Below are positions 1 through 64,000 of a stretch of 64,000 nucleotides of DNA, piece by piece (the stretch's first letter is position 1; each line of letters opens with the position of its first letter). The translations under genes and the position numbers were made by a program. This stretch comes from Auanema rhodensis. Taxonomy: Eukaryota > Animalia > Nematoda. Below the pieces are notes generated by a model. The model worked only from the letters and a program-made list of their open reading frames with translations. It did no database searches and had not been told where the DNA came from. The stretch is from the NCBI GenBank assembly GCA_964057225.1, contig OZ059895.1:8122001-8186000 (forward strand), written 5' to 3'.

Positions 1-179
1 ACCAAGATTTACATATTTCTCATTTCGTGTATCTAATATTTATTAAAAAATAGCTCAGTAATACTCTTCTGTTCTCTAATAGTTGCCTTGATAAATAACT
101 TTATTTTTTATTTTTGTCAATAATTGTTTCTGATCCTCAAGATTTGTATGGTTTTCATTCAGTTTCAGGTTTTAAATCA

Positions 180-1515
180 ATGATATTGGATATCAAGCTA
201 CATGCTCTTTCTAACACAACGGCAATTGAGTTTCTAAATATAGCTGAAGTTCTGATTCTACTCATTGCTATGTTTTGCCTGTGTATATGTTTACGCGTAT
301 TCTTTATCAGTCCTCAATTTCATGTGCACCTAATAGCACTTTTGGTGCACACAGCATTTCTTGGTTTGAATATTAATTGCTTATTTATAAATATGAACTA
401 TCTTAGCATATACAATACATGTAAACCGTATTCTAATGATTATATTGAGTATAATAACTCCTTATACAGGTAATCTCATTTATAAAATTTTTAAAAGAGC
501 AGCAGATGCGTATTAGAGCTGGCAAGAAGAATTAATAATCGAGTATTAAACTTCAATTAACTTTAGATCCAAAAACTGAACCCATATTGTATTCAATAAA
601 GCGGCTCGCCGAGTTTTTACATTTTTCTTCATGTGTCTGTATAATGGGAAACTTGCCCGTATTGATAGGTTGCTTTTATTTATAAAAAGATGTGAAATAT
701 AATGTAAAATTAAGGAGAAAGATTGATTGCCACTATTTGGCTTTCGAACTATGAAAATCATCGAAACTTCTTATGCATTTTCATTGTAATTATTTTGCAA
801 TATGGAATTAGTTTCTGTATGACCTGGGCCATGTATGTGAAAATAGTTCCTATTCTTCCTGCAATAGGATTTGGCTTATTTTTAACAGTTGTATCTGTCG
901 CATTATTCAAAATATTACATAGGTAAATACATATAGACCCTCAAAAGTAACAGATATTTTGCCAATAGAATAAATCAACATCGTTATAAAAAATCTAAAT
1001 TCATTGGAACTACTTATACATTAAGTGAACGCTATCAGCTAGCTGAAAATATACGAACAGCTGGAATAATGAAAAAATGTTGTTTCTTAGGTTCCGCATT
1101 CAATTGCTTTGGAGCATTGGTTAGTCACTCTCACCTGGCTTCATAAAGATATATTCAGATTTTGGCAGCTTTTTATTCATTTCGAGATCATGAAATAACG
1201 CCGCATGTGCTTTATGTACTGTTCAACTTATTTGTAATAGTTTATACTATTCTATTTTTGTTAATGGGAATGTTCAGCCATCAAATTTGGAAAGAAAATT
1301 TTGTAGCGTAAGTGAAAGCAACAAATTTTTGAATTATATAACATTAAACTTGAAAAATTCTCAGGATTATTAAACGTATAGTTAGATGTAAAAATCTTGG
1401 CAGGAATGCAAGTGGAACAGCAGAGTTGAAGAATACTGATGGGTCCCGGATGTCATTCAGTATAGATGAACAACGACAGTATTACTTTAATTCTCTTAGC
1501 ACTTCTTGGAATTAG
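180..1515 (+). CDS. Serpentine chemoreceptor, Sre-like class (multi-exon)
   Basis: TTTCAG at 163-168 precedes the ATG at 180. Spliced product has about 7 hydrophobic segments, 'PQFHVHL', 'GERLIATIWLSNYEN', 'YTLSERYQLAENIR' and C-terminal 'YYFNSLSTSWN*' (TAG 1513-1515), motifs typical of Sre receptors. Confidence 0.8.
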
Positions 1516-1636
1516 TTTTTCATTTATTTTTGTTATTTACAATTGAAGAAGTATATATATATATATATAGATATATAGATCTGCAACAAATAGAATCAAC
1601 AAAAAAATATCGTATAATCTGTAAAAAAATATTCAA

Positions 1637-3313
1637 TCAATGTTGAGTCCATTTGATACTGTTCAAATCAATTCCTTCTTGCACCATCTCCCATAATGGG
1701 CTGAGTTCTCGAAGTCGTTCTGTTTCTTTTACACAAAGGTCAATGGTATGTTGAATCTGAAGGAAAAAAATTGTTTGTGCAAAGAACAAGAAGTGAACTT
1801 CGGCTTCAGTGGTAAATCTTCCAATTCCAAATCGAATTGATGAGTGAGCAAGATCTTCTCCTGTACCAATAGCACGAAGAACATACGATGGCTCTAATGA
1901 TGCAGAAGTACAAGCACTTCCTGATGAAAGTGCAATAGATTTTAAAGCCATTAACAAAGACTCTCCTGAAAATAAAAATACTATCATGTGAAAATAGTTA
2001 TAAAGAAACCTTCAACGTAAGCAAATGAAAGATTAACACATCCTGGATAAGATTTGTTAGCATCGCCATTTCTAATAATATTTCCGAGCTTGCTTTGAAT
2101 TCCTTCAATCAGCATCTTCGAAAGTCTCTGAATATGAGCCGAATCCATCTCTAAATTTTAATGTAGATTTAAACTACCGATATTAATTACGCATTTCATC
2201 CTTAGCAATTTTGCACGCTTCACCCATACCAACACAGAGAAAGGCTGGAACAGTACCCGAGCGTATCCCTCTTTCTTGTCCACCACCACTCATTTGAGCC
2301 TCGAGGCGAACACGAGGTCTTCTACGAACATAAATAGCTCCAATTCCTAAAAGCTGGAAATTTAAGTGAACAACAAAGCATTAATAACCTTTGGGGCCAT
2401 AAAGCTTGTGCCCTGAAATAGACATCAAATCTACTTTCATTGCATTAACATCCATAGGAATCTTTCCTACAGCTTGGGCAGCATCAGTATGAAAATGAAT
2501 CTTTTTAGAACGACAAAGCTCTCCTAAAAACCTCAAATATAACATCTTAATTGCTAAAATTCTAACCCAACTCTGCGATTGGTTGTACTACTCCTATTTC
2601 ATTATTCACCGACATAATGGAAACAAGACATGTCTCTGGTGTGATCGCAGCCTCGAGATCCTCAAAAAATATTTTTATTCAGAACTAAAACGATAACACA
2701 CCTTCATGTTAATTAGACCTCCTTCGTTTACTGGCAAATAAGTAACTTTAAATCCTTCAGATTCTAAAGCACGACATGAATCTAACACGCACTTGTGTTC
2801 CTGAAGTTTAAAACATAAGCTGATTTTTTTCATATTAATAATATACTGTTTGACACGTAATAATGTGATTTTTTCCAGTGTGTTTCTTAAATTTGGCAAC
2901 ACCTTTAATAGCTATGTTATTCGCTTCTGTAGCACCTGATGTGAAAATAATTTCTCTTGGATCAGCCTATAATCATATTTGCAACGTAAAATGTTTTCAA
3001 ATAGCCACACATTTATCAATGAAGCAATATGCTCCCTGGCTGTTTCCACAGCTGTTTCAGCTTTCCAGCCATAGACATGAGTTCTGGAATGTGGGTTACC
3101 GAAATCATTTACCATATAAGGCAACATGGCATCCACGACTCGTGGGTCCTATAACCATTATTAAAAAATATAGCTAAACCGTTCTATACGAACCATTGGT
3201 GACGTAGCTTGAACATCTAAATAAATAGGAGAAGCCTGCTTTGGGTCAACCTTTTGAGTGGCAAAAGCCCTTCTCGTAAGAGAAAAAAGGTCCAAGCCTC
3301 TTCTCGCAAACAT
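1637..3313 (-). CDS. nfs-1: Mitochondrial cysteine desulfurase NFS1
   Basis: Presequence-like '[18 protein letters not shown]', then '[10 protein letters not shown]', 'FGNPHSRTH', PLP lysine '[12 protein letters not shown]', catalytic '[17 protein letters not shown]' and C-terminus 'IKWTQH*'. Confidence 0.97.
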
Positions 3314-3871
3314 CTAATAAGGTCGTGATTAATTGCATATTTCTTAAATGCTTTAGAGATGACAGGATGATGACCAAGCTTAAAAAACACAATAGCTTAG
3401 TTTTAATATTTATAAGTCATGAAAACATTTTCGGAGGTTACTATCAGCACAGGAAGGATACAACGTTATCACGAACATGGCTACGTAATAGTTTAAGAAA
3501 AATTACAAGAAAACAGGACGTCTTTTCTTCAACGGTTAATGAATGACAATAAAATAACGAAAATGATCTCGGTAACGAAAACTATGAAGTTTATACAATG
3601 ACCAAGAGCATGTAACGAATGAAGACGTGCTTATCGGTGAACAAACGTAACAAATTAGATAGACACAGAACCGATTATACTTATTTTACTGAGCATCTGG
3701 CCTGCTATATAAAGAAACATGCTAACATCTCTTACTCATAAGAGTACATCGGAAGCTATAGCTTTAAATATGAACAGGGAATACAGCAAAAGCCTCGTCA
3801 GCATATGGTATTATAAATATAGCTTAAAACAGAATTAAAGAAGATTCTCTAATTGCTAACCGGTGTCTACC

Positions 3872-5385
3872 TTATGCTGATGCAAGTTTCACATCTTCTT
3901 TATTATAATCAGGAGACATGGAATGACTGTTAACCAGCCTAGCTTGTTCCACAACGGGATGGAAGTAAGGATGCTCCATAGCTTCACGAGCCGTTAAACG
4001 TTCCTAAACAAATATAAATTCTTAACCGGTTTCCTAAAATATACATACTTGATGATCATAACGTAAGAGTCTATCCAAGAAATCTAATGCCTCAGGGGAG
4101 ATAAGATGTTGGTTTTCGGCATGAATAAACCTAAAAAATGATGATTATTCATGTATATTTGTTATTTGCCGACCTTTCCCATCTCTTTTTGGAATGTCTT
4201 CCCAAAATGTCATTGAACCGAGGATCTAATTCAATGTGGTATTTCTCAATGTATTCGAACAATTCTTCAGTTCCAAGAACCTTTGCAATTCGTACCAACT
4301 ATAGAAATCAATTAATAAGTTAATCAACATTAATATTTTTTACCTGATCGTAATTGTCATGTCCATGGAAGAAAGGTTCTTTTCTGAAGATCATACTGGC
4401 GAGCATACAACCCAAACTCCACATATCAAGAGAATAATCATAGCATTGATAATCAACAAGCAATTCCGGACCCTGTTGAAATAAAAAACACATTAATTTG
4501 AATACTAAACTAATATACCTTGAAATATCTGGAAGCAACCCGTACATTGTAGTCCTGCTTGGGATGATAAAACTCAGCCAAACCCCAATCAATAAGACGT
4601 AACTGAACAATAATTCAAATAAATTAATATTAAAAAAATTAAAAAATTACTTCTCTTTTTTCATGATCAATCATTACATTGTGTGGCTTAACATCTCTGT
4701 GCATGATACCTTGTGAGTGGCAGAAGTCAAGGGCCTTAAAGAGATAATACTAAATGCTACTATTTATTTTCCAACTTACTTTCAAAAGCTCGTACAAGTA
4801 ATAACGAATGTCAAAATCGCTAAGAGTTTGATATAAGTGCTTGAAATCAGAGTTATTTACATATCTAAAAAAAAAACTAAACTTAAGAATAAAAGAAATT
4901 TGCAAACTCGAAAATGAGAGCAGGGGTTCTAGATACGGGGTCTTTTACTACATCTAATAATGTAATAATATTTGTACCACCCCTTAAATTCTCCAAAATT
5001 TTAATTTCCCTCTTAATCTTCTTTTTTTTGACTGGCTTAAATAAATTAAATATGAAAAATTTAAATAATCTATAACTTATTCACCTTAAGAATCTTAACT
5101 ACAACCTTTTCATCAGTTGTCACCTTGATTCCTTCAAAGACCTTAAAATTAATAAAAATTTCATCCCTTCAGAAGAGTTTAGAATTACCTCAGAGTATTT
5201 TCCACGACCCAGTTTTCTAACTAACTGATAATCATCGATACATCCCCAATCAATTACATGACACTCATAATCCCAGTATTCACGAGGCTTATTCGGATTC
5301 ACCTATGTAAAATGTAATATATTTTTTTACAGAAAATGCTGCTTACATCAGGGTACACCCTAGATTTACTGGAAACTGGAGCCAT
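3872..5385 (-). CDS. kin-3: Casein kinase II catalytic alpha subunit
   Basis: 'SKSRVYPDV', 'REYWDYE', '[10 protein letters not shown]', '[15 protein letters not shown]', '[12 protein letters not shown]', '[10 protein letters not shown]', '[13 protein letters not shown]'. ATG at 5385, TAA at 3872-3874. Confidence 0.97.
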
Positions 5386-5657
5386 ACTAGAAGCCAATAC
5401 CAAGTAAGAGGTATCTAAAAACCAATAAATAAAAAAAATATTTGAAAAATAAAGCTTAAATAGATTAAAATTCTCACGGAAACAACGACACACCTAGAAA
5501 TTCGTGTTACCGTACAATGTTCCGTGCGAGACAATATTTAAAATTTAAAAACCTAGTCCTTTACTCATTGTCATCTAGTTCTTCTAACACAAGTATTTAT
5601 TCTAAATACAAATAATTTATTATAATTTTTATGCCCTTTTAATGTATTATTTTAAAG

Positions 5658-6827
5658 ATGCTGGGTTCTAGCAGATGGCGAGAAACCATAGGGCTCTGCT
5701 CTGCTGTTAGAGCCTGCCAAGCCAGTTGCAGTTCTAAGCGTGTATGATTAAGCTATTTAATTTTTTTCTGTTTACCATACTATCTCAGAACACTTGGGTA
5801 TTAAGAAGAGTCTATGCTCCCGAACCTACTCCTCCTGGAGGTATTCAACGTAATCCTAGAGAATTGCCCGACCTTCAAAAGCTTGAAGTTGTTGAGTTTG
5901 AAACAAAGAAAGCTGCTGGACCCATTCGACTAATTCTTCTTGAAGATATTGAAGGTAATTTACAGTTAAATTTAAGCAGCCTTTGTTTTTTTTGAGGTAT
6001 TGGCCATCAGTTTGATGTTGTTGAAGTTGATCGTAAAAAAGCTCGTACCGATTTACTTTTGTCTAGAAAAGCCGTTTATGCATCTCCTTTCGATCTTGAG
6101 TACTATGCGAAGATGAAAGAAGTATTTAGCTAAAATTGTTCAATGTTTTTTATTTTATTTTAGAAAATGGCTGATGAATTAGCTTCTCGTGTTCGCATTC
6201 CTTTTGAGCTTCTCAGTGTAGGAAGACAATTGCAGAAGCTCGTGGTTCCTATTAAGGTATTGTTAAATATTTAAAATTTATTTTCTTATCAATATCAAAC
6301 TTATTTAAGGTAAGCATGGACAATAAGTGGACAGTAGATCAAAGAATTCTTAAGACGTCACTTCGGCAAGTTGTAAGTTGATTCGTAATTAGTTTGTTTC
6401 AATCAAATTTACCAGGGAGTTGATATTGTTGATGATGCTATTTTCCTGTCCGATCAAGTTATTTCTGGCCCTAACTTCGAATTAGAATCCATGCTTATCA
6501 GATTTTATATAGTGGTAGGTATTAGCCGATTTGATTACTGCATGTTTGTTTGATCTAGATTGAGAAGCAATATATTGTTCCCATGATTGGACGATTGGCT
6601 CATATATCTGTTGATGAATCAAAACAGGTAAGTGGTTTTATACAGAAAAATTGGGCCTATTTTTTTTTATTTAGATTTTATCCCCCCAGGGAAGCAAAAT
6701 GCCATCACCTTCGGATTTGTTGAAATATGGAATCCAACCGGAGGAACCTTATTATTCCAAATCACCCGAATTTGATAATAATTACCCCGTGTTTGATTTT
6801 ATGCAAACTAGATTAAGATCCAAATAG
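5658..6827 (+). CDS. mrpl-9: Mitochondrial ribosomal protein L9 (bL9m)
   Basis: Presequence, then 'TWVLRRVYAP' and the bL9 N-domain 'IRLILLEDIEGIGHQFDVVEV..ARTDLLLSRKAVYASP'. TAG at 6825-6827. Confidence 0.9.
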
Positions 6828-7000
6828 AGTAGTAGAATTTTGTGTACATAGGTTGTTTCAGTTGTTTTATTTTTTGTTAATGTTAAGAATAACTTTAAGA
6901 TTTTTTTTAATGTTTTGAAAGGTTATAACACCCTTCAAATTCTTTTCATATTTTTTTGTTTGAGTAATATTTTTCTTTCATTCTTTCAGTATCTGAAAAA

Positions 7001-8327
7001 ATGGTTTTGGAAAGTACTATGATTTGGTGAGTAGATGCATAGTACTCTACGTTATACTTTTATTGCAGCGTTGATAACTCCGAATGGATGAGAAACGGAG
7101 ATTTTGTTCCTACTCGTCTACAATGCCAACAGGATGCTGCAAATCTTGTTATGAACTGTAAGCTTCGCGCTAACCCAGAGAATGCTGTTGGTCTGTTATC
7201 TATGGCAAAGTAACTTTTCTTTTTTGTGTTAAAAATAATCTTTTTTTATTAGTGGTGTTCATGTATTATCTACTATGACTCAAGAAAATTCACGTTTATA
7301 CATGAAACTTCATCAGCTCGAACCAATGGTGTGTTGAAATCTATCTAATAGAGTATTAAATAATATTTTAAGGGCAAATGCAATTTTTTAGCTTCCATCA
7401 AGGTTGCGCATCTGGCTCTGAAACACAGACAAAATAGAAGTCATCGTATGCGAGTGGTTCTTTTCATTGGGAGCCCCATCGATGGGCTTGACACTAACGA
7501 GGTATGATGATTATTCACCTTCAATTTACATACTGATTTGTTTTTTTAAGCTTACAAGATTGGCTAAAAAATTCAAGAAGGAAAAAGTTGATTGTGATGT
7601 CGTATGCTTTGGTGAGACTGACTCTGAAAACAGCAAACTTATGGGGCAATTTATTGATACTTTAAACGGAAAGTAGGATTAAAATAATTCATTAAAATAT
7701 CATTAATATACTTAAAGGGATGGCACTGGTTCCAACCTTGTTGTCGTTTCTTCCGGTTCAACCCTTACCGATGCACTCTTAAACTCTCCTATTTGTCGTG
7801 GAGAAGATGGAGGAAGCGCTAATATTGGCGGAGGCGGATATGAATTCGGCGTTGATCCTGACGAGGATCCTGATCTTGCTTTAGCTCTTAGAGTTTCGAT
7901 GGAAGAAGAGAGAGCACGTCAAGCAGCTGTGGCCGCTGCAGCCGCAGCTGCTGATGGTGCTTCTGAATCCGCACCGTTACCAGCTGTACAAGAATCTGAT
8001 GTAATGGATATCGATATGGGTGCTATGACAGAAGAGCAACAATTAGAATGGGCTCTTCGAATGTCTATGCAACCAAATGACCAAGGTTAATCAAATGATA
8101 TTTCAAATATAACCTTAGTTTTATAGCTCAAGCAGAAACAACCTCTGCACCAGCTGAAGTTAATGTTCAAGATAATCTGGATGAATTAATGGAAAATCCA
8201 GAATTGCTTCAACAAATTGTAAATGAATTGCCTACTGCAAATGATAAGGTAAGATCATTAAGATCCTTAATAAAGTGATGTCAATGTATTATAGAAGGAT
8301 TCCGATAAATCTGCGGAGGACAAATAA
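7001..8327 (+). CDS. rpn-10: 26S proteasome ubiquitin receptor Rpn10/PSMD4
   Basis: vWA start '[26 protein letters not shown]'; UIM1 '[14 protein letters not shown]'; UIM2 '[13 protein letters not shown]'. Confidence 0.97.
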
Positions 8328-8456
8328 GGTGCAAGTTGTATACTAACCGATGGTTCCTTATTTATTTTCTTTCTGTAAACTATAAAATAAACATTTCACG
8401 AGTATAAATGAAATAATTTGATTGCAAAATAACAAAGCTATCACAATTCTTTCTAT

Positions 8457-8649
8457 TTAGTCTTTCTTGTATTGCTTCAAATAGTTTTCTATTTTCGCAG
8501 ACAGTTCTGTGGTTGACGGAACAGGAGGAAGCTAAAAAATTGACCAGTTTGAAAATAATTTTCTAAGTTCTAACCTCGTAGTTTTGACAAGCGTACACTC
8601 CGGCATAAGTACCAATGGCGAAAGAAATAATATGAGATAAGAGTCCCAT
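8457..8649 (-). CDS. STMP1: Short transmembrane mitochondrial protein 1 (STMP1/Mm47-like) micropeptide, 49 aa
   Basis: Two 75-nt exons (8575-8649, 8457-8531) around a 43-nt GT-AG intron give MGLLSHIISFAIGTYAGVYACQNYELPPVPSTTELSAKIENYLKQYKKD, matching the STMP1 pattern 'F.xG...GxYxxQNYxxP'. Below the ORF-track length cutoff. Confidence 0.85.
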
Positions 8650-8769
8650 TAATGCCTAATCAAAGCATGAAAATCTCAAACATAAAAAATGACAATATAT
8701 TGATGGTAATCCAGCTTTAATGAAACAGTATTTTATTCATTCTTTACTTTTCCGTGCAATATACAAAGA

Positions 8770-10887
8770 TTATTTTTTAAGCGAAAACAAATTTTCATCT
8801 AAACGACGTCTTTCTAATTTACAACGATCAACCCAAAACGATGAGACAATGTGTACAGAAGAACCTGCAAAACAATAAAAAAAACCTTTTCACCTTAAAA
8901 CCAACCTGCTTTACGAGCTTTTGGTGTGTTTCTAAACGCTGAGATAATATGAGTTACAGAAGGTGTTACATCATTGGCATATGTCGCACCAAGCGATAAA
9001 GCCTTAAAAAAACAGTATTAATAACTTTGCTCTTTTTTTTGTGTCATGTTATTTAACTAACTTTATCACGAAGGTTAGTTCTTTCAGGGTTTTGAAATCC
9101 ACTTAATGTGAAAACTACACCTTGTAAAGGAGCTGTTATCTGCAGTAATACAAAATAAAAAATATATATCATAGTTGCTCACATTAGGTAGGTAAGAATT
9201 AGGCTTATTCACAGTTTTTCCTAGAGGTGACTTGGTCTGACTACTAGGAGCTGAAAATTTATATAATTTATTGTTCGAACCCGTTTACTTACTTTTTGGA
9301 GTATTTTTGTCATCTGATTTAAAAGTATGTTTACCTAGACAATAAATAATAAAAACATGAATTTTTTTAAAACTCACTTCTTTTAGCACCATTCTGAGCC
9401 GATGATGGTGATGTTTCTAAAGAGGATCGCTTGAAGCTATGATTTGTTTGAGATGGTGTTCGTTGTGGAAATGAAGAACTATCTGATGTAGATGGCAGAC
9501 AATCTAAATTATACAAAAATTTCATTAGCACATTGGTTTGCTCTAACTGAACCTAATGATGATTCATTCACATTATCTGAGACAGTAATGTCATCAAAAC
9601 TGTCATCGCACTTATTTTCTGTAAGTAGAAAATTTATAGAAATGTTTCTAGCTCACTCGAACCAGTCGGTGAATCTTCACGTTTAGAGTCAGTATTGTGA
9701 CTAACAATGAGACTATTATCCAGAGAATTATTGTTAGTGGAACCAAACTCCAAGCCAATTTCGTCCTTGAGCAGCCTAGTTAAGAACGTTCCTAAAACTC
9801 GAATATAAATCTCATTTCAATAACCGCACCTACCGTTAGTTGAAGTTGTGTGTTTTGGAGTAGCTGGAGGCATATTCATTGCTTGTGAGTTGTTCTTGTT
9901 GCAGAGTATACTTTTCTCTCTTTCGGCCTTCAACATTTTCCATTGAGCTAATCTATCTTTCTTTTTATCATTAACATTGCTGGAGCCCCGAACACGACCT
10001 TTGCTGTCAAGTAAAAGAGGATCAGATACATTAGGCAATTCAATTTTAGGTGTGCTCTAGGATGAAATATATAAATATAAAGTTATATTAAAAAATATAT
10101 ACCAATGTTGTGATTGAACTCTTACGCATTTGTTCTTCCTTCTCTATCAAATCCTCTATCTCATCAAAGTATGTTCTAGGTTTTATAACTTTTTCCTTAG
10201 CTAAAAAACTTCTCAAATAAAATAGAAATTAAAATTTTTTTTCACTTCTCTGTGTAGTATCAATGCTCGGAATCACGCAACCTAACGGGGTAAGCGTCAC
10301 ACTAGAATCAAAATCATCTATACCACCAATTACAGTTATAAAAGATATTCCATAAGGAATTTTTTTATTAAAAGGTTGCCTACAAACAATCTAAGAAAAA
10401 TATATAACTAAATTTTTGAGAAACCTTTACTAAATCCCACTTCTGGGTTTGAGCAGCAGGATAAAAATCGGTCTTGCTGTATCTATGAACTTTATTACCA
10501 TTTTTTTCTTTACGCGAATCTCCAGGTTCCATTAACGCGACATCGTGCAATAACGTCTATAAGATGAAAATATTGGTACTATGGCGAACGAACATTTGTA
10601 CCACATATTCTGGATTATCATAACAAGATTTGGCAACTAATACTTCAATAAAAGCACTAAATTCATTTCCTACATCAATATAAGTTATAATATCTTCTTT
10701 AGAAAGTTTCAAAATGACTACGTTAGAATTTTTTCCTGAATTTGAATTGATTTTAATTTGAACATAATTCACCACCTGCTTTTCCTTTAAATGATCTACT
10801 TTTTCTTGTATCCAGCAAATTCGAAGCTTCAAACCATTCATGAGCTTCAGACGAAGAAACTACTTGAGTGAATTTTAATTGCGGCAT
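8770..10887 (-). CDS. XRCC1: XRCC1 single-strand-break repair scaffold (N-terminal domain + one BRCT)
   Basis: NTD 'MPQLKFTQVVSSS..ASNLL', 'VVILKLSKEDIITYIDVGNEFSAFIEVLV', 'WDLVKIVCRQPFNKKIPYGISFITV'; BRCT 'LQGVVFTLSGFQNPERTNLRDKALSLGATY..VTHIISAFRNTPK..WVDRC'. TAA at 8770-8772. Confidence 0.9.
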
Positions 10888-11086
10888 TGTTAATTATATT
10901 AATTGAATACCAACATCAGTTAGCTTTACTATTTTCTCAAATCACCGTTTGATAAAAAATATTTTGTACGTGATTACGTATGCTTCGAAATGAAAATGTA
11001 TACAATCTGTGTGAAATCACAATTCATATGTTATGTTACTTCATGAAATTCTTAATTGTAATTTTAATGCTAATTTTTATTACAGA

Positions 11087-11753
11087 ATGAGTGAATCCAA
11101 AGAAGAATCGCCTATTTCTGACAGTTTGAAAGCTCTTGAAGAACTTTTTAAAGATAGATATTCATCGGTATACTCTTATATATGTATATATTATAATTTT
11201 TGGTAATATCCTTTTAAGAATGATCCTGCGTATTGCCAAATACAGAGAGGTTTTGATGATCCTATACTTGTTCATCCTTGGAATGCTCAACCTAAGCGTG
11301 TTTTCGACTACACTCGTAACCGGGGAAGAGGACGGTAATCTTACAAGTTAAGCAGTATATTGTAATGTACTTTTCAGTGGATACTCCAATCATAATCAGA
11401 ACCGAAATTTTTATGATCACGCTGCAAGAAAGAGAAAAGCCGATTATAATTATGACAACTCTCAACGGTTCCCCAATGATAGGCAAGATGGAGAAAGAAG
11501 AGGCTACCACAATGATAGACAAGGTGGAGCAAGAAGAGGCTACCACAATGATAGGCAAAATGGAGATCGAAGAGCCTACCCCAATGATAGGCAAGATGGA
11601 GAACGAAGAGTCTACCACAATAATAGGCAAGATGGAGAAAGAAGAAGCTTCCACAACGATAGACAAGATGGAGAAAGAAGAGGCTTCGAGGGTCAACAGA
11701 GAGGTGGCTCTCAATTCCACGGAAACAGCCGTACATTTTATCCTGGCCGATAG
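11087..11753 (+). CDS. RAMAC: RNMT-activating mini-protein (RAM/FAM103A1)-like, 190 aa
   Basis: Exons 11087-11167, 11219-11334 and 11378-11753 are in phase. N-terminal 'LEELFKDRYSSNDPAY..DDPILVHPWN' aligns with human RAM 'FEEMFASRFTENDKEY..ESPPIVEEWN', followed by an N/R/G/Y-rich tail. Confidence 0.75.
11475..11690 (+). repeat. Coding tandem repeat, 6 x 36 bp (consensus NDRQDGERRGYH)
   Basis: Unit aatgataggcaagatggagaaagaagaggctaccac repeated six times with substitutions inside RAM exon 3. Confidence 0.95.
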
Positions 11754-11895
11754 TAATATTTGATCTCATTATGTTATAACAATTGATAATTATCGATTAA
11801 ATAACTCCTTATCATATATATTTATAAACCAAGTTAAAAAGTTTCACAAAATATAGTACATAATAGATTGCAGAAGAGCAAGAAAAACCAAGATC

Positions 11896-12567
11896 TTAAT
11901 CTTCACACCATGCATTTTCCTTCCTGATCAAGTTTTCTTCATCGGGAGAGAAATCATTCTTAATATTGAAAGTTCTCCGAATTTCATCAGGACATTTTCC
12001 CTTAAAATGTCATTATTTAGTAGAACCAAAGTACAATGCAAACCCTGATCATTGAAGCAACTGTCTTGCATGCGGAATCCAAAAGACCTTTGATATCCAT
12101 ATAGTTAGCGGCCTAAAGAAAAACAAATATATATCACATCCTTATTTATTTTTAACCATGATAAGCTCGAATAAGGTTGCCTGATCTATTTTCAAAAAGG
12201 CAGCATCCCAGGCACAAATATCTTCAGCACCTCTCTCTTGTGGGTCAGTAGTTAATACCTCTCCTTTATGATATTCCATCCATTGAATAACCCAAAAAAG
12301 AAAAACTATAAAAAAACTAAAAAAAAAACTTACTTTTTTCAAAATACTGGTATTAACTTTAGGGAGAGGGATGTTTCTAGCTTCATTATCATCATCCAAA
12401 TCATCCAATTTCAAATCCTGTAACATGCAAATAAAATTATTTTAAAAAAAAACAATACCAACACTGATACAAGTGTCGAGTAAAGTGGAGAGCTTAGCAC
12501 ATTCCCGAGAAATGCGAAAGACGCCGCCATCACTTGTAGTCAATTTAATTGTTCTTTCAGTATTCAT
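11896..12567 (-). CDS. SKP1: SKP1-related (skr family) SCF adaptor
   Basis: '[11 protein letters not shown]', '[17 protein letters not shown]', '[30 protein letters not shown]', '[24 protein letters not shown]'. Confidence 0.93.
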
Positions 12568-13249
12568 CACTAAAATTAACTGCTTATTCATTGAAACAGT
12601 TTCCACTTATTAATCATCCAAATAATATCAAAACAAATAAAGTTGGGAGCAATGATAACAAAACATGATAAAATTTCGAAATTTTCATGTGACTAAAATT
12701 ATTCAAGTACCAGTCATAAACTTATCTTATTATAAAACAAGAACTATAAAAATTTGAGGGAAGCTGCACTTATTCGAAACAGTTCGCCAGTTTGAATTCG
12801 ATAATTAAAAATAAAAAAACCAACCAGTAAATAGCGCTTGAAACAACAAATGATAGATGGCAATTAGTGAACATAACTTTTATAAATTGTTCCTTTGAAC
12901 ATTTTTATAATATATTCATGCGTAAGCTTAATAGAGATGGAGAAATTTACAACCTAAGAAATCTTGAGGGTACCACAGAAATTGGCGGCAAAACTCAAAA
13001 CCCTGTTAAGAAAAGAAAAATTCAAATGTATTTTACAGTATCATAGCCAAAGACCTTTAATTTTCTCAAAAACAAGTTGAGAAATACAGTAACAGGATAT
13101 GAAATACAATATGTAACGAAACTAGAATTATCGATTTCTTTTTAGTAAGCTTCATTGAGAAAAATTTCCTGCCTATGTTTTTCACTACGCAGTAGTAGGG
13201 TGTATATCTGAAACGGGCGAAAGTTCTAGTTACGGGAAAGTAATGAACT

Positions 13250-13265
13250 GAGATTGCGCAATCTC
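13250..13265. promoter_or_regulatory. 16-bp perfect palindrome with a C/EBP-type bZIP core (ATTGCGCAAT)
   Basis: GAGATTGCGCAATCTC in the divergent intergenic region between SKP1 and the orphan gene. Confidence 0.45.
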
Positions 13266-13472
13266 CTTTGAATTCTAATATATCTCAACCGAGTACTTGA
13301 GTTGCCGATTTCCTCTATTCGAAAGCGACAATTTGAAAAATATAATTAGGAAATAATTATATAACGAATTGCTACTAGCAGTGTTTCGTAAGCCTTGTTA
13401 TTTCCAGAACTCCCTTATTAACGCTATTTTTCATGAGGTATCGGGAAGAAATTGTTTTGTGAAAACGACAAA

Positions 13473-15253
13473 ATGAAGTCAAAAGAAAACTCGACTATGT
13501 GAGTGAGTTTAATAAATTTATTACGATATGTTGTATTTTCAGAAAATCCCCTTTAACGAAAAAGAAAGTTATCTTCACTACTAGAGTACTCTCATTCTAG
13601 AAGTCAAGATCATCATATTTGTTACAGGAAAGAAATGCTAATTTTGAAGATGGCCATATAAAGCTCCGCATTTGTCTGAACAATGATAGAAAGACGGGGA
13701 CAGTTACGCTGATTGAAGAGGTAAGGCATTTAATTCTGCTCAAAATGAAATGAATTTAGGAGAAGAAAAAAATAAAATGCCGGTTGAATGAAATGAGGTA
13801 AGTTTTAGCCAAACTGAAGGTATTTTTTTCTGAGTATTTAGGAAAAAGGAGTTATGGAACCAAGAACAATGGAAAAAAAGGATGAAGCATGAGAGACAGA
13901 TTCTTAGTCGTAGAACTCGTTATATCAGACGTTCTTTGGAAAAAAACTCACAATCTCAAAGTAAGATACTTGTAGTACAAATTGTTCATTCATAATTTGT
14001 AGGCATTGCCGTTCACCCTCTCAATCCAGCCGAAATAAGTTTATTCAATGTCGAACCTTCTATTCAGCCTGTTGTCGCTAATGAAAATAGAAGGCGTAGA
14101 TCTCGTTCTCATTCTCATAATGTAAGAACCAGATCCCTACCTAATAACATAATAATTTAGATTACTCCCAAACAACCTTTAAATGGTGTGAGCCATTCTA
14201 CTGTTGATGAGACATTAATAAATGAAGGAGAAGAAATAAATCAGGAGCAGTGGCCAAGTTTATATGATTATTTTGATGGTGAAAGCGAACAGCTTTCTGA
14301 ATTAATGAACGAAAGATTTGAAATTAATGTAGAACAACTTATTAATGTTGATGAAAATACTCTTCTTCAATATGAAGGAGATGAGGTAACGACTGTGCTA
14401 TTGTTGAGATTCATTTGTTTCTTTAGGTAGAAGTTCAAGTTGAGCCATCTCAATTCCTCAAAGCTTTAAAAGGAGATGATGACGAAATTGTTGTGTTGAA
14501 AGTAGTCCCATCAAATCACAGACTGTCCATGCATGTCGAAGAAAAGCCTATGATTATGACAAATATTGCTAGTCCGGATACAAACGTGTCTTTGTCATCT
14601 CCCCTCGCTCTTAACAATGTAACTGAAATGTCGAAGGGTTTTTCTAACTCTAGGAGCTCCAGCACTCCACTAATAACTTCTGAAGGAATGCAGGATAAGT
14701 TCAATTGTAAACGTTGGAAGTATATTAAGTTAGTTTTCTATCGTGTTTTAACCTGTGACTTTTAGCTGGGAGAAAGATGAATGGCAGGATATTGTCGTAT
14801 CTGACATTACTAGGGCCTCTTGGAATATATCAAAAACCAGCGTTTGGGATTGGAAAAATGAGTGGCAAAACGTGAAAAATGTTTGTCGTGCTTGCGATTT
14901 AAGGGCTGATACATGGAATGACGATGATGACGATGATGGACCATTCCCACCACTGTAAATTGTATTTTTACATTATTATTTCACTATTATTTTTTCTTTC
15001 AGAACTCCAAAATTACGGAAAGAGAATAGTTTTAATAATAATCTAAATGATATTCCGGTTTCACCCATACCTTATGTAGACTCGGCAAATCCACTAAACA
15101 CTAATGTGGATACTCCGTTAATGAATTTAGAATCAGAAGATAATTTATTGACGTCAATCGTATGATATTCGTAGTTAAGTTTATAGTAAGCGGTAAATAT
15201 TACAGCGTTCGTCAGATCTTGTTGATCTTGGATACATGGAGGAAGGTATATGA
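13473..15253 (+). CDS. Uncharacterised protein, 443 aa, 11 exons
   Basis: Eleven exons joined by GT-AG introns keep frame (1332 nt) from ATG 13473 to TGA 15251-15253. Basic N-terminal half, acidic and Trp-rich C-terminal half. No family recognised. Confidence 0.75.
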
Positions 15254-15468
15254 ACTGAAGTTGGACATATAAGAATGGAACAAAATCGGGTAGTCTCTTT
15301 TGTATAAATTGTATTTTTGCATTTTGTCAATCCGCAATTTTATCAATGTTTTGATCTCTTAATAATTCACCCTATTGAATGTTTTTTCTATACTTTACAA
15401 AAGCCAGAAATAAATTTTAGTGTCAAACAATATAACAATATGATCCACTAAGTTTTCTATATCGTAAT

Positions 15469-15961
15469 CTATTGGATAATTTCTTGCCCTTTCTCCATTG
15501 GACGCCATCTGTCCTTCTCGCTATTCATAGCGACTCTATTTTGGTCCGTTATCTTATGCACTTCTTCAATTTTTTTGATATTTTCTAATAAGGCGACAAT
15601 TTTATTCTGGAATAATGTAACTAGAGTTTCAATAAACTATATAACTTACTCCCAGTCGTAACTGATCAAGCTTATAATTCAATTGAACCGGTGAAGTTGC
15701 AAAAACAGGTCTATTATCTGGAGATAATAATCTATATCGAGCAACCTTGGTTATGAATATTTACCTTCAAATGAGAAGTCGGGACCATCTTCTAAGGGAT
15801 TTAAATAAGGAGCTCGATATATTCTAGAATACCGCAAGATTAATCGATTATAATGGCTAGAATTATCATTACGGTTTTCGGAAATTCTGGAATCTTCCTC
15901 TGATTTCTCTTTGGGTATTGGGAATACAATAAGTTCGAATTGATTGACTAGCGCGTTGCAT
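15469..15961 (-). CDS. mrpl-52: Mitochondrial ribosomal protein L52 (mL52)
   Basis: Four exons; 'PLEDGPDFSFEDNRPV' resembles mL52 'PLxxLPDWSYADGRP', then a helical region and 'RPMEKG'. Absent from the ORF track. Confidence 0.75.
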
Positions 15962-16159
15962 CTTTAAAATAATAAAAGTATGTAAACTCTCAGAATAGAA
16001 AAATGTATCAAAATAGAGTTAAGATGATTAAAACATCAATGTAAGAAACATGGACAGGTGCTTGTATAGCTTTATAAAAACGCGTAATGCATCGAGAACT
16101 TATGTCAACAACCGATTGCAACAAATAAATAACACAACTGTACAACAATAAAAAGTTGA

Positions 16160-18408
16160 TCAAGCCCACATTTTAATGAGGGAATCCCAACCAGCTGTGA
16201 TCATTTTACTCTTTTCTTTTGGATGCCACTTAGCAGAAATACAAGTGTTATCATGAGCTTTCCATCTAAACAAACAAAATAACGAAATAAAAGGAAAAAA
16301 TGTTCTTACTTAGCGACGATCTTATGAGTTCTCCAATCCCAAACAAAAACTTTTCCATCAGAATCACCACAAATAATATAACTTAAAGAATTTGATTTAA
16401 TATTTTACTTTGATACTTTCTGTAATACCTCATATCTGGACTGAAGTCAGTCGTACAAGAGTATCCGGCAGAATTATGGCCACGGAAATTCTTCTTTTTA
16501 GCAAATCTCAATTTGTCATCAACTAATTGGAAAAGTACAATTCTGCTATCCATGGACTGCCCAACAACCCACTTTTCTATATCCATGCAAAATATATAAA
16601 TAACAGAAATTCTTCATACCATTAGGTGACTTCGTCATAGTAGGTATAGAGTGCAAACCAACATTTTGGATAAGCTTAGTATCAACAGGAATTTCCCATT
16701 CCCAAATTCTGATAGATTTATCATCAGAAGAAGAAGCAAAGCGTCTATTCTTATCAAAGAAAGTAATTGAATTAACTGGTCCCAAATGACGGTCATATTC
16801 CTGGAATATAAATATGCACGTTTCTAATGATTCAGAAAACACAAGAATACCTGAACAATTTCGCCAGATCTGCAATCCCATTGCATAATTTTCTTATTTT
16901 GCATACCAGACAAAAACATATGGTTTTTATCCTCATCCGGGTTAAATTTAAGACACATTGGAATGTGTCCCGTTGTAAAGCGTTGTTTCACCTTTAAGTA
17001 ACATTGTGATAAATATATAAACGGAAAATTACTTGGCCAGTTTCAGTATCCCAGAGCTTTATATATTTATCATAACTAGCAGAGAGGAACTCAGTACCAT
17101 CATTGTTAAAAGCAACCTCGCGCACAGGCAACTTATGACCAGCATATGTCCTAACCATTTGCTGCTTACCGTATACTTCCCACAATTTTATCTTTAGAAA
17201 ATAACTAATAACTCCAAACAAAAATTAAATAAAACCTTTGAATCCATAGAACAGGAAAGGAATAGATGAGCACTTTGTGGAAACCATTGTAAGCAATTAA
17301 CTCCTTTGGAATGTCCTTTATAGACATGAATCTGCTTCTTGGGAATGTAGCATCTAAAAAGATATTAAGCGTATAATTTAGGTTGATTCAAGGTAGAAAC
17401 CTTTCAGGTACATAGTCCGCACGCAAATTAACACCGGTAAATGCAGGAGGAACAATGAATGATCTTCCTTGATAATCAGCAACTTCTTTCACTGTTATAT
17501 AGAGATAAAAACTAATATTTCGAAATGAAAACTAACAATGTAAAGTGGACGTTTCTTCTACTACTTCTTGTTCCTTCATTTGGGCTCTCCAACGACGACT
17601 GTTCATTTGTCTTCGTCTTACTATTTCATCCATCTCTGCTTGGAGCTGTGGATCAGGCTTAGCAATAGTTTTTTCATCTTCGTATTTAGCCCAAGGACCT
17701 GAGACGTCAACTTTATATCTGTTTCTACTAGATTTCATCAAACCTGTGTATCCTTCAACATCAGTAGAATCAAAATTATACGCTCTTTTTCTCTTTTCTC
17801 CTCCGGTTTTTACCGAATCGAATAAAGATGCTCCTTGACTATTTGCGGCATTAGCTTTGTTGCCAATAAATTGATTACCTGCAAAACAAAAAAGATTTGT
17901 ATGTTATCATAAACTGCTAACTTGTTTCGGCTGTAGGGTTACTAGCATATCCTAACGTATCATAACTTCGTATTTCTCTCTCAAAGTGAAAGTTGTTGAT
18001 GTAAGCAGGTTCCACAAATCCAGTTAGAGTATTTTTTTGTGCCTTCTGATTCTCAGATTTAAACGGATTACTTGGTCCAGCCTAATATCAACAATACCAC
18101 CATTAAAAAACATTAAACTACCTCGGGTTGAAATAGTTGTTCATAAGTTGGATTTGTTTTGATTTCTTTTGTTTTAGGATCGACAATAGCAATTTCATTC
18201 AATATACTTTTAGTTGTAACTTCGGGTGCTGCCTAAACATAAAAATTTGAATAATAAAGAAAAAATATAATTTCCTTACAGCTAAAGCTAAATTTATCTT
18301 GGGTATCGCTAAGGATTTACAATTATCAAGGGTTAAGGCGGCAGTGTGCTGATCATCTGACATATCCTCATCTCCATCACTATGAACATAGCCTTGGAGT
18401 AAATCCAT
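16160..18408 (-). CDS. prp-17: Pre-mRNA splicing factor PRP17/CDC40 (WD40)
   Basis: 'NPTYEQLFQP..GPSNPF', 'KNTLTGFVEP', 'YQGRSFI', WD repeats 'FLSASYDKYIKLWDTETG' and 'YDRHLGPVNSITF..SSSDDKSIRIWEW', end 'AGWDSLIKMWA*'. Confidence 0.95.
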
Positions 18409-18698
18409 AGCTTCTATATTCTACAAAAAATTAAATAATCGTTAAACAATATAAATTTATCATTCAGCTTAAGTTTTCAAACTAAGTTTATTCGAAATTT
18501 GAACGGATAGTGGCATTAGTCCAAATATGTACACTGAGTATCCTACGCGTACGCTGTGAGATTTTTAACTGCGTACGCAGTAAGCCGTTCCACGTCGGTT
18601 AATTATATTTATTTAAATTTCTATGTTTTCTGATCTAAATACCATTGAACTCATTAAAAATTAAATATACACTGCTTTGAAGGTTAATTTGAACTAAA

Positions 18699-20844
18699 AT
18701 GGGAAATAGCGAAAGTGTACCAATTCCAGGAGGAGGAACCGAAGGCTATCATGTTCTTAGAGTAAGTTTTGCTTTACCTGCCCACATGTAATAAATATAT
18801 AATTTAAGGTTCAAGAAAACTCTCCAGGACAAGTAGCAGGTCTGGAACCCTTCTTTGACTTTATTGTATCTATTGGAAATACAAGACTTGTAACTCGTTA
18901 TTAATATATTTTTATATACACATTAATTCAGGACAAGGATAATGATACTATGAAAGAAATATTGAAGCAACATGTTGAGAGACCAATAGAATTAACTGTA
19001 TACAACAGGTTGACTTTTAATTTCTGTCGTTTTGTGAGAATATTGTTTAGCAAAACTCAAACTGTTCGTCAGACAACCGTAACCCCTTCCCAAATGTGGG
19101 GAGGACAAGGCTTACTAGGAGTTTCTATTCGTTTTTGTTCATTTGACGGAGCCAGTCAACATGTTTGGCATGTAGTTTCTGTACAGGTCAGTTTTAAAAT
19201 CAATTCTAAAATGCATAGATTTGTTTTAGTCCAACTCTCCTGCTTCAATTGCGGGTCTTCAATCAGATACCGATTACATTCTTGGAGCAGAGAGTGTACT
19301 GAATCAAGCAGATGATTTGATCGCTCATGTTCAAGCAAACGAAGGGAAACCTTTGAAGCTATATGTGTATAATGTAGATAGTGATGTGGTTCGCGAGGTA
19401 CTGTTAAAATATATGTGTTTATGTATATTTTATGTTCTTTTTAGGTAACTTTAACTCCCAACTCCGCATGGGGAGGAGAAGGCTGCTTAGGTTGCGATAT
19501 CGGTTATGGCTATCTGCATAGAATTCCTCTTTCGGTTGATAGATCGCGACCAAGTGCAGGCGTAGCATATGTTGCTCCCACGGCTACTAAGGCTTCCCAA
19601 CCAGCCTATACTGGAATTCCACAAATGGATTCGGTTGGGTTACACTTCTATATTTTTTAAAATGAGTCCTGATTCAGATTTCTCAAGCTCCAGCTGTTAA
19701 TTCGTTCCCCGATCCAAGCCAATTCACAGGAACCCCCGCAGTCAATAATCTGTATGCTCCACCACCTTCCGTAAGTCTACTCTCGCTGTTCCAAGCATTC
19801 GTTTATTTTTATAGAATGTTACTCTTCCTCCTCCTCCAGTAGTTCCTAATGTCTTGGGAAGTTCTCATGTTTCTTATACTGATAGTCAAGATAAACAGTC
19901 CTCTGGACATGGACATAGTCACGATCACGGACATGGGCACAGTCATGATCACGGACATGGACATAGCCATGATCATGAGCACAATCATACTCTTGAACAA
20001 AATGTAGTCTCTCAACAGGCTACCTATGGAAATGAAACTAATAATGTTTCTGCTGCTCAACAAATTCCACAATACCAAGTTCCATCTCCTGATGTAACAT
20101 ATCCAACTCCTCAACTCCAATCCAACAATATTAACCCCTATAGGTAATAAGTTTTAATACTCTGACAAGCTAATGTATAGTTTCAGCCAATCTTACGATC
20201 ATACCCAAGGCCAAACTGGTATGCCTCCTGTGTCTCCTGCTTTGTCTCAAGTGTCAACAACTCAAGTAGAATAATTATTTTGTTATTTTCATGTTTTAAT
20301 TACTTTAGCATGGTAACGATGTTGCTGATCTTACTGCTCAGTTCCAAAATGCTAATATTCAGCAAACACCTTATGGAGCCCCACCAACAAGCTATCAAGT
20401 TCCTAGGTATTAAGTGTTTAAGTATTTATATTATCTATAATTTTAGCTCTACCTATTCTAACTATTCTGCTCCTCCCATGCCACCAAGCGCTCCTCTGAC
20501 AACAAACTACTACCAACCTACACCTCCATCAAATCCTTCTGCCATGGGAATACCATCCCATGTACCCCCAATGTTTGCTACTACAGGAGCGCAAGCTCCT
20601 CAACAGGTTTTTGATTCAATTAGTTATTAATATCCTTATTTCATTTTTAGCCCTATGCTCCTCCTGCCTTGAACTTCCCTATGCCACCATTAAGCTCTCT
20701 AGGTATTACTCAACCATTAGCTCCACCACCATCTACCCAACCAGCAGGTACTAGCTGATTCGTTATGAAAAAAATTGTTATTTTTCAGCTCAATACCAAG
20801 TTCCTCCACCACCACAGGGTGGATACTACATGCCTTCTTCCTAA
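18699..20844 (+). CDS. GORASP2: Golgi reassembly stacking protein GRASP55/65
   Basis: Myristoylation start 'MGNSES', '[18 protein letters not shown]', '[16 protein letters not shown]', '[20 protein letters not shown]', and a Pro/Gln/Tyr-rich tail with a His-rich insert. Confidence 0.93.
19905..19976 (+). repeat. Coding repeat, 3 x 24 bp, encoding (GHGHSHDH)3
   Basis: ggacatggacatagtcacgatcac-like unit repeated three times in the GRASP tail. Confidence 0.9.
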
Positions 20845-21104
20845 TTTATAAAAGTTATGAGAGTTTTGGGTCGCTTATTTCGTATTGTTTACAGTATAGA
20901 TTTATATGTAAATTGCTATTGTTCATAATATACATAATTTATTAAATTATTTGTTTTTACGGTTCTAAATGGTGATGAGTGAAGTTTGATTGTCCATATT
21001 GTCCTTCTATAATGGGGATGAATTCCCTAGGGATATCTATTTAAGTATACAAACATTAGTTGGCTAAATGTAGATTTTAAGATTGATAAATTCGAATTGT
21101 GATT

Positions 21105-23327
21105 ATGACTTCAATTGAGATAGAAGCTGCAGAGTCAGTTTTCATAATTTCGTTAATTTTCATGTTCGCAATATTTCAGCGTTATCCGCCTCGTCGAACA
21201 ATATTTAAAAGAAAATAATTTAATGAGAACTTTGTCAGTTCTTCAGGTACAACTGTTTTTGTTTTCCTATTTGAATTGTAGAAATTAAGGAAGAAACTAA
21301 TATTACCTTGAACACAGTTGACAGTATCGACACTTTCTGCCATGAAATAACGAGTGGACATTGGGATACTGTTTTGAAAATTATACAGCCTCTTAAATTA
21401 CCAGCCAAAAAATTAATTGATCTCTACGAACAGGTTTTTTTGGAGGGTTACAATGAGTTTACATTTTTTTTAGATGGTAATTGAACTTGTTGAGCTACGA
21501 GAATTAGCCACAGCTCGACTTATTGCTCGTCAAACTGATCCAATGCAATTGCTTAAACAAATCGATGTTGAAAGGTTTTTTTGTAGTAAGCTTTGTTTTA
21601 TATTAATATTGTTTCTTATAGATATACTAAACTGGAGAGCTTGATCAGTCGACCATATTTCGATTCTGCTGAAGTATATGGCGATGTCAGCAAAGAAAAA
21701 CGAAGATCAGCTATTGCGACAGTAAGCTTTAGTTCTTCTTTTTTATTTTGAACGATATCTTGATTTATGTGAATTAAAACTTTATAATTTCTGTGAGATT
21801 GTAAAGAAAAGAAAATAGCTTGATTGTTATTCCATTTCAAACATGTAGTGAACCGGTTGCAAATGGTTAATTGTTAGTATTTCATTTTTCAGTCTCTCTC
21901 CAGTGAAGTTAATGTAGTAGCGCCTTCCCGATTACTAGCTCTTCTCTCGCAAGCTTTGAAATGGCAACTTCACCAAGGCCTCCTTCCTCCAGGTTGCTCT
22001 AGTTCATATTTTTCTTAATATAGTTACAATTTTTTAGGTACTCAAATTGATTTGTTCAGGGGAAAGGCTGCTATGAAGGAACAGGAAGATGAACGATATC
22101 CTACACAGTTAGCTCGGCATATTAAATTTGGTGCCAGTATGTTTTATCATATTTTTACTAAATTTATCTCAATATTTGTTAGGCAGTTATCCTATGTCGT
22201 CTGTGTTTTCACCTGATGGACAATACCTTGTCACTGGCTCCAAAGATGGTTTCATAGAGGTTTGGAATTATATGAACGGAAAACTGAGAAAAGATCTTAA
22301 ATATCAAGTATGTTTTCTTTCATTATGCATTGTAAAATCTTTTTAAGGCCCAAGACACTTTGATGATGATGGATAGTGCGGTAATGTGTTTGTGTTTCAG
22401 TCGTGATTCTGAAATGCTTGCGTCTGGGGATTCTGAAGGGAGAATCAAGGTTTTTTTTCCTTTAGATTTTTCTCAGATTCTATCTATTTATTAAGGTTTG
22501 GAAAATTCAAACAGGGGACTGCCTTAGAAGATTTGATCATGCTCATTCAAAAAGTGTAACATCTGTTCGTTTCTCTCGCGATAACTCTCATGTGCTATCC
22601 TGTGCCAACGACCATATCATAAAGTTATTATCGTATATTTGTCATATTAGCTTATACATTTAAGAGTACATGGTTTGAAAAGTGGAAAATGTCTCAAAGA
22701 GTTCCGTGGTCATACCTCTTTCGTTAGTGATGCAAGATATTCTGAGGAGGGCAATCAAGTAGTAAGTTTAAGCTTTCGTTTTATGCTTAGTGATGTCTAT
22801 GTTCAGGTTTCTTGCTCTGCCGATGGAACTATACGCGTTTGGAATTTAAAAACAACCGACTGTGTTAATACATTCAAAGTATCAGGAGAAACACAGATAT
22901 TATCTATTCATCCTGTACCCAAAACTGATCAGTTTGTGGTTTGCAATCGCTCAAACACATTATTTGTTGTAAATATTCAAGGCCAGGTAAGTTCAAGCCA
23001 ATGAAAAGTTTTTATTTTGATATTTCGCAGGTGGTACGTCTTATGACTTCTGGTAAAAGAGAGAAAGGAGAGTTCTCCTCCTGTGTTTTATCACCGAGGG
23101 CTGAATGGGTGTATGCTGCTGGAGAGGATGGGGTTTTGTATTGTTTTCCTATGTTATCGGGAAGTTTAGAAAGCACTCTTCCCGTATGTTATATTGTGTT
23201 TATGTTTTTATTGATTTGAAACATTAAGGTATCTGAACGAGCTGTGCTTGGTATTGCTCACCATCCTCACCAAAACCTTATCGCGACTTTTACGGATGAT
23301 TCATATCTTCGTTTATGGAAGGATTAA
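21105..23327 (+). CDS. smu-1: Spliceosomal WD40 protein SMU1
   Basis: '[24 protein letters not shown]' (LisH/CTLH), '[17 protein letters not shown]', '[33 protein letters not shown]', end '[16 protein letters not shown]'. 14 exons. Confidence 0.96.
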
Positions 23328-26300
23328 TGGCTACAATTTACGGCAATATATCATTTTGTTATTTGTTTTTATTTATTTAAATACTCGTTTGATACTCAGA
23401 GAAGTATGATTTTCATATACTCATCTCGTAACTGTGCTTAGTTATTATTGTTGTTGTGGTATTTATCTCACTCGACTTTATTTGTCCACCCAGCTTCTAT
23501 TCTCACGGTGTCCTTTCTTTGTAAACTGTTGTTTATTCTAGTTAACACTTGGACCATAAATTCATAAATGAGTTCAACGTTCACTGAAGCACAAGGAGCT
23601 CGTTTCTCCGTTAGTTTCTTGTAATTTTTGTTTTGGCATGCTATTTTTTCGTCTCAGCTTTTCCTTCTCTATCTGGGCCTTAACAGGTCACAAAACGTGC
23701 AAAAAGGAACCCTACAACGTCATTCTGTACTAGAAGGACGACAAGGATCAGCATAGTTTCAGACATCCTGAGGTATTTTTAGGTTTTATCCTTTGTATTA
23801 TATTCATGAAAGAGTGATAACCTTTTGAGTGAAAGTTATAAGAAATGGCATACATCTTAATCTGTCAGTTAAACAGCTTGTTTTTATAAGTGTCGTTTTC
23901 GTGTTGGACGGTTTATTGAACAAATATTACGTGGTGTGATTGTTGCTAGCCATTTTGATATAATTTTCGTCAAAGCTATGCGACCGCTTGCAGTTATAAG
24001 ATAAAATAACTTTGAAATACCTGTAAATATTATGTTTACAACTTGAAGTAAAAATTTTATTCATCTATATCCTTTATGTTATGCTCATGCCTCCATGATT
24101 CAATTATCACCTGCTTTATAGCCAGAAAAGGCATAACTTTCTTTTGCTTTTAAATTTTGCCATTTTGTTTCCCTCATTCTACACTTTGTATTGAATTTCT
24201 TTAGTATCAATTTAATAGTTGACCTGTTCTTTTTTCCTTATGGTTATCAAGTAAGATCTCCGATTGAAACATTGTTTTTGAGTTAACAAATTACTAATTC
24301 ATGAAATTAATTTTTGATTTACTTCAATATAATTTCATTACTGAATAAGTACACATTTAACCTAAGAGCTTTTGATGCTGAATTCGTTTATTTAACTTCG
24401 GAAGGCCTTCCTGTCTTTGACGATGTATAGTCATGTCATAGAAACATAACACCTTTTAACTGCTTCTTTCAACGTTTTCAACAAGTTTCACTATATTTTA
24501 TAATTTTGTTTTGACTCTTTTTGGAAAGTTCTGTTTGACCTAGTATTGTGCTTTCCAAAACAATAGAATGTTCTTTTTTAACCTGCTTCATCCATGATTT
24601 GAATGAGGTGTTTCACCAACACATTGTCAAATTAACTATTGGTTTATTAAATTATGAAGGTTTCTATTTTCTCTGATTCAATTTCAACGCAATAATACTA
24701 GAGAAAGTTGTACAATGTTCGAGACCACGTCAAAATATGGCTTAATTAGAATATACGTGAAAGCTATACTGATTAGCATTGAGCTTGGGGGCTTGTGAAT
24801 AACTTTGTTTTCTTATTCAGTTTTCCTTTTTTGATGCTTCCTATTAGGTAGGTGGATCTGAATATAGCATCATGCTCAGTATATTCTTGTGTATGTTTCA
24901 AGAATATAGCATGTCAACTTGATATTAGTAATCAGGCTCGCTTCTCAAATACGAGTATATGAATATTTTTATTGCTCTAACGTATCCCTTGGATATAAAA
25001 TAAAGATGGCTGCCTAGTGGATGTATCCTGGATTTACCTTTTATGTTTTCCGCTTCCTCTCTTGATTCATTGCTTAAGAGAGGTACAAGCACGTCTGAGT
25101 CAAACTATTTGAAAAAAAACTTTCTATTCTTTTGTGCTATCCTCTTATCCATTGAGTTATTTGATGGCTTCACATGGTTTCTTTTATATTATGCTTTCAA
25201 CTAACAAGCTTTAACCATAGCAATGCCGGCGGAAATGCTTCTTTTTCTCCTCCGCTTTAGCTTTACTCCCACCTATGCCAATTTTGTCTAAAATGGTTGG
25301 CTTTATAAAATATTGCTCTGTTATTTATTTCAGTAGTTTATTAAAAAAACTGATGCATTAACCTACCTTGAAAAGATGTGAAATCCCTAAAATGTTTTTT
25401 ATTCATATGACTCTCGAGCATTATTCTACAAGTTTCATTTTGTTAGCATCTTTAATTTTTTCATTGTCGTCTTACTTCAGTTCTTAAAATATTCATGAGA
25501 GACGAATAAATGTCGCTTTAATAACTGTAATTAACGAACTGATCAATTCGTCTACGAAACAAAAATTCTAATTCAATATATTCGCGCTCGTGTGAGGTTT
25601 CAAACCATAAAAGCTGCGAGGCTGAGACATAAAGCCAAAGATACGAGAGGGTTGGTATTTGACAGATTTGAATGACAAACAGAAAATAGCAAGTGAGTTT
25701 GCTGTTTTTAGTCTCATTTTTCTCGGCAATGACGCTTAGGCTATCTGTTCTCTTTGCATTTTACATTAACCTCAGTAGCCGATTGTCGGGTTCTATTCAT
25801 TGTTTCCACTGCTCTTCCTGTCTCCACCTCCCTTCCTCTCACACTAAGTTCAATTTGCAATTTCTATCTGACTTCATGCTCTTCATTTGTCGCTTTCTTT
25901 AATCGCGCAAGACTAATTCTCTATCTAATATGTAGAATTCGTAGTGCATTTTCGATTGGCAAACATCTGTCTACTTGTTATCGGCCATAGGAAAAATTGA
26001 AAAATTCCCTTCTCTATTATTGAAGTATTAACTCTACAGAGAGCTGTTTTCCTTTTTTGAGTTTTTTTTGTTCAACACTTGCCATCACTGTGGCAATCGG
26101 CTCTCAAACTAGCTGTCGTCTTCAATTTCTCATTTATTCATCCAATAATGCTTTGCGATGTACACGTACATCACTTCACTTTTCTTGGCTACTCGTATCT
26201 ACTGCCTTCTTTTGGATTAGAGTATCTTATTCTGACTTTGTTTTATATGCTCACATTTGCAAAGTGCCCGGATATTCGCTATTTCGGGCCTCATATGTTT

Positions 26301-26775
26301 CCTCTTGATTATCACTCACCCATCTCTATGCTATTCTTTCTCGCTGCCAATTCCAATCTCTCTTGTTTCATTGGTAATTTTCATTCTCAACACCATTACC
26401 ACACATTTTCCATTAAAAGTATATATCTATAAGCTCAAAGGGAAACTTTTAGTTCTGATTGTAGAGTTCATTTTAACTCAAAAAAAAATAGATAACCGAT
26501 CTTTGTTCCTAGAGTAAGTTTTTCAGCTGTTATACTTCTTCAGTTTTGCATAGTATCACTATAGACTCATTAAGACCGCAGAATAATAACGTCTTTATTA
26601 TAGATTCTCTCTTAATATTTGTAACTTTTTGGCATCTATAGTTCTGCTTTTTTTCTTGCTCAATGCTTTGTGCTTTCTCATTATCATTGTTTATCTCATT
26701 AGACATTACAATATATTCTGTTTTTTTGTGAGATTTGAATATAGCTGAATATAATGAAGAACATAATTTGAAGTA

Positions 26776-30997
<4,222 letters not shown>

Positions 30998-31684
30998 AAA
31001 ATGATTAAAATAAATAAACAATAAAGCATTAAGTCCACCAATTATTGGGCGTTGAGCGAATATTAATTTATTATTTTGAGAGATTTCATAGACTTCATAA
31101 AAATTTATAACTTATGTATTAATTTTAATGCATATTTATTTTTTTTTCATATCACCAACCGTTGACCAGTATATTCTCATTAATTTATTGTAGTTTAGAG
31201 TCTTGTTTAGAACTAAGCACCTGTGATCTGTTTAATGACTATCTAGTTTTTTTTTCGATACTATTCAATTTTTCTATGTCTGCCTACCAAATTCAGGTCT
31301 GAAGACAGAGCAGAAAATAGCATTTAGATAACTTATATTCTAGTACATATATTAAAGGCGTTTATTGATGCATTCTTCTCATCCATGTCAATGTGTTAAG
31401 GTAAATCTCTAAAATAAATTCTACGCACACTAATTTTTTGAATTCTCTACAATTACAAAGATACAAATTTGTAGACAAGATCTGAGACGTTATTATCATA
31501 TAATCGAGATACCCGTAAATAGTGGAAATTTAGCAATAGAACACAAGGATTAAAAAAATTGAGATATGAAACGAGACATGTGCTCTACACTACATATAAA
31601 GTAGCAATATGGCCCGTATATCCAAAGGCAGAATCCTAATTGTCATCTGTCATTTGTCCGTAACTACAGTGCTATTTGAGCATC

Positions 31685-33478
31685 TTAACAATATCCACAG
31701 GAATAAGCACAGTTTTCCCGCATGAAAATAGGAACTGTATTGCAGAGTTGCTCACGCTCTGCTACCCAACGCTTACAAGCATGACGCACATCATAACAAG
31801 AACCTTCACTTCCATTACCAAAACGGTATTTTCTGGTTGTTGGAGCAGCTAAAACGGATAATAATTTATATAGTTTTTATGCAGTTTTCAAAACCTGTGG
31901 TTTCATTTTTGTTCTCCATTACGGCACGAGCTACAACTTTAATGCCTTCCCAAGTTTCACGAGCTGTTGGAATAAGTTCTTTCTCGTCTAATATAAAGCC
32001 ATCCCAATCTATTAATTGAAAAGTATTGAATCTAGTAACTCAAATTTTATACTTTTTTCATCTGGTCGTAATTCGAGAAGGTAGACGTATTTCACTTTAG
32101 CTACATACTTTGTCCAATCCTCAGATCCACCGGAAGCGGGATCTAAAAATATAGAAATGAACTTTAATAAAACTATATTTATAAATAATTTTCATAACAT
32201 GATCGAAAAATATAAACTCACAAAGAGTATCTGCTCCACTTCCCACAATGTACTTTGTTCCATAAACATTTTGAAGTGCTTTCGCTGCTTTTTTGCCGAC
32301 ATCATACTAGATAGATAGATTCAGATTAAGGGAGCTTTTGAATATTCTTACTAATTCTTGAATATCTCCTGGATAACTATCTTTTTTATGCCCATAAGGA
32401 TGAATCCAAATCTGTGAATAGGTATGCAAAGTAACGAATCCTTCTATGCGGCCTTCATAACGGCGAGAAAGAATGGCGTCACGAACAGCCCTGCAAAAAA
32501 TATGAAGTTTATATTATTTTAAAAATATATATATGATTTAGTGAGCATACTGTGTTTCTGGTTCACTAAAAGCTCCAGTTCCTTGATATATTTCTGAGCA
32601 TGGATCATCACTAGATCCACTCTCTAAAATTAAAAGTTGATTGTTAGAACTTGATCAACAAAGCAATAGAACCTTTGAAATGGAAGTTAAAGTTTCTGTT
32701 CAGATCAACACCACGGCAACAACGATTACGCCCCCATGAATCTTTACGACACTGCATCTTCGACCGATTTTTTCTCCAAAGTCGTATCTATAGGATAACA
32801 ATAGTATACATTGCTTCTATTCAGTAAAGAATACATGAGGATTACTGGAAGATCGAGTAAATTCATAACCATCCGGATTTACACATGGAACAATAATAAA
32901 AGTGATTTTATTTAGCATTTGATGGATCTCTGTATCTGTGTTATAACGAGATGTTAGCTAAAAATAGAAAAAAGATTATATTTATATGTATGTGAATATA
33001 AATAAGTTACCTGATGAATAAAGTAGAGAGCCGTATGCGGAGCAGCCCATTCTCGGGCGTGTATTCCTCCATCAATCCAAAACAGTTTTTTACCAGCATC
33101 ACGAGTTCCAATCTGAAAAAATTAATCATTAATGAGAACGACTTCCTAAAGATCGAAATACAACCGCATCCAGGTGCGCGATAAAAACAAATGCAACGTT
33201 CACGTCAGATTTCACGTGAAAACGGCGTTTTCAAAAATGATTAAGATACACATAAGTCAGCTAAAGACAACTGGATTGTATTGAAATGATTCAATTTTTC
33301 CAATATATTCGAATATATATATATTGAAATGAACTGTATTCTGAAGACTGAATACAATAATTAGGAAGTGTTATATGAAACAATTGCTTCAATTATGTAT
33401 GTAAACATTATTTTAATAGAAATTATAGAAAACTATAACATATATATCTTTTTTTCAATCTATATGACTATATATATA

Positions 33479-33510
<32 letters not shown>

Positions 33511-34581
33511 ACTTTATTAAACCAACCTCAACACCATCTATCGAACGTCCTTCGTGAGTTGTTCCAATTGAAATAAATTGAACAATATCAGGATATTTCT
33601 TAGCCAAATCTCTCATCCATGCTGTCATCTAAAAAGGAAAACTGGATTTGTTTGTGCCCGTTCAACAGGTCAGTACTTGCTTCTTCCTTTTTTTACCAAT
33701 AATTTAATATACTTATTATAATGTATACATATAATATATATATATTATGTATATAAATAGTATAATTATCAAAAACAACTTGTATTTTAGATACAAAAGA
33801 AAGCCAAAGTTTATTTTCGATTTGTTCTTCCAAACTTAATTTTCTTTTCAATAGTTCTAGCTTAAATCATTTGATATTTTGTTTCTAATGTACTATACGA
33901 ATTAGCACACGAATTTATCGTTTTTTCTCTTTTCTCTTTTTTCGATTTCAGTTTTTTTTAGTTTCACATTTTGAAAAAAATATTTTAAAAGATTAATAAT
34001 CAAAACAATTAGTTACATGTTTGATAAAAAATTAATTTGTTTTACTAAAATAGAAATGTTTACCTGTGGATATGATCCGTAATGATTAAGATCGTATGAA
34101 TTTCCTCCAGACTCATCTTTTAATCTTCTGGGACGTGGCTTCTGCTCTTTTACTCGTATCAATCTAAAATATATAAATAGATTTAGGTCAAAATACAAAA
34201 CTGAATTACTTCTCTACATCAGCGATTGTTTTAATATAAGAGATTTTATCATTTTCCAAATAATTAACAATATCCTTCATTCCAGACTGTGATACCATCA
34301 CATCCCAGAATCCTTTTTCGTCTTTAGAAGATTTCCAGAAATTCAACTAAATTGGATTATTAATCAAATGCATTGATGGGAAAATTTAAACATACATTCA
34401 AATCTGAAGCATTGTTGTAGAGCTGCTGAATACTAAGGAATTGCTTCTGGTTTTCAGGCAGGAGACGAAGCACACTGTAAGAGTCATCAAAGGTGCCTAA
34501 TGATGTAGCAGGATGTTCTTCAGACAGTCGTTGCCAACTGATTGGAATTATAGCTAATATTAAGATAACAGATGAATACAT
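31685..34581 (-). CDS. Secreted M14A zinc carboxypeptidase with prodomain and C-terminal ShK domain (copy 1)
   Basis: Signal peptide; '[11 protein letters not shown]', 'NPDGYE', 'WRKNR', 'DLNRNF', 'TLHTYSQ', '[10 protein letters not shown]', 'ELRP'; 6-Cys tail 'CYD..C..W..C..MRENCAYSCGYC*'. Confidence 0.93.
33469..33510. repeat. (TA)n microsatellite
   Basis: About 20 TA units with one interruption, intronic. Confidence 0.9.
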
Positions 34582-37053
34582 TTCCAGAATTTTTCTCCGT
34601 TCCCGGATTATATGCAACAGTCCAAATTCTCCCAAGATATAATATTAGTATAAGGCGAAGATGATGCCGCCGACAATTTCAACAGTTCCTGAAGAAGACG
34701 CCGCTAGTAGCGAGGAGGACGACGACGTGATTCGTCTGGCGTTGGTAGCTGATCGACGACGTACGAATACACCAGATGCGAAAGGACGGAGAGGAGGAGC
34801 TTCAAATAGTTTCTCTTTCTCTTGCTTTTCTCTAATTTTCTCTTAAGATCTCTTACCATCTATATACTATTGGTTGAAATGCTACGTACTGTTGAAGACG
34901 AAAACCCCTGAGGGGGGTTGAGAGAGAGAGAAGATAATGAATGACGGCAGATTGATGAGAAAATAGATAAGCTTCAAACAGTATTAAGCCAAAAAAGTAG
35001 CTTGTAGCGGGCTAATGAAGGATTCGATGCTTACAAATGGACTGAATCATTAGATGCCTATCTCCCATAGACATGTCATAGTGATACCACGTAAGATCAG
35101 TAACGAAAATATTGAACATCATCTTTGAAAAGCACTTTTCAACCTTCATTTGCTTTTGCAATCGACATCCGGAAAACGTACACAGCCTAAAATGCATGAT
35201 CTTATAGCTATAAACATCATTTTTCGAGTTTTTTTTCAAAAAAAAAATAATGGAGAGATGTATTTGCATTAGTTGACTTTTTGTAATGTGGTTACTGGGT
35301 CCATTTATCCAGATTTTGGACATTGATGACAGCGGCCCACACCGGGGGCATCCACCACATGAAAGTCCTGTTTCGGCTTTTGAGCGGGTTTTCATTCTTT
35401 TTCAGTCAATCAGTCAACATTCCCACGATTCATTCTCTCTTTCACACTAATTTTCTGTCTCATTCAGTTAGAAAAAAAAGAAAAAGTACTTTTTCAGTCA
35501 TATACTAAAGTTAGATAGAGCATAAACTCATTAAAATCTTATTTATTTTCAAATGAAATAGAAAATACCGCAATGGCTGAACTCTGATAATGAGACCTGA
35601 TTTCTCTCGTATTTCTCGATTAAGGTGCATAAGCCATGCTATTCTTATCATAAAGCTGTATTCTCGTTTTAAATTTCCTTAACAGCAGGCGGTAAGCTTT
35701 ATGCCAACCTGTTCTATTTATGTTAAACATTTCGACTATAAGCATTTCCTCTCCCGCATCAAATGGAACATGAGTCTTGATCATTTTCTTGTAGATCGAG
35801 CATGATTATCTTCATAATGATCAATCTTCAATACATCATACATCGCCGTAGGCAACTTCAAGTTCTTTTGTGCCTGTTATTATCAGCTGTGAAGTAGATG
35901 TTTAAACTTTTTTTTTGAAAATTCTTTATAAGAATATTGTAACATCATGATTTAAGAAGTTTTCGTATTAACAAAGGAAGCTTAATGCAAAGTGAGAAAA
36001 TAATGCTTAATATAGGAATGGAAACGAAGGTTGTTTTGATGCTTTCACTTAAGCATGACGTTTAGACAAATCGTCAAATCATTAGTACTTACTATATATC
36101 TAATGAACAGTGAATATCATGAAGATGATGATGATGACGATATAAGATATGAGAAGAAGAAGTCAATGAATAATGTTGTAATCGACAACTTTCCGAGCCT
36201 TTTTTCAACTTTAAACGTTGAAGCTAATCGAATAAAATGATAGAACAAGCTGTAATTAGATAAACCACAACTTTAAAGTTTATAGCTCAGGGTTGTGAGT
36301 ATAGATTCTGGTTGTTGTTTTCAATAAGTTGATTCCGATTTAGATCTTTTCTTAATGGATTATTGATGACTTTCAGGTAGAACTATGTATATATCTTATG
36401 ATACATACATGTTTGTATATTCATACATGTATAATATCTAAAAATACTTAAATTTTCAAATTATTTTTCAAAATGATTATCAGAAAAATTTTTTTTTATT
36501 GTTTCTTCACTTGTTGATTTTCAGGAACACCTGAATGAAAAGGTGTGAAAACGAGATAAGTTTATCTGATAACCGTTTATCTGATTGAAAAGAAAAAACA
36601 TTCAATCATCAAAGGAAGTATTTATGAGAAGGAATTCAGTTTTTATTTCAAAGAAATTTTTCTTTCATTTTTAGATTTGTGATAGATGTTTGAAAATGTA
36701 TTTCCCTCTTTCTCTCTCCTTCCCGAAGAAGAAGAAGAAGAAGAAGAATATGATGATGTAAAAATAAAAAAAAAAAAGATTTTATTTTCTTCAAATGTTT
36801 CATTGTACCCGAGATATATGAAATCAACGGATTAATATAAAACAATCTTGTGTCAAATATCAAAAAATAAGTAAAGAAAACTCAAAAAAAAAAAAGACTA
36901 GAAGAAGGCAGTTAATATGATGATGATGATGATTTTGTTGTTTGATAATAATAATAAAATTATAATAATAGTAATAGTAATGACGATCATTTCAAAACAT
37001 TACATTATGCTATGTGAATATATAAAATTACATAATTAATGATAATTCTTCAC

Positions 37054-37055
<2 letters not shown>

Positions 37056-37113
<58 letters not shown>
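37056..37113. repeat. (GA)n microsatellite, about 29 units
   Basis: Perfect AG run about 140 bp downstream of the carboxypeptidase copy 2 stop codon. Confidence 0.95.
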
Positions 37114-37116
<3 letters not shown>

Positions 37117-37253
37117 CAATTTAATCAATTTCGATTTAGAATATATAACGAAATACGGAATATTGTTTTCATTGAAACCACGTACTATTTTCGATATATA
37201 AAGGAGGATAGGTAAATAAAAAATTCATGGATGTGGCTGGAACATTTCTGTGT

Positions 37254-40160
37254 TTAACCACAAACTCCACAGGAACGCGGGCAACGATTCTTCATATCTG
37301 GCCAACTGTCACAAGCGCCACCTTGAGCCCAGCTTGAGCATAAACTGTCCTTATCTACGCATTGTTGCTGATGTGCTTGTTGTTGTTGGTGTTGCTGAGG
37401 TCGCTTAGCTGGTGCTCTGGAGAGGAAAGCACGATGAGAGATCGTTTGAGCAGCAATCACTTTAACAGCTTCCCAAGTTTCACGAGCAGTTGGCATAATC
37501 TACAATAATGTTACATATACAATTTCGATTTTCTCTTAATAAACCTGGTTTTCCGGAAGAAGGAATCCGTCCCAGACCTGTTCTTCTGGTCTAAGTTCGA
37601 AAAGGAAGGAATATTTGGCATGTCCTTTACCCTTGGCCCAATCTTCAGAACCTCCGGAAGCAGGATCTAAGCAAAACAATTTTCATTTTTGTTATTAAAT
37701 ATTAAACTTACAAAGTGTATCAGCTCCAGTTCCAACCTTGTAGTTAGTTCCATATAATCGTCGAAGAGCCTGAGAAGCAGATAAAGCAGTTGATCTCTGG
37801 AAATAAAATTGAATATAAACCCAAAGATTGATAATAGTATACCAAATCATTTAAATCGTTTGAGTATGTTCGAACTTGATGACCAAATGGATACATCAGA
37901 ATCTGAGAATATGAATGGAATGTTAAGAATGTAGTGACTGGATGACGTTGAACAAAATCACGAACTGCTGCCGTCTCGGGCTCAGAGAAAGCATAAGCTC
38001 CCTTAAACAAGAAGAAGAATTATATTTAAAATCTATATGTATTAATTTACCTGATAAATTTCAGAACATGGATCAGTTGATGAACCAACTTGTCCGAAGA
38101 ACCAATCAAAATTACGATTTAGATCAACACCTTGACAGCATGATGTTTGTGGTCTTGAGAATAGTCCTAAAACTCTATTTTACTTTTAGACATTCTGTTT
38201 TCGTTTAACCTGTGTTTTGGGTTGTGCACTTAGCGGGAGAGCGATTCTTACGCCACAAACGGATTTCAGGATCAGAGCTACTACGAGAATATTCATAACC
38301 ATCAGGATTCAAGAGTGGAACGATATTCCTGAATTTTTTATTTTATACGAAAACAGCAAAAGGTTATGCTATACCATTCGATTTGATCAACAAATTGACG
38401 AATTTGAGGATCATTGTCGTACTGTGTTACTAACTGAAATCCATTAATATGAGTAAGATTTTAAAATTCTTTGATATACCTGATGAATAAAGTAGAGGAC
38501 AGTGGCTGGAGATACCCATTCTCGAGCATGGATACCACCGTCAACCCAGATTACCTTCTTTTCTCCAGCAATACGTTTGTTTGTAATCTAAAAACATTTC
38601 TTGATGAAGGCTAGGTTCTAGACAAATGTATTTTTCATTCAATTTTCGAACATCAATGCTATTGTTGTTCCGCTTGGCAGACAAACTGTGAAGTACTTAT
38701 TCCGTGCAAAATCGTTTTACGATCGTGCATTACGTGAAGGCTGGTAGGGGGTGGTCAGCAGAATTTGATGATCATTGAAGTTTATTGACCTATGTGGTTG
38801 CTCAGACTATATGTATGTATGAGTGAGGAAAAGCTACGTCATGACGTCAGTCCCCTGTCTCAAAAGGTCAGCAAGTTGAATGAAGAAGATAGGGGAGCTA
38901 GGTAAGCTGAGATTGCAATCGTCAATAAACCCTCAAAGAGCATTTTGAGAGAAATGAAGAGGAATGGAGAATCAGACAGGAAGCGGGATCAACTTAAAAC
39001 GGAAGTGCCAATTTGAATCATATTGGCAAATATTTTAAAATAAAAGAAAAAAACAAAAAGATTCTCCGGCTACGAGAATGGTCAGTTCAATAGAGCAGAC
39101 AGTTACGACAGAGAGAAGTAAGAGTTTAAGAAGTTAAACAAACATTTTGGTGAAAAAAAAGGATAAAAGAAAACGAAAAGGAAAAACGTAAAAGAAAGCA
39201 TTACATAATTAGTTTTTAGCAGAAAAAATCAATGTTGAATTCACATTAAATGCTCAAAAAGGTTCAAAGAAATTGGCATTGACATGACATTAGTTAAGAA
39301 GTATGTGAATGTTGCTTTCTAATTTATAGAAAGCAGGGTGCGGTTTCATTTTCATTACAAGAAACTTATAAAATTGAGTTTTCTGTTTGAGATAGATGTT
39401 TTCAATTAAAAGATTTACCTTAATTAATGGAATTTGGCGTCCTTCATGAGTTGTACCAATTGGTTGAACTGAAACTCGTTCAGGATATGTAATAGCTAAA
39501 GCATTCATATAATTGATAACATCAGCAAAAGAATGATATTGAGCCAAATTGAATTGAACCTACAATTAAAATATTTATTTTAATTATAAATAAAGAATAA
39601 TGTACTTACTCTGCCTTCTCTCCAATCTCTTAAACGAAATTGATTTTTAATTTCATTATGTTTTTTTTCTTGTTTTTCAATTACTCTATAAGAAATATAT
39701 TATGAAGAAGAATTTTTTGTTTGTTTAAATAATATAAAATTAAAATATTTTTAATAATTACATACTCTTTAACATTCTCAATCATTATTGAATGACTAAT
39801 ATTTTGATTATTGATTTCATTTAAAAAGTTTTGTCCAACATCATCATCAATCATAACATGTACTTCTTTGCCTAATTCAGTTGGAGCTTTCCAAAAATCA
39901 ATCTTAATAATTTAAATTTGAAAAATTTTAATTCGTGAATGAGGTATACCGTTGTGTCTTTCATTCGAACATTTTGTAAAAATACAATTTCATCTTGTGT
40001 TTGAGGTTGTAAACGATATACCGAATATTTTCTGTAAATATTAAAAGATTAAAATATAAATTTAATCAATTAAAATGAATATAATTTATTTGAATAAAAC
40101 TTACTTTGCTTCTGTATGAGCCAATAAGCTGATGACTACAATAGATACTAGGATACGCAT
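37254..40160 (-). CDS. Secreted M14A zinc carboxypeptidase with prodomain and C-terminal ShK domain (copy 2)
   Basis: Signal '[18 protein letters not shown]'; 'IDFWKAP', '[11 protein letters not shown]', 'WRKNR', 'DLNRNF', 'TFHSYSQ', '[10 protein letters not shown]', 'FELRP'; Gln-rich linker; ShK '[25 protein letters not shown]'. Confidence 0.94.
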
Positions 40161-41412
40161 CTTTTTAAAATAAAAATCAGGAAAAGGTGAAAGAAAAGAT
40201 TTTCTAAGGTTGAATGAATGTGTCTAAGAGATCGATTTGACACCTAGATTTTTAGCGTTTTTAAAAACAATTAATTTAAGATATTCCAGAAAGAGATGCC
40301 TTCAACTAGTTATTCAGATTGCTTGCGTTCAATTGCCTGAAAAAAAATAATATTTAGTTTAACTCATGGTTTATGTTTCTATCAATCTAGAACGGAAAAC
40401 GAATAAAAAGGCTGCAACAACATAAAAATTAACTGCTAAAGGAGTGTTGAGTTGAATCACATACTGGATACTCTATCCTTCTACATATCTATCGTTTGGC
40501 CAATACGATGGCTTGTGACCATGAGAGGTAGCAGTAGCACTGATCCAACCCGGACCGGTTCAGATTCATCCGTTGAGACTGATGGTTAGTATGAAGGGGG
40601 GGGGGGGATGGGAACTGTGGATACGAGTTTACCCATTCATGTCTACAAGCTACATGTGGTCTTAGCATGAAAAATATAAAAAAAATAGAGAAGCAACAAT
40701 TTCTTGTTTGTTTAGAAGCCGATTATATATCCAGATAACAATATTCGCATTTTTCAAAGATACCAAATCTACCTTTTATAATACACAACGATTAAAATTC
40801 AGTTTTATACAAGGAAAACTATGTCTTTTTCAATTTTTTTATAGAAAACAATTTTATTGGGAGTTGAACACATGATCAGAGGAGCTTTACGTGAAGAAAG
40901 TTGAAAACGGATACGTTTTTATGAAAAATAAATAATATTGAATGAAAAGATAGAGAAAGATAAGATATAAGTACTTAAGTGTTAATCATTAAAACCATTT
41001 AGAGGATAAACAAGCTAACAACAATAGTTTTATACTATAATGCTTTTGAATTGAATATTGATTATAAAATTTCAAAATAAAATATTTTAGAATTTTTGGT
41101 TATCGTTCTAAGCTAAAATTAACTTTTTAAATTAACAAAACAATAGGATGACCAATCGAAGAGCTTAAACTAAAACTTCATTTTTATAAAATAAGTTGTG
41201 TCAGAAACTGTATAATTGATGTATTGAACTGTGAAAATATTAATGAGAATTCAAAAGTGACTTTCTGAATGATCAATCAGAATACTAACTGATCTATATC
41301 ACAGGTATCACATTAAACATCAATACTTTTCGATCCATTTATTTGGGTTTTCATCATTCACCCACATCTAATGATTAAAATCAGAAGAGGCAATGAAACG
41401 ATATGTATTGAA

Positions 41413-41454
41413 CGTCATCATCATCATCATCATCATCATCGTCGTCGTCGTCGT
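41413..41454. repeat. Compound (CAT)n(CGT)n trinucleotide microsatellite
   Basis: About 8 CAT units followed by about 5 CGT units, intergenic. Confidence 0.85.
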
Positions 41455-44189
41455 TCTCATTGACTTAGAACCGATTGAATACAATTGAGGGATTAAGGCC
41501 AGATTCACATAAAATATTTTATATTAAAGATGATGAGAAGAAGAAATATGAGTATCGGAAATAATGTAAGAAACATTTGAAGGAAATACAGTAATGCAAA
41601 TGAATAGTTGAGAATTTTTAAGCAGAAAAAGAACTTATAAAAGTAATCCACAAATCCTGTGCTTTCATTCGTTCTATGAATTTGATTCAAGCTGCTTAAT
41701 CTGTACAATCATCGTAAGATTCTGGCTTTTTCCTGTCTGCTATACAGGTGGGGATGTGTGTCTAAAACAGCTTCTCTTTCTCTCCCTTTTACGGCAATTA
41801 CAATTTTTTCTGTTCTTAATGAAAGAGAAAAAAGTTTTTGGTTAAGAACATAATAACAGTCATGAATGGTGAATATAACGAAGGACAACATGATACTAAT
41901 CTGACTGAATAAAAGAAGAACGAAGCTAATAGTTGAAGGATTCAGAAGCGAATGAAGCACGTCAAGCATAGGTTGAAGATGAATCTGTAGGACTGTCACC
42001 TGTATGTGTATATATGAGGAAGATGAGATAGAGAAGAGAGTGATTGAGGAATGAGGGAACAAGGCGAGGAAGAGGTCGAACACGAAACGGTGAAGAAAGA
42101 GGAAGACAAGTAGCTGGTATAGTTCAAAAGATTGACAGAGGAAGAGTGAGATTGAGGGAAAAGAAGAGAAGATTGACGACGAGCTGAAATTAAAAGAGAG
42201 AGAAGAATAACGAGAAGGACAGAGAGAAGATAAGCATAAGAGGAAGACATATCGTAACGGAAATACGAGAAGACAATGAAGTTTAACTGCCCTGAGGGAT
42301 GATGTGAAGAAAGGGAAAATGTATTATGAAGTCACGCCCACATCTATTTAAGAAAAGAAATAGAAAGGTAAATGGAAAAGAAAGAGAGAAGAGATAGAAA
42401 GAGAAAGAGATGGGAAAAGAGAAATAGAGAATGGACAGGTTGAACGATTGGTGAAGGTGAAGAGATGATTGCTAATCTAATTATCTTTAAAAAAATATTA
42501 TTTGTAGACATTAAAGAAATTGCCATTGAGTATAAGTGTGAATTTACTATAATTGGAAGAAAATACAAAAAATAAAAATAAAAAATGACGAAAAACGAAA
42601 AAATGTTTAGAAGTGTGAAGTATCACTTGAAATTTCGTTGGACATGACTGTATTATTATCGTCACGGTTCCTTCTTCTTCTCTTATGGACTGCCTGTATA
42701 ATGGCAATTTCTTGGAGTTCAAATGCTATACAAGGTCATGTATATACGGAGTTCTTTAGAATCTTTTTGTCCAAAGACCGAAACTGATTGCTATCTAATT
42801 GAGATTCATGCTCTATAATATTTAAAGTAAGTAAGTTATAAATTTGCATCTTAAAAGATTGGGTTCAATTTAAAACTATTATAGTCTTTATTATGATACA
42901 TATTATCAAAAAAAGTTGTACTCTTGATATCAAATATCAACCTTTTCTTCATTAGCTCGTCCACAGAACCCTTAATCATGGCCTGTTATTGAGTATTGAG
43001 ATATCGTGCTCCTTTGTTAATTTTTAGCTCATATTATAATCTTAACGATGTAAACGTACTATGTGTTAGCCTATATGATTATAATAATGTTTTAATTAAG
43101 TTCATATAACTTTTTAATTTAATTATATATTTTTACTTTTTGTAATTATTAAATAAAGAAATGTTAATTTTATATTGTACAATTTTCAAAATTGATGAAT
43201 TAAAACTAATTATTTTTCTTTCGTTAATTTTGTTTGTTACAGTTAGTACCTCAATCAGCGAGCGGGTCGACTGATTCATAAATTATCTAATAATTGCCGA
43301 GTCTATCTGCTATCAATCGCTTTTTTCTTCAATGAAATGCCCAGAACAATAGTTTTTTGTTGCCTTAACTCTCAGGGCAGCAGTTTCCCCTACTTCTACG
43401 ACAGCACTGTTGTAATTCACTCCGTGGCCTGTAATTCTTCTATCTCTCTCTCTCGCACTCCACCTTGTGTGATCAGTAATAGATTCTCGATCAATAGGTC
43501 TTATAACGATTTTCCTGACATTCATTCATTTATACCTTCGTTTGATATGTCTATGGCAACTACTCATCACTGTAATCACTATATTTAAGCAATAATTTTC
43601 ATGGTAAGGGTACTGTGATTGGTACACGTATCAAAGACTTGTTTTTCATCAATGCTGACCTTGTTATTCTATGCGATAAGGACAAATCACACTCAATTTA
43701 TTTTTAATTTTAAGAGGATTCTTAATTCATAGAAGTTTTCCTGCTCATATGGATTCTGATCTACCTTCGTAATATAAACTATTTTTTTCTCTATCTCTCA
43801 CTCTTTTGTTATATATTACCCTAATAAAAGTCATAATTGTTTGTGACTCATCGAAAGATTCTATCTCGAATCCAACGTGATGTTTAAAATTTGACTTTAC
43901 AAACCGAAATTTCGAATGCAATAAGTGCAGCTTGTAGTCTTGTAAACTATAGTTGCTTAAAAATTTTGAAATTATTGCAAACTCTTCACATGTTTTATAT
44001 TAAATATAAATCACTGATGTTTATCGTTTCATACATACGTCGTAGCTTTCTATTCGGTAACCATCTTATGACTAATCTATTTGTAATTGTACGGGTTATG
44101 AAATCGAGATTTTCCTTCTTGTTAATCACTTCTTCTTTTTGAACACATCATTCATGTCCTATTTACTATTTCTTTAAGAACTCGTGAAA

Positions 44190-45615
44190 ATGAATAGGCC
44201 ACCAAGTTTTAATTTGGAAGAAAGAATCCGCAAGGCCAAGCCTCAATTAGAACAAAGTGGTATTTCCTATTCTTTAACGGTATATTTCTATCTCTAATTT
44301 ACAAACTTTTTTGGAAACACTTTAGTATGTTGGTTATGTTCCTGTCCTAGCTCCTGTTCATCAAATGGGCAGAGAGATTCGTGAATCTCTAATCAGGTAA
44401 AAGTTTGTTGTTATTTTTAATTATACTGTATTACTTGTGTAGAGAAGTGCTTCTGACGATGTCAGCACTTAAAAATAAACTGTCACCACCAACTCCATTG
44501 GAAATTACATCGAAAGTACACTAAATTCATTTATATATTAAACACTATGCATTCTTTTATAGCTGATGGCTGCTCCTAAACTCTTAGATATCAAAGTAAT
44601 TTTAACGATAAGCGCTGAAAATATCACGGTTATATACGATGAAAGCGAAAAAGAACCGTATTGTAATAAATTAGGAGCTCTACTTAGACAGCATCCCGTT
44701 AAATATACTTCAATAGTTGATTCTATAGTAAGATTTTCTTAATAACTAAATCTTATAATGATTTTGAAGGCTGAATGTAACGATTTTTTTGCTTATATTT
44801 CAAAGAAAAATAATTCAACTGACCGAAGATGTTGTGTATTTTGGGCTTCCCCGGAAACGGTTATTTTAATATCAAATGTAGTTACAGTATAATTAATTTT
44901 AGACAAAAGATGTTGTTGATACATTAGAAGAAGCAATAGAAATTAGTACAGAAACTTCTGAAATGTTAGAGAATGGTAGAAAAACACCAACACCCTCGAA
45001 TTTCCATCATAGTCGGGTATGTTGAAGATTCTTATTACTGAAATTAATTAAAATATCTACAGAATGGTTCATCTGGCGCAGCCACGCCAACACCACGTAT
45101 TAAACTTATTTTTTGTTCTAGGTTAATTTATTTTCTTTAGCATCTATACCTTCTCAAGGTGCAAAATATTCGAAGTTGTTTGTGCATCCGTGGTACCATG
45201 GCATGATAAGCCGTGAAGCAGCTGTTCAGCTTTTAAAGAACCCAGGAGATTTCCTAATTAGGTAGTATTAGTAGTTTCTTAGCATACAGTTTTATGTTTT
45301 CGTTTTTAAGAGAAAGTAGCAAGAACCAGAACCAACTTATTTTATCAGCTGTTTGTGAGCGTAATTTTCATCGGCATTTAGAATTATTCTCTGGTGATGG
45401 CTTGGTTTGTTCTTTTTTTCTCGTTATTGTTATTGTTATTGCTATTTGTTGTTCTTTATTTTGAACTGAAATACTTTCAGTTACGCGTAGGTGATTTGGT
45501 TTTTCGAGCCGTTGAGGACATGATAGATCATTTCAAGAAAGAAGGAACTCCTATAAGCAGCCCTAACGTATCAACCAATATGTATCTGACTCATCCGATA
45601 TATCGCTCCAATTGA
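44190..45615 (+). CDS. shc-1: SHC-family PTB-SH2 adaptor
   Basis: PTB 'GISYSLTYVGYVPVL..FFAYISK..DRRCCVF'; short linker; SH2 'PWYHGMISREAAVQLLKNPGDFLIRES..VFRAVEDMIDHF'. Which shc paralogue it is remains uncertain. Confidence 0.8.
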
Positions 45616-46143
45616 AGCGTTAAATCTAGAAATGTACATACTTTTCAGTCAGGTTAAATTAATTTGATTGTATTTGAAAGTTCATGTGATAATTCTCCTA
45701 TCCCTGAAAGCAATATTTATTGTCATTGATAATTCGTGTCAAATTATGCTCATTCGCAATTCATAGATAAGTTTAAATTCCTTTTCGGAAAAATTATAGA
45801 TAAAACTTCAGGATACTATTACTTGGATTTCTCTCCTCGTTTTGGTTTTTTTTACAATTAATTATGTTGATCAGAGTTATATTATATTGTACACATATAC
45901 AGATATCACAAATAACTTGTGATATTTATTTTTTAGAATTGAATTGTAATATTTTCTGATGATTGAGTCAGTATAAAACAGCCTCCTCTGCAGAAAAACG
46001 TGTTGTTACAGCAACGAAAAAGACTTCTTCATATATTAGTCTTATATAATATATAATTCAGAAAATGATGTTTATTTTCATATAAATATATGACACTTTC
46101 ATGATAATTTTTTAAAAATACACTTATATATAGATTTTGAAAA

Positions 46144-47625
46144 TTATTTCCACATATTCTCCAAGACATTAAAATATTTAGTAGCATGTAAATGTTGTTC
46201 AACAGCTAAGACATCTCCACTTAATGATAAAATTCGTATTGGTTCTGCAAAAAAAATAAAATTATTAAATAAAATTATTAAAAACATAAAATTTGAATAA
46301 TTCATGACTTTCGGCTTAATAATTATAAATATTGAATTTCAAATTTTGTATTGCAAAGTTGTTAACTTACCAACTGCTTTCTTGGAATGTCGCGAAAAAT
46401 TAAGATATTCTCTTACAACTTCATTGAACGAAGCTTTCCATATAGGATTTGCATTCATAGTACTAATTACCAATGTTATAGGTAAGAAAGCAAATAAAAA
46501 TTCATAAAGATGATATAAAATGAAAACTACCAGATCCTTATGTGGAAATATCTTAAATAATTTCATTTTCTCTTCATGTTTAATGTTTTTATTTACCTGA
46601 ATAGCAAAAAATGCAATTGCTAAACAAGTAAAACATCCGATTAAAAATGTTCTTAAAGCAGATTTTATTATGCGACCAAGCCGAACATTTTCTGATAATT
46701 GAAACCTGAAATTTTATATAAAAATTATATTATAATATTTAAAGAAATCAAGTGATTCGTATGAACGAATCTTGTAATCGAAAAAAATTTGCTGCAGTTT
46801 ATTCAACTTAACTCAAAAAAAATAAACAAAAAACTCACTTAACAGTTAAAGAATATGCACTAATGTTTCTTTTGTACTCATTTTCTGACCAAGCTGTAAG
46901 CTTAGTGAAAACACATAGAACAATTATTCCAATAACAAGCCCTAAGCTTAAAAAGCAAACTATGTTAACTTTCCCTGAAAAATATATGGAAAATAGAAAT
47001 ACAAGGTAGCAACATACAAAAGATTATACTGTAGCAACATGCTAAAGGAAAAATCCAAGTCCAAATTAAAGTAAGAGTTAGTACAAATGGAGATCTAAAT
47101 TCGGATTATTATTCTTCAAAGGTTCTCTTGTTTTACCTTTGTTTTTCATAAGTTCTAATTTGAATTGTAGCAATAACTCGTTCAAATACAAGTATCATAC
47201 AGGCTAAAAGTGCCGTACATGCGGCTGATGTACGTAAAGCATCCAAGTAAATGGTATATGGGATTGTTGATACAATTTCTAAATAAAATGTGAATAATTA
47301 TTCATGAAATTCGATAAATTCTACCAAAATTACGAGATCCATCAGTCCAAAAAAGAAAAATAATTATTAATCGAGGAATAGAAATAGCGAAATAAGAAAT
47401 AAATAGAGTTGTAACTATAGTTAAAACATGTGGATGAAACTGAGGATGAAGCATATAAACTACATAACCTAGAGAAAAAAAATTAAATAATAACGTTTTA
47501 AGAAGCTTACCTCCTGTTATTATGTAGAAAAAAGCTATAGCAACTACCACTATTTCTAAGATTAACACAGATAAATGAACAGCTTCAAAGCCTTTAGGCA
47601 CAACTATGTCATTTACGGTAATCAT
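46144..47625 (-). CDS. Serpentine chemoreceptor, Sre-like class (second copy)
   Basis: 'HPQFHPH', 'FERVIATIQIRTYEK', 'YSLTVKFQLSENVR', C-terminal 'KYFNVLENMWK*' and multiple TM segments. Confidence 0.8.
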
Positions 47626-49427
47626 TTGTTTAAGAATAAAATAAACGATCTAATTGTTTAATAATCTGCAATGATTCAGAATCTGATATTAAACCGCCGC
47701 AAAAAGAACGGAATATAAGTTTAGACTTGAAGCATTTATGGTTATTGGTTGCTCAGATCAAAAAAATGAATTACGAATCTTTATACAAATTATTAAGTAG
47801 GTAGGTAATTATAGGATAAAATTAAATTATTCATCTAATGATTAAAAATATAGGCTTTGATAATGCATGAGGTTTATTCTTCAATATTCTGTTCTGAATA
47901 AATAATAAATGATTTCACATTGAATGCTTTAATTTTTTTAATCTTATTCTTTTTTTTTTATTTACTATACATGCATACATACATATATTATATTATATAT
48001 GTATACATTTGTATATTGAAATATATAGATTGGATTAAGAAAATCAAAAAAAAAACCTACTTCAGGCAGAAGAGATGAAAAAAGCAAATCAAATATTTCA
48101 CGTTTCATGTGTTCATAGTTAATTGGATGCTGATACTTCTCTTAATTCTGATTACTACAACATGATATTAACTTTATTTTTTCGATCAAATGATTTTCTA
48201 TATAATTTTCAACATATGTATTATGAATGAGTATTTCATGAAAAGATATTCGAAGAATAATACCGTATATCTTTTTTGCCATTTTTCATGAAAACACAAA
48301 AACTATTCATCAAAGATTACGAGGTCAAACAAACACAAAAACAAGTATAATCAATAATAGTGTTTAGCAACCATAACTGATGTTTCAAATTAGAAATACA
48401 AGTTTCTAGATTACTGATGAAGTCAGTTTACTCTAACTAATTGACAGTGTGTTCTATACTATGTGTAGAACACCACACTTTATCTGTCATTACAGTTGAA
48501 AAAGAAGATTTTTTTTCGAATATGCTGATTTGAATGTATATTCTTCTTTTATTTTTAGAAAACATTCTTGCAATGTTTATCATTTCTAATTTCTATTCAA
48601 TTTTATTTGAAAATAAGTTCACAGTTTCAGATTTCGTTTTTTTTTTATTTTATCACTTTTTTTCTAATCAGCTCAAGCTTATCGAATTCGAATTAATAAT
48701 CATATTTTTATTCATAATGATTCAAATTAGAAAAGATTTACATAATACTTATTATGAAAATGATATTTATGCTTCAATGTTTTCATTAATCATTATTTTT
48801 GATGATTTTTTTTATTCCTTTGTAATTTAAACTATTATTTAGCTGTAGTTTATAGTTAATTTGTTTGAGCAGTTTATGTAATCAAATAGGTGAAGGAAGA
48901 GGAAGCGAGGGGGTGTAATATCGCGTGAGGTGCATTGCCAACACCACCTCACCATCAGCTCATCAGACGTTCTTGTATTATCCTTATATAGTGGAGAAGC
49001 CTTATCAAAAACTTTTCTGTTCCAGCCAATAGATTAACTGACGCAATGCGAACGTTTCTTAGTATACCCCCAGGCTATTTTCTCCGGAAAGGAAGCTGTT
49101 GAAGTTGTGTATTGATTGTTGTCCATTTTGATGAAAGTCACGTTCACCCGAGTGATATGCTACTGCCACTTGTTCTCCTTTCTTTTTTCACTTCCAGTAT
49201 TCTGGAAAACATGCCCTTGATTTGTGCTAAGTTTTATAAAAATCGTTTTTGTTGTCATTGATTCGCGTATTTTCCACTCCCAACTGACAATTCTTGTTGG
49301 CCATTGTCTGTTGATATGTTGGCAAAGATACACATAACATCGATTTTTTTCACTCTAAATCTTAGCAATCTTAGTATTAGCTGATTTATGGTATTTCTAA
49401 TTATCACTGTTTTGTTAATTTCAGAAA

Positions 49428-51832
<2,405 letters not shown>

Positions 51833-52111
51833 AAGTGTTATTTATTGATTATACAAACCAGTATCTGAATGTATAATTTGTTTTGTTTTTTAATAGATAT
51901 ACAAAGATTGTTTTATAGCTTGTTTATTTTCTAGTCCACAATTGTCCGGTACAAGATTAAGTTTTAAATAGCTTTTAGTTTTAGACAATTTTTATTAAAT
52001 AATAAACATCAGATTTATTGTCTTCATGTTACAAGATATACCGAGGTCTTTTATCCTCTGCAATATTTTGGGAAAAAATGTATTAATTCAATGAAAATAA
52101 TAAAAATATAG

Positions 52112-52857
52112 ATGGCCGGTTACGCCTTGAAACGACTTATGACCGAATATAAAGGTTAGAACAATAATTTCTTTTAAAAGCTAATTATAATAATAAAAAA
52201 TTGATTAAACAAGAACAGTAAAGCATTGATTATCTATTATAGAACTTACTAATCGTCCTCCTGAGGGCATCATTGCTGCTCCCATCGATGAAGAAAATTT
52301 TTTTGAATGGGAATGTTTGATCACAGGTACTTTGTGATCAAAGGATTTAAAAAATATTTTTATTCACCTATAGGGCCAGAAGACACATGCTTTGCAAACG
52401 GTGTATTTCCTGCACGCATATCATTCCCTCAGGATTATCCTCTTAGTCCTCCTAAAATGAAGTTCTGTTGCGAATTATTTCATCCCAATATCTATCAAGA
52501 TGGACGTGTTTGTATTTCTATTCTTCATGCTCCTGGTGATGATCCAACTGGTTACGAAAGTTCGTCAGAAAGGTAAATCTACTTTTCCATATAAATATAA
52601 ATATATGCATAATCTTTGTATTTTAAGATGGAGCCCTGTTCAATCGATAGAAAAGATCCTTCTTAGCGTTGTCAGCATGTTAGCCGGTGAGTTTTAAATA
52701 TAAAAAAAAAACAAAATTATACGATTTATTAGAACCAAATGATGAATCGCCAGCTAATGTTAATGCTGCAAAAATGTGGAGAGAAGATCGTACTCAATTT
52801 GAACGAATTGCAGATAATCTTGTAAGAAAAACATTGTGTTTACCTCAAGCTGAATAA
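52112..52857 (+). CDS. ubc-14: Ubiquitin-conjugating enzyme UBE2G2/Ubc7
   Basis: '[14 protein letters not shown]', active site '[17 protein letters not shown]', acidic loop '[21 protein letters not shown]'. Confidence 0.95.
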
Positions 52858-53283
52858 TCTTTTTTTCTTAAATTATAGCAATTCTCAATATATTTTATAG
52901 AATGTTATTTAACTTAAAATTGATGTACATTCCTTGTAATACATAAATTTGCATGTACTGACTATAGTTCTTCTCATTTTATAACAAAGTTGTGATTTTT
53001 GTCTGTTATATATGAGCTAAAACATAAATTTCATGTTCATCTTTTTTATTTTAACAAATATTTCTGACAACATTCGTTAATCCCAGTATTTTATATGCAA
53101 ATTTTGAAAATCAAATAAGTTCAGGAGAAGAGGGACAATCATTTTATTTATATAAACTTATATAATTAGTTCGTAACATTTTAATAAAGAAATTGATTCG
53201 AAAATTGATTTAAATATCCAGTAACTGAGAGAGGAAGGCTTTCTAGAGTAGGAAGGTTATTAGAGATTTGATGCCAATACGCG

Positions 53284-53297
53284 GTTGCTATGGTCAC
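53284..53297 (+). promoter_or_regulatory. X-box (RFX/DAF-19 site) upstream of cep-290
   Basis: GTTGCT-AT-GGTCAC, one mismatch from GTHNYY-AT-RRNAAC, about 190 bp before the ATG of a ciliary gene. Confidence 0.65.
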
Positions 53298-53485
53298 CAT
53301 ATCGCTTTGACAACTAGAAACTAAACAAGTTGCTAAGGGTTAGCGTATGAAATCATGAGCTTGCCAGCTTATCTTTAACAACAGTTATCTTTACTCAATA
53401 ATATTTAATTATTATTTTTGATAATATGTTTATTTAATTAGTAATTATTTCAGAATAAAATAGTATGTGTTAAGAATAGAAGATC

Positions 53486-56433
53486 ATGTCATCTATGGAT
53501 ATGTCTCCTCTGCCAGAGGACTATCCGCAAGCTATTAACTATCGATCTTTAGAAGAATTAGTTAATAATGATGATTTGGAAGATATAATAACTATTAAAA
53601 GATGGTGTGAAAAACTCCAACATGTGAGTGTACCAAAATGAAAACTTCAATGAAAATTATTTATTTTTAGTTCAAATTAGAAGGCACTGAAAGCACCTAC
53701 GAGCTACAAACATTGGTTAATGGCCTCAGGTTTTTTTTATGAATTTGAATTTATTTCTTATTATTTAAGTTTTAGTTATCTTATGAGTTATATGTTCACT
53801 GCTGCCGATGAGTTGAAAGAAGTAGCTGAACGAGAAACATCAGCAATGGCTGAAAGGGAAGATCAATGGGAAGAAGAGAAACAAGAACTTAAGGTAAAAC
53901 TCAATTATTTTTATATTTTTATATTTTTATTTTGTTAAGGAAGAACTGGAATCTTTAAGAGAGCGTATCACTTCAAGAGCTGATGCAGGAGAATCTAGTG
54001 AAGCTTTTCGGTATGTTTCATTATTTGTTTTTGAAAAAGGCATTGATGTTAAAACTAAATATTCCGTTTAAGTGACCAAATTAACAGCTTGAAAGAGGAA
54101 AATAGAGCTTTACAACAGTTGAATCGAGATCGTGACAGACAAATGGCTGATCAAAGTGATAGGTAAGTAAACGATTTCTCACATTATTCAGTTTATTCTA
54201 TATTCTCTTTGTTATGTTTTTCATAAATCAACTGCTTTTCCAGGTTTGAAGCCTTAGTTGCTCGGGTAGATGCATTAACTCGCGAACGAGACACTCTTAT
54301 TGATTACGTATGTTGATTTAGAATATAAATTTCTTAAGAATCATTTTAGAAAGCTCAATCAGAAGATACTATTAGTGAGTTACGTCGCCGAATTTTCGCA
54401 AAATCAGAAGAATCAACGAATGAATGGGAAACTAAAAAATTGAAACAACGAAATGAACAAGCTGTCACACTTAGTCGTCAAATGCAGGTAAAATTGAATT
54501 ACATATTGTATTTGTTATATAAACAAAAACTTTATTGTGTTTTAGAGTGTCGTAACACAAAATGAAGAATTACGATCAGAAGTCAGTAAAGTTAGTAATG
54601 CGTTAGAAGAAGCAACACGTCTGATTGAAGAAAGCTCAAAAAAGTAAGTTTGATTGAATGCAACCGGATAACATACAATAGAAATTCTCAAAATGAAATG
54701 AATCTGTCAATTCAACGTTATTACAGAATATCCGATCTCAAAGAAGAACTACAAGTAATGCAGGATCACGAAGCTGATTTGACGAATGAAAATGCTGTAT
54801 TACGAGAAAAATTAGAAGAACATACTTCTAAAACAGAACAATTAGAAAGCGAAGTTCTTGATTCTGAAATGGGAATGAAGGTTTAACTATTAGATTTAGT
54901 TTAATAATAATTAAAAATAATTTAGAAACTGATAAACCAACAGGAACAAACAATCAATGATCTGAAAGATGAGCTTGATCTTGCTGATGTAATTTTTATA
55001 TTTTATATAATTTTTCTTATTAAAAATCATAAATTATAGAGAGAATTAATAACTTTACGAGAACGAATAGCTAACGATATGAGCAAGCAAAAGGAAGATG
55101 AATTAGAAAAATTAAAAGATGAACTTGTTGAGGCTACAAAGTAAACATTCATATAATTCCTTTAAAGTTATAAATTTTTATCCAGAATGGCTCGAGAATT
55201 GTTTGGAGAACATGCTCAGAGTAAAGAACAAACAGATGATCCAACTGCCAACTTACGTATTCGTTTAGTTCAACTGGAACATAAGCTGCGGAAAGGATTG
55301 GAAAAGGTGATTGAGTAAAGAAATATTTGAATTATATTAATCGTTTAGAATGATGAGTTACAACGTAATCATCAAGAATTAGAAGATGAATTAGTGAAGA
55401 AAGATGAGAATCATGCTAATCTTGCAGCTGAAGTAGAACGTCTACGTGATGTGAGTTGAATTTACTTAAAACCATATTAATATTTTGTGGATTTCAGCTT
55501 AAATTTGGAGATGCTCGTGGGGAAGTCAACAGACTTGAATATCAATTAAAGCAACGTGACAATCAAATTAGTAAATTAACTAATTTCTGTACTATGCTTC
55601 AAATAGAACTTGGACGATATGCAGAACGTGAGGATCAACTCTCACAGTCTGATAACACGTCAACAACGAAAAACAAACAGAAACATGTTCAAAAGAAAGA
55701 AGAAGAACTACGTGAAGATAGTAAAACTACTAAAAAGGATGATAAAACTGTTTCTGTGATAGAAGATCATTCAGAAGTTGATGAATCAGAAGAAGCTTCT
55801 AAAACAAGTTCAAAAACAAAAGAAAAGCAAAAGAAATCTTCCATTAAATATAGTTCTGTATCAGATTTTGAGCATCAAGCAATGCTTGTATCTAGTCTTT
55901 ACTATGAAATAATGAAACTTATCGAGGTTAGACATGTTATATATTCAATTCTTATACAAATATTTTAAGGAGAATAATGAGAAAAATAGACAATTAGGTG
56001 AAATGGAATATTTATTAAAACAAAGAAAATCTGTTTCTGATATGAGTAAAGCACATGTTCAAGTATGTTCAAACTTTCTTTATTCAAAAGAAAACTGATT
56101 GAAATAAATGATTTTAGTTCGCGTATGAAGAAATTCGTCGACTTAAGGAACAATCAGAACTTGAAGTTTATGAGCATGAGCATGAATCATCATCATCACA
56201 AGAAGAACTTGAATTATCACGTATGGAGAATGAAGAATTAAAGGTTTTTTTGAATAATTTAATAATTATAATAGAATATTATTACTTCAGAGATTCCAAG
56301 AGTCTATACGTACAGGTGGAAATGAATTGGAAAGACGAGCAGAGGAAATGGCAAGAAAATTAATTTCTGAACGAATGCAGACAATTCGGTATATATTTAG
56401 AGTATATTTATCTATTTATCTAGCTATATATAC

Positions 56434-56474
<41 letters not shown>

Positions 56475-59400
56475 ATTTAATAAATTAAAATATATTTTAG
56501 ATTATCACGATCATGTACTGTTTTGAGAACTCGTTTGAGAAGAGTTGAAGAAACATCAAACAAATTAAAAGAAAAAATAGTTAAAACTCGATCACGGAAT
56601 GATAAACATATAGCTAATTTACAATATGAATTGGTAAAATATATATTTTTTTATAAAACTCATTAAAATATTTATTTCTTAAAGGATTCAACTTGTATGG
56701 AATTAGCTGCTATGCAACATCGTGTTATTCATTCAGTTTCATTAAAACAATTTGAGGAATTAAGTTTGAAATATCGTAAAATTCTTAAAAAAGAATTAAT
56801 TGGTACAGATCATATTGAAGTAAATTACAAGAAATTTTAATAAAATATTTAAACTTTCCCTTTTTAGAATACAGCACCTTTGATTGATTTAAAATCTGAT
56901 ACTGTTATTGGAGGTAATAATTATGATACTTCTACGGAACAATTAATGGCTAAAAATACATATTTAAAGGTAATTTAGAGTTTAATCTTTTATAAAATCT
57001 TATTTATTTATATTTTTAGAAGATTATCTCTGTATTAACTGATCAAAATGAATTTTGGAGTAAAGAAACAGAACTTCTTCAAACAGAAAATGAAGAACTT
57101 AAAAAGTTTATGGAAGATATTGAAAATGAATCAGATTTAAAAAGTATATTAGGTATAAGAAATTTATATAAATTATATAATTATATTCATATAATTCAGC
57201 TGCAATTGAACATCGACTTCTATTTACTATTCGAGATCAACAAGAAACTGTTTTTGAACTTCAACGAGAAACACGTAAGAAACAGGATGCTGATGAGCTT
57301 TTATCAAAAAGTCGTTTGGAATGGGCAAATGAACGGAAACGATTTGTTCATATGGTTGTAGTTCTTCAACGAGCTCTTCAAGTATGTTATTTCTTTTTTT
57401 TTTTGAATTTGAATTTGAAACATGTTATTTCAGCAACAACGTAGTAACAATATGGCTTCATTTACATTAGAACAAATGGAAAAATTAAAAAGTAAAATAG
57501 GAGAAAATCTACAATTAGAAGAACAAGCTATGAAAAAGAGAAGAGAGGTTATATTATTATAATTATTATAATTATATAAATAAGCTATTATTAGGCTGAA
57601 CATGTACATGAACAGTTAGAAGCTCAGCTCATGAATATGGCTAGTTCTAATCGTGCTAGATCAGTATTAGAAGATGAGGGAATGAATGTTCAACGTATGG
57701 AGAAAATGCTTCAAGCTGCGTATACCAACGTTAGTTTGGAAACTGCTAAGCTTGACAAGCTTGAAAAGATTGTATGAGTTGATTAAGTTTTTCAAAGAAA
57801 TTTTGAAACATGATATTCAGGTGGCTGGCAAAGATAAAGAGATTGAACGATTAAAAGAGGAAATAGGAAATCTTGAGAAAGAAAACGAAGAATATCTTCA
57901 AGCAATAACTACTATCAATATGGATCAAATAGGAAAAAAGTTTGTTCTAAGCGAACTGTTGGAAAAGCATTCAAGAGAACCTGCTGAGAATAATAATGTC
58001 GATGTTTCTGTAAAAGATGAAACTGATTATGAAATGGATTACGATAGTTCTGCAAATAGCGGTATTGCCTAGTATCATCGTTTTTGGGAATTTTTAGCGT
58101 TTTTTCTATAGAAAGCACATCTGAAAGATTGGTATTGAAGACGGTGGTTCACGATAACACTGCTGAATTCAAACATAAATTGGACCAAATGAAACAGACA
58201 GCTGAAGCAGCTATTCAAAGCTACAAGGTAGAAGATGAAGAAATAAGTTGTGTTAAAAACTATTTTTAGGAACAATTAACTCAAAAGGAGGCTGAAGTAG
58301 CTAGTTATCGAGAATTGTTACTTGTAAAGATGAATGAACCTGCTAAACGAATAACTGAAAAGGAGATTATAACAAAAGAGCTCAAAGTTCCTGATGAAGA
58401 AACTGAAATTAAGTTAAAGCAAGCAGTAAGAGAAATTGCCCGTTTGAAGGTATAAATAAGAAAAATTTACCATTTTAATTGAAATTTTAGGAAGAAATCG
58501 ATGAATTGCAAGCATCTAATCAAGATTTATATAAAAATCGTCAAAGTCTATTATCATCTGCTCGAAAATCAGCAATCAATGTAAATTTTTTAGTTTTATT
58601 GTTTTCTAATATTTAAATAATATTAAGGTCTCTATTCAAACTGATATAATAGAAGAAGTTAATTATAAAAAAGAAAAAGTTACATCTAAAATTAGCAAAG
58701 TTGCAAGTAAAAGTCTGTCTTCTGATACAGAAATTCCATTTGATATACAAGATGAACGATTGAAATATAAAAGTGAAATTCGTCATTTGCAAGATAGAAT
58801 TCGTAAACTTACAACTAGTAATAAGGTAATCATTTAAGAATTTTTTTCATTTTTTTTCAATTAAATTTAAAAATTTAGGAACTTATGATAGCTTGCAAAC
58901 GAATAAAAGATGACGCAATGGAGCAGTTAGAAGCTAAACGTCGAGAAGATTTTTCAACAGAAGCTAAAGTATATCAAAATGCAGAACAATTATTAAGGTC
59001 AGATTATATAAATTATAAATTATAAATTGTAAATATAATATTTAGAAAAGATATAGAAGAAATTCGTCATGAAAATCAAATATTAAAAAAGCGATTAACA
59101 GAAAAAAGTAAAATTATTGATGAGTTAAATGATGGAAAAAATCAAATAAAAAAGAATACAGAGGTTAGATATTTATAGTAATTTCATATATTAAAAATAT
59201 TTTTTAAAGGAAGAATTACAACGATGGAATGAAAGAAAGAAATTATTGGAACGAATTGATAATTTGCAGAAGAAACTTAAAGAAGCAAATGATGAAATTG
59301 CAAATTATAAAGGTTAATTATATTATTTATTTTTCAAATTTTAATTTTTAAAAGTTTAAGATAAACTAGAGAAACGAGATAAACATTTGGATCAAATTCG

Positions 59401-60264
59401 ATTTGAAGAACAATCATATGAGAAAGATATTCAGAGATTGCATCGTCAACTGACTACAATTAAAACAGAACGAGTAAGCTTTTTAAATTTTCAAATATGA
59501 AACGGAATACAAATGTCTTCTATCTAAGGATACTGCTGTTATGAATAGTCAGCAAGTTGTTATAATGCGGGATAAAGTTGCAACATTACAAGAGCAGTTA
59601 CATGTGAAAGATAGAGTAAGAGAATATTTTATGATTTGAAGATTTATTTGTTTTTTTAAGGAAATTTCTCGACAATCAAATATTTTACGTAAAATAGAAA
59701 AAGAAAAACATCAACTAAATGATCATCTTAAATCATTATCAAGTACTATAGATACACTTCAAAAAGAAAAAGATATTTTAAAAGCTACATCAATACCATC
59801 TCGATCTAATCAAGAACCTAAAGTAATAAAAGAAACTAAAATTATTATTAAAGATGATCAATCAGATGAAAATATTAAAAATTCTCGAAGACAATTACGT
59901 TTGGTGAGTCAAAATATTAAATTTTTCTCTAATTATAGTCATTCAGATGGAACTGAAATATAAAGAATGTGAGGAAAAGCTCCAAGTGTTATCAGATCAA
60001 CATGCAAGTTTATCAGAAGAATATTCCAAAGTTGCCAAGAAATTAGGTTAGTTCCAATGAGCATTTATTCTTCTATTTTCTCTATTTGAAGCTTCACGAG
60101 AAGAACGGTCAACTGGTGCAGTTGCGGTTTTAGGTGATAAGCTGCAAGCCAAGGATAAGGAAATATCTCAATTAGTAAGTAGAATGATAGCTTTCGATGA
60201 TAGAATTATCATTAATTTGCAGAAAGCCAGAATATATTCATTGGAAAGACGTTTATCACAGTAA
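53486..60264 (+). CDS. cep-290: CEP290-like ciliary transition-zone coiled-coil protein
   Basis: Long multi-exon coiled-coil gene. N-terminal 'LMSYMFTAADELKEVAERETSAMAEREDQWEEE' resembles nematode CEP-290 (from recall); 'KLQAKDKEI' near the C-terminus; upstream X-box. Confidence 0.78.
56424..56471. repeat. (TA)n microsatellite
   Basis: Intronic TA run with TACA interruptions. Confidence 0.85.
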
Positions 60265-61036
60265 AAATTAAATAAAAAACAGAAAGATTTAGGCAACTAA
60301 TCATCATATATAATATCACAGAAATATTTATCTAAACATATCATAGAAATATAAGAATTTATTATTTATAAATTATTATTATTATTATCACAAGTATTTA
60401 TTATATAAAATATGCCATGGATACAAAGAAGGTAAGCAAGATGAAAGGCCTAGAAAAGTATACAGGAAGATATAATCTGATAAAATAAGTGAAGTAAGGC
60501 ACAGTAGAAAAGAATATAAAAGGTAAAGTACGATATAGTATTTTCAAGTTAAGAATATTAAGAAAAACATTCAATTAAAAGAAAAATTCATACCAAAATC
60601 TATTTAATACTCAATATTCTATATAATCTAAATCTATTCTCAAGAAAAACTTTGATAAGATATCGTACTTTACTTCTTACATATATTCAATGTTATATCG
60701 TTAGTATGACAGTTATCGCAGAATAGTTTTGGTATTTATACAAAGTAAAAGAAAGTGATACCAGCAGTATTTAGCAAAATCCGTAATTCAAAAATTCCGT
60801 CGTATAATCATAAGTGGAAAAAATAACAAAAACTTTTTTTTCAATAAACTCTTTAAAGGTCAAATAGTATTTGGTAACCGGTTCCCAGAAATTCATGTTT
60901 TTTAAATTTAAAAATAAAACTTTGGTAATATACTGGCAAGAGCGAATGATTAATGGGGAAAATATCTATGCTGGAATCAAAATCAATCTCCTAACCTATT
61001 AGTCCCGTAATTCTCTCACATTTTGAAAAAAATAAT

Positions 61037-62172
61037 TTAAATTTCTAGTTTGGTATCTATCTCAAACAATTCATCATCTGATGAATCCTCTAACAATTGC
61101 ACTTTATCAGCAGCACTGTTATAATGAGGCAGAGGAGTATAACTGAAAGATTAAAAAATTGAATATTATAAGAGATTTAAGTATAACTTACTCAATTTGT
61201 TGTCTGTCATCACGTACAATATAATGTATGACACATCCTACTAATACGATAAATACTACTATAACTATAGCCCATATAAATGTCCAGAATGTTGAATTAG
61301 AAGTATGACGAGTTGGATATACAGCATTTGGTGAACAGTCTTCTGGAAACAAGATCATCTTACTGCGTATTTGCCTTTTCAAAACTGTACCACATCGAGC
61401 AAGACTAGGATCTTGTCCCTTGGCACAACACGGCCTGCAGTATGAAGTTGATCTATTACCATACCCAGATGCACACGCATCACAACTCAACGATCCTGGA
61501 AGCAAACGTAATTGGAATTGTTTTTTCCTTATTATCATACCAGGACCGTGGCAGATTTGGCATGCTTCATCGCAAGCACTACATTTACCGAGAACATCAA
61601 TATAATACCCAAGTCCACATTTTTCCGAGACTGTTACACACTTAGCTTGAACCAAGTTTGATTCATCTGAAGGAAGAGACGAGAATGCAATAGTTTGTTG
61701 CAATAGAGTGTATTATTGAAAACTTACAATCTGTGACTAAGTTAGCCGGACATTTATCAACGCATTTGCCGTGCAACCCCAGCTCAACGGCATCAATCAG
61801 TAGTTGTGATCCCGGACAAGTTTCACAAACCTAGAACCCGGTTGAAACCATTATGTATAACTGCCATTGATTCAAACCTCAGCCTTTGTACAAGTATGAC
61901 AATGAGAAGAACACATCTTGCACATTGTACCATCGAGGAAATATGTATCATCACAGCGTGTGACACATCTAATTAAGATTTGTTTATTGTATGTTTGAAT
62001 ATATTAAAATTTACTTAAACCCGCTTCCTGCTTTGTTTCTAAGTGTCTGTGTTAATCCTTTACATTTGATGCACGAAGTAGCAGATCTAGGCTCTGTACA
62101 TCCATCACATTGTTCATGACAATCACCCACTGACGTCAAATCACCGAATGATACAACTTCTGATTCATCCGT
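61037..62172 (-). CDS. bli-4: 3' end of proprotein convertase BLI-4 (Cys-rich, transmembrane isoform); catalytic exons lie beyond the window
   Basis: Furin-like repeats 'CHEQCDGCTE..LTQTLRNKAGSGF..CKMCSSHCHTCTKAEVCETCPGS..YESNLVQAKC', a TM helix, and cytosolic 'YTPL' plus acidic 'EDSSDDE'. TAA at 61037-61039. Confidence 0.88.
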
Positions 62173-63721
62173 CTAAAACGGAAAAAAAGAAATAAACTCT
62201 ATTCTAACGTTTTATTTTCTTTTTATTACGGTGTTCGACCCTAGTTATGTAAACATTTGCCGTTTTATAGAACTTGTATTATAGAATATTCTTCAAATAT
62301 TATGAACGTGCAACGTGCACTAAATATAATAGACCCAATCATTCATAGAATATAATTTGAAAACATCAAAGAAGCTGCTAGCTAAGCTTAGCAATACACC
62401 ATACCAACATAACTCCGGAATAATCATGTACATGATTGATACAACCACCTACACATTGTCACATGCCAACACCACAACATAACAAAGAAAATTTATTTAA
62501 ACTATAACTAATCGTCTCAGAATCGCGCGGAGCACAAGGGAAAATTGACACATTTTACATACAAGGACTTCACAACGACTACTACAATGTAGGAGTTAGA
62601 GGTCTAATATCATCATAATGGGCACACTATGTTCTTCAAATAATTAACGAAACGGCGGGAGTCTTCAGAAATGGTACCGTCTATAACCTTGCTGACAACA
62701 CCAGAAGTGATTAAAATTTCAGGTTGAGGTTTCAAGAATAGCCTTCGGGCCTTTTAAAGATAAATGAAGGTAATGGGCAAAATGATCTCAATAACTTTAA
62801 AATGAATACTGATTTTCATAAAATCTTCGTTTCAAAAGCTGATATAAACGATATGAGGTTCTGAAGAAATCGTAAGCATGATACAATAAAACTACAAATA
62901 AATGGAAAGTTGGCTAATAAACTTGGATATTCATGAGTTGCGAAAATGAGTAATCAACTTTTCAGAATTAAAAAACTGAGCAGGCAAAAGAACTATCTGT
63001 TATTCTTTAATTAAGATAAAAATCTAATAAAGCCAAATCCTTTAAAGGTCTATTTAGAATGAAATGCAAACGTTAATGAGAACCACCAAACATCCGTGAG
63101 AACATTGAATCGAAAAAACTCCTCAAATGTTCATGGCTCCGTTGTTGCGACTAAATCGGAATCCCATTATATTTCATATGAAATCATTGAATGATCTTAT
63201 TCAGGAGCAAGCAGGATGCACAATTCAGGGCAGGGGGCAAGTTGTCAGCAGGATGGATAAGTTAGATGTTGGGGAGATGGAACCAGACGAATCTGGTAGG
63301 TAGTGTACAAGGTTTGACAGTAAGGGAAGAAAACTCATGCAAATTTTTTCATTCGAAGACACAGCATGCCCGTAGGTATTTGTCAGAAAATAAGGCAAAC
63401 CAGGTAAATACAAACGATGATGGCTCATATCACATAAAAAACACGCAAATGTACCCATATAAAACGCTCTAACGCCGTAACATAATTTCTCTGAAGACTG
63501 AAGTATATCACAGATACAATGGGAAGACAGGCATTAATGGAAAAATAGAAATATTTAAGACTCTATACACTTATGCGGTTGAGTAAGTTCCAACCATAAA
63601 AAGATATGGATGAAAAATTATGTAGATCAATGAATAAAACTATGAGAAGGGAAAAAAGGAATGAAATGCATTCAGAATGGCTTCAGGTATAGTAAGAAGA
63701 GCTATAAATGTTTTTTTAATG

Positions 63722-63829
63722 TTAGGCAGGCACGATTGTAGAAGATCGTCGACACGACAGATAGGCAGCTACGGCTATCAGTATCAGAACGACCGCGTGT
63801 ACGACCATGAACACTACAGGCAAAGTGAT
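63722..63829 (-). CDS. bli-4: Probable alternative terminal exon of bli-4 encoding a short TM anchor
   Basis: CTCCAG acceptor then ITLPVVFMVVHAVVLILIAVAAYLSCRRSSTIVPA*, in phase 0 like the 62172 exon; higher GC than the surrounding intron. Confidence 0.6.
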   Translation of the reverse strand: MTLPVVFMVVHAVVLILIAVAAYLSCRRSSTIVPA

Positions 63830-64000
63830 CTGGAGAAAATACCAATATGGGAGGATAGAAAAACGTTTTGAGAATTGGGGAATTACAAACGTTTGAAAAT
63901 GCAAATTGAAGTGCAGTAACAGTGGCTATCAGGTGATTAAATATACGTTTACGGTCTGATTGGCAACTCAAACGAAGTAAAAGAATTTAGCGCTGATTTA

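What the first reader, a model, noticed from the sequence alone, without database searches (positions are those of the whole stretch)
8770..10887. A nematode XRCC1 lacking the LIG3-binding BRCT2
Seen: an intact NTD, an S/T-P-rich linker, and a BRCT1 keeping the PAR-binding pocket equivalents (S in LSGFQN, R in PERT, K in NTPK) and the W..C motif, with a stop right after BRCT1. Established: C. elegans is reported to lack XRCC1, Pol beta and LIG3; the NTD binds Pol beta and BRCT2 binds LIG3. Inference: this is an intermediate in the dismantling of the PARP-XRCC1-LIG3 pathway, a PAR-recruited scaffold working with LIG1 or a new NTD partner. The human F67 position of the Pol-beta interface reads L here.
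Basis: partly seen in the sequence, partly recalled or inferred. Interest (0 to 1): 0.7.

Follow-up and report, generated by a model that had tools for sequence, protein, structure and literature searches.

The report
Two-domain XRCC1 repair scaffold in nematodes
This worm has an expressed gene for the DNA-break repair scaffold XRCC1 that stops after its second domain and so lacks the part that holds DNA ligase III; several other nematodes share this short form, although C. elegans has lost the gene entirely.

Summary
A 14-exon minus-strand gene (10887..8770) encodes a 514-aa XRCC1 orthologue. It has a complete XRCC1_N domain, a linker of about 270 residues (31% S+T+P) and one BRCT that matches human XRCC1 BRCT1. 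The PAR-pocket equivalents of S328, R335 and K369 are kept.

Spliced transcript contigs from four runs confirm all 13 introns. They end 18-60 nt past the TAA, with no joint to a further exon. No BRCT2-like sequence lies in the 64-kb window.

One detail is wrong: the human F67 position reads F here, not L. L occurs in the Auanema, Ascaris, Parascaris and Syphacia orthologues.

The architecture is not special to this worm. Auanema sp. JU1783 (syntenic), Ascaris suum, Parascaris, Toxocara, Syphacia, Gnathostoma and an unidentified transcript contig all encode NTD+BRCT1 proteins ending 5-10 residues after the conserved BRCT helix. They form one group in a tree (100/99). The short form therefore predates the split of these lineages, and Caenorhabditis later lost the gene.

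These proteins are in public databases, two named "DNA repair protein XRCC1", but I found no paper describing the architecture. I could not test whether LIG3 and Pol beta are absent genome-wide.

Most likely function: a PAR-recruited break-repair scaffold that works without a ligase III tether.

The parts
8770..10887 (-). Whole CDS of the XRCC1 orthologue: 14 exons, 1545 nt, 514 aa plus stop. Exons: 10887-10776, 10735-10602, 10556-10425, 10390-10246, 10200-10103, 10056-9834, 9791-9663, 9618-9553, 9503-9378, 9334-9293, 9250-9183, 9139-9062, 9002-8906, 8864-8770. Introns are 34-59 nt, all GT..AG.
   Evidence: Model from reading frames. All 13 joints are seen in spliced contigs of runs X1-X4, which also corrected intron 1 and intron 7. 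Length recomputed.
10331..10887 (-). XRCC1 N-terminal domain (exons 1-3 and the first 20 codons of exon 4)
   Evidence: Pfam PF01834 hits on four successive exons, collinear over profile positions 1-148. PDB hits to human XRCC1 NTD chains 3K77, 1XNA and 3K75.
9183..10330 (-). Linker of about 270 residues (rest of exon 4 to exon 11): S 14.7%, T 9.5%, P 7%, K+R 14%. No Pfam domain. Hardly alignable even to the Auanema orthologue.
8773..9139 (-). BRCT1-type BRCT domain (exons 12-14) with the S/R/K phosphate (PAR) pocket and the W..C motif
   Evidence: Exon 12 matches 2D8M residues 23-44 and exon 13 matches 45-73. Exon 14 weakly matches BRCT C-terminal helices. The three exons are 71-87% identical to residues 379-463 of P0001, whose BRCT passes the Pfam cutoff.
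8770..8772 (-). TAA stop codon, 10 residues after the conserved RRRL of the last BRCT1 helix
   Evidence: Seven nematode homologues end 5-10 residues after the same RLxE motif of that helix (tail listing).
8732..8737 (-). AATAAA poly(A) signal. Transcript contigs end at 8752 (X1) and 8710 (X2).
   Evidence: Sequence; contig ends

Best explanation
This is the orthologue of the single-strand-break repair scaffold XRCC1 in an Auanema-like rhabditid nematode. It has an old, nematode-wide two-domain form: N-terminal domain, long disordered linker, BRCT1, then the end of the protein.

Shown here:
- The gene is intact, spliced and transcribed.
- Both domains are complete.
- The three residues that form the poly(ADP-ribose)/phosphate pocket of human BRCT1 are kept.
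- Nothing follows BRCT1.
- The same form occurs in ascarid, oxyurid, gnathostomatid and rhabditid nematodes, and these sequences group together.

Inferred:
- The protein is brought to DNA breaks by PAR made by PARP enzymes, through BRCT1.
- It cannot tether DNA ligase III, because BRCT2 is missing.
- It cannot dock PNKP, APTX or APLF through the phospho-linker that lies between BRCT1 and BRCT2 in human XRCC1.
- Nick sealing would then fall to LIG1.
- The retained NTD would bind something other than Pol beta, or DNA itself, if these worms lack Pol beta as reported for nematodes.
- BRCT2 and the second linker were lost once, before the split of Spirurina and Rhabditina. Caenorhabditis later lost the whole gene.
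For: - Gene model and expression: 13 GT..AG joints in contigs of four runs, with transcript ends just past the stop.
- Domains: XRCC1_N over four exons. BRCT exons hit human XRCC1 BRCT1.
- Pocket residues S328, R335 and K369 are defined in PMC4538820. Their requirement for recruitment is shown in PMC6334254.
- No BRCT2: 130-residue C-termini of 11 canonical XRCC1 proteins give only chance tblastn hits in the window, L001 and L003. The full proteins do find the NTD and BRCT1 exons.
- Orthologues with the same architecture: P0001 Auanema sp. JU1783, P0005/P0012 Parascaris, P0011 Syphacia, P0017 Ascaris suum, P0018 Toxocara, P0026 Gnathostoma, and P0021, a 1828-nt unspliced mRNA contig with its own AATAAA.
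- Synteny with Auanema: Skp1, XRCC1, Rpn10, CK2-type kinase and NFS1 in the same order.
- Tree: the nematode sequences form one group, 100/99.
- BRCT1 is more conserved than the NTD, and both far more than the linker. That pattern indicates purifying selection on the two domains.
- Precedent that XRCC1-dependent repair does not need LIG3: the title of Simsek et al. 2011, cited.
Against: - No functional data exist for any nematode XRCC1.
- I could not test whether LIG3, Pol beta or other X-family polymerases, PNKP and APTX are present or absent in this genome. The published 'Pol beta not in nematodes' rests on a small 2011 KEGG sample.
- A free-standing BRCT2 gene elsewhere in the genome is not excluded.
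- The human DNA-binding pair at positions 399/400 of BRCT1 is not kept (N and L here, by my alignment to the human sequence from memory), and V86 reads T. Some canonical contacts may therefore differ.
- The transcript evidence is from assembled contigs, which can drop rare isoforms.
Confidence: 0.75

Rival explanations
1. Gene fission: BRCT2 and the second linker survive as a separate gene elsewhere in the genome and still bring LIG3 to the complex.
For: Another note on this genome reports that ALC1 is split into two genes, one read as Macro-BRCT (unchecked). So fission of repair genes may occur here. Only 64 kb of this genome was searched.
Against: There is no BRCT2-like sequence in the window, in 14 kb around the Auanema gene or in 29 kb around the Toxocara gene. 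The 201-aa gene downstream in Toxocara is not BRCT-like. Seven independent nematode models and transcripts end at the same place.
Confidence: 0.08
2. Truncation artefact: the real protein has BRCT2, and the stop reflects an assembly or annotation error or a minor isoform.
For: Automatic models of XRCC1 in other animals are sometimes cut short, for example the 510-aa Channa and 514-aa Artemia entries without BRCT2.
Against: Transcript contigs from four runs carry the in-frame TAA with no differing letters and end at a poly(A) signal. The next gene starts 120 nt downstream. An independent mRNA contig (L002) and the transcript-derived Ascaris entry end the same way.
Confidence: 0.03
3. Decaying relic: the gene is on its way to loss, as in Caenorhabditis, and no longer works in repair.
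For: Caenorhabditis lost it. Long branches for the rhabditid sequences. Minor aberrant isoforms: intron 1 retained in X1 and exon 2 skipped in X3.
Against: The reading frame is intact across 14 exons. The gene is expressed in all four runs. The NTD and BRCT1 are conserved while the linker has diverged beyond alignment. The pocket residues are kept. The architecture is stable across deeply split nematode lineages.
Confidence: 0.07
4. Repurposed scaffold: the protein keeps PAR or phospho-binding by BRCT1 but serves another pathway, for example replication-coupled nick processing or end joining with Pol theta, with the NTD bound to a nematode-specific partner.
For: Pol beta is reported absent from nematodes, and Pol theta contributes to BER gap filling in C. 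elegans. The F67 position varies between F and L among nematodes and V86 reads T. That fits relaxed Pol beta contacts.
Against: There is no direct evidence. The NTD as a whole is well conserved (111 bits summed against Pfam), which is also what a retained ancestral function would give.
Confidence: 0.2

Closest known systems
Human/vertebrate XRCC1 (NTD, BRCT1, BRCT2)
   Same: Complete XRCC1_N domain. BRCT1 with the S328/R335/K369 pocket and the W..C motif. A long S/T/P/K-rich linker between them. Same order of parts.
   Different: Ends right after BRCT1. It lacks the roughly 130-residue second linker, which in human XRCC1 carries the CK2 sites for the FHA domains of PNKP, APTX and APLF. It also lacks BRCT2, the LIG3 partner. 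V86 reads T. The 399/400 DNA-binding pair is not kept.
Nematode database entries: Ascaris suum F1L600 and Toxocara canis 'DNA repair protein XRCC1', and unnamed entries of Auanema sp. JU1783, Parascaris, Syphacia and Gnathostoma
   Same: Same two-domain architecture and same end point after BRCT1. One group in the tree. The Auanema gene lies in the same gene neighbourhood.
   Different: The linkers differ greatly in length (372-514 aa total) and sequence. This gene has F, not L, at the F67 position. None of these proteins has been studied, as far as my searches show.
Arabidopsis XRCC1 (BRCT1-only plant form)
   Same: A natural XRCC1 that lacks BRCT2 (domain scheme in PMC4538820, Figure 1A legend). 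From general knowledge, plants also lack LIG3.
   Different: From general knowledge, the plant protein also lacks the NTD. The nematode form keeps it.
Drosophila XRCC1
   Same: An ecdysozoan XRCC1 with an NTD in a species that KEGG lists without Pol beta (table in PMC6264785). An NTD without Pol beta therefore has a precedent.
   Different: From general knowledge, the fly protein keeps BRCT2. PMC4538820 Figure 1A compares the fly domains.

Membership tests
XRCC1 orthologous family | XRCC1_N domain (PF01834), which is specific to XRCC1 | tested here: met
   Four successive exons cover profile positions 1-148 collinearly, 111 bits summed. Three of the four are above the 21-bit cutoff on their own. 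PDB hits to human XRCC1 NTD.
XRCC1 orthologous family | Central BRCT1 with the phosphate/PAR pocket (human S328, R335, K369) | tested here: met
   Exons 12-13 align to 2D8M residues 23-73 with S, R and K identical. Residue identities taken from PMC4538820.
XRCC1 orthologous family | Descent: groups with XRCC1 of other animals, and shares a locus with a relative's XRCC1 | tested here: met
   Synteny with Auanema sp. JU1783. The nematode proteins form one group beside arthropod, tunicate and vertebrate XRCC1. The window's own joined protein was not put in the tree.
Canonical three-domain animal XRCC1 (LIG3 scaffold) | C-terminal BRCT2 (PF16589/PF16759) that pairs with the LIG3 BRCT | tested here: not met
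   TAA at 8772-8770 at the end of BRCT1. Transcript contigs end at 8752 and 8710. Only chance tblastn hits with 11 BRCT2 queries in the window and in two related loci.
Canonical three-domain animal XRCC1 (LIG3 scaffold) | Second linker with clustered CK2 sites that dock the FHA domains of PNKP, APTX and APLF | tested here: not met
   No residues follow BRCT1. Only scattered S/T-x-x-D/E sites occur in the first linker, for example in exon 8, and they are not conserved in P0001.
Canonical three-domain animal XRCC1 (LIG3 scaffold) | NTD binds Pol beta (human F67 and V86 are critical) | tested here: inconclusive
   The F67 position is F. By my alignment the V86 position is T. F67A and V86R abolish binding in human XRCC1. 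Pol beta is reported absent from nematodes. Binding itself is not testable here.
Plant-type XRCC1 (BRCT1 only) | Absence of the NTD | tested here: not met
   The NTD is present and complete.
Nematode two-domain XRCC1 (database entries, not described in papers found) | NTD plus BRCT1, with the protein ending 5-10 residues after the conserved RLxE motif of the last BRCT1 helix | tested here: met
   The C-terminal tails of seven nematode homologues stop at the same point. The last exon is 87% identical to the end of P0001.

The most novel reading that the evidence does not exclude
Rhabditid and spirurid nematodes have run, for hundreds of millions of years, a minimal XRCC1 made only of the Pol-beta-binding domain and the PAR-binding BRCT1, in genomes that have neither Pol beta nor LIG3. 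If so, the conserved NTD must have a second, ancestral function (DNA binding or an unknown partner). The core job of XRCC1 would then be PAR-dependent control of the break site rather than delivery of ligase and polymerase. Genetically tractable Auanema worms would be a natural separation-of-function system for this question.
Probability: 0.3. Interest if true: 0.6.

Novelty: new variant of a known kind. Interest (0 to 1): 0.42.

Why it matters
C. elegans, the reference nematode, has no XRCC1, and reviews ask what coordinates its single-strand-break repair. This gene shows that the loss is specific to the Caenorhabditis line. Other rhabditids and the ascarids keep a trimmed XRCC1 that retains PAR binding and the NTD but not the ligase III or FHA-partner modules. 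That is a natural experiment on which XRCC1 interactions are dispensable. It fits mammalian work showing that LIG3 is not needed for XRCC1-dependent nuclear repair. It also raises the question of what the NTD does where Pol beta is missing. The practical value is moderate: it is a database-visible but apparently undescribed architecture, not a new kind of system.

Tried and rejected
- Homologue searches were limited. A 44-aa exon found 11 hits in the representative library. Two profile searches were swamped by low-complexity linker words: only the 8000 candidates sharing most words were scored. No filarial, Strongyloides, Pristionchus, strongylid, clade I/II or outgroup (tardigrade, nematomorph) XRCC1 was recovered, and this says nothing about their absence.
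- Ten paper searches found no description of nematode XRCC1 architecture. Simsek & Jasin 2011 on LIG3 distribution and the 2019 helminth comparative genomics paper are not held.
- Findings look-ups for ligase, polymerase beta, BRCT, DNA repair and PARP gave no note on LIG3 or Pol beta in this genome. This is not evidence of absence.
- A tblastn hit of two BRCT2 queries at 53567-53620 (E = 0.016) was checked. It lies in a coiled-coil gene and is a chance match.
- The 201-aa gene downstream of Toxocara XRCC1 was checked as a possible split BRCT2. It is not BRCT-like.
- No structure was predicted. The joined model could not be submitted, and the domain calls were already clear.

Full report
**What is there**

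The window is AT-rich (32.6% G+C) and carries short-intron eukaryotic genes. On the minus strand from 10887 to 8770 I built a 14-exon model from the reading frames.

Contigs of four public runs were laid on 8300-11100. The runs are recorded as 'RNA?', but the contigs are spliced. They show 13 joints, all CT..AC on the plus strand, which is GT..AG on the gene's strand.
- Eleven joints match my model exactly.
- Two correct it: intron 1 is 10775-10736 (40 nt) and intron 7 is 9662-9619 (44 nt).
- The corrected CDS is 1545 nt, or 514 aa.

The transcript contigs start at 10924-10947. They end at 8752 (X1) and 8710 (X2), just past the TAA at 8772-8770 and around an AATAAA at 8737-8732. No joint leaves the last exon. 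Minor forms are seen: intron 1 retained in X1, and exon 2 skipped in X3, which shifts the frame. No letters differ from the window.

**Domains**

I searched exon by exon, by reference.
- Exons 1-4 hit Pfam XRCC1_N at profile positions 1-36, 41-81, 86-128 and 129-148 of 148 (20, 38.7, 28.2 and 24.7 bits). The N-terminal domain is therefore complete.
- Exon 2 hits the human XRCC1 NTD structures 3K77, 1XNA and 3K75.
- Exons 5-11 have no Pfam match. They form a linker of about 270 residues with S 14.7%, T 9.5%, P 7% and K+R 14%.
- Exon 12 has one PDB hit, human XRCC1 BRCT1 (2D8M residues 23-44). Exon 13 continues on residues 45-73 of the same chain.
- Exon 14 carries the W..C helix (FWVDRC) and weakly matches the last helix of other BRCT domains.
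- The three BRCT exons are 71-87% identical to the end of the Auanema protein P0001, whose BRCT passes the Pfam cutoff.

**Residues**

PMC4538820 names Ser328, Arg335 and Lys369 as the phosphate-binding pocket of BRCT1. Its mutagenic primers fix them in NPFRSEL and NTPKYSQ. The R335A/K369A mutant is not recruited to damage and does not rescue repair.

In the window the aligned residues are S (LSGFQN), R (NPERT) and K (NTPK).

The claim about F67 does not hold. One search aligns SAFIEVLV with human SAFVEVLV, so F67 is F here. L stands there in Auanema, Parascaris and Syphacia and in Ascaris. F stands there in Heterorhabditis and the insect Bemisia. F67A and V86R abolish Pol beta binding in human XRCC1.

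Three further points rest on my own alignment to the human sequence recalled from memory:
- V86 reads T.
- The redox cysteines C12 and C20 are absent.
- The DNA-binding pair at positions 399/400 reads N and L.

**No BRCT2**

- The C-terminal 130 residues of 11 canonical XRCC1 proteins give only chance tblastn matches in the 64-kb window. The best (E = 0.016, 18 residues) lies in a coiled-coil gene.
- The full-length proteins do find the NTD and BRCT1 exons.
- The next gene on the same strand starts 120 nt after the stop, with its ATG at 8649. It encodes a small membrane protein.
- Beyond that lies the 3' end of a convergent Rpn10/PSMD4-like gene.

**Relatives**

A search of the representative library with exon 2 found 11 proteins. 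Further searches added more.

| Protein | Organism or source | Length (aa) |
|---|---|---|
| P0001 | Auanema sp. JU1783 | 464 |
| P0005 / P0012 | Parascaris univalens | 419 / 438 |
| P0017 | Ascaris suum F1L600, 'DNA repair protein XRCC1' | 423 |
| P0018 | Toxocara canis, 'DNA repair protein XRCC1' | 419 |
| P0011 | Syphacia muris | 372 |
| P0026 | Gnathostoma spinigerum | 373 |
| P0021 | 1828-nt unspliced transcript contig of run SRR10133172, with its own AATAAA | 463 |

- Every protein in the table has XRCC1_N plus one BRCT and ends 5-10 residues after the conserved RLxE motif of the last BRCT helix.
- Heterorhabditis and Anisakis entries are fragments.
- Canonical three-domain proteins from an insect, a tunicate and vertebrates were found in the same searches.
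- In a maximum-likelihood tree of 18 proteins, the seven nematode sequences form one group (100/99). The two rhabditid sequences have long branches, so their placement inside that group is uncertain.
- The Auanema locus has the same neighbours in the same order as the window: Skp1, XRCC1, Rpn10, a CK2-type kinase and NFS1.

**Reading**

The two-domain form is old. It is shared by Spirurina (ascarids, Syphacia, Gnathostoma) and Rhabditina (Auanema and this worm). The simplest history is one loss of the second linker and BRCT2 before these lineages split, followed by loss of the whole gene in the line to Caenorhabditis.

XRCC1 is reported missing in C. elegans (PMC3969565; PMC7744777; KEGG table in PMC6264785). 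Between this worm and Auanema sp. JU1783, BRCT1 is 71-87% identical, the NTD about 57%, and the linker barely alignable. That is the pattern of two constrained domains joined by a free linker.

The likely mechanism is PAR-dependent recruitment through BRCT1, with no LIG3 tether and no FHA-partner docking. This is inferred, not shown.

Pol beta is reported absent from nematodes, on a small 2011 sample (PMC3258131). If that holds, the conserved NTD has another role. The fly, which KEGG lists without Pol beta but with XRCC1, is a precedent. Mammalian work cited (Simsek et al. 2011) shows that LIG3 is not needed for XRCC1-dependent repair, so a ligase-III-free XRCC1 is plausible.

**Limits**

- I could not survey this genome or nematode proteomes for LIG3, X-family polymerases, PNKP or APTX.
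- The findings index gave no such notes, which proves nothing. It does list unchecked leads that this worm keeps OGG1, an ALC1-like remodeler and a WGR-type PARP.
- My literature searches found no paper on nematode XRCC1 architecture, but the library does not hold most subscription journals.
- The transcript evidence is from assembled contigs, not raw reads.

- The joined 514-aa protein was never sent to a search, fold or tree.
- In one search a script joined the exons in memory only, to check frame and length. It saved only the length and printed only exon pieces.

**Verdict**

This is a real, expressed XRCC1 orthologue in a reduced two-domain form that is the norm in the nematodes sampled. 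It is visible in databases but, as far as I could find, undescribed. Interest is moderate.

Noticed in passing
window 8457-8649 (-): A two-exon gene for a 49-aa single-helix membrane protein (starts MGLLSHIISFAIG) begins 120 nt after the XRCC1 stop on the same strand, a spacing typical of nematode operons. From memory it looks like the mitochondrial microprotein STMP1. Its intron (8574-8532) is confirmed by contigs at about 7-10 times the contig depth of XRCC1.
   Followed up: partly
window 8300-8660: The transcript contig of the small minus-strand gene is fused with that of the convergent plus-strand Rpn10/PSMD4-like gene, which ends near 8326. Their 3' ends therefore overlap or abut.
   Followed up: no
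window 11088-11753 (+): The divergent upstream neighbour encodes a protein with about seven tandem 12-residue repeats of the type NDRQDGERRGYH, followed by an RGG-like tail. Auanema has an unnamed 302-aa gene at the same place.
   Followed up: no
window 10556-10776 and 10736-10775: Minor transcript forms of the XRCC1 gene: intron 1 retained in run X1, and exon 2 (134 nt) skipped in run X3. Both would break the frame.
   Followed up: partly
window 1-12500 versus L001: A gene-order block is conserved with Auanema sp. JU1783: NFS1, a CK2-type kinase, Rpn10, XRCC1, an unnamed gene and Skp1. The Auanema annotation lists no gene between XRCC1 and Rpn10, where this window has the small membrane-protein gene.
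   Followed up: partly
window 10902-10919 (-): A five-codon upstream ORF (ATG TTG GTA TTC AAT TAA) lies in the 5' leader, inside the transcript contigs.
   Followed up: no
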